Notes: generated by a model not told the origin, from the sequence alone. A stretch of 63,959 nt of DNA, filler included, from Nanobdellota archaeon (GCA_051819665.1; 4 parts of 4 records of this genome joined end to end with filler, not necessarily neighbours in it), one strand, 5' to 3'. Shown: positions 1-63,959, counted from the whole stretch's first letter. Program-made: numbers and translations.

Positions 1-1182
1 AAGGACAAGATCGAATCAGGTGAGTTAAAAGACTCTGACGGAGATGATGTCCCTGACAGTATAGAACAGCAACTCAATCTTGATCCTAACAAGAAAGACT
101 CTGACGATGATGGTGTAAGCGATAAGAATGATCTCACAACCAAAGACTCAGAGTTTGAGATTTCAGGTGAGGAAGACAGCACATCAGAGATAACAGTAAC
201 AGATGATAAAATAAATTTCAAGAACGACAAAACCGAAGTAAAGCTAGGCAATCTCGTCGAGACAGACTCAAAAGAAGTCTCCTTCAAGCCGAAAGCTCCC
301 GGTTATGAAGTCAAAGCGAAAGAAGGGAAACATGATATAAATAAGATCCCTGAGTATACAGAGAAGGTAAAAGGAGATAATGTACGTTACAAGCTCAGCC
401 TTGACAACGGCCTCATCTATGCGGAATTCGACGGTTATTATGAATATCTCTACCATCAACAACCAAGTTATCATTTCTCCAGCTTCTATGATGAGGATTC
501 GATAGCAAGGAGATCAGAACAGGAAGAGTGGATAGACTTCTCTGATTCATACCTGGCAGACAAGACCTTCGCGCAGAGCTTCCGTATCAAGGGAGATTTG
601 AAACTGAACATTGATAAGCCGAATTACAGGACAGATGAAGAGCCTTACGTATCGATGATAGAACATGAATTAATCGTCAACGAACCGTTCACATTCAGAA
701 AAATCAATTTCAATATGCTTGTTGATTCAAAAGAATACAAGAACAGGATCTTCTCAGCGATAGAGAGGAAGGATGATAAGTTCTATGATGTAGTGCAGAT
801 GAACAACGGAAACATAAACATAACATTAGACAATAACAATGTAAGGGTAAAAAACATCACCTACAACCAAAGTTGTGGTGAAGGTAAGGCCCTGATAATA
901 AACCAGAACGAATTATACTTGGAAGAGAGATGTGAACCAAAATTAACAACTTACGCAGACATTACAGAGAATAACGGACCTTTCGCAATAAATGGATTTT
1001 ACAAGGCAAGGGGAGAACCAAAGTTAGAATTCAAAGAAAGGAAATTACTCCAGAGGGAACAGACATTAAGCGATTCGACGACAGAGATAGTTGCAAGGGA
1101 GAGCCCGGATTATGAGAAAGTGTCAAGGATAAGAAGGCTCTATATGGACTGGGTGGACAGGAGGGTGTGCTATAATGACTAA
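1..1182 (+). CDS. 5'-partial extracellular/surface protein with thrombospondin type-3-like Ca-binding repeats
   Basis: Frame 1 is open from base 1 to the stop at 1182, extending the 598..1182 ORF. The start reads KDSDGDDVPDSIE...DPNKKDSDDDGVSD (DxDxDG repeats). Confidence 0.7.
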   Translation, partial: KDKIESGELKDSDGDDVPDSIEQQLNLDPNKKDSDDDGVSDKNDLTTKDSEFEISGEEDSTSEITVTDDKINFKNDKTEVKLGNLVETDSKEVSFKPKAPGYEVKAKEGKHDINKIPEYTEKVKGDNVRYKLSLDNGLIYAEFDGYYEYLYHQQPSYHFSSFYDEDSIARRSEQEEWIDFSDSYLADKTFAQSFRIKGDLKLNIDKPNYRTDEEPYVSMIEHELIVNEPFTFRKINFNMLVDSKEYKNRIFSAIERKDDKFYDVVQMNNGNINITLDNNNVRVKNITYNQSCGEGKALIINQNELYLEERCEPKLTTYADITENNGPFAINGFYKARGEPKLEFKERKLLQREQTLSDSTTEIVARESPDYEKVSRIRRLYMDWVDRRVCYND

Positions 1183-1792
1183 GAGATCACAAGTGACGAT
1201 CTTCCTCGTACTCGTGGTCCTATTTGCTCTCATTCTTTTCACCGTTCTCGCATTGACAGGAAATGGTGAGGAAAGTTCGGTCGAGAATTTCAATGTCAGG
1301 GATTATATGAACAGGAGATATACTGATCTCGAGAAATGCATAATCCTCAAGTCAGGCAATATAACAGAGCTTAAGCCCATCGACCATTACAAGAAGAAGT
1401 TCGAGGATTATATAATGGAAGAATCACCGAGGGTATTCGATAATTTCCCCGATGAGATAGCTCTCGATTTTGAGAAGAAAGGCATCGCTGATGCTGATGT
1501 GATGTTCACGAGGGAGACCACGGATTTCAGGCTTCAGGCCAGCCACAGGTTCGAGAGGAAGAACGATGTGAAGATCATAAACGATTACAGGCAGAGTCAT
1601 GCTGTCAGTTTCCTGACGCTTCATGATCATGTGAAGAAGATAAAAGAAGAGGAGATGATACCTCTTGAGTATTTTGAAGAGAATCCAATCGACCAGAAGA
1701 TATACAAGGATGATGATATAAATTATGTCCTTACGGACGGCCAGTCAGAGATTGACTTCAGGAATTATACGATGTTCTATGTGAAGAAATAG
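1175..1792 (+). CDS. Pilin-like membrane/secreted protein with class III signal peptide
   Basis: N-terminus MTKRSQ followed by a ~20-residue hydrophobic stretch; overlaps the upstream gene by 8 nt. Confidence 0.6.
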   Translation: MTKRSQVTIFLVLVVLFALILFTVLALTGNGEESSVENFNVRDYMNRRYTDLEKCIILKSGNITELKPIDHYKKKFEDYIMEESPRVFDNFPDEIALDFEKKGIADADVMFTRETTDFRLQASHRFERKNDVKIINDYRQSHAVSFLTLHDHVKKIKEEEMIPLEYFEENPIDQKIYKDDDINYVLTDGQSEIDFRNYTMFYVKK

Positions 1793-1814
1793 GTGTACAT
1801 TCCGAAAATACACT

Positions 1815-1857
1815 ATTTTACCCACTACAAGAGAAAAATCCCGATGTAGTGGGTAAG
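1815..1857. repeat. 43-bp hairpin-forming direct repeat, copy 1 (downstream of Fic gene)
   Basis: ATTTTACCCACTACAAGAGAAAAATCCCGATGTAGTGGGTAAG. Perfect 12-bp inverted arms (1818-1829 / 1845-1856); 41/43 identical to 2888-2930. Confidence 0.9.
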
Positions 1858-1859
1858 AG

Positions 1860-2858
1860 CTAAAGGAAAATGCCCCAGTAGACTGAGATAAAATCATTGG
1901 CAGTAAAATCGATAAGTCTCTCATAATCTTCCTTTTTCATCTCGTCCAGTCTGGAATTATCAGCCTCTCTCAGGGAATCAAGATATTCTTTCCTGTACTT
2001 GTTCTTAATAATAATGGGGGGATAATTGTTTTTCAGGAGTATATGGTTCATCAGCATCCTGCCGGTCCTTCCATTGCCGTCCATGAATGGATGTATCTTC
2101 TCGAATTTATGGTGGAAACCTACTGCCAACACGAATGGGTGGAGCCTTTTCTTATTCTTCTTATACCAATCCAGGAGCATGTCCATGTCTGTCTTAACAT
2201 ATGGTGCAGGTGTGGATTTGAAGCGCGCTTTTAATACTTTTATATCTCTTGTCCTGTAACCGGTTCTTCTGTCGATCCCCGCCATCAGTTTTTTATGTAT
2301 GTCTTTGATATACCTATGGCTCATCTTCTTTCCCGATTCGAGTATGTTGAAGAATACCTCTTTCTGGTTCTGCAGGTCATACACTTCCCTCAGTGTCTTG
2401 TTTTTCGGAGTCTTACCTTCTTCAAAGAGATTTTTCGCCTCATCGAGCGTGATCGTGTTCCCTTCTATCGATGTAGAGTTAAAGGAGAACTCGATTATGA
2501 ATTTGTCCAATGTCTCTTTCTTCGTAAGCTCATCCTCCTTATCGAATACATTATTGAAATGGAGCCTGCATGCCTCTATCCCATCTTTCTTATCCAAAAG
2601 ATATGGGTCTTTCTTCAGCTTCTGCTCTTTTATCTTTTCATTATAATAATCCGACTCAAGAAACTTGTGTATGTTGCTGTATGATTTTCTTATCTGGTCC
2701 TTGTATTGGGGGAGATTATCCAGTTCTTTTTTCACTTTATCTATAGAATCGCCAAGATAGGCTATATCTTTTGAGATGACCCTTCTCCCTTTTCTTTCAG
2801 AGATCCTCAGGTAATAATATGCTTTATTTCCTACTGTTTTCTTATAGATATAGACCAT
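1860..2858 (-). CDS. Fic family protein (AMPylase)
   Basis: Canonical HPFMDGNGRTGR motif and NSTSIEGN motif. Confidence 0.92.
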   Translation of the reverse strand: MVYIYKKTVGNKAYYYLRISERKGRRVISKDIAYLGDSIDKVKKELDNLPQYKDQIRKSYSNIHKFLESDYYNEKIKEQKLKKDPYLLDKKDGIEACRLHFNNVFDKEDELTKKETLDKFIIEFSFNSTSIEGNTITLDEAKNLFEEGKTPKNKTLREVYDLQNQKEVFFNILESGKKMSHRYIKDIHKKLMAGIDRRTGYRTRDIKVLKARFKSTPAPYVKTDMDMLLDWYKKNKKRLHPFVLAVGFHHKFEKIHPFMDGNGRTGRMLMNHILLKNNYPPIIIKNKYRKEYLDSLREADNSRLDEMKKEDYERLIDFTANDFISVYWGIFL

Positions 2859-2887
2859 GGAGGTGTGTAAGATCTACGGTTTTATAA

Positions 2888-2930
2888 ATTTTACCCACTA
2901 CAAGAGAAAAATCCCGGTGTAGCGGGTAAG
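2888..2930. repeat. 43-bp hairpin-forming direct repeat, copy 2 (abuts TATA box of Fic gene)
   Basis: ATTTTACCCACTACAAGAGAAAAATCCCGGTGTAGCGGGTAAG; two mismatches versus copy 1. Confidence 0.9.
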
Positions 2931-2968
2931 GCAAAAGCTTTAAATCATAACAAATCCTTCTGGATAAG

Positions 2969-3670
2969 ATGGAGATCCTTCCGAAAATGTTCATCGTGGA
3001 TATAGGGCTTTACCTTAAGGAACATGATGCTTTAGTGATCACAGATCTCCAGCTCGGTTATGAAGGCCAGATGCTCTCGGCAGGAATCTTCGTCCCGAAG
3101 TTCCAGCTGAAGGACATGAAGGAACGCCTGAAGAAGATAATAAAGCTGGTAAAACCATCGAAGATAATCATAAACGGCGATTTCAAGCACGAGTTCGGCA
3201 GGATCTCAAGGGAAGAATGGAAGGAATCCCTGGACATGATAGATTTCCTCGAGAAGAATTCTGAAGAGCTGATACTTATAGAAGGGAATCATGATAATAT
3301 CTTCGAGCCTATTGCGAGGAAGAGGAAGCTCGAGATAAAAAAAGAGCTCCTCCTCGGCAGTATATTCCTTACACACGGTGATAAGGAAAAGCCTATACCT
3401 GAAGAGGCGAAGACTATCGTGATAGGCCATGAGCATCCGGCCCTGGCTCTGAGGAAGATGGAAAGGGTCGAGAAGTTCAAATGTTTCCTCAAGGGAAGAT
3501 ACAATAGATACGATCTTATCGTCCTCCCGTCCTTCAACCCTTCCACTACCGGCTCGGATATACTCTCGGAGAAGATAATGAGCCCGTATATAAAGGATCT
3601 GGACAACTTCCAGGTTTATGCGGTGGAGGACAAGATATATCCTTTCGGTAAGGTGAAGGATCTTCAGTAG
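2969..3670 (+). CDS. Metallophosphoesterase (ICC-like)
   Basis: Motifs DLQ, GD, GNHD, HG, GHEH. Confidence 0.85.
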   Translation: MEILPKMFIVDIGLYLKEHDALVITDLQLGYEGQMLSAGIFVPKFQLKDMKERLKKIIKLVKPSKIIINGDFKHEFGRISREEWKESLDMIDFLEKNSEELILIEGNHDNIFEPIARKRKLEIKKELLLGSIFLTHGDKEKPIPEEAKTIVIGHEHPALALRKMERVEKFKCFLKGRYNRYDLIVLPSFNPSTTGSDILSEKIMSPYIKDLDNFQVYAVEDKIYPFGKVKDLQ

Positions 3671-4200
3671 ATATTCTCGATAAGATCTGCCTTTGTGATT
3701 ATCCCCTTAGGCTTTCCTTTCTCCGCGATTATGACCAGCTGGAAATACCTTAGCAGACTGGATATCACATCCATCGATGTGTCTTTCGCTATTATCGGTG
3801 GGGCGTCTTTCATCACATCCCTGACAACCAAGCCTTCCTTGCCTTCGATGAACGAGTTGAGGATAGTGCTTTCAGAGATCACTCCAGTGATCATACCATC
3901 CTTAACCACAGGAACTTGTGAGATGTTATGCTTCTTCATGAGCTTTATCGCTTCACTTACCTTCTTACCTTCATCAACTGTTATGAGTTTCTTCCTCATC
4001 ATATCCTTTGCGGAGGGCATGTTCTTTTTTGAGAGCCTTTCGAAAGCCGAGAATATGCTCTCTACACTCGAGAATGAAGGATCTATGCTGCCTGCCTCTA
4101 TCTTCGCTATGAGCGACTGGGAGACAGAGGATTCTTTAGAGAGCCTGGACTGGGTTATGCCTAATCTTTTCCTTATCCTTTTAACATCCGATGGGTTCAT
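3664..4200 (-). CDS. XRE-type HTH + CBS-pair transcriptional regulator
   Basis: N-terminal RKRLGITQ..L...S.VSQSLIAKIE HTH followed by two CBS domains. Confidence 0.88.
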   Translation of the reverse strand: MNPSDVKRIRKRLGITQSRLSKESSVSQSLIAKIEAGSIDPSFSSVESIFSAFERLSKKNMPSAKDMMRKKLITVDEGKKVSEAIKLMKKHNISQVPVVKDGMITGVISESTILNSFIEGKEGLVVRDVMKDAPPIIAKDTSMDVISSLLRYFQLVIIAEKGKPKGIITKADLIENIY

Positions 4201-4245
4201 AATATTAATAATAGGAGGGGTTTATTTATTCTTTTCGGAATACCT

Positions 4246-5064
4246 TTACAGGCTCCTGTAATATTTCTGCATAAGAAGGGAGTCCTCTTCTATATTCGGG
4301 CTTTCACAGATCACATTCCCTTTGCAGTTGAATTCCTTCATAGTTCTAAGAAGTTCTTTGTAGTTCATATCGGATTCCTGAAGGATGAGGTGGTTCCTCT
4401 CGCCCTTCTCAGAATAATTTATTCCAGAGATATGCCCGTGTATGTTCTTGAGACCCTCCTTACCAAGATGTTTTTCCACTTCTGAGAATATATCCCTGAA
4501 TTCCTCGAGGGAGTTCATCTTTGATGTTCTGGCATGGAGATGGGAGAAATCAATACATGGCATTACGCCTTCTGTATCTTCAGAGATCCTGAGCAGCTCT
4601 TTAAGTGAGCCGAACTGGCTTCTCTTTCCCGTTGTCTCCGGTCTTAACATAACTTTGCAGCCTTCATCATCAAGTTTCTTCCTCAATTCTTTCAGCCTTT
4701 CCCTTACATTCTCATAGACTTTCTCCGGATCCTGTTTGAGATAAAATCCCGGATGGAAGACAACATTGTCCCCTCCGCAATCATCAAGCCTTCTTGCAGC
4801 ATCGCTTATCCTCTTTTTAGATGCACCGATCTTGTGATTCTCTTTAGCATTCAGGTTTATGTAATAAGAGCCGTGGGCAGATAGCTTTACATCGTTCTCC
4901 CTGGCAAGCCTCTTAACTTCTTTGGCTCTTTCCTGGGAGACATTCACGCTGTAGACGAACTCAAGCTCCATGCACTCAAGACCTAATCTGTTGACTTCCC
5001 TTATGCCGTTCTCTGTAGACGGCTTCCTGGTGTTTATGGGTATGCCTGCCGTTCCGAATCTCAT
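4246..5064 (-). CDS. nfo: Endonuclease IV (AP endonuclease family 2)
   Basis: HGSYYINL, FHPG, PETTGK, DFSH, HISG, HL, ESP motifs. Likely start MRFGTAG at 5064, ATGA-coupled to the upstream gene. Confidence 0.88.
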   Translation of the reverse strand: MRFGTAGIPINTRKPSTENGIREVNRLGLECMELEFVYSVNVSQERAKEVKRLARENDVKLSAHGSYYINLNAKENHKIGASKKRISDAARRLDDCGGDNVVFHPGFYLKQDPEKVYENVRERLKELRKKLDDEGCKVMLRPETTGKRSQFGSLKELLRISEDTEGVMPCIDFSHLHARTSKMNSLEEFRDIFSEVEKHLGKEGLKNIHGHISGINYSEKGERNHLILQESDMNYKELLRTMKEFNCKGNVICESPNIEEDSLLMQKYYRSL

Positions 5065-5681
5065 GGTCTCTCCTCTCCTGAAGCACCTAGCTTCTGTTTC
5101 ATCTCGGCTACCATCTGCGGAGGTCCGTAGACGAAGTAAGTGGAATTGGGTGATCTCTGTTTCACATAACCTGCTGTGATCCTGCCTTTCAGCCTGTCCC
5201 ACTCTTCCTCTGGTCTTGTCAGGGAAAGGAACAGCCTTACATTATCTTTCTTCTCAGCTTCAAGGAGCTCGTCATGGAAGATTATGTCCTCTTTATATCT
5301 CGAGATGTAGAAAAGATCGATCTTTATGTTAAGCTTTTTATCAAGAACATACTTTAGCATGCTCCTTGCAGGCGTTATACCTGTGCCGGCACAGACGAAA
5401 GTTATCCTCTGCCTCTCCCTGAAAGGGTTTCCTAACGGACCTTCAACCTCAATCTCCTGGCCTTCTTCAAGGTCAAATAATCTGGGTGTGAGTTCTCCGT
5501 CATCGTATCTCTTCACGGTGATCCTCGTCTCGTTCTCAGTCGGCGAGGAAGAGATCGAATAAGGTCTGCTTATACCATCTTTTGTAAGCAGGATATGCTG
5601 ACCTGGCTTGAATTCAGGGGGAATGTCGAGAGTGAAAGTCCTCACATCCCTTGCTTCCTCCTTGATATCCTTGACCCTCAT
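5061..5681 (-). CDS. FAD/NAD(P)-binding oxidoreductase (ferredoxin reductase-like)
   Basis: RPYSISS, GPLG, AGTGITP motifs; the usual CGP appears as YGP. Confidence 0.82.
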   Translation of the reverse strand: MRVKDIKEEARDVRTFTLDIPPEFKPGQHILLTKDGISRPYSISSSPTENETRITVKRYDDGELTPRLFDLEEGQEIEVEGPLGNPFRERQRITFVCAGTGITPARSMLKYVLDKKLNIKIDLFYISRYKEDIIFHDELLEAEKKDNVRLFLSLTRPEEEWDRLKGRITAGYVKQRSPNSTYFVYGPPQMVAEMKQKLGASGEERP

Positions 5682-6676
5682 ACTACCTTATCCATCTTCC
5701 CGTCCTGAAGGAAAGAGTTTATGTTTTTTGTGGTCGTGTCGATGATCCTTTTCTTGGCTTCCCTGCTGTTGAAACCATTGTGGGGAGTGAAGACGACATT
5801 CTCCCTCTTGAATATCATATGATCCCTCATCACTGTCTTGTAATTCTCCGGTTCTGAATCCTTATGGAGCAGCTCTTTCTCTTCTTTTATCAGCTCTTCC
5901 CCTTCTATGACGTCAAGGCCGGCTCCCCCTATCTTACCATTATCGAGGGCTTCCATCAGAGCGTTAGTATCAACCAGGCCTCCCCTGCTCGTGTTTATGA
6001 GGAGAGCGCCTTCCTTCATCTTATCTATGCTCTCTTTGTTTATCATATGATGCGTGTGGTCATTATGGGGCGCATGGACGCTTATTATATCTGACGAGCC
6101 GAGGACGGTGTCAAGGTCAGCATATTCAAAACCTAATACCTCAGAAAGGAACTCGTTATGGTGCATGTCGAATGCCAGCACATTCATCCCGAATCCTTTG
6201 GCCATCTTGATCACATGCATGCCTATATGCCCTGCTCCTATCACTCCGAGGGTCTTCCCTTTCAGGTCGAAGCCTTCAAGCCCTTCAATAGAGAAATCAT
6301 CGTTGATGGTCCTCATGTAGGATTTATGGACATTCCTGGCGAGGTTGAGGATCAGGGCGAAAGTATGCTCTGCCACAGTGTTCTCGCCGTAAGAAGGCAC
6401 GTTGGTTACAGTTATACCTCTCTTCTTGACTTCTTCCAGATCTATATGGTCGAAGCCAGTGGATCTAGTAGCTATTAGCTTGAGATTGGGTAGCTTGTCA
6501 AGCATCTCCTTTGTTATGTTGCAGTATATGAATACGGAGATAATGTCGTAATCACCGCAGTATTCCTCTTTGAAATTGTCCTCAAAGAAAATCAGCTCAT
6601 GGCCTTTGATATTCTCGGAGAAGTATTCCTTCTCCCAGTCTTTCACCCCGAAGAATGCGATCTTCACGGGAATCAC
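5678..6676 (-). CDS. D-isomer 2-hydroxyacid dehydrogenase (D-lactate dehydrogenase-like)
   Basis: RSTGFDHID, VAEH, GVIGAGHIG, INTSRG, LDV, TPH motifs. Confidence 0.88.
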   Translation of the reverse strand: MIPVKIAFFGVKDWEKEYFSENIKGHELIFFEDNFKEEYCGDYDIISVFIYCNITKEMLDKLPNLKLIATRSTGFDHIDLEEVKKRGITVTNVPSYGENTVAEHTFALILNLARNVHKSYMRTINDDFSIEGLEGFDLKGKTLGVIGAGHIGMHVIKMAKGFGMNVLAFDMHHNEFLSEVLGFEYADLDTVLGSSDIISVHAPHNDHTHHMINKESIDKMKEGALLINTSRGGLVDTNALMEALDNGKIGGAGLDVIEGEELIKEEKELLHKDSEPENYKTVMRDHMIFKRENVVFTPHNGFNSREAKKRIIDTTTKNINSFLQDGKMDKVV

Positions 6677-6679
6677 CTC

Positions 6680-6934
6680 TTATATTATTTTCTCGTCTGA
6701 CTCAAGATCCTTGATGTGGATTACATTCACGGGACAGCTTTCTGCGGCTTCCTTGTTCGGGGCGAGATCCTTCTCTTCGATCTCTTTTTCCTGGCTGCCA
6801 TCCTCCTTGTTCTTCGATTTTATAAGATTTGATTTGCCGTCACTGCTCATCTCCCAGAATTCTTCGTTTATGGAGGCACATGCTCCGCAGCCGATGCATC
6901 CGTTCCTGTCAAAGGAAATCTTGTATTTTGCCAT
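6680..6934 (-). CDS. Ferredoxin (single-cluster)
   Basis: CIGCGAC ... CPVNVI. Confidence 0.88.
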   Translation of the reverse strand: MAKYKISFDRNGCIGCGACASINEEFWEMSSDGKSNLIKSKNKEDGSQEKEIEEKDLAPNKEAAESCPVNVIHIKDLESDEKII

Positions 6935-6974
6935 GTTAATAAGTAACCAACTATATTATTTATATGTTTTCATT

Positions 6975-7265
6975 TTATTCCGTTAATGGGATCAATGCAC
7001 CGGAATTCCCGCAGTAGAAATAACTTCTTCCTTTTCTGCCCAGAAGTTTCCTGGCTCTCTTCAGTTGCTTTTTCGCCTTCGTGATGCGGCGCGAGCATTT
7101 GACTTCATACAGATCAAGCTCTTTGTCCTTCTCGGCCACTATATCTATCTCCCCTTCGCTTTTCCTTGAGATGCTGAAGGGAACATGAGTAGAAACGGTA
7201 TCGTAGTTGTAAGAGATCCTCTCCTTAAGCTCAGACACATAATCGTCGTGTTTTATGCTCGACAC
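6975..7265 (-). CDS. Small PD-(D/E)xK nuclease-fold protein
   Basis: GEIDIVA...YEVKC...KKQL motif pattern. Confidence 0.65.
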   Translation of the reverse strand: MSSIKHDDYVSELKERISYNYDTVSTHVPFSISRKSEGEIDIVAEKDKELDLYEVKCSRRITKAKKQLKRARKLLGRKGRSYFYCGNSGALIPLTE

Positions 7266-7322
7266 CTCTCAGGATGGTACTTTCTTATGCAGAGAGGTTT
7301 ATAAAATTTTGGTATATAGCAC

Positions 7323-7670
7323 TCAGAAGTTCTCATCCACCAACTTCTTAAGATTTTCCATCTCAAAAGGCTTTTCGAGGGAAAGCTCGCCTGTGACATT
7401 GCTCTTCTTCCTCGTCTTGCTGTCCGTGCTTGCAGTGAGGATGATTATAGGAGTCTTAGTGTTTTCTTTCCTGAATTCCTGGATGAATTCCCAGCCGTCC
7501 ATCTTGGGCATAAGGATGTCGAGGATTATGCCGTCCGGCTCCTCTTTCTTCGCAAGTTCCAGAGCTTTCTTTCCGTCTGTGGCTTCCTGGAATTCATAAG
7601 GCCCTTCCAGTCCTGCTGTTATCGAGAATCTGATGTCCGGGTTGTCGTCTACTACTAGTATCTTTTTCAT
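7323..7670 (-). CDS. Stand-alone response regulator receiver domain
   Basis: ILVVDD, LDILMPKMDG, LTA, KPF motifs. Confidence 0.92.
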   Translation of the reverse strand: MKKILVVDDNPDIRFSITAGLEGPYEFQEATDGKKALELAKKEEPDGIILDILMPKMDGWEFIQEFRKENTKTPIIILTASTDSKTRKKSNVTGELSLEKPFEMENLKKLVDENF

Positions 7671-7804
7671 ATCTTTTTCCTTTCCCTTCTCATATAAAAC
7701 CTTTTCGATTGTTAAGAGTTATTTTGGTTTTATTCTTATAGGAATATTTATACCAGCAAATTATTTAAATCATTATTTTAAAGGGGCTTTCAGGTGATAA
7801 CAGC

Positions 7805-8929
7805 ATGTCAGAATTCATATTTACAAGCGAGAGTGTAACAGAGGGACATCCGGATAAGGTGTGTGATCAGGTGAGTGATGCAATACTTGATAAGGTTCTT
7901 GAGAAAGATCCGGAGAGCAGGGTTGCTATCGAGACTATGGCAAAGACAGGTTTTCTCGTGGTTGCAGGTGAGCTGACCACGAATTCTTATGTGGACATCC
8001 AGGATATCACGAGACAGACTATAAAGGAAATTGGTTATGATAATGGTGTTGTGGGCTTCAACGGAGATAATTGCGGTGTCCTCACTTCCATATCAGAGCA
8101 GAGTAATGACATCGCGCAGGGTGTTGATGATGAAGAGCAGGGAGCAGGAGATCAGGGAATGATGTTCGGTTATGCTACAGATGAGACTGAGGATTATATG
8201 CCCCTTCCGATAAACCTTGCTCATAAGATCACGGAGAGGCTCTCTCAGGTGAGGAAGGAGAGGATACTTGATTATCTATTCCCTGACGGAAAGAGCCAGG
8301 TCTCAGTGAGGTATGTTGATGGTAAGCCACAGAAAGTAACTACAGTGGTTGTCTCATGCCATCATAAGGATTGTGTCACGCAGGAGAGGATCAGGGAGGA
8401 TATTATCGAGAAGGTCATCAAAGAAGCCTGTGGAGACTGGCTCTCTGATGATACGGAGTTCTATGTTAATCCGACGGGTAAGTTCGTAACAGGCGGTCCT
8501 GTGGCTGATGCCGGTCTTACGGGAAGGAAGATCATCGTTGACACTTACGGAGGCATGGGTCGTCATGGAGGCGGTGCATTTTCAGGTAAGGACCCGTCAA
8601 AGGTCGACAGGAGCGGTGCTTATGCTGCGAGGTACATAGCCAAGAATCTTGTTGCGGCAGGTCTTGCGTCTAAGTGTGAGGTCCAGCTGTCCTATGCTAT
8701 TGGTGTTGCAGAGCCGATATCGGTGATGGTCGATACGTTCGGGACAGGACAGATCTCTAATGAAGAGCTCGTCAAGAAGGTAAGGAAGGTCTTCCCGCTG
8801 AAGCCGGAGGGGATCATAGAACATTTCGGGCTCAAGAGGCCTATCTTCAGGGAGACCTCATCATACGGTCATTTCGGCAGGGTGAAGTTCCCGTGGGAGA
8901 AGGTCGATAAGGTTGATGAACTAAAATGA
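7805..8929 (+). CDS. metK: S-adenosylmethionine synthetase, bacterial/eukaryotic type
   Basis: [35 protein letters not shown]. Confidence 0.97.
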
Positions 8930-9013
8930 TTATTTTTTACAATATATTTATTTATTCCTGTTAAGTGGTATTTATTGGAAAAATATATAAAGGAGCTTAT
9001 TTGAAGCTATATT

Positions 9014-10717
9014 ATGCGATCGGGGGGTTTGCACGAAGAGTTATATTCTGACATAAAGGGGTGTGCCTCCGTGGAATCTCAAGGTTTCTATGATTATAGC
9101 AGTCCTTTGACCATGAAGATAATCTCTCATCTTGCAGATGCTGATGGTCTTGCTTCTGAGGCTATAAACAAGGCAGGTAGGGAGGTTATCCTGGATCAGA
9201 TAGGCAGGCCCACTACAGAGGGATTCCCTGATAAGATTGATTCCACGAGAGTGATGGATATATCTTCCCGGAACCTTAAGGATATAGTTGACGGGCATAA
9301 CAGCTATGTCTTCGCTGATCTCGGCACCCTCGAACCGGAGATGCTGGATAAGTACAATATTGATTCATTGATCATAGACCATCACGAGTTCAAAGAGGGG
9401 GATACAAAGATTATCAATCCTGATAAGCACGGTATAGATGGTGGCAAGGAGCTTTCGGCCTCTCTGCTCTCTTCGATATATATAGATTCTCTGGCTGATC
9501 AGGTAGATGTTTCGGATAATATAAGGGATGAGCTCAATCTGATGCACGTTCTCGGTATTTCAGGAGCAAAGGCTGATATGCAGGGAAATGAAGGTAATAA
9601 TAAAGCTGTCTATGATGAGCTGGAGAAGAGGAAGGTAATAAATGAACTACCTCTGCCTTTCTTCGGTTATTTCACTAAGCCATTATCCAGTGTCCTTGCC
9701 GAGAGCGAAGTGCCCTTCAACCTTAGGTACAGGCTTCCCTCAGAGAAGGAGCTCAGATCCGTTTTAGGTGATGAGTTCAAAGGGAAGAAGGTAGAGGATT
9801 CTTATGAAGAGCTTAAGTTCAAGGTAGCTTTTGATAAGAAGGAAGAGAAGCTTGTCGCGAATATGTATCATACCGATGATGATTTCGGGCTTGACCGCTT
9901 CGATGATTACAGGGATGATTATAAAGCGAATGAGGTCAGGACGAAGTCGGCTAATGCTGAACTTGGAAGGAATGGACTTTCAGAACCGGATCACCAATGT
10001 GATATAAAGGATAAGGGTTCATTATACAAGATGTACAAGGATAATGTCATCGCTTTCTCTGATCCTGCAAAAAGAGATGATTATCTTTCTATGCTCAAAG
10101 AGCCCCAGTATGCGGTGAATTCCAAGTTTGGATTGGTAAACGGGAATTCAGTATCCGAGCTGGCCAATCTTATGACTGCCCTCTCCAGTCTGGGTCACGG
10201 GGAACTTTTCCTCAATACTGTCTCTAAGGAGCTAAGAGGAGAGGATGTAAGTTATGAGCTCGATAAGATCAAGGAGATCCATGCAAGTTACAGGGGAACT
10301 ATAAGTGAAATGATGGGCCAGGTGGAGGATAAGCTATGGGGAGAGGGCCTTGAAGAGATAAGCGAGGGAGTTTATCATCTTAACATGGACTTTATAGATC
10401 TTCCGGTGAATGTGGAGAGCATGATCGGCAAGTGCGGAGGTCTTATCGCTAAAGGAAGGTATCTTCCCGATAATTATGGTGTCCTGTTCACTTCATACAC
10501 TAAAGGGAACAAAGGCGATGTCAAGGTATCGGGAAGAGTGAACCAATTTCCGGGTCATGGTGATGTTGATCTTGGCGGGCTCTTCTCCAAACATGCAGCT
10601 TTAGGGTTAGCAAATTCAGGCGGAGGACATAAAGAGGCGGCTTCAGGAAGGTATGAACGTCTGGATGATTTCATCAAATATGCGGCGGAATCTGATTTCG
10701 GGGTGCCTGAAAGATGA
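9014..10717 (+). CDS. Divergent RecJ/GAN-like DHH-family phosphoesterase/exonuclease
   Basis: DADG, ADLG, IDHH, INP, ADMQ motifs and C-terminal DHHA1 GGGHKEAASG. Confidence 0.8.
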   Translation: MRSGGLHEELYSDIKGCASVESQGFYDYSSPLTMKIISHLADADGLASEAINKAGREVILDQIGRPTTEGFPDKIDSTRVMDISSRNLKDIVDGHNSYVFADLGTLEPEMLDKYNIDSLIIDHHEFKEGDTKIINPDKHGIDGGKELSASLLSSIYIDSLADQVDVSDNIRDELNLMHVLGISGAKADMQGNEGNNKAVYDELEKRKVINELPLPFFGYFTKPLSSVLAESEVPFNLRYRLPSEKELRSVLGDEFKGKKVEDSYEELKFKVAFDKKEEKLVANMYHTDDDFGLDRFDDYRDDYKANEVRTKSANAELGRNGLSEPDHQCDIKDKGSLYKMYKDNVIAFSDPAKRDDYLSMLKEPQYAVNSKFGLVNGNSVSELANLMTALSSLGHGELFLNTVSKELRGEDVSYELDKIKEIHASYRGTISEMMGQVEDKLWGEGLEEISEGVYHLNMDFIDLPVNVESMIGKCGGLIAKGRYLPDNYGVLFTSYTKGNKGDVKVSGRVNQFPGHGDVDLGGLFSKHAALGLANSGGGHKEAASGRYERLDDFIKYAAESDFGVPER

Positions 10718-12078
10718 GAGTGGATCTGGGTCCGGAAGCAAAGAATTTAAAGAATCATGAAAAAGAGCAGATGGAGAAGATACTTGAGGAAAATCCTCAT
10801 GCGGGTATCATACAGCCGGTCAATGACGGTTCAGATTATGATTTTTATGTAGAGAGGTCTGATCTTTCCCTTAAAGAGGGAGAGGAATATTTTCTCCCCC
10901 TTGATCCTATAGATTCTAAGATAAAAAATGGAAAGAAATTCATAAAGAGACCGGATTTCATAAAGATAAGCGTGGATGGTGAAGTTGAGATAAGACCCGT
11001 TGATCTCAAGAGCCATTATCTTTCTTCATCGCAGATTGCCGGCCAGACAAGCGCTTATAATCTTGCCAATCTCGCTTCAGGGTGGGATTACCTTGACCAG
11101 TTCCTCAAGAGGGTTGAGAAAAGTCTTCCTGATAAGAGCATAACCTTTGCAAACGGCTTCCTGATGGAAGACGGGAAGAGTGAAGGTTCTGGCAGATGGT
11201 CTGTCGGAAAGGAAACACTCGATGATTATATAAAGGATTATTCCAATTCCCTGTTTGGCCTTGATAATATCGATTTTTCGGATTTCTGGCCGAAGATAGG
11301 AGAAGGGAATATAGATTCGTACAATTACATGATAGAGAAATCTTCCCAATCAGAGTTCAAGACTGATATAAGGAATGCCAAGAATAATCTTTCCAAAGGG
11401 ATTATCCCTCCTTATCCCATACATGTTGTATTCGGACTCATCTGGGGGAGGGGAGATAAGCAGGTTTCCTATACACCTGAGGAAGGATTTAAGAGTTTTC
11501 CTGCAGAGATATATAAGCTTGTCCGTGACAGAGAAGAGATAAAGAATGCTGATGAGACCTTTTATGCCCGGATCTGTGCAAATAATGAAAGGTTAGAGAA
11601 ATGGAAAAGATATGTAAAGGCAGGAAGACTGGAAAGGATAGACAGTGCAATCCGGGGAAAAAACTTTGAAAAGGAAAAGGACTATACAAGCCCTAAGAGG
11701 AAACAAAGGTTGAATTCTGAGATTGGGGAGCTTCAGGAAAAGCGTGAGGAGATTGATCAGGATGTAGAAAGGATATACAATCAATATTTTAATGAGGGTG
11801 AGTATCATTATTCTAATTTTTATAATGAGGGAATCAAACTTAAGAATTTCGAGATATCCCAGATAGATGAGGAATTGCAGGTAAAGGATACAAAGCTTCA
11901 TGACCGGCAGGAGAGGGAATATAAGCTTAATAAGCATCTTTCGAAGTTAAGGTCCAGAAAAGCCGGTATGGTGAAGGAAGGGATGCTTCCCAGAGTAGTG
12001 TATTTCAATCTGTTCAATGACAAGCAGAATCCTGAAGTGTATAAAGTGACTTTTTATGATAAGGGGTGTCTGAAATAG
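10714..12078 (+). CDS. Hypothetical protein with putative RecB-like PD-(D/E)xK nuclease motifs and C-terminal coiled coil
   Basis: KRPDFI...VDLKS...QTSAY matches PD / DxK / QxxxY; heptad-rich C-terminal third; ATGA overlap with upstream gene. Confidence 0.5.
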   Translation: MRVDLGPEAKNLKNHEKEQMEKILEENPHAGIIQPVNDGSDYDFYVERSDLSLKEGEEYFLPLDPIDSKIKNGKKFIKRPDFIKISVDGEVEIRPVDLKSHYLSSSQIAGQTSAYNLANLASGWDYLDQFLKRVEKSLPDKSITFANGFLMEDGKSEGSGRWSVGKETLDDYIKDYSNSLFGLDNIDFSDFWPKIGEGNIDSYNYMIEKSSQSEFKTDIRNAKNNLSKGIIPPYPIHVVFGLIWGRGDKQVSYTPEEGFKSFPAEIYKLVRDREEIKNADETFYARICANNERLEKWKRYVKAGRLERIDSAIRGKNFEKEKDYTSPKRKQRLNSEIGELQEKREEIDQDVERIYNQYFNEGEYHYSNFYNEGIKLKNFEISQIDEELQVKDTKLHDRQEREYKLNKHLSKLRSRKAGMVKEGMLPRVVYFNLFNDKQNPEVYKVTFYDKGCLK

Positions 12079-13724
12079 ATAAGCTCACTCTGAACAGAGT
12101 ATGTGATAACATAGATGATTATTCATTATTCAGGACCATCGTGTTCAGGGAAGGTTATGATGATTCTGTCCTTGAAGGTGACATAAATTCTGTGCCTGAT
12201 GATATTCTCATATCTTATCTTGAGATGAAGAACAGTGGTGTAGCAGAAGGCTATAATAGGAGAAAATGGGACAGTGGCGTAGCTGAGGACGAGCTTATAA
12301 GACAGGACCTCTCAGTCCTTGACAGGGAGCTTGTCTCTGAAAGGCTTGAGCCCAATCTTCTCCTGAGGATAGTTGAAGGTCATGCGGTTCATGGCCATAC
12401 TTCTTTCAGGAAGAATGGTAAATCTGACCCGAAGCCCAATACGAGACTAGAGGATATCCTCCGGAATATAGGCAGTTTTTCCGATGTGATGGATGATCCT
12501 TTCTATGATAAGGGTGAGGATTATCTTAAAGAGAGCCAGGGGCTTATAGGTAATGTTGCTTCTTTACTCGAGTCTGCGGTAAGCAAGGGCAGGTATATGT
12601 CACTTGATTCTGAGAAGGGTGCTCTTCTCGGGATACCTTTCCTTAAGGGCCTTGATGTTGACAAGAAGGCTTTGCTCAAGGGATATTTCTATGGTGGTCA
12701 TTTTGATGAGTATCCCAACATTAGATCTGTTGTTGATGATGAATACTTAAAGGAAGGTAATGTGGGTGGTGGAGAATCCAAGCTTGTTGATATTGATAAG
12801 CTTAAGAGGTTTGGGATAAGTCTTGATGAGCTCTCCCATAATAGCTATGATGATGATGTTCTTGCTTCCCTGAGTCCTGAAAGGAGGGAAGATCTGTTTT
12901 ATAAGGTGGGCATATTTAAAGGATTCCCGGGGGTTGATCATGATGTCTCTTCATGGGGTGATATTCTCTTACAGGGCAAGGACATCTCAGGTTCAGATAA
13001 TATCTCGAGCCAGTTCTATCGTTATGTGAATGGCCGCGGGGTTTCCGATGATATAGCTATAATGTCAGCATCCATGATAGATGATGATGGAAGTGAGAAA
13101 GACAGCAGGTGGTATAACGGTCTTCTTGTGGGTGCTTATCTGGCGGATTTCGTTGACACAGTCGAGAAAGGCACTTCTCATTTCATCCCGGGAGGGCAGG
13201 ATACTGTCCTTGCTAAGTACATCCAGAGCAGATGGCTTGATGAGGTAAAGGAGGACAGGTCATTCGCTAAATCCCAGGGGGTGAGGTACAGGGATATTGA
13301 TAAGACCGATCCGGATTTTGCACTTGTACCTAAAAGAGAGATAATTAACCTTACAGCTGCTTCTGTAAACCCGAAGAAGAGTTATTTCAGGTCTTCAAGG
13401 AAAGCGAGTGCGATACATTCTTCACAGTCATATTTCCTCAAGAGACAGAGTACGAGAGAGAACAGTTTAGAGAAGAATTCTCAAACTGAAGAGGATATAG
13501 TAACATGCGCAGCTCAACAGGAGCTCCTTTATGTCCAGAGTCTTATGCCGATGAATAATAAAGGATACGGCCTTTCTGGAAAGATGACCGATGATGTCAA
13601 TGTACTCATAGGTTTCCAGAGGCATGAGATAGGTGCAGTCAGGGATTATTTCAGGAATACTATCCTGCCGATGATAAAGGACAGGAATAATAGAGAGAAG
13701 AATACCAAGAATTTCTATTCATAG
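12066..13724 (+). CDS. Hypothetical protein (552 aa), acidic
   Basis: Long ORF overlapping the upstream stop; no family I can name. Confidence 0.7.
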   Translation: MSEIDKLTLNRVCDNIDDYSLFRTIVFREGYDDSVLEGDINSVPDDILISYLEMKNSGVAEGYNRRKWDSGVAEDELIRQDLSVLDRELVSERLEPNLLLRIVEGHAVHGHTSFRKNGKSDPKPNTRLEDILRNIGSFSDVMDDPFYDKGEDYLKESQGLIGNVASLLESAVSKGRYMSLDSEKGALLGIPFLKGLDVDKKALLKGYFYGGHFDEYPNIRSVVDDEYLKEGNVGGGESKLVDIDKLKRFGISLDELSHNSYDDDVLASLSPERREDLFYKVGIFKGFPGVDHDVSSWGDILLQGKDISGSDNISSQFYRYVNGRGVSDDIAIMSASMIDDDGSEKDSRWYNGLLVGAYLADFVDTVEKGTSHFIPGGQDTVLAKYIQSRWLDEVKEDRSFAKSQGVRYRDIDKTDPDFALVPKREIINLTAASVNPKKSYFRSSRKASAIHSSQSYFLKRQSTRENSLEKNSQTEEDIVTCAAQQELLYVQSLMPMNNKGYGLSGKMTDDVNVLIGFQRHEIGAVRDYFRNTILPMIKDRNNREKNTKNFYS

Positions 13725-14243
13725 TTTCTTCTTTTCTGCCTTATCTGAGATTATCGAGGAATTCCCGCTCGGGTCTTCTATTATGATTTTTGTCTTCTCG
13801 CTTCCCCACATGACCTTCTGGAGCTTCTTAAGCATGTTCTTGGCCTTTTTCTTCTTGGCAGGGTCCTCTTCGGTCTCCTTGAGGGTCTCCACCTGATGCT
13901 TTATTCGGTTAAGGATGCCCTCTACATTAGTAATGTATCCATTGGAGGAAGCTCCTGGTGATATGGAGGAGATCCTCGGGATCTTGACGGTGGCTTCGGA
14001 GGATTTGATCACCCTCGCTTTGAGGTCCTCTTCAGAATCCACTTCGAGCGTATACTTGCTCGGTTCTCCTTTTTCCACAGCCTCAACATCTGCCTTATGA
14101 TACTTGCAACTGGTACAGGTCATAGAAAAGAGTAGCAACTTACCGAAGTAAGGAACTTCCTGTTCCTTCTGTGTAAGGGTCAAAGTGTCCTTCCCGCATA
14201 TCGGGCATTTCTGTCCTTCCAGTATTTCGGCGTCGTCTGCCAT
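13719..14243 (-). CDS. ZPR1 zinc-finger protein
   Basis: CPIC...PYFG...CTSC, G-YITNVEG, IIEDPSGNS. Confidence 0.9.
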   Translation of the reverse strand: MADDAEILEGQKCPICGKDTLTLTQKEQEVPYFGKLLLFSMTCTSCKYHKADVEAVEKGEPSKYTLEVDSEEDLKARVIKSSEATVKIPRISSISPGASSNGYITNVEGILNRIKHQVETLKETEEDPAKKKKAKNMLKKLQKVMWGSEKTKIIIEDPSGNSSIISDKAEKKKL

Positions 14244-14298
14244 AAGAGAAAAACCCATCAAAACAATATAAATAGTTTATGGTTATTAAAAATATACT

Positions 14299-14712
14299 TT
14301 ATTCGTCCTTCTCGTCCACATCAATCTGCTCTTTCATGTCCTTGCCCCTGTGGATCTTCGCGAAGCTCGGGACTACAACTATGTAATCATCACCGAAGCC
14401 TGCGATGTCGCCATCTATGGCATTACATGTTTTCTTGAGCTTATTGATGGATCTTTTCAGCTCAACAAGGTCCTTGTCCTTCAGAGGTTTGATGTTTATT
14501 AGAGCGATTGTGTCTCCCTTCCTCAGGGTGTCAAGGATCTGCTTAACCTCCGAGAAGTCTTCCAGAACATACGGTCTTACAGTGACGTTCTGGTCAGATT
14601 CTTCGCTGGAAGCTGTATCAAGCTCTACGTATTCTTCTTCGCCCTTGTTAGTCTCTTTGTTTGTCTCTTCGTTCTTAAGTGAGCCCCTGATTTTGTTGAA
14701 AAATTTTTTCAT
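14299..14712 (-). CDS. sepF: Cell division protein SepF
   Basis: EYVEL; LRKGDTIALINI; GDIAGFGDDYIVVVP. Confidence 0.82.
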   Translation of the reverse strand: MKKFFNKIRGSLKNEETNKETNKGEEEYVELDTASSEESDQNVTVRPYVLEDFSEVKQILDTLRKGDTIALINIKPLKDKDLVELKRSINKLKKTCNAIDGDIAGFGDDYIVVVPSFAKIHRGKDMKEQIDVDEKDE

Positions 14713-14759
14713 CTTATATCCTCCTGAATCGAATGTCATATTGTAATATTTAAATGTTT

Positions 14760-15605
14760 CTAAATTGAATCCAGTTTCTCATGTGCATCAACAGCTTTGA
14801 TGAATGGTTTCAGCTTGTTGTTGTCCAGGCCATTAATGATCTTTGTACGGCGGTATTTTATATCCTCGTCAGGTACCCTTGCTGTCTTATCTGCACTTAT
14901 AAGCCCGTAGGGGTAACCATAGAAGACAGGGTCATCTGAATTAGAGGCCATTACTCCCAGGACCTTCTTTATGTCTGTATTCTCCTTATCGTTTATCTCA
15001 TACCTGAATATATACTCGCTTCTCGGGTGGAGCCTTACAAGTCCATCTTTGAACCATCTCCCTTCCGGGACCCTTATCTTGGGCAGTTCTTTTACACTGC
15101 CTTGTGTTTTTATAAGGCCTGCCAGGAGTATTTTCTTCTCAGAAACTTTTTTCTTAAGGTCAGCGAGCTCTTTATTCTCTTCTTCTATTTCAGAGGTTAT
15201 CGGGCCGTCCATGACTATCATAGAGCTTTGTTCTAATTCTTCTGAAAGCTTTTCTGCTATCCTTATCTCATATATTCTCCTTGCTATATCGGCGCCCTTT
15301 TCAAGCCCGGCTTTAACTCTTATGCTGAAATTGTCGAAATCGCATGTGCATATGCCTTCCTCTTCTGTAATGAGGCATAGGCTTTCTTCTTTGACTGTCC
15401 TGTACCTCCTGTTCTTTGAGAAAATAATGGCTGCAGCCCTTATGAGCTGGAGATTGAAAGTCGTGCTGGAGAAGATCTCATTGTTGCCTCCGTCAATGTA
15501 GGCAGTTGGCTTAATCGATGCTCTGGGCTGAAGAGAGGATACATATATCTCTTTCTCTCCAGCCGGGGAAATGAGCTCCCCGAGCTTTCTTATGATGTCT
15601 TCCAT
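14760..15605 (-). CDS. nurA: NurA-family nuclease
   Basis: IDGG, E, MDG, GYPYGL..AD..AR motifs. Confidence 0.8.
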   Translation of the reverse strand: MEDIIRKLGELISPAGEKEIYVSSLQPRASIKPTAYIDGGNNEIFSSTTFNLQLIRAAAIIFSKNRRYRTVKEESLCLITEEEGICTCDFDNFSIRVKAGLEKGADIARRIYEIRIAEKLSEELEQSSMIVMDGPITSEIEEENKELADLKKKVSEKKILLAGLIKTQGSVKELPKIRVPEGRWFKDGLVRLHPRSEYIFRYEINDKENTDIKKVLGVMASNSDDPVFYGYPYGLISADKTARVPDEDIKYRRTKIINGLDNNKLKPFIKAVDAHEKLDSI

Positions 15606-15609
15606 AGAA

Positions 15610-15915
15610 TCATTGAATAGAGTTGATAACTTTCTTCAAAGCTTTGTCTATGCCGATATAAAGGTTCCTTTCGGTGACTTCAGCATTGAACTGTTTATCT
15701 GCATTGAGGGTTATCTTTATCTCATGCTTTTCCGAACCCTCGGTCTCATGGACAGACTTTCTGTTAATCTTTATATCCTGGAAATCATTCACGAGTTCGC
15801 TTATCCTCTTAACATGGTTACCTACTATCTTCTTAACGATGATCATGTCTCCCCCTTCCATATCGGAGAAGCCGCTGAGTTGGATATTTCCTCCTAGTTG
15901 TATATCTTCTGTCAT
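15610..15915 (-). CDS. Small protein resembling HPF/RaiA ribosome-hibernation domain
   Basis: Size and pattern KHEIKITL...AEVTERNLYIGIDKALKKV. Confidence 0.5.
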   Translation of the reverse strand: MTEDIQLGGNIQLSGFSDMEGGDMIIVKKIVGNHVKRISELVNDFQDIKINRKSVHETEGSEKHEIKITLNADKQFNAEVTERNLYIGIDKALKKVINSIQ

Positions 15916-16009
15916 TAAAGCACACCGACGGGCTCAGAGCTTTTTTCATATTTAAATGTTTTTATTTTGGCCGATAGATTTATTAAAAATGGTTCCGGAG
16001 TGAAGCCCT

Positions 16010-17281
16010 ATGAGCAAAGTCTATTTTTTCACGCAGGGCTGTTCAGCTAATGTTGCCGATTCCGAGATAATGGCCGGCCGTCTGAAAGAGAGCGGATTCA
16101 CTATCGTTGATGATGCGGAAAGCTCTGATATCATAATCCTGAATTCATGTGCTGTTAAGGGACCTACTATAAGCACTTTCAGGAGGACCCTGAAGGAGTT
16201 CGAGAAGATGGAGAAGCCGATAGTCGTCGCCGGTTGTCTCCCGCAGGCGGAGCAGGACTTAAGTATACTCGGTGAGCATTCTGTCGTCGGTTTAGGGCAT
16301 ATAGACAGGATAGTGGAGGTTGTTGAGGAGACACTTAATGGAAGCGCTTTGAGGGTCCTGACCAGGGAGAGCGCTTCAAGACTGAACAAGCCTAAGGTAA
16401 GGAACAATTATCTTGTGGAGATAGTCCCGATAAGCGAAGGGTGCATGGGTAATTGCGCTTACTGCAAGACCAAGCTGGCAAAAGGTGATCTTGTCTCTTA
16501 TCCGGAAGAGGATATTGTCAGGCATGTCAAGAGAGCTGTAAGAGACGGAGTATTGGAGGTGTGGATAACCTCGCAGGATACATCGATATATGGCAAGGAT
16601 ATCGGGACTAATATAGTGAACCTGCTCAAGAGGATAATCAGCATCCCCGGCTCTTTCAGGGTCAGGCTGGGCATGGCCAACCCGAAGCCTTTGCTTGGCT
16701 TCCTCGATGAGTTCTCCTGGGTCATGAAGAATGAGAAGATGTATTCCTTCCTTCATATACCTGTCCAGAGCGGGAGTAATGAGGTCCTTAAGGATATGGG
16801 CAGGGATTATTCTGTCGAGGATTTCAAGTTCATAATAAGGCACCTTAGAGAAGAGATACCTGATATAACGATAGCAACAGATATCATCTGCGGTTATCCT
16901 ACTGAATCAGAGGAGCAGTTCAGGGAGAGTTATGAGCTGGTGAAGAAAATCAGGCCGGACGTGCTCAACATCTCCAGGTTCTGGCCGATGGAGGGTACGA
17001 GAGCAGCTAAGCTGAAACCCCTCGACGGCGGCCTTGTCAAGTCAAGATCCTCCAGTATGACAAAGCTCTATCATAAGATAGCGAGGGAGAAGAATGAATC
17101 ATGGATAGGCTGGAAAGGACCCGTTTATATAACGGAGAGAGGTAAGAACAACGAGTATGTTGGTCATAATCATTCTTATAAACAGGTTGTCGTGCCCTGC
17201 CGTAGGCATCTGATGGGTGAGATAGCGGAAGTGAAGGCAGTGGATGCTGATACTTTCGCTATACATGGAAAATTGCAGTGA
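16010..17281 (+). CDS. mtaB: tRNA t6A37 methylthiotransferase (MtaB/CDKAL1 type), radical SAM + TRAM
   Basis: GCSAN, NSCAV, AGC, CMGNCAYC, HIPVQSG, C-terminal TRAM domain. Confidence 0.88.
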   Translation: MSKVYFFTQGCSANVADSEIMAGRLKESGFTIVDDAESSDIIILNSCAVKGPTISTFRRTLKEFEKMEKPIVVAGCLPQAEQDLSILGEHSVVGLGHIDRIVEVVEETLNGSALRVLTRESASRLNKPKVRNNYLVEIVPISEGCMGNCAYCKTKLAKGDLVSYPEEDIVRHVKRAVRDGVLEVWITSQDTSIYGKDIGTNIVNLLKRIISIPGSFRVRLGMANPKPLLGFLDEFSWVMKNEKMYSFLHIPVQSGSNEVLKDMGRDYSVEDFKFIIRHLREEIPDITIATDIICGYPTESEEQFRESYELVKKIRPDVLNISRFWPMEGTRAAKLKPLDGGLVKSRSSSMTKLYHKIAREKNESWIGWKGPVYITERGKNNEYVGHNHSYKQVVVPCRRHLMGEIAEVKAVDADTFAIHGKLQ

Positions 17282-17388
17282 TTGAGAAGTTGACAGTCGG
17301 ATTTCGTGTTCAAAAGTTCTTTGAATTGATTGATAAGTTTTCTTCCGGGTTCTATGGTCAAAGGGTTGATAGTTAAAAAAAAGAAAGG

Positions 17389-17518
17389 TGCCGGTGGCGA
17401 GAGTTGAACTCGCGACCTCTAGATTGCCCAATTGCGCTATGAGTTTAGTCATCGGCAAGTGCCTCATCACTCATTAACTTATGAGTCTAGCGCTCTAACC
17501 AGGCTGAGCCACACCGGC
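17389..17518 (-). tRNA. tRNA-Met(CAT), elongator, with 55-nt intron at 37/38 (intron 17425-17479)
   Basis: Acceptor stem GCCGGTG/CACCGGC; anticodon arm CTAGA-CTCATAA-TCTAG after splicing; canonical BHB with central helix CTCA/TGGG. Confidence 0.92.
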
Positions 17519-17614
17519 AGCTTTCGATTTGAGGGAAATCAACCCTTTATATATGTTTCGGGTTGGTTGCCAAAAGATTTATAAAGAGTTGCCCCACCCC
17601 AACGAATTGATTAT

Positions 17615-17717
17615 AGCGGGGTGGGGCAGGCAGGAACGGTCCCTTTATAGGGGATCGCTGTATGTGCCCGTCGGGCTCATAACCCGGAGGTCAGAGGTTC
17701 AAATCCTCTCCCCGCTA
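17615..17717 (+). tRNA. Initiator tRNA-Met(CAT) with 28-nt non-canonical D-loop intron (17636-17663)
   Basis: A1:U72, AGCGGGG acceptor, GGG-CTCATAA-CCC anticodon arm; extra hairpin CGGTCCC/GGGATCG in the D-loop flanked by a BHB-like motif. Confidence 0.9.
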
Positions 17718-17758
17718 TTTCTTTACAAAATACTGAATTTTTTCTATCATTCTGAACG

Positions 17759-17858
17759 NNNNNNNNNNNNNNNNNNNNNNNNNNNNNNNNNNNNNNNNNN
17801 NNTTAATTAATTAANNNNNNNNNNNNNNNNNNNNNNNNNNNNNNNNNNNNNNNNNNNN
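17759..17858. other. Artificial contig-joining linker
   Basis: 100 nt of N with central TTAATTAATTAA. Confidence 0.98.
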
Positions 17859-18798
17859 AACCTAAACCGAATTGATTGCACACCTATATTTTTCTTTCGG
17901 TGTTTTGTATCCTATACCTTGGTGTAATCTTACATTATTGTATATTCCAACGAACTGATCCAGTGTCCATCTTTGTGGTTGAAACTCCATTTTGTACGTT
18001 CCAAACCACCTTTCAATCTTCCCATTCGTTTGAGGATGACCTACTCTTCCAAGGATATGTTTAATTCCATTCTTTTCGCAAAAATCTCTGAAAGCCCCAT
18101 TCTCATGGAAGACTGAGCCCTGATCAGTCAGAATATTTTCTGGTATCCCATACTTGTCCATGGCATTCATAAATGCCAAAATGGTATTTTGAGTCGTTGC
18201 ATTCTCAAAATACTCTGCATGGACAATATATCTGCTATTATCATCTATGAATGCGATTAGTTTTTTGCCAGTAAAAGGACAATCTGTCCAATCAGTATGC
18301 CAAAGCATGTTTGGCTTTGGCCATTCGTATTTCACGAATTTGATTTGTGTCGGTCTTTTTCTTTTGTTCATTTTAATCTTGTATTTGTTGTATATCTCTT
18401 GAATCTTCCTTTGTGAGACTCCAAAGCCCTGTTTTTTCAAATCAAGCCACATTTTGTGGCTTCCTCTGGGCAATTCTGCCCAGTGTCGCAAGACAATATC
18501 TTCAAAAGCACTGTTTATTGGTTCTTTTTTTCTTCCTCTTTTCTTCGGTTCAAGGCCGTCTATTCCATGTTTCTTGAATCTCTTTATAAGCTCATATATT
18601 GTTCTTCTTGGAACACCACGGCTTCTGGAAATATCTGTTATTGGGGTAATCCCCAGTTGCCATTGTTTGATTATCCATTTACGAAGCTTTGGTGTTAATT
18701 TGGTGGGTTTTTTCTTTTTCATTTTGGCTTCCTCCCACCAAAATACAGGATATACACATCAAGTATTTATAACTGTGCAATAATTACGGTTCAGCACA
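17859..18798 (-). mobile_element. IS481-family insertion sequence (one end at contig edge)
   Basis: Transposase ORF; TGT-starting end at 18798; imperfect inverted repeat CTGAACCGTAATTATTGCACA vs CTAAACCGAATTGATTGCACA (17/21); visibly AT-richer than flanks. Confidence 0.8.
17862..18722 (-). CDS. IS481-family DDE transposase
   Basis: N-terminal HTH; rve core WHTD, FIDD.SR, TDQG, PQTNGKIER, YNNVRLH. Confidence 0.9.
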   Translation of the reverse strand: MKKKKPTKLTPKLRKWIIKQWQLGITPITDISRSRGVPRRTIYELIKRFKKHGIDGLEPKKRGRKKEPINSAFEDIVLRHWAELPRGSHKMWLDLKKQGFGVSQRKIQEIYNKYKIKMNKRKRPTQIKFVKYEWPKPNMLWHTDWTDCPFTGKKLIAFIDDNSRYIVHAEYFENATTQNTILAFMNAMDKYGIPENILTDQGSVFHENGAFRDFCEKNGIKHILGRVGHPQTNGKIERWFGTYKMEFQPQRWTLDQFVGIYNNVRLHQGIGYKTPKEKYRCAINSV

Positions 18799-18853
18799 TA
18801 TATGTCAATAAATGAAAACTTTTTTAAATCAGAAGGTCTCAGAAAGATTAGTT

Positions 18854-19258
18854 ATGAGGAAAAAATCCCAGATCTGGTCCATGGATAGTGTACTTTCGGC
18901 TGTAGTTTTCATATCTGCTGTGAGCGCTTTCCTGCTCTTGGTCTCTTCGGATCTCGGTACGAATGATGCGGAACAGCTCAAGTCCGATTCCAAGAAGATA
19001 CCCAGGATGCTTACTACCTCAGAAGAGCTCTCTATAGTCGAGGGGGATGAGGTTGATAAGGAAAAGCTCAGGCATCTCCAGAATGTGAATTATTCTGACC
19101 TGAAATCGTCCATGGGTGTAAATGGAGACTTCTGTATTTTCTTTGAGGATAAGGAAGGTAATGTGATTAATATCTCTGAAATCATCGGTGAAGGAGAAGG
19201 TGTTGGCATAGGGAATTCTGAAGTTAATGTCTCCCAGGGAATCAAGTGTTCCTCTTAG
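18854..19258 (+). CDS. Pilin-like protein with class III signal peptide
   Basis: MRKKSQIWSMD followed by a hydrophobic helix. Confidence 0.65.
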   Translation: MRKKSQIWSMDSVLSAVVFISAVSAFLLLVSSDLGTNDAEQLKSDSKKIPRMLTTSEELSIVEGDEVDKEKLRHLQNVNYSDLKSSMGVNGDFCIFFEDKEGNVINISEIIGEGEGVGIGNSEVNVSQGIKCSS

Positions 19259-19293
19259 CAAAGTTTAAATATGAAGATGGAGCCCCGTTCTAC

Positions 19294-20400
19294 ATGTCGA
19301 TAGCTCAACAAGAGAAGTATAAGGTAAAGAAATTCCTCAAGGAGCTGAAACAGCATAAAGGGAGGAATACAGAGCTTGTATCTGTATATATCCCTTCAGG
19401 TTATGATATAAATAAGATCCTCTCTCATCTTAATGAGGAGCAGGGGACTGCGGCAAATATAAAATCCTCTTCCACCAGGAAGAATGTCATCAGTGCCCTG
19501 GAAAGGATGATCCAGCATCTCAAGCTTTTCAAACAGACCCCTCCTAATGGTCTGGCTATATTCTCCGGGAATGTTGCCCAGAGGGAAGGTCAGAGTGATC
19601 TCCAGGTGTGGAGCATCGAACCCCCTATGCCGCTTAAAACCAGAATATATAGGTGTGACAAAGACTTTGTTCTTGAACCTCTCCTTGATATGATTGAAGA
19701 CAAGGAGGTTTATGGTCTTGTTGTCATGGACAGGAGGGATGCAGATATTGCTTATCTGAAAGGAAAGAGCATAGTTCATCTTGCTTCGGCCAGTTCCAAT
19801 GTGCCCGGTAAGACTAGAGCGGGCGGGCAGTCTGCACAAAGATTCGAGAGACTGAGAGAGGGAGCGGCAAAGGAATTCTTCAATAAGATAGGTGAGATGG
19901 TCAAGGACCAGTTCCTTGAGAACAAGGATCTAAAGGGCATAATCGTCGGAGGCCCTGGACCAACAAAACATGATTTCATAGACGGAAATTATATCACCAA
20001 TGAACTGAAGAAGAAGATCATAACAAGGAAGGATCTTTCCTATACCGGCAAATTCGGCCTGCAGGAACTGGTGGATAACTGTGAGGATGTACTGGCACAG
20101 GAAGAGGTGATGAAGGAGAAAGAGATTCTCGGAAAGTTTTTCAATCTTCTTGCAAGAGACCCCGGTTTTGTCGAATACGGGAAGGATCATGTCAATGATG
20201 CCCTCAGTATAGGTGCTGTGGATAAACTTCTGGTATCTGAGGAGCTGGATGATAACTATACTGAGCAGCTTGAGAAGGATGCTGAAAAGGTTGGCAGTGA
20301 ACTGATCATAATCTCTACAGAGACGAGAGAAGGCATACAGCTGAAAGAGATCGGCGGGATAGGGGCAATACTCCGTTTCAGGAAAGAAAATACAACATGA
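19294..20400 (+). CDS. prf1: Peptide chain release factor aRF1
   Basis: NIKS, YRCD, GGQSAQRF motifs. Confidence 0.97.
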   Translation: MSIAQQEKYKVKKFLKELKQHKGRNTELVSVYIPSGYDINKILSHLNEEQGTAANIKSSSTRKNVISALERMIQHLKLFKQTPPNGLAIFSGNVAQREGQSDLQVWSIEPPMPLKTRIYRCDKDFVLEPLLDMIEDKEVYGLVVMDRRDADIAYLKGKSIVHLASASSNVPGKTRAGGQSAQRFERLREGAAKEFFNKIGEMVKDQFLENKDLKGIIVGGPGPTKHDFIDGNYITNELKKKIITRKDLSYTGKFGLQELVDNCEDVLAQEEVMKEKEILGKFFNLLARDPGFVEYGKDHVNDALSIGAVDKLLVSEELDDNYTEQLEKDAEKVGSELIIISTETREGIQLKEIGGIGAILRFRKENTT

Positions 20401-21053
20401 ATCTGGCAGAGAAGGCCTATAGGGCCCTTTATCCGGAAAAAGAACCAGTTTATTCTTTTGAACTAAAATATTCAGGGAAATTCAGCCCCTATAATGGAAA
20501 CATACGTAAAAAGGGCAGGAAGATCTTTGTCTCATTGAGCAGGGAATGGGAGGACGTCAGCAGTGAGATCCAGAAGGGGATAATACAGAATCTCTATAAC
20601 AGGCTTTTCAGGACGAAGAGGAAGACTGATAATATAGACCTCTATGATTCTTTTCTGAAGAGGGTTCATGTGGCAGTGAAGAAAGAGAAGCCAGAGAGGA
20701 GGCTGCTTGATTCGTTCAACAGGATAAGGGATAAGTATCTCGACATAGATATGCCGAATATTAAATGGGGAAACAGGACTTACAGGAAACTGGGGAGTTA
20801 TGAATATGGCAAGGATCTTATCCTGATAAGCAGTGTTCTGAAAGATGCTCCTGACCAGTATATTGATTTTGTCATGTATCATGAGCTCCTGCATAAGAAG
20901 CATAAGTTCAGTTCTTCCGGGAACCGCTCTGTCCACCATTCTCCTGCATTCAGGAAAGAAGAGGGTAGGTTCGAGGATAAAGAAAGGGTAGACAGGGACC
21001 TGAACAGTTTTGTGAAAAAGAAGAGATTCTTTCGGCCTTTCCGTATTAGTTAA
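20397..21053 (+). CDS. SprT/YgjP-like zinc metallopeptidase-fold protein
   Basis: YHELLH...HH.PAF. Confidence 0.75.
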   Translation: MNLAEKAYRALYPEKEPVYSFELKYSGKFSPYNGNIRKKGRKIFVSLSREWEDVSSEIQKGIIQNLYNRLFRTKRKTDNIDLYDSFLKRVHVAVKKEKPERRLLDSFNRIRDKYLDIDMPNIKWGNRTYRKLGSYEYGKDLILISSVLKDAPDQYIDFVMYHELLHKKHKFSSSGNRSVHHSPAFRKEEGRFEDKERVDRDLNSFVKKKRFFRPFRIS

Positions 21054-21191
21054 ATTTATATATCAGAATTCACGGATATAGGGTATATATAAGTTGGGGG
21101 GTGTTGGAGGCCCGCAGCAATGCGGGTGACTCCATTCTTCTTTATTCTTCCGCAAAGTTTAAATATAGTTTCTTAATAGTGGCCAACACGG

Positions 21192-22019
21192 GTGGTGTCA
21201 ATCGATATTCATATAAAGTCTCTTGAGAAATATTATGGTAATTTCAGGGCTGTAAAGGGCATAGATTTCACAGCCAGGAGGGGTGAGGTCCTCGCGATAA
21301 TCGGTCCCAACGGAGCAGGCAAATCGACCACTTTAAAGTCTCTGATAGGTCTGGTGAAGCCAACTAAAGGCACAATTGACTTGGGAGGGAAAGATATATC
21401 CAATATTGGCTATATGCCTGAAGAGAATTCTCTCTATGAGGGTATGAAGACAGAAGAGTACCTGCAATTTTTTGCGGATCTCTATGGTGTGAAGAGAGAG
21501 GCTGCGAGACAGAGGATAGACTATCTCCTGTCTTCGTTGAAACTCGAGAAGGGGAAGAACACAGGCAATCTTTCTAAGGGGATGAAGAGGAAACTTCTCA
21601 TCGCCAGGTCGTTGATCAATGATCCTGATATTTTGATATATGACGAGCCGGCTTCAGGACTGGATCCTTCTACGACAAACTTCATCCTGAATTATATAAC
21701 AGAGCTGCGTAAGCAGGGGAAGCTCATAATCATAACTGCTCATAACCTCCAGCATATTGAGATGGTCTCTGATAGGGTCATCATAATGGATAAAGGCAGT
21801 ATAGTGATAGATGATATTCTGGACAATATAAAGGGCAGGTATGGTAAGAATTATTCTGTAAAATACAGGAAGGGAGATATGATCAAAGAGAAAAGGTTCA
21901 GCAATTCGAGAGAGCTCAATAGTTTTGTAAAGAGGCTAGTGGAACATGAGCTTGAGATACTGGACATACATACAGAGCAGAAGTCACTGCAGGACATCTT
22001 TATGAACCTGACAAAATGA
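21192..22019 (+). CDS. ABC transporter ATP-binding protein
   Basis: GPNGAGKST, LSKGM, YDEP, H-switch. Confidence 0.93.
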   Translation: MVSIDIHIKSLEKYYGNFRAVKGIDFTARRGEVLAIIGPNGAGKSTTLKSLIGLVKPTKGTIDLGGKDISNIGYMPEENSLYEGMKTEEYLQFFADLYGVKREAARQRIDYLLSSLKLEKGKNTGNLSKGMKRKLLIARSLINDPDILIYDEPASGLDPSTTNFILNYITELRKQGKLIIITAHNLQHIEMVSDRVIIMDKGSIVIDDILDNIKGRYGKNYSVKYRKGDMIKEKRFSNSRELNSFVKRLVEHELEILDIHTEQKSLQDIFMNLTK

Positions 22020-23725
22020 AAAAGATACTCAGGATAGCGGCGTTTGAACTGAAGAGATCCGGCAAGGTCTTTGATAAGAGAGTCCTTGCTTTCATAATCC
22101 CTTCCATGATCCTTATACTCCTGTTCTTCTTCTTTTTCCTGCAGTCCGGGGACTTCTTCGAGAACAGATTCTATTCTGTTGACTATGACGGGCTGGAACC
22201 CCTCTTTGAGATGAACGGGAAGATGGTGAAAGCGCCTTCTCAAGAGGCTGATATAAAGGTCCTTACCAGCAGAGGCGTCTATATCAGGAACAGACAGACC
22301 CTGGCATCTAAGGCCGCTACTGAGTCACTTTTGAGCACGATAAAAAGATACAATAATATCCTCTATAAGGATAAACCCTCTCCTGTGATGATAAAGACAG
22401 AGCTTGTGAGGATAGATGATAGTGAGGAGGACAATGTGGATCTTGAGGATTTAGAGGACAGTGGCACAAGTATAGATGAGAAAGATGAAAATGAAGAGAA
22501 TGACAGTCTGGGAGGAAGCGGGGCAGGAGAAGCTTCAGAGAATGATACGGAGGTGCAGGATTCCTCTGCTGGTGTTAATCTGTCATCGGAAGCTGTTTCC
22601 CCTGATGAGGATCTGAAGACCCCTTCTCAATTGTCTCCGATGCTGCCTTTCAAACCAGTCTATCTGGCTCTTAGTGTAATAGTTGTCCTGACTTTCCTGA
22701 GCCTTACTTATTCCAACAGGATATATGATGAGAAAGTCAATAAGAAAGGGCTTTTGCTTCTTACCGCCCCCGTGAAGAAATATCAGCTTATCATGGGCAA
22801 GACCCTCCCCCATATGCTCTTTGCCTTCATACTATCTCTGGGCATCTCCCTCATAAGGACGCAGAAGGTATCTCTATATCTTGTTCTTATCCTGCTTGCT
22901 ATTACTTTGGTGTATTATTCAATCTCCTTTTTCATGGCTGTCCTCTCGAGGAGTTTCAGGGAGCTCTCTTTCACAGGCATTTTCTTCATCTCCATGTATT
23001 CTCTTTTCCTTCTTGTTCCTGCTTTCATGATAAGCTTCTCGGAAGCGAGCATGGCCTCGCCCCTGACTGCTGTAGTGAAGATCCTCATGGGTGAGAGCAT
23101 TACTCTCGGCCATTTCCTCTTTGCCTTCATCCCTCAGGTGCTCCTTGCGCTTCTTTTCTTCTTCATCGGCTCTAAGATAATGACGGGGGAGAACCTTTTC
23201 ACCTATAAGAACCTCCCTTCGAAGATAATAGATGCATTCGATAATTTCATCAGGAAGCCTTACTATATCCTCTTGGCTTCGATGGGGATGATCCCTTTTG
23301 TCTTCTTAACAGAACTCCTTCTTATTGTGGTTTTGATCTCCTCGAATGATGTAATGCTATTGGTTCTTCTCCTGGGTGCTCTCACCGAGGAATTCTTCAA
23401 GTCTCTCGGGATCTATACAGTTCTCTCCAGGAGGAAGTTCAGGATGAATAATGCAAGATCACTTGTCTTGGGATTTCTGGCGGGTCTTGGTTTCTTCATA
23501 GGGGAGAAACTGCTTCTCCTGGTAATGATAAAGGGCTTCATAAAACAGTATGCCCTTATAATCCTCTCCGGCCTGTTCGTCCCTTTGGTCCTTCATATAG
23601 TCCTGTCGATGATCTTCTCTTTCATGACATACAAGCTGGGAAGGAGGTCCTATCTGCTTAATCTTATAGTGGTCTCTGCACTCCATTTTTCGGCCAATTA
23701 TTTCCTGGCTGGGGGCCTGGTATAG
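22016..23725 (+). CDS. ABC-2-type permease fused to PrsW-like intramembrane protease domain
   Basis: Multi-TM permease; C-terminal EEFFK, GFFIGE, LH...LH..AN motifs. Confidence 0.7.
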   Translation: MKKILRIAAFELKRSGKVFDKRVLAFIIPSMILILLFFFFFLQSGDFFENRFYSVDYDGLEPLFEMNGKMVKAPSQEADIKVLTSRGVYIRNRQTLASKAATESLLSTIKRYNNILYKDKPSPVMIKTELVRIDDSEEDNVDLEDLEDSGTSIDEKDENEENDSLGGSGAGEASENDTEVQDSSAGVNLSSEAVSPDEDLKTPSQLSPMLPFKPVYLALSVIVVLTFLSLTYSNRIYDEKVNKKGLLLLTAPVKKYQLIMGKTLPHMLFAFILSLGISLIRTQKVSLYLVLILLAITLVYYSISFFMAVLSRSFRELSFTGIFFISMYSLFLLVPAFMISFSEASMASPLTAVVKILMGESITLGHFLFAFIPQVLLALLFFFIGSKIMTGENLFTYKNLPSKIIDAFDNFIRKPYYILLASMGMIPFVFLTELLLIVVLISSNDVMLLVLLLGALTEEFFKSLGIYTVLSRRKFRMNNARSLVLGFLAGLGFFIGEKLLLLVMIKGFIKQYALIILSGLFVPLVLHIVLSMIFSFMTYKLGRRSYLLNLIVVSALHFSANYFLAGGLV

Positions 23726-24751
23726 ATGCTTCCCGTCCTGAGAAAGATAATGAACGACCTGCTGAAAGAGAAGACATTCGTCTTCGTGCTTCTTCTGCAG
23801 GTCTTCCTCGTGCTCTCGATGACCGTCATCCTCAATTTTACAGGAGTCTTCTTTAATCCTGAGTCGATGATAGAGGATGAGGTGAATATTGGTGTTATCG
23901 GAAAAGGTGCTTTCTCAGAATACCTTGCCGGCGAGAAGACAAGCATAACATATTATACCTCTCAGACCGAAGCGCTTGATGAGTTCAGGGAAGGAAAAAC
24001 AGACGCTGTCGTGGACGAGGTGAGAGGACCTATCCCTTCTGTATTGAAACTCTATCTCCCCGAGTCCAAGCTCAAATCCTCTGTTGTGATGTCGGTGATG
24101 AAGGAAAGGCTTGAATCATTCGAGGATGAGAGGCGGAACCAGCTTTTCGATGAGCCTTCCATCCGTCTCAGCCAGGTGTCTGTCAATGGCGGCAGGAGCA
24201 AGGGCTCAGAACATATTTTCGAGGTGCTTTACGGTTTCCTCATACCTTTCTTATTCCTTGTGCCCATATTCCTTATAGGTTCGCTGATAATAGATAATGT
24301 ATCTGAAGAGATAGAGAGCGGGACCATGTCGTTATTGCTCACAGCCACTTCCTTACGGAGATTTATCCTTGAGACTGTGGCTGCAGCTCTTATAATAACT
24401 TTCCTCCAGGTGTTCCTGTGGTTGATCCTGATCACAGTGAAGGGTATCCTTGTTTCTGAAGTCCTGCTTATGCTCTCTTATATACTGGTGTTCTCTCTCT
24501 TCATATTCGCCGTTGCTTCTTCTTTATCCCTCTTCCTGAGGAACAAGACGAGGACGCAGTTGGTTTATTCCATCATAGTCATGTTCATTTCGATCACTCC
24601 GGGGCTTTTCTTCTTCAATCCGGTGAATGTCCTGTCAAAATCAGCTATAGGGGTCGAGATGCCTTCTCTGATATCTTTCCTCATCCCTCTGGCATTAGCA
24701 GGTGCTCTTTTTTATATTATGCCGAGAAAAAATCACAATATTTATAAATGA
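23726..24751 (+). CDS. ABC-2-type permease
   Basis: N-terminal TM, extracellular loop, EEIESGT...LL motif, five C-terminal TMs. Confidence 0.8.
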   Translation: MLPVLRKIMNDLLKEKTFVFVLLLQVFLVLSMTVILNFTGVFFNPESMIEDEVNIGVIGKGAFSEYLAGEKTSITYYTSQTEALDEFREGKTDAVVDEVRGPIPSVLKLYLPESKLKSSVVMSVMKERLESFEDERRNQLFDEPSIRLSQVSVNGGRSKGSEHIFEVLYGFLIPFLFLVPIFLIGSLIIDNVSEEIESGTMSLLLTATSLRRFILETVAAALIITFLQVFLWLILITVKGILVSEVLLMLSYILVFSLFIFAVASSLSLFLRNKTRTQLVYSIIVMFISITPGLFFFNPVNVLSKSAIGVEMPSLISFLIPLALAGALFYIMPRKNHNIYK

Positions 24752-24798
24752 TAATCTCTTGCCTGTTAGAAGAGAGAGAAAGAGGAGAGCTCTATTCT

Positions 24799-25116
24799 AT
24801 GGCAATGAAACCCATATCACCAAGTCTGAGAGAAAAGAAAAGGTATCTCAAGTTCAGGATTTCAGAGAATATTCCTGCAAAAGAGGTGAAGAAAGCGGTC
24901 CTTTCTTCGGTAAGGAGGTTCATGGGCATAGAGGGTTCTTCAAGGATGGGTGTTATTTTTATAGATTTTAAGGATAGGTGCGGTATTGTGAGGGTCAACA
25001 GGGATTATGTTGATCATCTCAGGATGGCGCTGATGCTCATAAAGAACATAAACAATAGGAAAGTCTTTTTCAGGACTCTTGCGGTCAGCGGGATCCTGGA
25101 TAGGGTAAAAAGGTGA
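24799..25116 (+). CDS. rnp2: RNase P protein Pop5/Rpp14
   Basis: PSLREKKRYL...SG motif; position upstream of psmA. Confidence 0.88.
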   Translation: MAMKPISPSLREKKRYLKFRISENIPAKEVKKAVLSSVRRFMGIEGSSRMGVIFIDFKDRCGIVRVNRDYVDHLRMALMLIKNINNRKVFFRTLAVSGILDRVKR

Positions 25117-25120
25117 GATA

Positions 25121-25849
25121 ATGCAACAACCGATGCAACATCAGATGATGGGATACGACAGAGCAATAACCATGTTCAGCCCGGACGGAAGGCTGCTCCA
25201 GGTAGAATATGCAAAGAAGACAGTGAAACAGGGATCAACAGCAGTAGGCCTTACATGCAAGGACGGTGTGGTTCTCGTGACCGATAAGAGGATAGTTGAT
25301 TCTCTCGTGGTCCCGGAGTCAGTGGAGAAGATCTTCCAGATAGATGATCATATAGCCACGACAGCCTCAGGAATCCTCTCTGATGCAAGGGTGCTGGTAG
25401 AAAGGGCCCAGACAAAATCGCAACAGCACAAGGTCACTTACGATACGCCGATTGATGTTATCAGTGTGGTGAAGAATGTATGTGACTTAAAGCAGATATG
25501 CACACAGTCAGGGGGATTAAGGCCTTTCGGAGTGAGTCTTCTCATTGGAGGCATTGATGAGGACAAATCAAGGCTCTTTGTCACTGATCCTACGGGCATT
25601 TATTTCGAGTATAAGGCTGCTGTCATAGGAGAAGGCGAAGAGAAGATAAACAAGATACTTCATGACGAGTACAAACCTTCCCTTAAGGTGAATGATGGTA
25701 TAAAGCTAGCCATGAAAGCCCTTAAGAAATCTCTTGATGAGGATTTTGATTCCAACAGGCTTGACTGTGTATATATAAAGAAGGATGAGAAGAAGTTTAA
25801 AAGGATGAATCAGGAAGAGATGGATAAGATAAACGAAGAGGTGAAATGA
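25121..25849 (+). CDS. psmA: Proteasome alpha subunit
   Basis: GYDRAITMFSPDGRLLQVEYA, RPFGVSLL. Confidence 0.97.
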   Translation: MQQPMQHQMMGYDRAITMFSPDGRLLQVEYAKKTVKQGSTAVGLTCKDGVVLVTDKRIVDSLVVPESVEKIFQIDDHIATTASGILSDARVLVERAQTKSQQHKVTYDTPIDVISVVKNVCDLKQICTQSGGLRPFGVSLLIGGIDEDKSRLFVTDPTGIYFEYKAAVIGEGEEKINKILHDEYKPSLKVNDGIKLAMKALKKSLDEDFDSNRLDCVYIKKDEKKFKRMNQEEMDKINEEVK

Positions 25850-26556
25850 AGATGTCTTCGCAACCTTTTGAGAGAGTACATCTTAATCTGGCCAGGATGA
25901 AGAAAGGAGGCACACACTTTGAGGTGCCCATAGACCCTGACCTTGCGATGGAATTCAAGAAAGGTAAAGACATTGATGTAAGAGAGATGGTCCAGTCAGA
26001 GGACGTCTTTTTCGATGCGCAGAAAGGAGAGCTGGTCTCCAGGGAAGAGCTCAGGAAAGTATTTGGTACTGATGAGACCCTTGAAGCGATAAAGGAGATA
26101 ATAAGGGAAGGCGAGATCCAGCTCACTTCAGAGTACAGGAAAAAGATGAAGGATGAGAAGAGGAACAAGGTCCTCAATATGATCCATAAGAATTCTGTGG
26201 ATCCGAAGACAGGTTATCCTCATCCGATGACCAGGATCGAGAATGCCTTTGAAGAGGCAAGGATCAGGATAGACGAGTACAGGACAGCTGAAGAGCAGGT
26301 ACAGCCGATATTGAAGAAACTCAAGCCTCTTCTGCCTATCAAGTTCGAGAAGAAGACGGTTGAAGTCACTCTCCCTGCACAATACGCAGGTAAGAGCTAT
26401 AGTCTTGTACAGAGCTATCTTGATGTCAAAGAAGATACATGGAACTCCGACGGAAGCTGGACCTGTAAAGGCGAGATTCCCGGAGGGATGACAAACGAGT
26501 TTTACGAGAAGATAAATGACGTAACACACGGTAATGTTGAATGTAAAGAAAGGTGA
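25846..26556 (+). CDS. Ribosome assembly factor SBDS
   Basis: GEIQLT, DPKTGYPHP..RIENA; exosome-cluster synteny. Confidence 0.93.
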   Translation: MKMSSQPFERVHLNLARMKKGGTHFEVPIDPDLAMEFKKGKDIDVREMVQSEDVFFDAQKGELVSREELRKVFGTDETLEAIKEIIREGEIQLTSEYRKKMKDEKRNKVLNMIHKNSVDPKTGYPHPMTRIENAFEEARIRIDEYRTAEEQVQPILKKLKPLLPIKFEKKTVEVTLPAQYAGKSYSLVQSYLDVKEDTWNSDGSWTCKGEIPGGMTNEFYEKINDVTHGNVECKER

Positions 26557-26561
26557 GATAC

Positions 26562-27251
26562 ATGAGTGAAATAAGTATAGAGAACAAACAGGTGGTCACG
26601 CCCGGTGAACAGTTAGCGACCGGAATGGACTACCTGCCAGGAGATGGCACCTACAGAGAAGGGGATGCTATCAGGGCGAACAAGATGGGCATAGCCAAGC
26701 TTGACGGCAGGGCATTAAGGATTGTCCCTGTGTCAGGAACTTATCTGCCCAGACAAGGAGATGTAATAATAGGGAAAGTGAAAGATGTCACTTACAGCGG
26801 TTGGATCATAGACACATCCTGTGCTTATAGTGCGATGCTTTCGCTGAAGGATGCTACTTCCAGCTTCATAAGCAGAGGAGCTGACCTGACTAAATATTAC
26901 ACTTTCGGGGACAGGATCGTAGCGAAGATTTACAATGTGACTTCCCAGAACCTGATCGATCTTACTCTCAAGGGCCCGGGTTTGAAGAAACTCGAGCCGG
27001 GAAGGATAATCGAGGTCAACCCGAATAAGGTGCCGAGGATAATCGGTAAGAATGGCAGTATGATCTCCATGGTTAAAGAGTCAACCAACTGTCAGGTTGT
27101 CGTCGGCCAGAACGGCGTGATCTGGATAAAAGGTGAACCCAAGGATGAGATCAAGACTGTGGAAGCTATAAAGAAGATCGAAGAAAATTCACATATCTCA
27201 GGTCTGACAGACGAGATACAGAAATTCTTGAAAGGTGAGGAAAATGTATAA
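26562..27251 (+). CDS. rrp4: Exosome subunit Rrp4
   Basis: VTPGE, S1 and KH domains, KVPRIIGKNGSM. Confidence 0.94.
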   Translation: MSEISIENKQVVTPGEQLATGMDYLPGDGTYREGDAIRANKMGIAKLDGRALRIVPVSGTYLPRQGDVIIGKVKDVTYSGWIIDTSCAYSAMLSLKDATSSFISRGADLTKYYTFGDRIVAKIYNVTSQNLIDLTLKGPGLKKLEPGRIIEVNPNKVPRIIGKNGSMISMVKESTNCQVVVGQNGVIWIKGEPKDEIKTVEAIKKIEENSHISGLTDEIQKFLKGEENV

Positions 27252-27951
27252 GGAAAGACTCGACGGAAGAGGCTTTGATGAGCTCAGACCGATGGACGCT
27301 AAAGTAGGGGTAATAAGGAGAGCCCAGGGCTCAGCAATGTTCAAGATGGGAGATACTGTAGCTTATGCTGCAGTCTATGGTCCGAGGGACATGTACCCGC
27401 GGTTCCTCAAGAACCCTGAAAGAGGATTGTTGAGATGCAATTACAGCATGATGCCCTTCTCGGGCAGCGGTGACAGGGTAAGACCCGGACCCAACAGGAG
27501 AGCCAAAGAGATATCCATGGTGACTGAGAAGGCTCTCGGTCCGGTTGTAGAGCTTGACAAGTTCCCGAATTCAGCAGTTGATGTATTCATAGAACTCCCG
27601 CAGACCGATGCAGGAAGCAGGTGTGCAGGTATCTGTGCAGCTTCGCTTGCGCTTGCGGATGCGGGCGTGGAGATGAAGGATCTGGTTTCAGCAGTAGCTG
27701 TCGGAAGGGTTGATGATAAGATCGTAGTTGACCTTGATTACCAGGAGGAAGCTTATGAAGGTGGACCTGTTGCAGACATTCCGATGGCTGTAATCCCTAC
27801 TTCAGGCGAGATCTCGCTCCTGCAGATGGATGGTGAGATCTCTGCAGACATGTTAGACGAGGCTATGAAGAAAGCTGAAACGGCCGTCAAGAAGATTACA
27901 GATGTCCAAAGGAAAGCTTTAAAAGAGAAATTTGGTGAGAAAAATGACTAA
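27244..27951 (+). CDS. rrp41: Exosome subunit Rrp41
   Basis: RLDGRGFDELRP, AVYGPR, DAGSRCAG. Confidence 0.94.
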   Translation: MYKERLDGRGFDELRPMDAKVGVIRRAQGSAMFKMGDTVAYAAVYGPRDMYPRFLKNPERGLLRCNYSMMPFSGSGDRVRPGPNRRAKEISMVTEKALGPVVELDKFPNSAVDVFIELPQTDAGSRCAGICAASLALADAGVEMKDLVSAVAVGRVDDKIVVDLDYQEEAYEGGPVADIPMAVIPTSGEISLLQMDGEISADMLDEAMKKAETAVKKITDVQRKALKEKFGEKND

Positions 27952-28723
27952 AGAGAATTATGAAAATCTCAGGAAACACGTTCTCAATTACCTTGAAAAT
28001 GGGATAAGGTATGACGGCAGGAAGAAAGAGCAGTTCAGGGATGTTTCTGTTGAATACGGTATATCCAAGACTGCAGAAGGTTCTGCCACTGTCACCATAG
28101 GTGAGACCAAGGTGATGGCTGGTGTGAAGATGGCAGTTGAGGCTCCTTTCCCGGATACGCCGGACGAAGGAGTATTGATGGTCAATGCCGAGCTTCTGCC
28201 GATGTCCAACCCTGAGTTTGAAGCTGGTCCGCCTGATATAAGGGCGATCGAGCTTGCCAGGGTAGTTGACAGGGGAATCAGAGAATCCGGAGCAGTTGAT
28301 ACTAAGAAGTTATGCATTGAAGAAGGCCAGAAAGTATGGGCTATCATGGTTGATGTCTGTACTATCAATGATGAGGGTAACCTCCTTGATTGCGCCGGCT
28401 TAGCTGCTATCTCTGCTCTTAAGGATGCCAAGTTCCCAAAATACGAGAACGGCAAGGTAGATTACAAACAGAAGACAGATAAGAGCATTGAGCTTGCTAA
28501 ACACCCGGTGCCGGTCACTGTATATAAGGTCGGCGGACATTATGTAGTTGATCCTCTTATCGATGAGGAGCTGGCAACCGATGCTAGGCTGACTGTGACC
28601 TCTCTCGAGGACGGAAACCTGTGCGCACTTCAGAAGGGTGGAGATGATTCACTCAATCACGAAGATGTTAACAAGATGGTTTCGCTGGCTCTTGAGAGAT
28701 CCAAGGAGATCAGGGAGAAGTGA
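27944..28723 (+). CDS. rrp42: Exosome subunit Rrp42
   Basis: PFPDTPDEG, ELARVVDRGIRES, ALQKGG. Confidence 0.94.
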   Translation: MTKENYENLRKHVLNYLENGIRYDGRKKEQFRDVSVEYGISKTAEGSATVTIGETKVMAGVKMAVEAPFPDTPDEGVLMVNAELLPMSNPEFEAGPPDIRAIELARVVDRGIRESGAVDTKKLCIEEGQKVWAIMVDVCTINDEGNLLDCAGLAAISALKDAKFPKYENGKVDYKQKTDKSIELAKHPVPVTVYKVGGHYVVDPLIDEELATDARLTVTSLEDGNLCALQKGGDDSLNHEDVNKMVSLALERSKEIREK

Positions 28724-28728
28724 GTCTG

Positions 28729-28950
28729 ATGGAATACACAAAATACGAGAAGGCCAGGATGATAGGTAGCAGGGCTCTGCAGATCTCCATGGGAGCGCCT
28801 TTCTCTGTCAAGATAGCCAAGAAGAAGCTTGAAGAGTTAAGGTATAACCCGGTGGAGATCGCTAAGCTCGAGTTCGAGAAAGGCGCTCTGCCTATAACTG
28901 TTGTAAGGCCTCATCCAGGTATCAAAGAGGATGAAGGAGATAACAGCTGA
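28729..28950 (+). CDS. rpoK: RNA polymerase subunit K (Rpo6)
   Basis: TKYEKARMIGSRALQISMGAP...LPITV.R. Confidence 0.94.
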   Translation: MEYTKYEKARMIGSRALQISMGAPFSVKIAKKKLEELRYNPVEIAKLEFEKGALPITVVRPHPGIKEDEGDNS

Positions 28951-29218
28951 GAAACTGGACAAGTATTTTTCTGTCACTCAGGAGGCGCTTGAGAAAGTTA
29001 AGATAAGCTCTCCTGAGAAGACATATTTTTTCAGGATTGCTGAAGATCACCTGGCCATGGCCAGGGATTATTTTTCTGATGCAAAGCATTTCAGGGAGAA
29101 AGGTGATTTCTTGAATGCTTTTGCAGCCTTGAATTATGCACATGGCTGGCTTGATGCCGGTGCAAGACTGGGAGCTTTCGATGTAGATCATGATTCAAAG
29201 CTTTTTACGGTCGATTGA
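28931..29218 (+). CDS. DUF357-family protein
   Basis: Y.SDAKHF...GD..NAFAALNYAHGWLDAG. Confidence 0.85.
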   Translation: MKEITAEKLDKYFSVTQEALEKVKISSPEKTYFFRIAEDHLAMARDYFSDAKHFREKGDFLNAFAALNYAHGWLDAGARLGAFDVDHDSKLFTVD

Positions 29219-29286
29219 TCACTTAGAGAACAAAATATCATGATTTTACATCATTTTTATAAATAAACACTCTTTTCCTAATTGTT

Positions 29287-29910
29287 ATGGTGGGAAAAGA
29301 TGCTCTGGTCACACCTTCAGAGATACATCTTATAGGCAGGATGGAAGATCATCTATCGCATATAGATGAGGTCCTGCCAAGGGAAAGATGGACAAACAAC
29401 AAGATCCTGAGGGATTTTGCAAGGAGAAACATAAGCCAGATGGAGAAGGATAATAATAGCTTCTTCATGAATCCCTGCTCAGACCTATCCTCATACCTGC
29501 TGTATCTTTTGTCTTTTGATAGAGAGATAAATAAACCTAGGCTGGGAGCGGCAGAAGAGATCAATAGTTATGGATTCCCATCGATACATAATTATGTCCT
29601 TCTCGAGTACCATGGGGAGACATACCTTATGGACTTCAGCTCGCATAATGAAGTCTTATTGAGGAAGGGAGGTGAGTACAGGAACCCAAACCCGGAGGTT
29701 AAGACTCTCAACACTTATGTTTTTCATGAACCATTTCAGCCGGAAAAGAATATCATTGAGAATTATGGTGATTATTTTAAGAGGTTCAGGTTCTTTGATC
29801 TTGACATGATCATCAATAAATTAGTGAAAGATAATCATCTGGATGAGTTCTTAGATTATAAGGAAAGGATGAAAGGTAAAGAGAATCTGTACCTGAAATA
29901 TATGGGCTAG
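29287..29910 (+). CDS. Hypothetical protein, possible transglutaminase/papain-like Cys-His-Asp fold
   Basis: PCSDLS...IHNYV...LMDFS order and spacing. Confidence 0.45.
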   Translation: MVGKDALVTPSEIHLIGRMEDHLSHIDEVLPRERWTNNKILRDFARRNISQMEKDNNSFFMNPCSDLSSYLLYLLSFDREINKPRLGAAEEINSYGFPSIHNYVLLEYHGETYLMDFSSHNEVLLRKGGEYRNPNPEVKTLNTYVFHEPFQPEKNIIENYGDYFKRFRFFDLDMIINKLVKDNHLDEFLDYKERMKGKENLYLKYMG

Positions 29911-29922
29911 TATAAGTTCAGA

Positions 29923-30210
29923 TCAAAGGGATTCTTGCATATCTTCTGACCTCTTTCTCCTAGTAATGTCAGGTTTTCCCTCTTTGTTTATCCTATTGCG
30001 GTTCATATCATGGTGTTTTTTAACTATCTCATAGAATTTGTCCATCATATGATCTGGGGTTTTTTTGTAAGCTTCATTGATCAGACCCTTGTTATAGGAA
30101 CGATCCCTGTTAATGTTAAATCCCCAGTTGTCATTCCAAAGCGCATAATCGAGCTTGTTCAGAGCCTCAAGTTCATAAACGGGTGTATTCTCGAATTTGT
30201 ATGAAACCAT
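29923..30210 (-). CDS. Hypothetical protein
   Basis: 95-aa ORF directly downstream of cbf5 with AGGTGA ribosome-binding site. Confidence 0.55.
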   Translation of the reverse strand: MVSYKFENTPVYELEALNKLDYALWNDNWGFNINRDRSYNKGLINEAYKKTPDHMMDKFYEIVKKHHDMNRNRINKEGKPDITRRKRSEDMQESL

Positions 30211-30214
30211 ATTA

Positions 30215-31162
30215 TCACCTGCTTATCCTCGGGTAAAGACCGGGTTCCATGAATATCTTCTCGGTCTTCACGGCTATGCCCTTGCCGGACATTATCTGCT
30301 CAGGTTCCATCCTGGATGTCCCGATGCCTATCAACTCGTTCTTGAGTGTAAGCACAGCCACTTTCATCTCAGGTCTTATATCATCGGTAAACCTTGATAT
30401 GCCTGGCACAGCCAGATCAGCACCATGACAGAGGTTCTCGACAGTGGTGTCCATCACCCACACCTTGGGAAGATGATCCACTGCTTTCTCTACAGGCATT
30501 ATTATATCCCTGAGGAATTTCTCATTGCCATTGTCATAGTAATACTTAGCATCTGCAAGATCCTGCAAGGTCCATGAGTTCTCGAGAGAGAATAGACCTG
30601 CTCTTGTCCTGAGCAATTGAGCCATATGAGCCCCAGAGCCCAGTTTATTACCTATGTCATGACATAGTTTCCTTATATAAGTGCCGGCCTGACAGCTTAT
30701 CGTGAAAAGGACATCCTGTCCTTTGATATCGTTGATCTTGATGTAATATATCTTCCTCTTCCTTACCCTCCTCTTGATAGCGCTCTTAAGGGGAGGGAGT
30801 TGTTCGATGACACCTACGAAAGAAGAAATGGCCTTCCTGATCTCGTATTCCTGATGCTCATCGTGAAGATGCATAAGACAGACATATTCTTTGCCTGCCG
30901 GAAGAAGGTAATTGACTATTCTTGTGGCTCTTCCTGTAGCAACGGGAAGGACTCCGGTGACTTTCGGGTCGAGAGTTCCTGAATGTCCTGATTTATTTAT
31001 CCCGAGGATATCCTGTACATAAGAGCTGACCTGATGTGAAGTGGGCCCTTTAGGCTTATCTATGTTCATCATACCATAAGACAGCATCTCTGATAATGGT
31101 CTCTCCCACTGGCCGAACTTATCGCTTGTCTCAGCCTCTTTCCGGATTATCTCTTCGGTCAT
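30215..31162 (-). CDS. cbf5: H/ACA pseudouridine synthase Cbf5
   Basis: IDKPKGPTSHQV, GHSGTLDPKVTGVL, GTYIRKLC, PUA domain. Confidence 0.96.
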   Translation of the reverse strand: MTEEIIRKEAETSDKFGQWERPLSEMLSYGMMNIDKPKGPTSHQVSSYVQDILGINKSGHSGTLDPKVTGVLPVATGRATRIVNYLLPAGKEYVCLMHLHDEHQEYEIRKAISSFVGVIEQLPPLKSAIKRRVRKRKIYYIKINDIKGQDVLFTISCQAGTYIRKLCHDIGNKLGSGAHMAQLLRTRAGLFSLENSWTLQDLADAKYYYDNGNEKFLRDIIMPVEKAVDHLPKVWVMDTTVENLCHGADLAVPGISRFTDDIRPEMKVAVLTLKNELIGIGTSRMEPEQIMSGKGIAVKTEKIFMEPGLYPRISR

Positions 31163-31268
31163 GGACCTTGAGTATCCTCAATTGGTTTTTAAGGGTTTTG
31201 GTTAGATGGTTTTCTTTCAGGTTAGGTTAAGCTAAACATTTATAAATAACCCTGCGAATGGATTACCT

Positions 31269-32030
31269 ATGTTGAAAATTTTCCTCAAAGGGCTCCTGAT
31301 GGGTGCTTGTGATATAATACCGGGCATCTCGGGAGGGACAATAGCTTTCATCACAGGCATTTATGAAAGGCTTATCAGAGCAGTAAAAGATGTCCTTAAG
31401 TTCAGGTTCAGGGACCTTGGTTTCCTGGTGACATTATTCGCAGGCATAGCCATCTCAATCCTTGCCTTATCCGGCCTCATAGAAAGGCTTCTGGAAGGAT
31501 ATTTCGCTTATACTATCTCTTTCTTCATAGGCCTAATCATAGCTTCGATAATACCAATCTACAGGAAGACAAGGCTTAACTGGTACCTGCTCTTAGGAGG
31601 ATTGATAGGGTTATCATTAAGTCTCCTGTCACCAGCGGAATCCGCACTCGGCTTAGGTTATATCTTCCTTACTGGTTTCATAGCAATTAGTGCGATGTTT
31701 CTGCCCGGTATTTCAGGAGCTTTCATAATGCTGATGATGGGCTCTTACTCTTATATGATCTCCGTGATCCACTCTGTTGATGTGAAGCCTCTCCTGACTT
31801 TCATCCTTGGCGCTCTGGCCGGTGCATACTTCATCTCAAGGCTGATGTCTTATCTGCTGAAAAAATATAAAAGAAATACGTTCAATGTCTTGCTTGGTCT
31901 TCTCATTGGAGCATTGTCAGTGCCCATAAGCGACCTTGTCCAGGCAGGTCCTCATTTTACAGGGGACGTTATCTCGTTCTTTATGATTGCAGCGGCAGGC
32001 TTCTTCACGGTCAAGGTAATAGAACCCTGA
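31269..32030 (+). CDS. DUF368 membrane protein
   Basis: DIIPGISGGTIA and MFLPGISGA repeats. Confidence 0.9.
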   Translation: MLKIFLKGLLMGACDIIPGISGGTIAFITGIYERLIRAVKDVLKFRFRDLGFLVTLFAGIAISILALSGLIERLLEGYFAYTISFFIGLIIASIIPIYRKTRLNWYLLLGGLIGLSLSLLSPAESALGLGYIFLTGFIAISAMFLPGISGAFIMLMMGSYSYMISVIHSVDVKPLLTFILGALAGAYFISRLMSYLLKKYKRNTFNVLLGLLIGALSVPISDLVQAGPHFTGDVISFFMIAAAGFFTVKVIEP

Positions 32031-33237
32031 TATCCTTCACCTTCTCTTTTACATAATCGCTTTCAGCAAGATCTCCGACCAGAGATTCCGGTCTGGTGTA
32101 TTTTCTCTTCACTTTGGCATAAACCCTCCCGTCCTTCTCGAATACATCCTGATGCTTCTTCCTGAAGATGTTAACATGATATTCCTGTTTTGACGGAGGA
32201 CCCACCCTTACGAATTCAGGCTCAAGCTCCTCGTCCCTGAGTACATACCAGAATAAGGCTTTCCCGTCCCATTCCCATCCGGAATCAATGACTTCAAAGG
32301 AATTGCTTAGGAGTTTGTTATGGATGTACCTGAAAGCTTTCATGAGCTTGCTCCCCACTACATCATCCTTGCCTTCCAAAGCTGTCGCCCGGAGAGCTAT
32401 CTTTTTACCTTCCCTCTGCTTCAATTTTCTGAGGTTCATGCTCTTTTTCCTGAAGAACCTCATCCCTGGATTATTGAGAAAGTCTTCAGCTGCTTTCCTG
32501 AACTTATCAAATTTCTCTTCAGAGAGTGCAGCTGCTGCGTTCCTGTAAGGGGAGAGAGGATCTATGACGACAAGCGGCGATTCTGTTTTTGCCCTGTTCA
32601 GTTTATCCAGTGCATCTCCCTTATGGAAATCATTGAAGTCTATGACCTGCTTGTCCTTCCACCTTACAGCGGCTCTGAGAAGATTGAGGAAACCATCATA
32701 ATATATGACGAGTATATCCAGGACATGGCCAGAGATGCCTTTTATGTAGCTCTCAGCACCGTACACTCTATTGGCCTTGCAGAAAAGCTTCGCTACTCTT
32801 ATATCATCCTTATGATGCTCTTCAGCATTCTCCCTCACCCAGTCCACATGCAAAGGGCTCATATCAGTTACATTCCCTGCTTCTTTAGTATCCGATATGT
32901 CAAGGACAGGGATTATCTCATATTGAATCTCTTCATCAAGCTGGAAATAATCCCTGGAGCCGTGCACTCTTTTAGGCTTCATTGGTTCAAGAATCTCTTC
33001 GAGGATTGCAGAGATATCCTCTTCCGCATAGCTCTTATCGAACTTCACGAAGATGTCGATATCATAATCATCTTTTATATATGTGCCCTTGGCCAGAGAA
33101 CCTCCGGGCACAGCTTCAGCATTTATGTTCTTGTCCTTGATGAGAGAATTTATCCTTGTTAGGATATCATCAGCAGGTGCTACTTCTACAGGCCGTGTCC
33201 TTTCCCTGATCCTCTCTATTACCTTTTCAGCTTTCAT
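32011..33237 (-). CDS. cca: CCA-adding enzyme (archaeal class I)
   Basis: GGSLAKGTY...DIDIF, YGAESYIKG, VIDP...RNAAAAL. Confidence 0.93.
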   Translation of the reverse strand: MKAEKVIERIRERTRPVEVAPADDILTRINSLIKDKNINAEAVPGGSLAKGTYIKDDYDIDIFVKFDKSYAEEDISAILEEILEPMKPKRVHGSRDYFQLDEEIQYEIIPVLDISDTKEAGNVTDMSPLHVDWVRENAEEHHKDDIRVAKLFCKANRVYGAESYIKGISGHVLDILVIYYDGFLNLLRAAVRWKDKQVIDFNDFHKGDALDKLNRAKTESPLVVIDPLSPYRNAAAALSEEKFDKFRKAAEDFLNNPGMRFFRKKSMNLRKLKQREGKKIALRATALEGKDDVVGSKLMKAFRYIHNKLLSNSFEVIDSGWEWDGKALFWYVLRDEELEPEFVRVGPPSKQEYHVNIFRKKHQDVFEKDGRVYAKVKRKYTRPESLVGDLAESDYVKEKVKDIRVLLP

Positions 33238-34777
33238 CTTTATTAAGGTCCTGTGATCCGTTTTTAAACTTTTTGACCTTCCATGCTCCAAGAACTCTTG
33301 CCTTGAACCAATATCTTGCTATATTATCGAGATAGTTCTCTGTGCTTTCTTTCTTACCCTCAACATCGTTCTCCCTGAGCTTCCTCGGGAGCTTTTTAGC
33401 GGGATACCAATATTCGATGTTCTTCTTTTTACTGGAACATAAATTCTTCCTCTTAAGGCCTTTAAGGATCTCCCTAGTCTCCTCCTCGCTTTTCTTCATC
33501 TTAAAGGACAGCCAGTCAATACCTCTGCCGGCTTTAAGGAGCCTTAACAGCTTTATCTCTTCCTTTCCGAGCTTGTAGAGAGGTGAGAGATCATGCTTCC
33601 TGCCATTCTTATCGATCATCTTTCCTGTATCAGGGTCTATGACTATTGTGTAGTCTCTCCAGAAGCTTTTCCTGAGCTTGAAGACATGGTATGTGTCGTG
33701 TTTCATCATAGCTGAGATATCATCCTCAGTAAGAGTCTTATGCTCCGTCTTCAGCTTTCTTGTACTGAACCTCTGTGTCTCTGCATAATTGTCAGGTGAG
33801 AATAACACAAATTCTCCTGGTTTGAGGCTTGGAAGTTCTTTTATGTTCTCTTTCATGACATCCTGTACTTTTTTCCTGTCCTGCTTAGTTGTAAGCCTGC
33901 CAACAGCCCAGGTACCGAACTGAGCGAAAGCCATATAGTCAATATCCCCTGGGTTCTGTGTAGCGACGATACACCCTAAGCCATATTTCCTTGCCTGTTT
34001 GTATAGCAGTTTGAGTATCTCCTTTGTAATAGGTTTCCTGGCACCGGCGGGAAGATAAGGGGCTATCTCATCTATTACGAAGAGGGCCTGCAGCTTTTGC
34101 GAAGGATGTTTGAGCATCCATTCATAGAGCTCTTTCACCAGGCCTGCGACGAAGAATTCTTTCTCCTCATCCGAGACGAGAGAGTTTAGGTAGATTATGT
34201 TCACACCTTTCATCATCCTGTCGAAGTCGAGTTTCTCACCCTCCTCGAATATCATCCTGTTCCTGCCGATTGTGAGGAGCTTAAGCTTTCTTATGATCTC
34301 CTTCATATGCCCCTGATTGACAAGGAAATCCTTGATCCGGCTCTGATCCATCGAGTTCATATGATCGATCATCTCTTCAAAGCTTGAGAATTCTTTCTCC
34401 GAGAGGATTGTATAGAATATTCCCTTGGTAGCAGAACCTTTGTCACTCCTCGGATCATAGCCTATGAGCTTTGTGATCGAATTTGCGACCTGGTCAGTGA
34501 GATTGAGCCTGTCATCCTTGTCCTTCACATTTATCTTCAACGGATTGATGCTCAAAGGAATGCCTTTGGAACTTCCGGGTGTAAAGATCTTTGCATCCAA
34601 ACCTAATGCCAGGCTTGAAAGGTCTCCCTGTGGGTCAATGATCACAGAGGGTATCCCTTCTTTCGTGGCTTCCTCTATTATCGCTTTCGTAAGCACGGTC
34701 TTCCCGGAGCCGCTCGAGCCGAGAGCTATGAAATGCTTTTTCAGGCTCTCCCTGTCCAGCTTTATACCTATATCCAT
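33227..34777 (-). CDS. HerA/FtsK-like ATPase (DUF87-type) with C-terminal winged-helix-like region
   Basis: GSSGSGKT, IDPQGD, IDE, ARKYG, ATQNP. Confidence 0.82.
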   Translation of the reverse strand: MDIGIKLDRESLKKHFIALGSSGSGKTVLTKAIIEEATKEGIPSVIIDPQGDLSSLALGLDAKIFTPGSSKGIPLSINPLKINVKDKDDRLNLTDQVANSITKLIGYDPRSDKGSATKGIFYTILSEKEFSSFEEMIDHMNSMDQSRIKDFLVNQGHMKEIIRKLKLLTIGRNRMIFEEGEKLDFDRMMKGVNIIYLNSLVSDEEKEFFVAGLVKELYEWMLKHPSQKLQALFVIDEIAPYLPAGARKPITKEILKLLYKQARKYGLGCIVATQNPGDIDYMAFAQFGTWAVGRLTTKQDRKKVQDVMKENIKELPSLKPGEFVLFSPDNYAETQRFSTRKLKTEHKTLTEDDISAMMKHDTYHVFKLRKSFWRDYTIVIDPDTGKMIDKNGRKHDLSPLYKLGKEEIKLLRLLKAGRGIDWLSFKMKKSEEETREILKGLKRKNLCSSKKKNIEYWYPAKKLPRKLRENDVEGKKESTENYLDNIARYWFKARVLGAWKVKKFKNGSQDLNKDES

Positions 34778-34870
34778 ATACTAATACTTGTAGACAGGGT
34801 TTATATATTTTTGGGCATACTGGTTCAGGATATGGTAAATTTTAAATACTTTCAGTTATAAGTTCAGGAT

Positions 34871-35602
34871 ATGAAGAGGTGGCTCATATTATCGGTAGTA
34901 GCAGTTTTCTTTCTCATGTCTATGTCAGCGTCAGCAGAGGAGAGTGTGAAGATGCTCTCGCATAATTATACTGAGCTGGAAGGTCATAATCTCACTGCCT
35001 GGGCAGATCAGGAAGATTGGTCTTCAGCTGTAGTCAGTTATAAGAATGATACCAGCATAGTACAGCAGGGCAAATGCGAGAATGTATCTGGTCATCTTGT
35101 ATGTTATGATGGGCCCGGCTTCGATTATGATGAGGGTATAGGTGACTGGATCGATAATGAGCAGTATCCCCAGTTGAACTTCACCATCTATGGTCTTGAT
35201 CCTGAGTTTACGATAGAGAGGGATATAACAAAAAAAACGGATTTTGTCTATGACAGGGTCAAGGTGAAAGTGAAGATAAGGAACGACGGGAAGCAGAGGC
35301 TTGATGGAGTGATCTATACTGAAGACATTCCCGAGTCTTTCTTGGTGGATTCTGTTCCCGATTCGGTGAGGAGAGAAGGAAATGAACTTGTCTGGAAAGG
35401 CAGCTTCCTTCCATTTGAGGAAGAAACCTTCAAATATTCTTTCAAGCCGACGAAGGATGGGAGAGAGAACATAACAGGTCATATGACCCAGGAAGGAGAA
35501 AGGATAGAGAAGAACACTTCCATCATAACCAAACCCTCTTATGAATATGATGTAGATTTCAATGAAACAGTGATCCCTGGCCAGGAAGTCAATTATTCCC
35601 TG
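34871..35602 (+). CDS. 3'-partial secreted beta-rich surface protein
   Basis: Signal peptide, NxT/S sequons, V.V.IRNDG...TEDIP pattern; runs into linker. Confidence 0.65.
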
Positions 35603-35702
35603 NNNNNNNNNNNNNNNNNNNNNNNNNNNNNNNNNNNNNNNNNNNNTTAATTAATTAANNNNNNNNNNNNNNNNNNNNNNNNNNNNNNNNNNNNNNNNNN
35701 NN
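35603..35702. other. Artificial contig-joining linker
   Basis: 100 nt of N with central TTAATTAATTAA. Confidence 0.98.
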
Positions 35703-35822
35703 TGGCCCCAAAGTTTGCTCTCTACCGTCATCAGATTGCACCTAAACAGTGGTAATAAAAACATATTTATAAATCTTACTTTCTATAACATTGTTAATAC
35801 CCCACCATAGTAAAAAATATAA

Positions 35823-36983
35823 ATGACCCTGAACGAGCATCCATATATGAAGAATTACGGAGTCATCTCAGGAGCCACTAACCCGGACATACTTGACAAA
35901 TTCATCTGGACACTTGAGGACAAGAACATAGATTCTCTGATCCTCCTCGATGCTTTCTCTGAATGGACAATACCCCAAGGTGAGACCATTGACCACATCC
36001 CCAGAGAAAAGGAGCAAAGGGAAGCTTTCCCCACAAAAGAATCCTATACAAGAGACTTATTCGAGGGACTCGCTGAAAAAGATATAAATGTCTACCCGAT
36101 CCTGGGATATGAAGATAATTATAACCTTTTCAAATCGATCCTCGATACATGTTCCAAAGAGTTCCCGAACATAATCAATACCCTGGAAAACCCTGTCATA
36201 AAAAACGGCAATCATAATCTAGTATTCATCCATGGTGAACCCGATATGTACACCAATGGAGAAAATGACGCCGGAACACCGCTTTATGGAAGGAAAAAGA
36301 ACCATGGCGAACATATCTCTCTACCTGCCTACACTATAGAGAGGGGAGAAATGGACAGGATAACACCCGATGCTTTTCTAGATATCAATGAAAAAATAGA
36401 CACCGGATTCACCAGGGAAGGAGATAATAACACAGGCTCTCTCAAAAATGTCCCGTTGATACATGAAGAAGATATCTACACGAACAGACCTTTCAGGTTC
36501 CATTATACCAATCTCGACCAACTTGACATAAAAGATCCCAACAAAACTGTAATAATATCCTCGATCCCACCCAAAACAAATTTCGAGAACGGCATAGATA
36601 CTAAAGTGGATTTATCTGAGAATGGAGAGACGATGAAGATGGACGAGTTGATAGAGACTATAGAAAACGTCTCTGGATCTGAATTCGGCACCAGTCAATT
36701 CTGGAAAGCTATTGAAAGCATGGGCTATAATAAGGACATAAGAACTATCGGATGCCCCGAGATCTCCAGATATATAAATGATAAAGGCATAAACAAGCTC
36801 ATAAGCTCTCATAATCTTATCGATATCCAGAAAGCGCATGATTCTGAGGGTTATATTGTCAATCCGAGAGAATTCAATAAGAGCCTTTTCTACAATCCCG
36901 GGCAGAGTGAATTCGAAAAAGGAGGCATCTTCGCTATAAAAGGAGAGAAGGCAGGTTATATTAACCTCGATCTTTCCGGTTAG
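35823..36983 (+). CDS. Degenerate metallophosphoesterase-fold protein
   Basis: Motif positions recognisable but substituted (ISGAT, LLDA, GYED, SSHN) with terminal YNPG. Confidence 0.55.
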   Translation: MTLNEHPYMKNYGVISGATNPDILDKFIWTLEDKNIDSLILLDAFSEWTIPQGETIDHIPREKEQREAFPTKESYTRDLFEGLAEKDINVYPILGYEDNYNLFKSILDTCSKEFPNIINTLENPVIKNGNHNLVFIHGEPDMYTNGENDAGTPLYGRKKNHGEHISLPAYTIERGEMDRITPDAFLDINEKIDTGFTREGDNNTGSLKNVPLIHEEDIYTNRPFRFHYTNLDQLDIKDPNKTVIISSIPPKTNFENGIDTKVDLSENGETMKMDELIETIENVSGSEFGTSQFWKAIESMGYNKDIRTIGCPEISRYINDKGINKLISSHNLIDIQKAHDSEGYIVNPREFNKSLFYNPGQSEFEKGGIFAIKGEKAGYINLDLSG

Positions 36984-37924
36984 AACCATTCGAGCTTCTT
37001 CATCATATAGAATCCGCCTATAGACACTACCAGCATGAAAGAGAGAAGGGCTATGAATCCCCATTGTTCTTCAGCCAGAGGAAGATTAACTACATTCATA
37101 CCATAGATGCTCGATATGAGGGTAGGAATTGCTATTATCAGAGCGAGAGCTGTGAGGCGTTTCATGAAATTGTTCATCCGGTAAGAGGCAAGGATGCCCT
37201 GAAAATTGAACATCGTACTTAAGACATCCCTCTCAATCTTCTCTGTATCTATGATCTGTAATACATCAAAGTAGAGATCCTCAAACCGTTCAAGGTCATA
37301 TTTCCTGAAATATTTTGATCTGCTCTTCCTCATGGAATTGAGTACATCCCTGTTCGCTATAAGGGCATTATTAAAGTGGGACAGAGCGATGTTCGCAGAA
37401 TAAAGCTTCAGGAGGTCCTTCTCGGAAGATGAACCATAATTTATCTTATAGTTCTTGACAACAGAGCCGATATGCCTTATGGATTTCTGGAACTCATCAT
37501 TCACCTGACCGAATATATGGAAGATGAAATTCCCTGAACTCTTCCTGAACAGATTCTTCCTCTTACCGCTCCTCAAAAGAGAGGCCAGCCTCTCAAGAAC
37601 ATAAGTATTTGTCCTCTCTATGGTCACAAAAGTGTGTTTCATGAAAAACATATCAAAAGAGACTGTAGTTATGTCCTCCCCTTCAGTAAAAGGAGTCCTG
37701 TAGATTATCTGAAGGAATCTGCCCTCCTCGAACCTTGATCTCTCCTCATCCTCAAGGAAATCATCAAATTCCCCTCTCGGTATGCCGGTGAAGCCAGTGA
37801 CCTTCTCTATCTCATCTTCGGAAGGGTCTATAAGCCTTATCCAGGATGAGTGTGTCTTCTTCAACCCCTTCATGTCCGAAGAACAATTCATCTTTCCCTT
37901 CTTGTCAAGCCAGAATACTTCCAT
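36980..37924 (-). CDS. corA: CorA-family Mg2+ transporter
   Basis: MKRLT...PTLISSIYGMNV; two C-terminal TMs. Confidence 0.92.
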   Translation of the reverse strand: MEVFWLDKKGKMNCSSDMKGLKKTHSSWIRLIDPSEDEIEKVTGFTGIPRGEFDDFLEDEERSRFEEGRFLQIIYRTPFTEGEDITTVSFDMFFMKHTFVTIERTNTYVLERLASLLRSGKRKNLFRKSSGNFIFHIFGQVNDEFQKSIRHIGSVVKNYKINYGSSSEKDLLKLYSANIALSHFNNALIANRDVLNSMRKSRSKYFRKYDLERFEDLYFDVLQIIDTEKIERDVLSTMFNFQGILASYRMNNFMKRLTALALIIAIPTLISSIYGMNVVNLPLAEEQWGFIALLSFMLVVSIGGFYMMKKLEWF

Positions 37925-38007
37925 ATGGAAAACAGAAGAGGAGTTATTTATAAAATTAACCAATCGCAAGTTTTATAAATGAAGCGCTTATCCTCAAAAG
38001 TGATATT

Positions 38008-38403
38008 ATGGCAGTAAAACTCACGAACGTAGGATCATTACAGAAAGGAAGATACGTCGTCCTTGACGGCGAAGCATGTACAGTCACCGATATGAATGTC
38101 TCAAGGCCCGGCAAGCACGGGCATGCCAAGGTCAATCTGACGGCGCAGGGCATCATCGACGGCAAGAAGAGGAACAAGATCATGCCGGGGCATGACAAGA
38201 TAGAGGTTCCCGTGATAGACAAGAAGAACGCGCAGGTGCTCTCAGTGCAGGAAGGCTCGGCGAATGTCATGGACTCCGAAAGCTTCGAGACTTTCGACCT
38301 TGAGATACCATCAGAACTCAAGGACCAGGTATTCGAAGGCGCAACTGTAGTATATTGGGATATCCTCGACAAAAAATTGATGAAACAGGTTAAGAACGAG
38401 TGA
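38008..38403 (+). CDS. eif5a: Translation factor aIF5A
   Basis: SRPGKHGHAK hypusination motif. Confidence 0.96.
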   Translation: MAVKLTNVGSLQKGRYVVLDGEACTVTDMNVSRPGKHGHAKVNLTAQGIIDGKKRNKIMPGHDKIEVPVIDKKNAQVLSVQEGSANVMDSESFETFDLEIPSELKDQVFEGATVVYWDILDKKLMKQVKNE

Positions 38404-38408
38404 TTATT

Positions 38409-38573
38409 ATGGCAAGATTCCCGGAAGCAATGGCAAGGAAATTCAAGAATATTTTTGTAGATAAGGTTACAAAGAAGAAGATCAGGGCACACCCGCTGAA
38501 GGTCCAGGCAGGAAAGATCAGAGGCAGGGGAAAGCACGGAAGCAAGAAGCTAAGGGCCAAGAACTCTAAATAA
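38409..38573 (+). CDS. rpl40e: Ribosomal protein eL40, cysteine-free variant (not in ORF track)
   Basis: 54 aa: MARFPEAMARKFKNIFVDKVTKKKIRAHPLKVQAGKIRGRGKHGSKKLRAKNSK. MARFPEA start typical of archaeal eL40; fills the gap between aIF5A and the next gene. Confidence 0.75.
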   Translation: MARFPEAMARKFKNIFVDKVTKKKIRAHPLKVQAGKIRGRGKHGSKKLRAKNSK

Positions 38574-38581
38574 GGGTGAAA

Positions 38582-40270
38582 ATGGACCTCTTCTCTAAGC
38601 TCTATCACTCTGTATTCTCTAAAAGTAAGTTAGCAGAGGAGGTTAAGGAGGAAAGCTTCTCCGACAGTTCTTTCTTCTTCATTGTACTTCTTTTAGTCCA
38701 GATAATCATACTCTCTTTGACCAGGCTTGATGATATACCCATAAACATTGGCCTGAGTGAGTTCCTCAATAATCTCATCAAATCAACAGTCCTCATGGCA
38801 GGTTATGCTATAGGCATAGTCATAATCTCTTATCTGCTCAATTTCTTCCTGAGGATATACAACGATAAGACTACCGTAAAGGACACTATCAAGAGCATCA
38901 TCTACGGACTGATTCCGGTTTATATCCTCTCACTCATACTGATGTTGGGGGGATGGAACTTCATCATAAACTCAAAACCGGTCATAATACTGCTGTTCGG
39001 TATCTGGACTGCATACCTCACATATAATTTAATCACAAAAATCACAGGAACGACCAAAGGATATGTCATCCCCGCTATAGTCCTTTTCATACTCTTCTGT
39101 TATATCATCTACTTAGGCAAGATAGATGTCATAATATTCTACAGCGTTATGATGGGTGTCCTCTTCTGGAACAGGAAAAAGTTCACTGCAGAAAATATTG
39201 TCCTCATGTACAAGACCAAACTGGGCCTAAAGAACATGAACAGCATGGCCAGGAGATTCCCCCGTGCACTCAGATATCTGGGTGATGCGGGTATAATCAC
39301 CGGTTTTGCAGGCATGTTGACCATATCCATTATGCTCCTGGTGAACGCGGTCAAACTGCTCACCATACCCAACACGATGCCCGGAGCAGCTCCAATACTT
39401 CCAGGGATTCCAATACCTGGCTCTCCGATAACCCTTCCTCTATGGTATGGGATAATATCCATTTTTGTGGTCGTTTTCATCCACGAGTTCTCCCACGGCG
39501 TTATCGCAAGGCTTCATAAGATCAGGGTCAAATCATCCGGTTTCCTTTTTGTAGGGCCCATAATCGGAGCTTTTGTAGAGCCGGACGAGAAGAGGATGGA
39601 GAAGAAGAAAGCCAGGAAACAACTGGCTGTTTTGGGTGCAGGACCTTTCAGTAACATTCTCCTGGCAGGTTTAGTGCTTCTGATAATCAATCTTCTGCTT
39701 GCACCCGCTATAGGAAGCATGATGGATACAGACGGTGTCAGCGTTGATGTCCTTGAAGACACACCCGCTGCCAAAGCAGGCCTGAAGACCAACATGGTAG
39801 TGAAGTCCATGAACGGAACGCCTGTAAAGAACACTACCTTTGCTTACGACTTCCTGAACAGCACAGACCCGGGGGAGAAAGTGGAACTTGAGACAAAGAA
39901 CCGGACTTTCACAGTCACTTTGACTGAACATCCCGAGACAGGCAGCGGATATTTAGGCATAAAGGCTTCCCCGAACAGGGTAGTCAAAGAGAGCTATAAG
40001 CAGGAATACGGTACATTCATCCCTGATGCTCTGCTGATACTTAACAAGTTCTTCTTCTGGCTCTTCGTCATATCTTTCGGTATAGGACTGGCGAACCTTC
40101 TGCCTCTCGGACCCGTAGATGGTGGCAGGATGCTCCAGATAAGCCTAAGGAAATACTTCAAAAAAGCGAAGGCAGACATGATATGGCAGAAGGTGAGCGC
40201 TTTCTTCATACTACTGCTGATGTTCATAATCCTTTTCCCGCTCTTCCAGTGGATAGGAGCTCAGCTGTGA
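38582..40270 (+). CDS. Site-2 (M50) intramembrane metalloprotease with PDZ domain and extra N-terminal membrane domain
   Basis: HEFSH, GAFVEPDE, AGPFSN, NLLPLGPVDGG. Confidence 0.88.
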   Translation: MDLFSKLYHSVFSKSKLAEEVKEESFSDSSFFFIVLLLVQIIILSLTRLDDIPINIGLSEFLNNLIKSTVLMAGYAIGIVIISYLLNFFLRIYNDKTTVKDTIKSIIYGLIPVYILSLILMLGGWNFIINSKPVIILLFGIWTAYLTYNLITKITGTTKGYVIPAIVLFILFCYIIYLGKIDVIIFYSVMMGVLFWNRKKFTAENIVLMYKTKLGLKNMNSMARRFPRALRYLGDAGIITGFAGMLTISIMLLVNAVKLLTIPNTMPGAAPILPGIPIPGSPITLPLWYGIISIFVVVFIHEFSHGVIARLHKIRVKSSGFLFVGPIIGAFVEPDEKRMEKKKARKQLAVLGAGPFSNILLAGLVLLIINLLLAPAIGSMMDTDGVSVDVLEDTPAAKAGLKTNMVVKSMNGTPVKNTTFAYDFLNSTDPGEKVELETKNRTFTVTLTEHPETGSGYLGIKASPNRVVKESYKQEYGTFIPDALLILNKFFFWLFVISFGIGLANLLPLGPVDGGRMLQISLRKYFKKAKADMIWQKVSAFFILLLMFIILFPLFQWIGAQL

Positions 40271-40307
40271 GTAAAACTTTATTAACGACTTCTCCATTAC
40301 CATTCAT

Positions 40308-41006
40308 ATGGACATTATCCTGATGGAAATAGCGAATGAAGGCAACCTAGGAGCTATATCGAGGTGTATGGCGAACTTTGGGTTCAGGAACCTGGTACTT
40401 GTAGACCCGCAGTGTGATGAAGGCAGTATCGAGACCATCAAGAGAGCTAAGCACAGCAAAGATATTCTAAACAATCTTAAAGTTACGGACAAGAACATCC
40501 TTGAAGAATACGATTATCTCATAGGCACCACAGCCAAGACTGGCAGTGACTACAACATACCCAGGGTACCTGTAAGGCCTGAAGAGATGAAAGACAAGGA
40601 TTATGGTGATACAAGAGTGGGCCTCCTCATAGGCAGGGAAGGAGACGGACTAAGTAATGAAGAACTAAAGCGATGTGATCTGACGATAACCATCCCAACC
40701 TCCAAAGAATACCCTACCCTTAATATAAGCCACGCTGTAGCAATTCTCCTTTATGAGATGAGCAAAGCCGAAGAGAACATAACCAGTCATATAAAGACAG
40801 CTACGAAGAGAGAGAAAGATATCCTCCTTGAAGAACTTGAGAAGGCAATCCAGAGGATGAGCTTCACGACTGAAGAGAAGAGAGAGACCCAGAGGAAGGT
40901 CTGGCGGAGGATGATCGGCAAGGCCGGGCTGACAAAAAGGGAAGCCTATGCGATCATAGGTTTTCTGAAGAAATCAACCTCGGAAGGAAAACAAAAGAAT
41001 CGATGA
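40308..41006 (+). CDS. TrmJ/TrmH-family SPOUT RNA methyltransferase
   Basis: GNLGAISR.MANFG, GREGDGLSNEEL, YPTLNISHA. Confidence 0.9.
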   Translation: MDIILMEIANEGNLGAISRCMANFGFRNLVLVDPQCDEGSIETIKRAKHSKDILNNLKVTDKNILEEYDYLIGTTAKTGSDYNIPRVPVRPEEMKDKDYGDTRVGLLIGREGDGLSNEELKRCDLTITIPTSKEYPTLNISHAVAILLYEMSKAEENITSHIKTATKREKDILLEELEKAIQRMSFTTEEKRETQRKVWRRMIGKAGLTKREAYAIIGFLKKSTSEGKQKNR

Positions 41007-41595
41007 TATGATCGGCCTTTGAGAGCCTCTTCTCGTCCTGAACACCTGTCCTGACTGCAACAGCCAGCATGCCTGCTTTTTTGGCCATCTCTATATCCTT
41101 CTCAGTATCCCCTATATAGAGGGCCTCTTCAGGTTTCACTCCTGATTTCCTGGCAATCTCGAGTATACCTTCCGGAGAAGGCCTCTTCGAGCTATAATCC
41201 TCTATAGAATAGAGCTGAGCAAAATCCCTGAAATCCAGAAGGCTCAGAACTTTGTCAACAGACTTCTTTTCCATACAACTATAAGCAATTACCTTCTTAT
41301 CCCATGAAAGAAGATTAAGAGCTCCATCAACCCCCTCGAACGGCTTCATCCTGTTCATCATCTTATCTGGAAAAATTTTCGTGAACTCTTTATAGACTTC
41401 CTCATGCTTATCCTTCTCCCCTTCCGGAAGATAAGCTTTGATATAATCAGGGATGCTTGTCCCGAAGGCCTCATGCATGGCCTCCCTGTTACCTTTGTCT
41501 ATTGAAAGCTTCCCCGATGCAGTCTCTATAGCTCCGGTTATAGCCTCATCTGTCTTCACGAGTGTTCCGCCTATATCAGTAATTATGAGTTTCAA
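40954..41595 (-). CDS. HAD-family hydrolase
   Basis: DIGGTL, RPSP, YIGD..KD..MAKKAG. Confidence 0.85.
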   Translation of the reverse strand: MKLIITDIGGTLVKTDEAITGAIETASGKLSIDKGNREAMHEAFGTSIPDYIKAYLPEGEKDKHEEVYKEFTKIFPDKMMNRMKPFEGVDGALNLLSWDKKVIAYSCMEKKSVDKVLSLLDFRDFAQLYSIEDYSSKRPSPEGILEIARKSGVKPEEALYIGDTEKDIEMAKKAGMLAVAVRTGVQDEKRLSKADHIIDSFVFLPRLISSENL

Positions 41596-41893
41596 GATAT
41601 TCCTTCACCCTCTTATCCATTTTCGGTTTGGCCTCCCGGCCCAGGGAATAATAGACCTTCTCGACCTCATTACCCCAGCTGAACTCACCCTTCTCATTCC
41701 TTACCTTATTCTTGATGAACTCACCTGTAGAGAGACCCTTCTTGAGATGGTAATATATGCTCCTCAGAGAAATATTGGGGTAGATTCCCTTATAGACCTT
41801 GTATATATCATAACCTGTGGCTTCTTTCAGGAAATAGAGGACCTCCACCATCCTCTGCCTTATCTCTGAGCCAATTGGCCTGCCTCTTCCCAT
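41576..41893 (-). CDS. Small winged-helix protein
   Basis: GRP..SEIRQ...GYDIYK.Y...SIYYHLKKG pattern. Confidence 0.65.
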   Translation of the reverse strand: MGRGRPIGSEIRQRMVEVLYFLKEATGYDIYKVYKGIYPNISLRSIYYHLKKGLSTGEFIKNKVRNEKGEFSWGNEVEKVYYSLGREAKPKMDKRVKEYLETHNY

Positions 41894-42087
41894 AATGATG
41901 TTCTGAGAACCTATTATTTATATTATTTTCCATATGAAAAAGAATTTCATCCATCAAGAACTGATTCCGGATGAACAAAATCAGACAGGAAAATCTTCCA
42001 CTACAACGGAAAAGTATCTTCCAGAAGAAAAGATCTACGTATAATCCATGATAAGACTGATTAAAGATCAACTCATATTCAGATCAT

Positions 42088-43182
42088 ATGGAAACAGATA
42101 ATATCGAATCCGAGACACTGGACGAGAATGTGGATCAGCTCTACAACAATATCTTTGAGAACGCGACCGTGAATGATCTCAAATCCTCGAAGGAGCTGAC
42201 AGGCAAGAAACTCGACTCGATTGCAGAAGGATATAAAGAGACAGACTTCGTGAAATTCGATTTCGAGAAGGAAGACGGGCAGATAATGAACTATAAGGAG
42301 ATCGATACAGGGCTCCTCCCGAGGATAATCTCTTCAGTACTGAATATTGACAAGGACCTCCAGAAGAGATACAATGAGACGATAAAGAAAAGGCATACAG
42401 AAGACATTGATCTCACTACCAAAGTGATAGAGAACTCCCAGATGAACCTCAGGAAAAGCGGAGAGAAATTCGACAGGGTGATGGATAATATCAAGGAGAA
42501 CATGGGCAAGCTCTCCGAGAAAAGAAGAACTTATCAGGAGAAATTCGCCCAATGCGAAGCCCTGCAGGAGAAGGCATCGAAAGAGATAGAAAGCTACAGG
42601 GAAAAACTCGGCATGATTAAGAAGGATCTTGAGAAAGCAGCCACAGACACAGAATATTCAAAATATACACCCCAGTTAGAAAAAGAGAAGAACGAGATGA
42701 TAGAGAAGATCAGGGATTACAGGAACAAGATGGAAAAATCCGTCTATGCTATGGAAAATTTCAACCAGATGATCAACTCTCTCAGTAATAAGGAGAATCA
42801 TATGGACAAGGTCTATGAAAAGATCGGCAAAGAGAGGATGAAGATAGAATACGTTGATGAATTTTTCAAGATTGCAAGGGAGAATAAACAGATAAGTGAT
42901 GATATATCCAATTATAACGTGGATGATCTTGATTCGAAAAGCATCGTGGAAGAAAGCACAGAGATGATAAACAAGATAATGTCCTACAATGATTCTGTTT
43001 TCGATGAATTCAAGAAGATGGGCGAGAAGAGCGAGGTATCCATAAACAACCTCTACAATAGCCAGGAGAATGTTGAGGACAATTTCAGGAAATACGATAT
43101 AGAGGGGATAAAATCAAAAGCTGATAAGCTCATCTCGGAGAGGAGAGAGCAGGAGTACAAAAGACTGAATAACCTGATCTAG
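42088..43182 (+). CDS. Long coiled-coil hypothetical protein
   Basis: 364 aa, E/K-rich heptad pattern, almost no Pro. Confidence 0.75.
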   Translation: METDNIESETLDENVDQLYNNIFENATVNDLKSSKELTGKKLDSIAEGYKETDFVKFDFEKEDGQIMNYKEIDTGLLPRIISSVLNIDKDLQKRYNETIKKRHTEDIDLTTKVIENSQMNLRKSGEKFDRVMDNIKENMGKLSEKRRTYQEKFAQCEALQEKASKEIESYREKLGMIKKDLEKAATDTEYSKYTPQLEKEKNEMIEKIRDYRNKMEKSVYAMENFNQMINSLSNKENHMDKVYEKIGKERMKIEYVDEFFKIARENKQISDDISNYNVDDLDSKSIVEESTEMINKIMSYNDSVFDEFKKMGEKSEVSINNLYNSQENVEDNFRKYDIEGIKSKADKLISERREQEYKRLNNLI

Positions 43183-43183
43183 A

Positions 43184-44347
43184 ATGGACAGGAGCCAGGC
43201 TTACATAGACGCGAATTCTCAGGGCCTCAGTTTCACCTCCAGGAAAGCCCTGTCCGACTTCCTCTCCGAGTACCTTTCCACAAGGGAAGAGGTGTTATCC
43301 AAATACCCACCGGGGAATATCGAAGAGAGTCATACTGCGAATCTCTACAGCCTCAAGAGATCCGCGGAGAAGGTAATGGATAAAGGGCTCAAAAGCCATG
43401 AATACAACAAGGACATGAGCGAATTAGCTTCCAATGTATACATGGGCCTGGACAAACAGGAGAGATATGCAGCATCCGAGCTCATAAAAGTCTTCTCTGG
43501 ATATACCAGACCGGAGAAGTACTTCGCGGATCTACACCACACCGCAAAAGAGGATCTCTCAAGGATAAAGAACAGCTATAAGAGAAGAATCTCCGGAGAT
43601 GGGATGAAGCTTGAGAATATAATCGGGCTGGAGAACCAGAAAAGAGAGATAGACAAGTTCATCAAGGCGGTAGAATATCCTGATGTTTACAAAGAAAACG
43701 ATGCAAGGAGTTTCAGCGGGATCCTTCTCTACGGTCCTCCAGGTACGGGAAAGACAATGCTCGGGAGAGCCATGGCGGATCAGCTGGGGATTGACTTCGT
43801 GGAGATAAGACTCAGCGAGATCGTCTCAAAATACTTCGGGGATTCCGAAAGCATAATCCAGAACATGTTCGATCAGTACGATGATAAAGCTATCTTCTTC
43901 TTCGATGAGCTCGACGGGCTTGCCCCTGACAGGAAAAATGGAAAGGACAATTCCGCCTCTACGAGGATAGTGAGTACCCTTCTCACAAATCTAGACGGTA
44001 TGAACAAGGATAAGGAGATCATCCCTATAGGCACGACGAACCGGCTGGATGATATAGATGAAGCCCTGAAAAGACCCGGGAGGTTCTCAAAACTCATAGA
44101 GGTGCCTCTGCCTGACTATAAGACCAGGAAGGATATGTTCAAGAACATGACAGACAAAGAGATCTTCAGTATCAAAGATTACAACAGCTTCGCCGAGATG
44201 ACAGAGAACCTTAGCGGTGCGGACATAAAAGAGATTATCGAAAGGACGAAAGAGGACAGGGCATACAACATCTGCCTGGGTAATTCTCCTGAGAGGATAA
44301 AGGATGAGGATATAACCAGAAAGATAAATGATTATGAGAGGCTCTAA
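43184..44347 (+). CDS. Single-module classic AAA+ ATPase (Cdc48/PAN-like) with helical N-terminus
   Basis: GPPGTGKT, SKYFGDSE pore loop, FFDELD, TTNR..DEALKRPGRF. Confidence 0.9.
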   Translation: MDRSQAYIDANSQGLSFTSRKALSDFLSEYLSTREEVLSKYPPGNIEESHTANLYSLKRSAEKVMDKGLKSHEYNKDMSELASNVYMGLDKQERYAASELIKVFSGYTRPEKYFADLHHTAKEDLSRIKNSYKRRISGDGMKLENIIGLENQKREIDKFIKAVEYPDVYKENDARSFSGILLYGPPGTGKTMLGRAMADQLGIDFVEIRLSEIVSKYFGDSESIIQNMFDQYDDKAIFFFDELDGLAPDRKNGKDNSASTRIVSTLLTNLDGMNKDKEIIPIGTTNRLDDIDEALKRPGRFSKLIEVPLPDYKTRKDMFKNMTDKEIFSIKDYNSFAEMTENLSGADIKEIIERTKEDRAYNICLGNSPERIKDEDITRKINDYERL

Positions 44348-44565
44348 CCGTTCAGCTTCTTCTTGAGCTCTTCAAGCTGATGAATGCCCTCGATAGCCTG
44401 ATTTATCTTGAGAGCTATCTGGTGCATTTCCCTTATGTATTCCTCCGCCTGCCTTTTCTGATCAGGAGGCAGGGTATTGAGCTTCTCAGAATACTCCTTT
44501 ATCCCTTTCTTGAGTTCCTGCACAGTCTCTGTAAGAACCTTGAGCATATCTTGTGTCTCGTCCAT
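44344..44565 (-). CDS. Small helical hypothetical protein
   Basis: Likely start MDETQ at 44565; coiled-coil-like. Confidence 0.5.
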   Translation of the reverse strand: MDETQDMLKVLTETVQELKKGIKEYSEKLNTLPPDQKRQAEEYIREMHQIALKINQAIEGIHQLEELKKKLNG

Positions 44566-44600
44566 AACAGCCCAGGAGAATATATCATTTATTAAACTTT

Positions 44601-45548
44601 CTACATGAAGATCCTTCTTGCTATGCTGTTGCACACCAATACGATGTCCTTTATCTTCTCGAGGACAACAGGAGAAAACTTAACTTTTTCCGTATCCTGA
44701 TAAAGCTTTTCAAGCTCCCCTATCATCTCATTCTTCGTATTGGATATACTGAAAGCCGCTTCTTTATCCTCCTTATAGAAAGAGGTCATAGCTCTCACAT
44801 AAAGGTCATGAGACTTCCTGAAATATTCCTCTATGCCATTATCAGTGATGACCTTCTGAAGGTTTTTCTTCGAGACCATATCGGATATTTTCTTTATATC
44901 ATCAGCTATCCTCTCGATATAATGGGCCATCGAATCATAGACCATCATATGCCTGTTAGAGATGCCTTTCTTACCGGCCATGGAAGGATGATCGAGCATA
45001 TAATTGATCACCCTGAAAAGAAGGAAGCTTAACCTGTTTATGTCCTTATCCCTCTCATATATGCTCTTTACCATATCCTCATCAGGCAGCCCAATCATAT
45101 CCTGCATCAATGACCTGGTGATTATATCCATCCTCCTGACGAGGTCACTCAAAGAAACATCCTCTATCTTCAGGAAATCCTTTGCCAGTATACTGTTAGA
45201 GCTTTCCTGGACTATCTCGATTGCCATCAGGTTCTTGATGGCCTTCCTGATATAATCAGCCTTATCTTTCAAGCCAGAGCCATAGATCTTTATGACATTA
45301 TTGTTGCTTATATACGCAGAGACGATCCTACGGTTTATCTCCCTCTCATCTATCCTGGATATATCTATCTCTACACGTTTGGTCTTCTTTTTCTCTTTTT
45401 TCTCATCCGGCATTATCATCAGGTTAGGGCCCATCTCAGAGATGAAAACGAAATCACCGAAAGAGAGGTTATTCTGCAGGAGCCACTTCCTCGGGAGAGA
45501 GATTATCGACGAGGATTTACCGAATTTAATGATCTTCCGCTTATCCAT
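44601..45548 (-). CDS. AbrB-PhoU phosphate uptake regulator
   Basis: RKIIKFG.SS.IISLP..W N-terminus; IERIAD PhoU motif. Confidence 0.85.
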   Translation of the reverse strand: MDKRKIIKFGKSSSIISLPRKWLLQNNLSFGDFVFISEMGPNLMIMPDEKKEKKKTKRVEIDISRIDEREINRRIVSAYISNNNVIKIYGSGLKDKADYIRKAIKNLMAIEIVQESSNSILAKDFLKIEDVSLSDLVRRMDIITRSLMQDMIGLPDEDMVKSIYERDKDINRLSFLLFRVINYMLDHPSMAGKKGISNRHMMVYDSMAHYIERIADDIKKISDMVSKKNLQKVITDNGIEEYFRKSHDLYVRAMTSFYKEDKEAAFSISNTKNEMIGELEKLYQDTEKVKFSPVVLEKIKDIVLVCNSIARRIFM

Positions 45549-45719
45549 AAGGACAAGAAATAAATACTTAAATATATATTTTTGGATTCACTATGGTTGA
45601 AAGGGATCCGTATTTTATATTTAAGAATCTCCGCCCGCCTGAAAGCACAATAAATGGCAACCTTTAAATATTAGAAGGTATCTCATTAATACACTAATAT
45701 CTCGCTGGAGAGCCCATAA

Positions 45720-48264
<2,545 letters not shown>

Positions 48265-48378
48265 AGTCTCAGGTGAGAGAAAGAGTTTTATAAAATTTTC
48301 TGAAAATGTATAAAGGTTCATTTATAAATGAAACAATAAATATTTAAAACAAATATACAGCCCGGAAGTTGATGCAAA

Positions 48379-49209
48379 ATGGTTAAAGTAAAAGCACAAT
48401 CACAGGCAAGGAAAAAGAAGAAGAAATGGGTACAGATCAACAGCCCAAAGATTTTCGGCGAGAAGAAGATCGGAGAGACCTTCGTGGAAGAAGCTGAGAA
48501 TGCAGTGGGCAAAAGGGTAGAGCAGAACCTCATGTCCCTGACAGGTGAGATGAAGAAACAGAACATCACCATCAAGTTCGTTATAGACAAGGTAACAGGT
48601 TCCGTAGCTCATACAGTACCAGTAAAGTATACGATGGCACCTTCCTTCATAAAGAGATTAGTGAGGAGAAGGAGGAACAGGATAGACATCTCCAATGTAT
48701 ATACGACAAAGGATAATATAAAGGTGAGGATAAAACCCCTTATCATAACCAACACTGATGCAAGAGGCTCTGTGCTTACTTCACTTAGAAGGAAAGCTGA
48801 CGCGCTTCTGGCAGGACAGATAAAAAAGATGAAATACCTCGAGCTTTTCGAGAACGTCATATCCTATAACCTCCAGGGTACGCTCAAGAGGAACCTGAAG
48901 AAGATACATCCTCTAAGGAACTGTGAAGTAAGGGTCCTTGAGAAAGAGGATAAGAACCAGGAAGTCATCGATGAGACCAAAGAAGCTGAGGAAGAGAAGA
49001 AAGAGGAAAGCTCAGGAGAAGAGAAGGAGAAGGAACCGAAGAAAGAATCCCTGAAAAAGACCTCTAAGAAAGAATCTTCTGAAGATAAGGGAGAAAAGAA
49101 AGCTTCAGAGGGAGAAGAAAGTAAAGAGACCGAAGATAAGGACTCTTCTGAAGAAGCTCCTGAAAAAGAAGACAATAAAGAGAAGAAATCCGAAGAGAAG
49201 GGGGAATAA
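48379..49209 (+). CDS. rps3ae: Ribosomal protein eS1 (S3Ae) with long acidic/charged C-terminal tail
   Basis: KKKW..I.SP..F; IKRLVRRR; KKIHPLR..EVR; ~85-aa E/K/S-rich tail. Confidence 0.85.
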   Translation: MVKVKAQSQARKKKKKWVQINSPKIFGEKKIGETFVEEAENAVGKRVEQNLMSLTGEMKKQNITIKFVIDKVTGSVAHTVPVKYTMAPSFIKRLVRRRRNRIDISNVYTTKDNIKVRIKPLIITNTDARGSVLTSLRRKADALLAGQIKKMKYLELFENVISYNLQGTLKRNLKKIHPLRNCEVRVLEKEDKNQEVIDETKEAEEEKKEESSGEEKEKEPKKESLKKTSKKESSEDKGEKKASEGEESKETEDKDSSEEAPEKEDNKEKKSEEKGE

Positions 49210-49224
49210 TCCCCTCTTTTTCTT

Positions 49225-49866
49225 ATGTTATACATCGTTGCCACACCGATAGGCAATCTTGAAGATATTTCTGAAAGGGCTAAGAACACACTTAAGGAAG
49301 CAGATTATATCCTGGCCGAGGATACGAGAAGGACAAGAAAGCTACTCTCTGCTCTGAGCATAAGCAACAGGACAGTCTCCTATCATGATCACAGCCCAGA
49401 CTCGAAAGAGGACAGGATCATCGAGGACCTCAGTAAGGGAAAGGAAATCGCCCTTGTAAGTGATGGCGGGACGCCTCTCGTCTCTGATCCCGGGTACAGG
49501 CTGGTCAGGAGAGCGAGAGAGGAGAACCTTGACATCTCTCCAATCCCCGGACCAAGTTCAGTCATCGCAGCCCTGAGCGTGGCAGGTTTCCCAACAGACA
49601 GGTTCTGCTTCATGGGTTTCGTCCCTAAGAAAAAGAAAAGGAAGTTCTTTGAAGATATACCTGATATGACCACAGTGATCCTTGAAAGCCCATATCGGAT
49701 AAACAAGACCCTTGACCTTATAGCTGAGATGCTCCCAGACAGAAAGATTTTTATTGGAAGAGAAATGACAAAGAAATTCGAGGAATTCAAAAGAGGTGCA
49801 GCACAGGACATAAAGATAGAGGACAACCGAGGTGAAATAACAATTGTCATCGAAAAACGCTTTTGA
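49225..49866 (+). CDS. rsmI: 16S rRNA C1402 2'-O-methyltransferase
   Basis: LYIVATPIGNLEDIS, AEDTR, SDGGTPLVSDPG, ESPYR, REMTKKFEE. Confidence 0.92.
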   Translation: MLYIVATPIGNLEDISERAKNTLKEADYILAEDTRRTRKLLSALSISNRTVSYHDHSPDSKEDRIIEDLSKGKEIALVSDGGTPLVSDPGYRLVRRAREENLDISPIPGPSSVIAALSVAGFPTDRFCFMGFVPKKKKRKFFEDIPDMTTVILESPYRINKTLDLIAEMLPDRKIFIGREMTKKFEEFKRGAAQDIKIEDNRGEITIVIEKRF

Positions 49867-50209
49867 GAGATTTTTGGACAAACTGGAGATGCTTCTGTTC
49901 GGGGACGTAGACAAAGAACCGAAAGTGAAGAAAGCTGAAAGCCAGTCTAAGAAAGAAAATGAACAAGTGAAGAGCAATACCGGCAGAAAGAAAGTAAGCG
50001 GAAAGAAGACTGCAAAAAAGACCACTAAAAAGAGATCTTCTTCAACGAAGAGAAAAACCGCCGGAAGTAAGGCAGCGAAAAAGAAAACTTCCAGGAAGAA
50101 GACCAGCAGGAAAAAGACAACAAAGAAAACTGCCAAGAAAAGATCCTCTAAAAAATCTTCAAAGAGGACCACTAAGAAGAGATCTTCTTCCGCGAAGAAA
50201 AAAGCCTAG
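49844..50209 (+). CDS. Lys/Arg/Ser/Thr-rich basic protein (histone H1-like low-complexity tail)
   Basis: GAGGTGA ribosome-binding site 8 nt before the TTG start; repeats KKTAKK, KKTSRK, TTKKRSSS. Confidence 0.65.
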   Translation: MSSKNAFERFLDKLEMLLFGDVDKEPKVKKAESQSKKENEQVKSNTGRKKVSGKKTAKKTTKKRSSSTKRKTAGSKAAKKKTSRKKTSRKKTTKKTAKKRSSKKSSKRTTKKRSSSAKKKA

Positions 50210-50751
50210 ATATCGTATATCTTCACAGGAGTTCCTTCAAAATTTATCTCCTGTGAAGGCTTTTTCAGCATATCGAAGGAGTTCATGGGACCATAGACTA
50301 TGAGCCTCCCGCTGAACTCATCCTTTATCTTCTTCTGTATCCTGTCATCCTTCTTATCAGGATTTATGAAGATCACATCATGGGCAGAAAGGTCATGATC
50401 CATAAAATCCTTATTAACGAAAGAGACATTGTTGGTATGAGGAATATGATACAGCTTATCCTTAATATCCTCTGAGACATTGATGAGCCAGTCATCATGC
50501 TCCACACCTGTTGCTTTGGTGAATAAAGAAGCTATCATCACAGCCTTTCCATCACCACTGCCCAGATCAAGGAAATGATCATGGTTATGGAGCCCTATCC
50601 TGTTGAATACATCAAAAAGCTCGTCAGCCACACTCACACCCCAATAGCCTTTCTCCGTCTCCCTTACGGGAAACATACCATGCTGTGCGAAAAGGTATTT
50701 GTAAAAAGAATTATACATCTCTTTTATAGACCTGAAATGATGTTCAACCAT
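50206..50751 (-). CDS. Class I SAM-dependent methyltransferase
   Basis: FLDLGSGDG, GVE, DF, FINPD motifs. Confidence 0.82.
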   Translation of the reverse strand: MVEHHFRSIKEMYNSFYKYLFAQHGMFPVRETEKGYWGVSVADELFDVFNRIGLHNHDHFLDLGSGDGKAVMIASLFTKATGVEHDDWLINVSEDIKDKLYHIPHTNNVSFVNKDFMDHDLSAHDVIFINPDKKDDRIQKKIKDEFSGRLIVYGPMNSFDMLKKPSQEINFEGTPVKIYDI

Positions 50752-50786
50752 ATAGATTAATCCACTGAGAGCATATATAAAATTTT

Positions 50787-52985
50787 CTATTCCATCGGCA
50801 CCTGTGTCCACATCTGCCAGTCATTACTAGGTGAATAATTACCGAAGACGAAATAAGGCGACTGATTGGCACCGAAATACGAGTTATGGATATCTGAAAA
50901 TCTTGTCTGGGGAGCTCCGGCGCTACCCTCAAAACCGGCAGGGGGTCCGTATTTCGAATGTATCTTATTACCCATCGCATCCCATGTTGCAGTGAGCTGC
51001 CTTCCCTGGCTCATCTGGTCCTCACCATAACCCTCTGAGGATATATTTCCTGTATAGCCTTTCTTCTTAAGATATTTCATTGCTTCCACGACCGGCATGT
51101 CACCCTGTCCTGCAGGGAGATGATGATGCCCTCCACCCTTGCCGTCAACAAGATGAACATTACCTATCACACCGGCATCCTCGAGTTTCTTTATCTGTTC
51201 CATATACCAGTTATCGAAACGCTCTTTCCTCTCTTCAACGGTCTCGCCTTCCTTCGGCTGGAAATTCTTCCACCACATCCCTAGATGTTGAGTGTCGACT
51301 GTTGCCTTTATATGCTGCTCAGCTACCTTCTCTGCCTCCTCCTTACTAAGACCCCTGTAATAAGGATTATTGACCATCTTCCTCTGGGGGAGCCCGAACT
51401 CATCATTACCCTGCTCTTCCTCCCAGCCGCCTTTAGGATCAGGCACCTTCTTCTCTGTAAGATACTCGACCATCTGCTCCCTCGCATTCTGGACAAGCTC
51501 TATAAGCTCATCAGGATGAGAACCATAACCCATCTCCGGGAAGATGTTCTCGGGAGCTACGAAAATAGGATCATTAGTCTTCTTCTCTTTAGTCTTCTCC
51601 ATCGCATGAATACCCAGCTCAGCGTATGACTTGGAGGTCTGCTCTTTCGCATAATCCTCTATCGGCTTTACATGGAGGAAGGTCTCATAGGTCTCAGCGG
51701 CCTGCGCGTCTGCAGAACCGGAACTTTCATGGATGAACCTCATATTAAGCTCCTGGTCCTTTATCTCATCCTTGATTATCTCGGTAGGTCTCTTCCTCTC
51801 AGTCCTTCCGAACATCTGCTGAGCCTTGTTGGGCCTCATCACCGGGTCATTCTGCATGATCTTCCATACCTCGTCCTCCCCGAGGTTTTTCTCAAGCTCC
51901 TCATAATATTTCTCAAGTCTTTTCAGCTCATCAAGCGACTTCTTGGCTTCTGGATAATGCTGACCATGGAACAGGGCTGAACCCTGAGCCTGAAGGATCC
52001 TCGTATCCATCTGTGTCTTAAAGAAGACCTCTTCGGGAGTCCAGTCCTTATACTCTATCTCACCGGTCTTAGAATCCTTGACCGGCTTCTTCTTCCATTT
52101 GTTCCATTCCTTAGCCCTGTCCTCGAAATCCCTCCATGTTAGCCTTTTCGTCTTGAACTGGTTATTCTCCTCGTCCCAGTCAGGCACTCTCTTGAAAAGA
52201 TCATTCGGTTTCCTCGGGTCGATGAAATTACCATTTATATCTATCCATCTGTACCTTTGCTCTTTCGGGTCCCAGTCTGTCTTGAAAGCAGGCTCCCTCT
52301 GGACCTGGCTCTTCCTCACTTCTGATATGAGCTTACCGGTCCTGTCATCAACCATGTATTTTACCTGCTTTTCAGGCTCCTCCTCATAGCTCTGGAACTG
52401 GTAATCACCATCATTCCCTATCTTCCTGTTCCACGGAGCATCGGTCATGTCACGTAAGTATTCTCCTGTATGAACAACAACAGAACCTCCGTCCGTCACA
52501 TCTCCGGCGAAATCGATAGCTTTCTTGACCTCTTCAAGCTCCATCTTCCTGTGCTCATCGTTAAAGCCCCTCTCCTGGGGATTATAACCCGAGACATTAC
52601 CTACATTTGATGGAGAATGGATGCTGTGTATATTGACATCGTTAGCTTTAGCGATATCCCTTAACTCTCTCCTCGCCTCAGTACCATAAGCCTCAGCACC
52701 TACCTGTTCCTGGCCGCCGCCCATTCCTGTAGCGAGCTCAAGCCTCCCAGCACCTTTCCTTATCGCCTGCTGCATAGACTGGATGAAATTCCCGAACCTG
52801 CTCCCTTCAGGAACAGAAGCACCTATCTCTGATGTAGGTACGATAGGCTCTTCTATAGCGGCTTCCCTGCCGGCAGGGTCACTGGGATCCCTGGGAAGCG
52901 GCCCGGCTTCTATAACATTCTTAGAAGGGAAAGGGTCATCATTAAGATCCTGATCCTGAGGAGCATATAGATTATTGAAATCCAT
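50787..52985 (-). CDS. Large xylose-isomerase-like/AP-endonuclease-2 TIM-barrel protein with long insertion
   Basis: IHSP, VVHTGE, PEN, DTQH, VHLVD, HHHLPAGQG, SEG metal-ligand motifs. Confidence 0.75.
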   Translation of the reverse strand: MDFNNLYAPQDQDLNDDPFPSKNVIEAGPLPRDPSDPAGREAAIEEPIVPTSEIGASVPEGSRFGNFIQSMQQAIRKGAGRLELATGMGGGQEQVGAEAYGTEARRELRDIAKANDVNIHSIHSPSNVGNVSGYNPQERGFNDEHRKMELEEVKKAIDFAGDVTDGGSVVVHTGEYLRDMTDAPWNRKIGNDGDYQFQSYEEEPEKQVKYMVDDRTGKLISEVRKSQVQREPAFKTDWDPKEQRYRWIDINGNFIDPRKPNDLFKRVPDWDEENNQFKTKRLTWRDFEDRAKEWNKWKKKPVKDSKTGEIEYKDWTPEEVFFKTQMDTRILQAQGSALFHGQHYPEAKKSLDELKRLEKYYEELEKNLGEDEVWKIMQNDPVMRPNKAQQMFGRTERKRPTEIIKDEIKDQELNMRFIHESSGSADAQAAETYETFLHVKPIEDYAKEQTSKSYAELGIHAMEKTKEKKTNDPIFVAPENIFPEMGYGSHPDELIELVQNAREQMVEYLTEKKVPDPKGGWEEEQGNDEFGLPQRKMVNNPYYRGLSKEEAEKVAEQHIKATVDTQHLGMWWKNFQPKEGETVEERKERFDNWYMEQIKKLEDAGVIGNVHLVDGKGGGHHHLPAGQGDMPVVEAMKYLKKKGYTGNISSEGYGEDQMSQGRQLTATWDAMGNKIHSKYGPPAGFEGSAGAPQTRFSDIHNSYFGANQSPYFVFGNYSPSNDWQMWTQVPME

Positions 52986-53027
52986 CAGTATAGAAATGGG
53001 TATACAGATATATAAAACTTTTGATTA

Positions 53028-53127
53028 NNNNNNNNNNNNNNNNNNNNNNNNNNNNNNNNNNNNNNNNNNNNTTAATTAATTAANNNNNNNNNNNNNNNNN
53101 NNNNNNNNNNNNNNNNNNNNNNNNNNN
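53028..53127. other. Artificial contig-joining linker
   Basis: 100 nt of N with central TTAATTAATTAA. Confidence 0.98.
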
Positions 53128-53563
53128 GCTTAAACACGATAAAAATTTCGAGAAAATCTTTCGGGGATTAGAAAAACATGACCTGCCTAAGCAAGGAATT
53201 TTCTTTGACGGGCAGGTATTTGATGCGTATGAGTTCGTTTCCAGGTTAATAAAGAAAGCAAAGAAAGAGATAATCCTGATAGACAATTATGTAGATGAAT
53301 CAGTGCTGACGTTACTTTCAAAAAAGAAGAAGAATGTTAAAGTGATTATATATACAAAAAATATTTCTAAGCAATTGAAATTAGATGAAGAAAAATTCAA
53401 TAAACAATACGGGGGTTTAGAAATCAAATATTTTGACAAATCTCACGATCGATTCTTAAGAATTGACAACCAGTTATACCATTTCGGAGCTTCGCTAAAG
53501 GATCTTGGAAAGAGATGGTTCGCCTTCTCAAAGATAAGTGCGGAAATATTACGATTAGATTGA
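53128..53563 (+). CDS. 5'-partial ORF6N-type protein, C-terminal PLD-like domain (paralog of 54224)
   Basis: Frame open from the contig edge; IDNYVD, HDRF..ID, GASLKDLG motifs. Confidence 0.8.
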
Positions 53564-53659
53564 AAATTCTCACAGGACAGAGGACAAAGCCGGATGAGAT
53601 ATTTAAAGAGAACAATGGCATCACAATATGTGATACCCCACTTAACTCAATAAAAATCT

Positions 53660-53858
53660 ATGATCAATAGTTATGAATTAATATTTGATGAAGTGATAAA
53701 AAAGCAATTGACTTCGGCAGATGCCTCCTATAAGGCTTTATTTCAGGCATCTGATCCATACAGATCAGCTGGAAGTTTTCGAATTTGAGATGAAAACGAA
53801 TCCGGATAAACAGAAGAAGACCATCAATAGACTGAGAAACAAATCATCAAAAACCTAG
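53660..53858 (+). pseudogene. RelE/ParE-like toxin remnant with internal deletion
   Basis: N-terminus MINSYELIFDEVIKKQL and C-terminus PPIRLYF...FEFEMKT...KQKKTI are in different frames and the centre is missing. Confidence 0.55.
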
Positions 53859-53999
53859 ATCTTTCCGGGTATAATTCCCGTTCTTCCTTATATCAGATTC
53901 AAACTCTGCTAACCTCTTATACAGCTTACTATCCCTTAAGGTTCTGATCTCCCTTTTCATGAGTTCATACTTTTCCTTGGGGATGGTTACTTTCTCCAT
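53847..53999 (-). CDS. Small antitoxin-like protein (50 aa, not in ORF track)
   Basis: MEKVTIPKEKYELMKREIRTLRDSKLYKRLAEFESDIRKNGNYTRKDLGF; own TATA upstream; convergent with the toxin remnant. Confidence 0.6.
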   Translation of the reverse strand: MEKVTIPKEKYELMKREIRTLRDSKLYKRLAEFESDIRKNGNYTRKDLGF

Positions 54000-54103
54000 A
54001 ATGTTCAGAAAAGTATTTCTTATATTTAAATTTTCCCAGAAGGATCAAGCCTTTCAAATGAAGATAATTCTAATCTTGAAGTCACAAATTGTGACCGCAT
54101 TTC

Positions 54104-54202
54104 AAAGAGATGGTTCGCTTTCTCAAAGATAAGTCGGAAATATTACAATCAAATTGAAAATTCTCACAAGACAGAGGACATCCTCAGATGAGATATATAA
54201 AG
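54104..54202 (+). repeat. Degenerate third copy of ORF6N 3' end plus downstream promoter
   Basis: AAAGAGATGGTTCGC...GAAAATTCTCACA.GACAGAGGACA...GATGAGATATATAAA, matching ~53509-53608 and ~55000-55098. Confidence 0.85.
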
Positions 54203-54223
54203 AAATGATTCTCTCTTAATATC

Positions 54224-55054
54224 ATGGACATCAAGGATAAGATTCATACGATAAGAGGAAAACAGGTCATGCTTGACAGGGATCTGGCTGAGCTTTATGA
54301 AGTGGAGACAAAATCCTTAAACCAGGCTATAAAGAGGAATAAAGAGAGATTTCCGAACCATTTTTGTTTCCAGTTAAATGAGACCGAGTTCAATCTTTTG
54401 AGGTCACAATTTGTTACCTCAAACAAAAAAAGAGGAGGAAGACGTTACCTGCCTTATGTCTTTACAGAACAGGGGGTTTCTATGCTCTCTGCTGTATTAA
54501 AAAGTAATAAGGCAATAGATATGAGCATAAAAATCATGGATGCTTTTGTGGCTATGCGGAGATTCATATCTGAAAATAAAGACGTATTCTCAAAGTTCCA
54601 GCAGATTGACCAAAAATTGCTTAAACACGATAAAAATTTCGAGAAAATCTTTCGGGGATTAGAAAAACATGACCTGCCTAAGCAAGGAATTTTCTTTGAC
54701 GGGCAGGTATTTGATGCTTATGAGTTCGTCTGTAATCTTATTAGGTCAGCAAAGAAAGAGATAATATTGATTGATAATTATGTTGATGAGTCTGTCCTGA
54801 CGTTACTTTCAAAAAAGAAAAAGGATGTTAAAGTCACGATATACACAAGGAATATCACTAAAAAGCTCAAGCTGGATGCAGACTAATTCAATCAGCAGTA
54901 CAATAATCTAGAGATAAAAGAATTCAACAGATCCCATGACCGTTTCATATTTATTGACAATAAACTTTACCATTTCGGAGCTTCACTAAAGGATCTTGGA
55001 AAGAGATGGTTCGCCTTCTCAAAGATAAGTGCGGAAATATTACGATTAGATTGA
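54224..55054 (+). pseudogene. ORF6N (KilA-N-like) DNA-binding protein with in-frame TAA at 54884 before the PLD-like motifs
   Basis: RGKQVMLDRDLAELY, RFP..F.FQL, YLPYVFTEQG. The frame continues after TAA (FNQQY...HDRF...GASLKDLG) to 55054; the paralog has AAA at this codon. Confidence 0.8.
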
Positions 55055-55120
55055 AAATTCTCACAGGACAGAGGACATGGCCGGATGAGATATATAAATA
55101 AATAATTTCTCTAAAAGTCC

Positions 55121-55567
55121 ATGTATGATATAATACAGACTGATTACTTTGAATCAGAATTCGAAAAAATAATCCCTGATAATCTAAAAGAAAGAGCGAG
55201 AAAGAAGATTGAATCATTAAGAGAAAAACCAAAATCAGGAAAACCACTTTCATATGAATTCCTGAGAGAACTCAAGATAGATAAATACAGGATTTATTAT
55301 ATGGTATATGAAAACATATTGACGATACTTTTAGTTTCCACAGGAGATAAAAAGACACAAAAATTAATGATAGAAGAGATAAAAGAAAAAAGAGAATCGC
55401 TAAAAACGTTTGCTCACAATTACACAAATTATTTAAAGGAAAAAGGTGATCATATGTATATGGATAAAGAAGAAAAAAGGCTTTTGAAAGAGAGGAATGA
55501 GCTTTTAGAAAAGCTTGTAAGGTCTCTTGAAGATGTAAAAGAAGGAAGGCTTAAACCTTTCAAGTGA
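55121..55567 (+). CDS. RelE-like toxin fused in frame to a small antitoxin-like peptide
   Basis: GKPLSYEFLRELKIDKYRIYY...DKKTQ toxin part. The linker DNA holds TTATTTAAA, GGTGA and ATG (55454), followed by ...LVRSLEDVKEGRLKPFK. Confidence 0.65.
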   Translation: MYDIIQTDYFESEFEKIIPDNLKERARKKIESLREKPKSGKPLSYEFLRELKIDKYRIYYMVYENILTILLVSTGDKKTQKLMIEEIKEKRESLKTFAHNYTNYLKEKGDHMYMDKEEKRLLKERNELLEKLVRSLEDVKEGRLKPFK

Positions 55568-55640
55568 AGATAATTCTAATTTTGAAATCGCAAAATGCTA
55601 TACCTATAGAAGAATAGTTTCTTATAAGAAAATCTAGTCT

Positions 55641-55730
55641 ATGTGGTCGCAAATTGCGACCTTAGAAAATAATGACTCAAGAGGAAAACACAGGAAATAT
55701 TTGCCTCATGCATTCACAGAACACTATTTA
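55641..55730 (+). pseudogene. Internal fragment of another ORF6N gene
   Basis: Translates MWSQIATLENNDSRGKHRKYLPHAFTEH, compared with RSQFVTSNKKRGGRRYLPYVFTEQ in the 54224 gene. Confidence 0.7.
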
Positions 55731-55775
55731 GACCCAGAAAAATTTATATATTTATTATATAATATTATATACTAA

Positions 55776-56387
55776 ATGAATAATAAAAAAGACATGATTC
55801 TGGGTTCTCTGATAAGACAACCCCTGGAAAGCAAGAGCATGCGGCAGATATCCATAGATACCGGCCTGACTTACGTAACAGTGCATAAAACAATACCTGA
55901 AATAAAAGGAGAACTTGATATCAAAGAAAAGGGCAAATCAAGACTCATAAGGATAGACCTTGAAAATGCAGAGATGGACTCTTTGAGCTCAGCCGCATTA
56001 TACGAGAAAACCAGATTCCTGAAAAAATATCCAAAGATCAGAATAGTGGTCGATGAGATAATTGAAAACCTCGCCGGAAATCTTTACAGTCTCATTTTAT
56101 TTGGTTCCTCTGTAGACGAGGATCATAGAAAGGATTCCGATATTGACCTTCTTTTCATAGTTCCAGACCGGAATTATTTCAGTGACTTCACCAAAATGAT
56201 TAATAAGGCAATAAGCGTTTCTCCACTCACCGTAGATTTTAAGCTGATAACACCCGAGGATTTCATAGCCATGCTTAATGAAAAGTACAGCATGGGTAGA
56301 GAAGCTTTCGAGAACGGAATGCCAATCTTCGGCAATGAAGCTTATTATTCCATGGTGAAAGATCATGCTGGAAAAAAAGGATATTGA
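55776..56387 (+). CDS. HTH + minimal nucleotidyltransferase (MNT antitoxin-like)
   Basis: LFGS...SDIDLLFI; N-terminal HTH. Confidence 0.85.
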   Translation: MNNKKDMILGSLIRQPLESKSMRQISIDTGLTYVTVHKTIPEIKGELDIKEKGKSRLIRIDLENAEMDSLSSAALYEKTRFLKKYPKIRIVVDEIIENLAGNLYSLILFGSSVDEDHRKDSDIDLLFIVPDRNYFSDFTKMINKAISVSPLTVDFKLITPEDFIAMLNEKYSMGREAFENGMPIFGNEAYYSMVKDHAGKKGY

Positions 56388-56530
56388 AAAGACAAAAGAA
56401 TAAACGCCAGGATTTCACATATCAGATGAATAGATCTGCAAAAATATCCGAAGCAGAAAACAGTATAGAAAAAGCCAAGGAATTCATAGAACTAACAGAA
56501 GAATATAGATTACTGAAACATCATGACTGA
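56365..56530 (+). pseudogene. HEPN toxin remnant with internal deletion
   Basis: Start MLEKKDIEK overlaps the MNT end; the C-terminal helix KRQDFTY...AK..EAENSIEKAKEF follows in another frame; only 166 nt in total. Confidence 0.6.
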
Positions 56531-56537
56531 CTTAACC

Positions 56538-56660
56538 CACATTCCGGTCCTCGCTTAAGGAACTTAAGCCGGAATGTAAGCCCTTTCTGATAATCACTGT
56601 CAAAGTCAGAAAGGAAAGAAAAAGAAACAAAACACTTCTCTCTAAAGTCCGTAATACTCC
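56538..56660. repeat. 123-bp direct repeat, copy 1 (two hairpins + T-tract + last codons of epimerase)
   Basis: 121/123 identical to 57363-57485. Confidence 0.92.
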
Positions 56661-56777
56661 CAACAATGAAGAAAAATTTTATCTTCCTAAAACTCTCAAC
56701 TTGAGGTTCCAGAATGGCACCTCAAGCCTGGAAATCGCAATCTGCGACATCCAATTCAGGCAGAAAGATTTATATAT

Positions 56778-57362
56778 ATGGTTTTAAACCATAATACTAT
56801 GGTTAAAAATGAAAAGATTGAAATCCTGAAAATCTTGATAGCAAATAATTCTAAGAGATTTACAATAAAAGAATTATCCAGAATAAGAAACATCAATTAT
56901 AAATCCGCATATGAAGCAATAGAAAAACTCGGTGAAGTTATTGAAAAAGAAAAAATCGGGAATACAAATCAATGCAGGTTCAATAACAAGTTCAATAAAG
57001 ATGTATTTTTAGCTGAAGAGTCAAGACTTGATGAGCTTCTTAAGATAAAAGGTTTCAAAACTATCAGAAATGAGCTCATGAAAGCAAAATTTCCGTTTAT
57101 AGCGGTAATCTTTGGATCTTACGCAAGAGGAGATTTTGATAAACATTCTGATATAGATCTGCTTCTGATATCAGAACACCCCGATGAGATAGAGAACTTT
57201 GTCAGTTGGGCACCACTTAATCTACACCTAACAAGCATAACCTACGATGAATTCATTGAGATGTTCTCCCGGAAATCTTTCAATGTAGTCAACGAAACAG
57301 TTAAAAACCATATTATCCTGCATAACACCCAGGAATACTATAGGTTGATCAACTCCCTCTAA
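56778..57362 (+). CDS. HTH + minimal nucleotidyltransferase (MNT), no HEPN partner
   Basis: IFGSYARG....SDIDLLLI; palindrome ATGGTTTTAAACCAT over the start. Confidence 0.85.
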   Translation: MVLNHNTMVKNEKIEILKILIANNSKRFTIKELSRIRNINYKSAYEAIEKLGEVIEKEKIGNTNQCRFNNKFNKDVFLAEESRLDELLKIKGFKTIRNELMKAKFPFIAVIFGSYARGDFDKHSDIDLLLISEHPDEIENFVSWAPLNLHLTSITYDEFIEMFSRKSFNVVNETVKNHIILHNTQEYYRLINSL

Positions 57363-57485
57363 CACATTCCGGTCCTCGCTTAAGGAACTTAAGCCGGAAT
57401 GTAAGCCCTTTCTGATAATCACTGTCAAAGTCAGAAAGGAAAGAAAAAGAAACAAAACACTTCTCTCTAAAGCCCGTAATATTCC
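57363..57485. repeat. 123-bp direct repeat, copy 2 (overlaps epimerase 3' end)
   Basis: Near-identical to 56538-56660. Confidence 0.92.
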
Positions 57486-58423
57486 TTATACCAATCAACA
57501 AACTTAGCTACACCTTCCTCTATCGAAACAGAAGGATCATACCCTAATTTCTCCTTACTATGCTCGATATCAGCATAAGTGATAGGAACATCACCAGGCT
57601 GTATCTCCATGAGCTTCTGCTTAGCCTTCAATCCCAATTTATCCTCAATCACAGAGATGAAATATTTCAGTTCTATCGTGTTATTATTGCCGAGATTGAA
57701 GATCTCATAAGCATACTCCTTATCAAGAGATGCCAGAACACCTGAAACGATATCGGTAATATAGGTAAAGTCCCTCTTCATCTTCCCATAATTGTAGACC
57801 TCTATCTCCTTCCCTTCGAGCATATTCTTGACGAACTTGAAGAGAGCCATGTCAGGCCTTCCCCAAGGGCCATAAACGGTAAAAAACCTGAGTCCTGTCA
57901 TATTGATACCATAAAGATGATGATAAGTGTAAGCCATGAGCTCATTGCTCCTCTTCGTCGCTGCATAAAGGCTCACCGGACCTGAAACATCATCCTTCTC
58001 AGAGAAGGGAACTTTCTCATTACCCCCATAGACAGAGGATGAAGAAGCATAGATAACAGTCTTAATATCAAACTCCTTGGCCATCTCAAAAAGCACGACA
58101 GTGCCGTCGATGTTCGACTTAAGATATGCATAAGGATTCTCTAAGCTATAACGAACACCTGCCTGCGCACCCAGATGGCAGATCTTGTCTATCTTATGCT
58201 CCCGGAAGATCTTCCTCATAACATCTGCGTCAGAAAAGTCCTTCCGGTAGAAGGTGAAATCATCAGCGGAATCAAAGAAATGCTTAAGCCTGTCTTCCTT
58301 GAGCTCAGGAGAGTAATAGCCATTCACGCTATCAACGCCAATCACCTCATCTCCTCTGTCAAGCAAGGCCTTTGCTACTGCACTCCCGATAAATCCGGCA
58401 ACGCCGGTGACTAGGATTCTCAT
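57467..58423 (-). CDS. UDP-glucuronate 4-epimerase-like NAD-dependent epimerase
   Basis: GVAGFIG, AQAGVRYS, YAATK, RFFTVYGPWGRPDMA. Confidence 0.92.
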   Translation of the reverse strand: MRILVTGVAGFIGSAVAKALLDRGDEVIGVDSVNGYYSPELKEDRLKHFFDSADDFTFYRKDFSDADVMRKIFREHKIDKICHLGAQAGVRYSLENPYAYLKSNIDGTVVLFEMAKEFDIKTVIYASSSSVYGGNEKVPFSEKDDVSGPVSLYAATKRSNELMAYTYHHLYGINMTGLRFFTVYGPWGRPDMALFKFVKNMLEGKEIEVYNYGKMKRDFTYITDIVSGVLASLDKEYAYEIFNLGNNNTIELKYFISVIEDKLGLKAKQKLMEIQPGDVPITYADIEHSKEKLGYDPSVSIEEGVAKFVDWYKEYYGL

Positions 58424-58625
58424 AGGGAATAAAGTATAAGCTATCATTTATAAATCTAATTAAACTAAATTATTTTCCATATAGAAAAATAATAATGTTG
58501 GTTCTCAATAATGATTATTGGCCACCAACAAAAGTGTTCAGTGAAGTGAACGATTAAGTAAAAAATCGTCTTACAGAGTGAACGATTTAGAAAGATTTAA
58601 ATAGATAGCAACCTCTCCAAACCTT

Positions 58626-59897
58626 ATGGAAGAGAACATAATCTACTGGAACCCATGGTGGAAAGAAAAGTTTGATTTCAACCTTAAACAAAGGGAGATA
58701 TTCAATGAAGTGGATGAGCTTATCGATATAAAAGAAGCTGTTTTTTTCACAGGGATAAGAAGATCAGGAAAGACCTCTGTGATGTATCATATAATAAGCA
58801 GATTATTGAAAAAGGTGCCGGAAGAAAACATATTATACCTTAATCTTGATGATGAAGTCCTGCAATTCAAGAGACTCGAAGACATCCTACAGACGTACAA
58901 GAAGTTGTTTCCAGACATAAAAGGGAAGATATACGTATTCCTTGACGAGATACAGAATATTGATGGATGGGAAAGATGGGTAAAGAATAAGCATGATTCA
59001 TTCGAGGACATAAAATTCTTCATAAGCGGTTCAAAATCTCATATGTTAAAGAAGACATCATCGCTTCTTACAGGGAGGATGGTCGAGATTGAGATCTATC
59101 CCCTCAGCTTCAGAGAGTTTCTTGATTTCAAAGGTTACAGAAGGCTGGAGATACTTTCGGAAAAACACAGGATGAAGAAGGAGTTTGAAGAATACATGAA
59201 ATATGGCGGATTCCCGGAGATTGTTCTTCAGGAAAATGACAGGACAAAGACTCTGCTCCTCAAAGAATATTATGACAGCATCAAGAATAAGGATATATTG
59301 ACATATTTCGATATCAAAGAATCCGGAAAATTTGAGAGAATGTCCCTGTATATGATCACAAACATATCAAGGCAGATGAGTGTCTCAAAGATAGCCAAAA
59401 CTGTTGGGTTAAGCAAATCGATCGCAGAAAAATACCTTGACTATTCCGAGATGATGTATCTTTTCCTGGAGTTGAACCATTATAATTATTCGATAAAGAA
59501 ACAGGTAACCATGCCCAGAAAGATATATACTATAGACACAGGCATATTCAATGCAACATCCTTCCAGTTCTCCTCTAACATCGGAAGATTGCTTGAGAAC
59601 CTCATCTTCGTGGAACTTAAGAGAAACGGGCAGGAGATATATTATTACACAGAAAGGAATGAATGTGACTTCGTGATAAAGGAGGGAAACAATATCGTAG
59701 AAGCGTTGCAGATATGTGCAGAACTGAACGAGGACAATAAAGAGAGGGAGCTCAAGGGCCTTAAAGAGACGATGGAATCATTCGGCGTTAATGGGAAGAT
59801 CATAACCTATGACCAGAAAGAAGAAATAGAAGGAATTGAGGTCATACCCGCAAGAGAATTTCTGCTCAATCAGACCTGCCGACAGAGAGGTAATTGA
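58626..59897 (+). CDS. AAA_14/DUF4143 ATP-binding protein
   Basis: GIRRSGKT, LDEIQ, SGS, GGFPE, KIY.IDTG, ECDF. Confidence 0.88.
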   Translation: MEENIIYWNPWWKEKFDFNLKQREIFNEVDELIDIKEAVFFTGIRRSGKTSVMYHIISRLLKKVPEENILYLNLDDEVLQFKRLEDILQTYKKLFPDIKGKIYVFLDEIQNIDGWERWVKNKHDSFEDIKFFISGSKSHMLKKTSSLLTGRMVEIEIYPLSFREFLDFKGYRRLEILSEKHRMKKEFEEYMKYGGFPEIVLQENDRTKTLLLKEYYDSIKNKDILTYFDIKESGKFERMSLYMITNISRQMSVSKIAKTVGLSKSIAEKYLDYSEMMYLFLELNHYNYSIKKQVTMPRKIYTIDTGIFNATSFQFSSNIGRLLENLIFVELKRNGQEIYYYTERNECDFVIKEGNNIVEALQICAELNEDNKERELKGLKETMESFGVNGKIITYDQKEEIEGIEVIPAREFLLNQTCRQRGN

Positions 59898-62505
59898 AGC
59901 CTTCCATCTCCTCCGGATCATAGATGTTCCTGCCATCAAGGACATTAGGTTTCTTCATGAGCTTCTTCATCCTTTCGAAATCAGGCTGCCTGAACTCGTC
60001 CCATTCGGTGACTATGATAAGAGCATCAGCATCTTTGAGAGCATCGTACTTGTTATCAACCAGCTCTACATCCACACCTGCCTGCTTCACATTATCCATG
60101 GCTTCCGGATCGAAAGCAGAAACCTCGGCGAATTCGTTCTTCAGCTGATCTATGATCACCAGAGAAGGGGCTTCCCTTATATCATCCGTCCTCGGCTTGA
60201 AAGACAGACCCCAGAGAGCTATCTTCTTGCCGTCAAGATCACCGAGCATCTTCTTCAGTTTAGGGACTATGCTCTTCTTCTGCCTCTCGTTAATATAATC
60301 AACAGCCCTGATTATGTTTGAAGTCAGGCCTTCTTTCTCAAGAGACTGCGACAGGGCCCTTACGTCCTTCGGGAAGCAGTTATGCACAAGAATGCCGTGG
60401 CTCGTGAAAAACTTTTCCGTGCCCTCAACCTCTACACTGTATACATCCGTCTCTTCATATCTCTTATTCAACTCACTTATCTCTGTGAAACATGCACCTT
60501 TCTTCCTTGAAAAACCGACGCTCTTTATATCCTTACATCCTTTCAATACATCAGCGACCTTCTTCTGTGTTCTCCTGTCCTTGAAACCTGGAAGTTTCTC
60601 GACCTGTTTTTTTGTGGAAACCCTGAAGAAGTGTGCCGGGCCTGTACTTTTTGTGGAGCGGGAAGTCTTATAGCTCGGCACGATCCCCTCAGACAGGAGC
60701 AGGAGTATGCTCTTATGCACAAGGTCATAGCTTATGCTCCCGAAATCATACACGACCGAGTTCGTATCCTTCGGGAAGGCTACATGTCCGTCCCCCCTGA
60801 AAAGGGCCCTGAGAAAATCCATCTTATACGGTGAATTGAATACCACATCCGGCACATCAGCTGTATATGAATCCCTTCCGCATCCAAGATGATCTTCCAG
60901 AAGATAGGCAAGTATCCTCGACGAGGTGGTTATCGAAGTAGTGTTATTCTCCTTATAGTCAGAGACAGTATAATTTATTTTCAGCCTGTCGTATATCTTC
61001 TTGATATCATCAATGTACTCTTTCTCGTTCATATTAAATGAGACAGTTATCCTTTTCCTTGTCCCTCTCAATCCGCCTTCTGTATTTATGTGGCCTTCAC
61101 TTATATAATAGCCCAATAACCTCATGAAATCAGAATCCAGATCAATAACAGTAGGAACATAAGAGGCTTTGCCCTTGGCAGTGAATAAGAGCATGTTCCC
61201 GCGCGAATAATTTTCTTCTACAGAGAGGAATTCAGTGAGGTTCATGCAATTGCTCCTTACTATATCACCAAGCCGGTCGGCAGAGAAATTGCCTTTCAGT
61301 CTCTCTTTCGTGAATTTTCCCTTCTTAGGTCTGACCTTCACCTTATCAAAATCGAACAGATCCTTATCAAGCATATCTATAAGATCCAGTTTATCAAGAG
61401 ACTCTGTCCTGGGAAATCCCGATAGGGAAGGGAGCTTATCTTTAAGGGTAAGATCCCCGGCTAGCTTTACATTAAAATCATCAACGATCATCGGATGATC
61501 ATCTGTGACCCTGACCGTCTTGTTCATCCTGGTCTTCACTTCAACTATATTGCCCTTAAACTTCCTTCTGGTAAAGTTTTTGACCTTCCTGAACACAGGT
61601 TTTTTCTTACCGGTATCGAAGCTTAATATCTCAATACCTTTTTTATCACCTATGTCCTTTATAGGGACTGGCCTGATCATGCCATCCTCTTTCACGATGA
61701 CTGTCTCCTCACCCTTAAGGCATGAACCACCGTAACCAATGCCTGCCTGTAAAAAGCGAGGACCTATCCTCGGATCCAACCCCATGCCCTTAGACACATG
61801 CTTTATGTCAGCGCCTATCTTCTCACAAAGGTGAGATAGTTCGTTCATGAAGCTTATCCTTGTAGCTAACATTGCATTAGAAGCATACTTGATTAACTCC
61901 GAGCTTTTAACATCAGTGAACATGACAGGCCTGCCTACCCTTGAGACTGACCTGTAGAGCTTCTCCATAAGTGTCTTTGCCTTCTCGGAATCACAACCGA
62001 TGACGACCCTGTCCGGATTTCTGAAATCCTTGATGGCTGCACCTTCCCTCAAAAATTCAGGGTTCGAGACAACGTCAAAATCTGCATCGGGATTCTTCTC
62101 CCTTATCTTCCTCTTCACCTTTTCGGCAGTACCAACGGGGACTGTTGATTTGTCCACGATCACCTTATAGCCGTTTATGTTCTCCGCAATATCCTCCGCA
62201 ACCGAGAAAACATACTTCAGGTCGGCATCACCCTTCTCATCCTGGGGCGTTCCCACACTGATGAAGATTATATCGGATTCCTGGACAGCCTTCTTCTTAT
62301 CATCAGTGAAAGCAAGCCTGTCTTCCTTCAGGTTCCTGTCGACAAGTTCCTTGAGACCGGGCTCATATATGGGGATCTCCCCTTTGCTCAACTTATCCAC
62401 TTTCTCCTTGTCAATATCAAGACAGATGACATCATTGCCCATATCCGCAAAACATGTACCGCTGACCAAACCGACATAACCCGTACCGACCATAGTGATT
62501 TTCAT
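59866..62505 (-). CDS. ugd: UDP-glucose 6-dehydrogenase containing an intein
   Basis: GTGYVG, KSTVPVGT, NPEFLREG, GYGGS|CFPKD split by the intein, FKPRTDDIRE. Confidence 0.95.
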   Translation of the reverse strand: MKITMVGTGYVGLVSGTCFADMGNDVICLDIDKEKVDKLSKGEIPIYEPGLKELVDRNLKEDRLAFTDDKKKAVQESDIIFISVGTPQDEKGDADLKYVFSVAEDIAENINGYKVIVDKSTVPVGTAEKVKRKIREKNPDADFDVVSNPEFLREGAAIKDFRNPDRVVIGCDSEKAKTLMEKLYRSVSRVGRPVMFTDVKSSELIKYASNAMLATRISFMNELSHLCEKIGADIKHVSKGMGLDPRIGPRFLQAGIGYGGSCLKGEETVIVKEDGMIRPVPIKDIGDKKGIEILSFDTGKKKPVFRKVKNFTRRKFKGNIVEVKTRMNKTVRVTDDHPMIVDDFNVKLAGDLTLKDKLPSLSGFPRTESLDKLDLIDMLDKDLFDFDKVKVRPKKGKFTKERLKGNFSADRLGDIVRSNCMNLTEFLSVEENYSRGNMLLFTAKGKASYVPTVIDLDSDFMRLLGYYISEGHINTEGGLRGTRKRITVSFNMNEKEYIDDIKKIYDRLKINYTVSDYKENNTTSITTSSRILAYLLEDHLGCGRDSYTADVPDVVFNSPYKMDFLRALFRGDGHVAFPKDTNSVVYDFGSISYDLVHKSILLLLSEGIVPSYKTSRSTKSTGPAHFFRVSTKKQVEKLPGFKDRRTQKKVADVLKGCKDIKSVGFSRKKGACFTEISELNKRYEETDVYSVEVEGTEKFFTSHGILVHNCFPKDVRALSQSLEKEGLTSNIIRAVDYINERQKKSIVPKLKKMLGDLDGKKIALWGLSFKPRTDDIREAPSLVIIDQLKNEFAEVSAFDPEAMDNVKQAGVDVELVDNKYDALKDADALIIVTEWDEFRQPDFERMKKLMKKPNVLDGRNIYDPEEMEGFNYLSVGRSD
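60379..61722 (-). mobile_element. 448-aa intein with LAGLIDADG homing endonuclease
   Basis: Starts CLKGEET; block B VTDDHP; LLGYYISEG and FLRALFRGDG motifs; ends VHN followed by Cys+1. Confidence 0.93.
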
Positions 62506-62550
62506 TGTAAGCAAGAATGTAAGAAGAATATTTAAAAAGCTTATGAATCT

Positions 62551-63273
62551 TTATTTTACCACAAAGAACGGGTTCTTAAGGCTCTCCTTGTTATACTTCA
62601 AGGGCTTGTTTGTAGAAACATCATAAACTTCCCTGCCGGCTCCCCTGACGACTGCATGAGCCGCCGCCGTATCCCATTCCATAGTAGGACCTAATCTTGG
62701 ATATATGTCTGCAGAGCCTTCGGCGACAGCACATAGTTTCAGTGAACTTCCTCTTGAGATAAGCTCATAGTCAGAGGTGATCTTCTCGATGTATTCCTTT
62801 GTCTCATCGTTGAAATGTGACCTGCTCGCGACAACAACGAAATTATCCCTCTCCTTCCCGAAAGGAAGCTCTTCGCCGTCAAGATAACTCTTCCCATTAT
62901 AAGAATAATACATCTGATCCTTTACAGGAACATAGACTACACCAAAAGTCGGCTCACCATCCTCTATAAGCGCTATGTTCACAGTGAACTCGCCGTTCCT
63001 CTTGATGAACTCTTTCGTACCGTCCAGAGGATCAATGAGCCAGAACTTATCCCAGCCCTTACGTTCCTCATGATCGACCTCTTTGGTCTCTTCAGAAAGT
63101 ATAGGATGGTCAGAGATCTTCTTCAGTCCGTCCACGATGACCTCATTTGAGGCCAAGTCTGCTTCAGTGAGAGGGCTCTTATCATCCTTGTACTCTGTTT
63201 CAAAATCCTTATTGTATATCTCAAGGGTCTTCTCTCCCGCTTTCCTGGCAATATCTTTTATGTCTTCTATCAT
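62551..63273 (-). CDS. cysQ: 3'(2'),5'-bisphosphate nucleotidase
   Basis: SPLTEAD, SEE, IDPLDGTKEF, GSSLK, EWDTAA. Confidence 0.93.
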   Translation of the reverse strand: MIEDIKDIARKAGEKTLEIYNKDFETEYKDDKSPLTEADLASNEVIVDGLKKISDHPILSEETKEVDHEERKGWDKFWLIDPLDGTKEFIKRNGEFTVNIALIEDGEPTFGVVYVPVKDQMYYSYNGKSYLDGEELPFGKERDNFVVVASRSHFNDETKEYIEKITSDYELISRGSSLKLCAVAEGSADIYPRLGPTMEWDTAAAHAVVRGAGREVYDVSTNKPLKYNKESLKNPFFVVK

Positions 63274-63298
63274 GATTCTCTTTAACTTCCGCAGAGGT

Positions 63299-63535
63299 TT
63301 ATATATTTAACCCCTGGTTCTTTGTAACCGAACCTCTTTTCGTAATCATCATGAAGCTCTTAGGGATCAATCTTTTTGGAATTTGTATTCCACAAAACGC
63401 ATTCTTTTCGATATTATCAAAGGCCTTGTTTATCGATTTGAAAAGCTCTCTTTCAGACTTATCACCTTGTTCAAGCTTATAGAACGCTTCCAGAATATCC
63501 TGATCCGCAAATCTTATGTTTGAAGGAAGTTTCAT
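63299..63535 (-). pseudogene. RelE-like toxin with internal deletion
   Basis: N-terminal half ends at GIQIPKRLIPK; a typical C-terminus HDDYEKRFGY follows at once in another frame. Confidence 0.55.
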
Positions 63536-63822
63536 TTGTGCCTACCGAGTTCTTTATCATCATAATATCTTTTAGCCATTTCGGGATAATATATCCATCC
63601 GACCTTCCCTTCCGAATCAATAGATACCTTTCCTGAATATATCAGATATTCAATTATCACATTAAATGTCTGATACATCATCTTCTTGGGCAAAGACCCC
63701 CAAAGTTTACGTTTCCTGAACTCCCCGTCATGCTCTCTTATGTGGTCCTCAACCATCAACACTGTATCAAGACGGGGGAACCTCAAGATACTTTTTCCGG
63801 CCATGAAATCAGTGGTCACCAT
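63532..63822 (-). CDS. Small winged-helix protein, antitoxin-like partner
   Basis: PRLDTVLMVE...LPKKMMYQTF..I..YL..SGK; ATGA-coupled to the toxin remnant. Confidence 0.65.
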   Translation of the reverse strand: MVTTDFMAGKSILRFPRLDTVLMVEDHIREHDGEFRKRKLWGSLPKKMMYQTFNVIIEYLIYSGKVSIDSEGKVGWIYYPEMAKRYYDDKELGRHK

Positions 63823-63959
63823 GTTATATCATCGGATATAATAAGAGTATTTAAGATTTACGTATCATAAACCCTAAGATACCCCCTTAGAGGTATAGAG
63901 TTGATTACATTATTCTTAAGTTCTCCTGACAAATTCTCGAAATTTTCAGTGAAAAAAAT

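Follow-up and report, generated by a model that had tools for sequence, protein, structure and literature searches.

Small toxin-antitoxin and nucleotidyltransferase modules at one locus of a Nanobdellota archaeon are punctuated by copies of a 25-bp palindrome, one of which lies inside the coding sequence of an ORF6N gene. How did a piece of coding sequence come to stand between modules? A first-pass annotation of the window (the whole stretch of 63,959 nucleotides analysed, to which all coordinates refer) proposed site-specific recombination sites that shuffle modules in an integron-like array or, alternatively, operators bound by ORF6N. The locus is situated on contig C34 (positions 53128-63959) of a 1.12-Mb genome that is 96% complete. 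It begins at the contig end, and the array may therefore extend further.

Seven palindromes in an array of small modules

All seven 25-mers were recovered with the positions and letters first reported, and form 8, 9, 11, 7, 9, 10 and 9 of 12 possible pairs (sites 1 to 7); the compensatory change between TCACA/TGTGA and TCGCA/TGCGA was likewise confirmed. Nine or more pairs are found at only 0.05% of genome positions. Scanning the whole 1.12-Mb genome with a site matrix derived solely from other organisms' ORF6N genes (69 distinct sites) gave ten matches scoring above 8 bits, with sites 3, 2, 7, 5, 6 and 4 at ranks 1-6. The sites are thus clustered at the locus and not randomly spread. Each consists of one 25-bp arm pair around a centre of 1-3 nt, the symmetry centre being a single base. 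Five different 7-bp centres occur among the seven sites (inversions counted as the same), and one is common only to sites 2, 3 and 5, inverted in site 3. An RNA family was rejected for the palindrome, as an Rfam search returned two chance matches below the gathering score and nothing relevant.

The array opens with the 3′ half of ORF6N-A, cut by the contig start (53128..53563, + strand; PADLOC PDC-S05 E 1e-58). This half has 84.6% identity with ORF6N-B and retains intact HDRF and GASLKD motifs in its PLD-fold domain. Repeat F copy 1 (53509..53609, +), comprising an ORF6N 3′ end and a promoter with a TATA-like box at 53599, ends 6 nt before site 1 (53615..53639), which lies 8 nt downstream of that box. 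Site 1 is of TCACA type and the weakest copy (rank 8, 11.4 bits). It is followed by a broken small gene that appears RelE-like by eye (53660..53858, +; ORFs with no Pfam match) and by a 50-aa ORF (53847..53999, −; no family match) that is probably antitoxin-like, judging from size and context. Repeat E copy 1 (54039..54075, +), made up of an antitoxin-like gene's 3′ end and spacer, abuts site 2 (54076..54100, TCACA type). Four nucleotides later an ORF6N 3′-end relic begins, which together with a promoter (TATA-like box at 54193) makes up repeat F copy 2 (54104..54219, +).

ORF6N-B (54224..55051, +) has an ORF6N domain (PF10543 E 3e-36, 123.9 bits against a cut-off of 27.8; PDC-S05 E 2e-124), a long helix and a PLD-fold domain, and its helix class is NQA. 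It is broken by a TAA at codon 221 (54884-54886), ahead of the HDRF motif. Site 3 (54398..54422, TCACA type) lies within it and fits its helix class. Repeat F copy 3 (55000..55115, +) joins the ORF6N-B 3′ end to the promoter of RelE-2 (55121..55567, +; PF05016 E 2e-8), a RelE/ParE toxin that reads through into a small partner with a second start at 55454. The RelE-2 orthologue on contig C50 of genome G001 (70.6% identity) shares the promoter part and is without any site. Repeat E copy 2 (55545-55581) lies at the RelE-2 3′ end, directly before site 4 (55582..55606, TCGCA type), a decayed hybrid of two outer-arm classes. Sites 2 and 4 thus follow the same antitoxin-like 3′ end, as had been observed, with 37 nt of left flank in common (gene end and spacer) and no right flank. 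Site 5 (55641-55665, TCGCA type) does continue into an ORF6N-like peptide, and site and coding relic together span 55641..55730 (+).

MNT-1, a minimal nucleotidyltransferase with an N-terminal extension (55776..56387, +; PF01909 E 3e-9; PDC-M05A E 2e-8), is followed at the place of a HEPN partner by a short ORF (56384..56530, +; no family match), from its position a likely remnant. A 123-bp direct repeat without an ORF6N site has its first copy at 56538..56660 (+; 98% identity with copy 2) and contains the epimerase gene's final 19 nt. Sites 6 (TTCCA/TGCCA type) and 7 (TCGCA type), at 56701..56753, are 28 nt apart; tandem sites inside ORF6N genes are 27-42 nt apart. MNT-2 (56778..57362, +; PF01909 E 2e-9; PDC-M05A E 2e-11) has no HEPN partner, and is followed by copy 2 of the 123-bp repeat (57363..57485, +), which overlaps the 3′ end of an NAD-dependent epimerase gene (57467-58447, −). 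The nonsense codon in ORF6N-B, the second, contig-cut ORF6N gene and two site-free repeat families had been overlooked before.

Six copies had been placed at module boundaries. They do border modules, but only at four borders, as sites 4 and 5 and sites 6 and 7 form pairs; the borders ORF6N-B/RelE-2 and MNT-2/epimerase carry none. The common peptide xxSQxxTS holds loosely, but site 6 encodes LRFQNGTS and the peptides of sites 1 and 4 finish with IP. Three RNA runs of a single study contained 11-21% of sampled words; compared with the upstream part of the array, they yielded eight short, sparse pieces and no joints.

A palindrome conserved as DNA within ORF6N genes

The palindrome is present inside 90 of 95 homologous ORF6N genes, with tandem copies in 23. 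Four of the five genes counted as misses contain it in a shifted reading frame, and therefore the DNA, not the peptide, is conserved. Across 186 sites, 10.39 of 12 positions pair, whereas 300 trials of synonymous recoding gave 5.44 and at most 5.77. Protein sequence does not account for the palindromicity, and the view of the palindrome as a by-product of the peptide was rejected on both grounds.

The arms covary with the protein. In 170 single-site ORF6N genes, a glutamate in the helix is associated with TCGCA on both arms in 36 of 37 cases, a glutamine with TCACA in 106 of 114, and R, K or L with T(T/G/A)CCA in 13 of 19; cross-type pairing was found in none of the 170. All 38 multi-site genes keep a site that matches their helix, and 17 also carry non-matching ones. 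Structure modelling places the covarying residue within positions 37-46, a predicted helix belonging to an HTH-like pair; the site-encoded peptide falls in a helix end and a low-confidence loop. Within the dyad, the inner bases track a single residue of this predicted recognition helix, as in an HTH operator. In tandem ORF6N paralogues, the C-terminal halves are near-identical while the helix-plus-site unit differs. Because of the DNA-level conservation and the helix covariation, we infer that the palindrome is likely the binding site of ORF6N itself. Among the titles and abstract starts retrieved for ORF6N and PDC-S05, none mentions a palindrome inside the gene, a helix-to-site code or a partner with a PLD fold, and no paper on the palindrome was found at that level of search, the coverage of which excludes most subscription papers.

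Origin of the loose copies

In 1.4 Mb of flanking DNA with genes masked, the palindrome window gave 58 matches and other windows of the gene 1-16 (compared windows having a sensitivity of at least 0.9). In four other genomes (G222, G560, G024 and G435), loose copies likewise stand at the edges of MNT/HEPN, RelE or Fic modules. The G222 locus combines ORF6N, PIN/RHH, four MNT modules and eight loose sites, with a similar epimerase adjoining; that epimerase was not found in five of five genomes of one batch and four of five of another, and the two epimerase loci examined in G306 and G001 have no array beside them. The comparison set includes no close strain for comparing empty and filled sites. 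Pairing has decayed further in loose sites than in intragenic ones (9.56 vs 10.58 pairs, p 2e-6). Flanks resembling ORF6N above the 95% null were detected at only 28 of 60 loose sites, in a test biased by taking the better of two strands, which five of the six loose copies in the window did not pass.

The joints themselves carry probable marks of recombination. Among 11 hand-picked loci, 15 of 16 site pairs with common flanks share one side only, a pattern also expected from trimmed relics. Ends of homology blocks fall within 6 nt of a site in 4 of 12 cases, against 5.7% of positions. Cross-class hybrids, with arm classes defined from intragenic sites, make up 11 of 64 classified loose sites (site 4 among them; two of the 11 represent one duplicated event, and 24 of 88 loose sites are unclassifiable) vs 0 of 275 intragenic sites. 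This class-based test was chosen afterwards, on cases that a strict rule had missed; under that rule, central hybrids with both arms common show no enrichment (4/57 vs 11/189). Crossovers inside the palindrome are nonetheless likely, because hybrid sites appear to join the arms of two ORF6N lineages. A breakpoint hot spot at the site in intact ORF6N genes was rejected, as none of 49 mosaic breakpoints fell in codon bins 60-79 (28 remain once the final two bins, with 21 breakpoints largely from one short gene, are excluded).

Our preferred explanation, given moderate confidence, is that the loose copies are what the turnover of ORF6N genes left behind, with joints made by short-homology repair and not by a dedicated recombinase. 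An ORF6N gene carries the palindrome in its coding sequence, and its protein would bind, and perhaps autoregulate through, that sequence; the six loose copies would be the remains of former ORF6N genes at a defence locus. Crossovers in the core common to all copies (15-17 bp) could then join, delete or duplicate adjoining toxin-antitoxin modules, with breakage and rejoining probably left to ordinary short-homology repair. During recombination of ORF6N genes, the helix and its matching site would move as one unit. A crossover between lineages inside the site may put the gene out of frame and inactivate it; the hybrid scar left behind could supply homology for the next event. The persistence of the palindrome after the rest of the gene has gone is incompletely explained by passive repair, and the formation of junctions would account for only part of it.

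Loose copies could instead have been kept because they are still bound, as promoter operators or as a DNA sink for an ORF6N-PLD protein that is toxic, in which case the surviving deletions and replacements would be only those that spare the site. We regard such retention as unlikely, while giving it more weight than the other alternatives. It would accommodate the over-representation of the palindrome among relics, the persistence of non-matching tandem sites inside genes and the position of site 1 just past a TATA-like box. In G222, several sites lie about 20 nt downstream of promoter-like boxes, and four of seven loose sites match the intact ORF6N and are well paired. However, loose sites match the local helix at chance level (25 of 55 vs 22.9 by permutation, P 0.31), and matching sites show only a weak trend to better pairing (10.1 vs 9.4, p 0.10). 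Three of the seven sites in the window (sites 1-3) match ORF6N-B, itself a broken gene; the assembly lacks the part of ORF6N-A that encodes its helix. Outside the locus no further strong site was found, the other MNT gene of the genome included, and a genome-wide regulon was rejected for this reason. The operator alternative of the first-pass annotation is the better account of the palindrome itself, but the loose copies do not act like a regulon of the resident protein. Also on the side of retention, a PDC-S05 member reportedly protected E. coli from phages (10.1101/2024.09.26.614923), but this protein, the one for which anti-virus activity is reported, had a RhuM domain and may not be an ORF6N protein.

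Another, rather improbable source of the joints is ORF6N-PLD itself: dimers at two sites would cleave DNA via a histidine-DNA intermediate and then either exchange strands themselves or hand the ends over to host repair. The C-terminal domain is modelled as a PLD fold (pLDDT 85), with Foldseek matches to PLD1/2, NucT, FAM83 and TrmBL2 (E 2e-6 to 1e-3); HDR[FY] is present in 148 of 210 genes, and GASxKD shows no variation across an alignment of 81 proteins. Hybrid sites and sharp one-sided ends of homology would fit such an enzyme. The usual PLD catalytic motif is HxK, whereas the motif here is HxR, reading HDRFxxID instead of HxKxxxxD (the invariance of HDRF is built in, genes having been picked for it), and the top fold match, TrmBL2, is a chromatin protein. 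Furthermore, short ORF6N genes without the PLD domain have the same site, partner sites often differ in helix class (sites 2 and 4), the site-bordered modules of G560 and G024 have no ORF6N gene in the 12-16 kb examined, and intact genes show no breakpoint peak at the site. Were the enzyme reading true, the array would have been built by a resident enzyme previously taken for cargo. Its fullest form is slightly less probable still: a self-targeting cut-and-join enzyme with a new recombinase chemistry (a histidine intermediate on a PLD fold), in which a gene with its helix and matching site would be a recombination unit that captures defence modules at the sites of earlier variants, building integron-like arrays without an integron.

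Integron cassettes are promoterless and each is closed by one site. Here TATA-like boxes are present at 53599 and 54193, the promoter block recurs in the site-free G001 orthologue, two borders lack a site and two have pairs, and one module is bounded by the site-free 123-bp repeat. Loci of MNT-2 homologues have a clear ORF6N-type site in 0 of 29 cases (two were flagged, one with 6/12 pairs and one of another palindrome type) and those of RelE-2 homologues in 1 of 29; sites as obligatory cassette ends were rejected, since homologous modules mostly lack them. Xer/lox-type partner sites have an identical 6-8 bp spacer, and serine-recombinase sites a resolvase or invertase gene and a 2-bp central crossover; the five centres and single-base symmetry described above differ from both, and the genome has no PF00239 match for a serine resolvase. 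Its only tyrosine recombinase over the Pfam cut-off (PF00589), on contig C32 beside ribosomal protein genes, is XerA-like, with 219.2 bits against the archaeal XerA model (cut-off 220) and 189 bits, in two stretches, against the IntI model (cut-off 265); no tyrosine recombinase with the IntI-specific additional domain was found in the genome. In the folded strand of attC, inverted boxes form two pairs, R and L (10.1101/2022.02.06.479319), whereas each palindrome has a single arm pair. The same source describes integrons in archaea, including Nanoarchaeota, often with toxin-antitoxin genes (Ghaly et al., 10.1101/2022.02.06.479319), and toxin-antitoxin modules are bordered by sites in several genomes. 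Nevertheless, with no attC structure, a sole XerA-like recombinase, modules with their own promoters and site-poor homologues, the array is not an integron, and with sites that track the ORF6N helix, a CALIN or an Xer-type cassette array moved by the genome's tyrosine or serine recombinase is barely credible. Of the proposed site-specific shuffling there stand the block ends at sites, the hybrids and the one-sided flanks, but neither a dedicated recombinase nor an integron-like array.

Comparison with known systems

If the turnover reading is right, the locus would exemplify how small-genome archaea, and likely bacteria, can accumulate toxin-antitoxin and defence modules with neither integrons nor transposases: a mobile DNA-binding gene is lost, but its binding site survives and turns into a joint. 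The simple helix-to-DNA code (one residue, three site types) belongs to a large, unstudied candidate defence family, and the PLD-fold domain is a candidate enzyme that recombinase searches would miss.

ORF6N-A and ORF6N-B strongly match the models for ORF6N domain proteins (PF10543) and the PADLOC candidate defence system PDC-S05. The array resembles integrons and CALINs as a series of small toxin-antitoxin and defence modules, many separated by a hairpin-capable repeat, but differs in having no attC boxes or IntI, in its own promoters and site-free borders, and in that the repeat itself belongs to the coding part of a DNA-binding gene.

Sites within the binder's own gene or operon are known from parS in parB/spo0J, the lambda O iterons and lac O2. 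The ORF6N palindrome shares this position, but here site and helix covary across a large family, and ORF6N genes gather tandem foreign sites in frame, with sites that would outlast the gene as junction scars. Repeat-bordered defence hot spots are exchanged by homologous recombination and similarly have short direct repeats (37-123 bp here) around variable modules; in this array, in contrast, many repeats begin or finish at one family of putative protein-binding palindromes. Finally, BfiI-type PLD restriction enzymes (PMC2475615) and TrmBL2 (PDB 5bpd) also fuse a DNA-reading domain to a PLD-fold domain, whereas ORF6N-PLD has an HxR motif, a site in its own gene, no methylase partner seen and a catalysis that is only putative.

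The palindromic array and its surroundings

The first-pass annotation described seven 25-mer palindromes (window 53615–56753), and all seven are present, with 7–11 of 12 positions paired. They lie on contig C34 (window 53128–63959), one of the four contigs that make up the window, from a 1.12 Mb host genome that is 96% complete. The best ORF6N relatives are found in Woesearchaeota and Nanoarchaeota bins, which makes a DPANN archaeon with a small genome the likely host. In leave-one-out genome scans, at most 7 positions (training sites counted) reach five of the sites, with 13 for site 6 and 20 for site 1. When 69 distinct sites in ORF6N genes of other organisms are used to build a matrix, six window sites take ranks 1–6 and site 1 takes rank 8, among 10 genome hits. 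Within the order, 34 of 301 genomes contain an exact 17-letter pattern, versus 9 for the reversed control, and within the class 32 of 401 do; most of the matches inspected lie within ORF6N genes.

The array opens with the 3′ half of ORF6N-A, followed by a promoter, site 1, a broken RelE-like gene, an antitoxin-like ORF and site 2. An ORF6N 3′ relic with a promoter then leads into ORF6N-B, which contains site 3 and a TAA at codon 221, and into a further promoter, the RelE-2 pair, sites 4 and 5 with an ORF6N relic, and the minimal nucleotidyltransferase module MNT-1. A 123-bp repeat, sites 6 and 7, MNT-2, the second 123-bp repeat and an epimerase gene complete the order. The two direct repeat copies (56538–56660 and 57363–57485; 98% identical) bracket sites 6–7 and MNT-2. 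Each contains two inverted repeats as well as the epimerase gene's final 19 nt; no further copy was found elsewhere in the genome. RelE-2 and its small partner (55121–55567) form a single read-through ORF, and are two separate genes in contig G001:C50. An AAA_14 and DUF4143 ATPase (58626–59897), 1.1 kb past the array, matches PADLOC PDC-S01 (E 1e-109) and is a further candidate defence gene. It is followed by a UDP-glucose dehydrogenase-like gene of 882 aa (59866–62514) with an apparent intein, called by eye (starting with Cys and ending with His-Asn before Cys), and, close to the contig end, by a second gene pair of toxin-antitoxin size (63299–63822) with no family match.

The palindrome within ORF6N genes

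The palindrome is found in frame at a constant position in 90 of 95 ORF6N genes, 23 of them with tandem copies, and in a shifted frame in four of the other five. When 186 sites are recoded synonymously, pairing falls from 10.39 to 5.44. The inner arm is predicted by one residue in the predicted second helix (model residues 37–46; mean pLDDT 85), with 0 cross-types among 170 single-site genes; in multi-site genes the matching site is kept in 38 of 38, and foreign sites are also present in 17. All these gene counts take in related lineages, so that the genes do not represent independent events. We infer that the ORF6N protein binds its own intragenic palindrome. ORF6N-B belongs to the Q class, which only sites 1–3 of the window match. 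The C-terminal domain of these proteins has a PLD fold, and was found in 148 of 210 genes.

At three loci (L002, L197 and L042), tandem ORF6N paralogues have 3′ parts that are 91–99% identical and different 5′ parts, which suggests gene conversion or swapping of a helix-plus-site unit. At five positions (L124:4953, L128:1949, L129:645, L135:635 and L219:5103) an extra site comes right after a start codon that precedes the ORF6N domain; sites apparently accumulate at gene starts. A second type of palindrome, with a GTGACA-N3-TGTCAC core, is found at or close to the starts of adjacent small genes, BRO-N-like by eye (L033:1290, L055:1329 and L294:2399), and the self-site design may extend to this other DNA-binding family.

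Loose copies and probable crossovers at the site

Outside genes, 59 sites were counted in 1.66 Mb of loci, versus 1 in shuffled loci. With genes masked, the palindrome window yields 58 hits versus 1–16 for other gene windows (sensitivity at least 0.9); the site is probably what remains after gene loss. Decay has gone further in these loose sites than in those within genes. Flanking ORF6N-like sequence extends only a short way: of 60 loose sites, 28 exceed the 95% null on one or both sides, and 3 do so on both. In the window, site 5 leads on into ORF6N peptide, an ORF6N 3′ end is joined to site 2, and sites 6–7 are spaced by 28 nt, similar to the 27–42 nt of tandem sites within ORF6N genes. A bare array of four tandem sites 30–40 nt apart (L246:5135–5263) has no ORF6N gene within 2 kb. 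Retention of sites as live operators, the alternative first proposed for the window, or as a sink for toxic protein, is possible but improbable: loose sites match the local helix in 25 of 55 cases versus 22.9 expected, no more than chance, which argues against a regulon.

Recombination within the sites, as first suggested, draws support from block ends, flanks and hybrids. Ends of window repeat blocks fall within 6 nt of a site in 4 of 12 cases versus 5.7% expected (p 0.004, the ends not being independent), and of 16 site pairs, from 11 hand-picked loci, that have flanking sequence in common, 15 do so on one side only; window sites 2 and 4 have 37 nt in common on the left. Outer arms form three lineage classes, and 11 of 64 classified loose sites, window site 4 among them, join two classes versus 0 of 275 in genes, a count in which 24 of 88 loose sites are unclassified and two hybrids are one duplicated event, against a benchmark of 39% were every loose site a random junction, and which followed a stricter version of the test that showed nothing.

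Conversely, MNT-2 is bracketed by the site-free 123-bp repeat, with sites 6–7 lying 41 nt inside, which counts against crossovers at the site. None of 49 mosaic breakpoints among intact ORF6N genes lies within codon bins of the site, the RelE-2 orthologue in G001 lacks any site, its homology to the window stopping 11 nt before site 4, and among 58 loci with homologous modules a single one carries a clear site.

Elsewhere, sites with flanks shared on one side bracket an MNT-HEPN module (G560; 56 nt common on the right), a RelE gene (G024; 53 nt common beside the sites) and a Fic-HTH pair (G435; 52 nt common beside the sites). In the G560 cassette, a RhuM-family gene (L244:3844–4875) stands immediately before the first site, a position that an ORF6N gene might have been expected to fill. 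Five sites lie around the Fic-HTH pair and ORF6N relics (L257); the genes of this contig, G435:C2, look bacterial in an archaeal bin, and contamination is possible. A near twin of the window array in another family (G222) holds an intact ORF6N gene, PIN/RHH, four MNT modules, eight loose sites and a similar epimerase at the end; for one G222 site, the left flank recurs beside one other site and the right flank beside a different one.

Origin of the array and known systems

On balance we lean towards loose sites being relics of repeated ORF6N gene arrivals, with core crossovers rearranging the modules. ORF6N genes would come repeatedly to a defence hot spot, helix and matching site moving together, and the core common to all copies (15–17 bp) would offer ready short homology. 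A palindrome or a bound protein is a likely break point on general principles of repair. Core crossovers could unite unlike genes, shift frame and leave hybrid scars, which, with other short repeats, might then allow modules to be inserted, duplicated or lost. That the PLD domain itself cuts and joins, a chemistry supplied by BfiI (PMC2475615), appears doubtful.

An integron, to which the first-pass annotation had likened the array, or an Xer array is very improbable: the sole tyrosine recombinase over the cut-off is XerA-like, no resolvase was found in the genome, the attC box structure, as outlined in 10.1101/2022.02.06.479319, is absent, and the seven 7-bp site centres are of five types. 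The array nevertheless works somewhat like a cassette array. By profile, ORF6N-A and ORF6N-B are PDC-S05, whose sole tested member had a RhuM domain (10.1101/2024.09.26.614923). A literature search at the level of titles and abstract starts returned nothing about the palindrome described here. Analogues with a site in their own gene are parS in parB, the lambda O iterons and lac O2.
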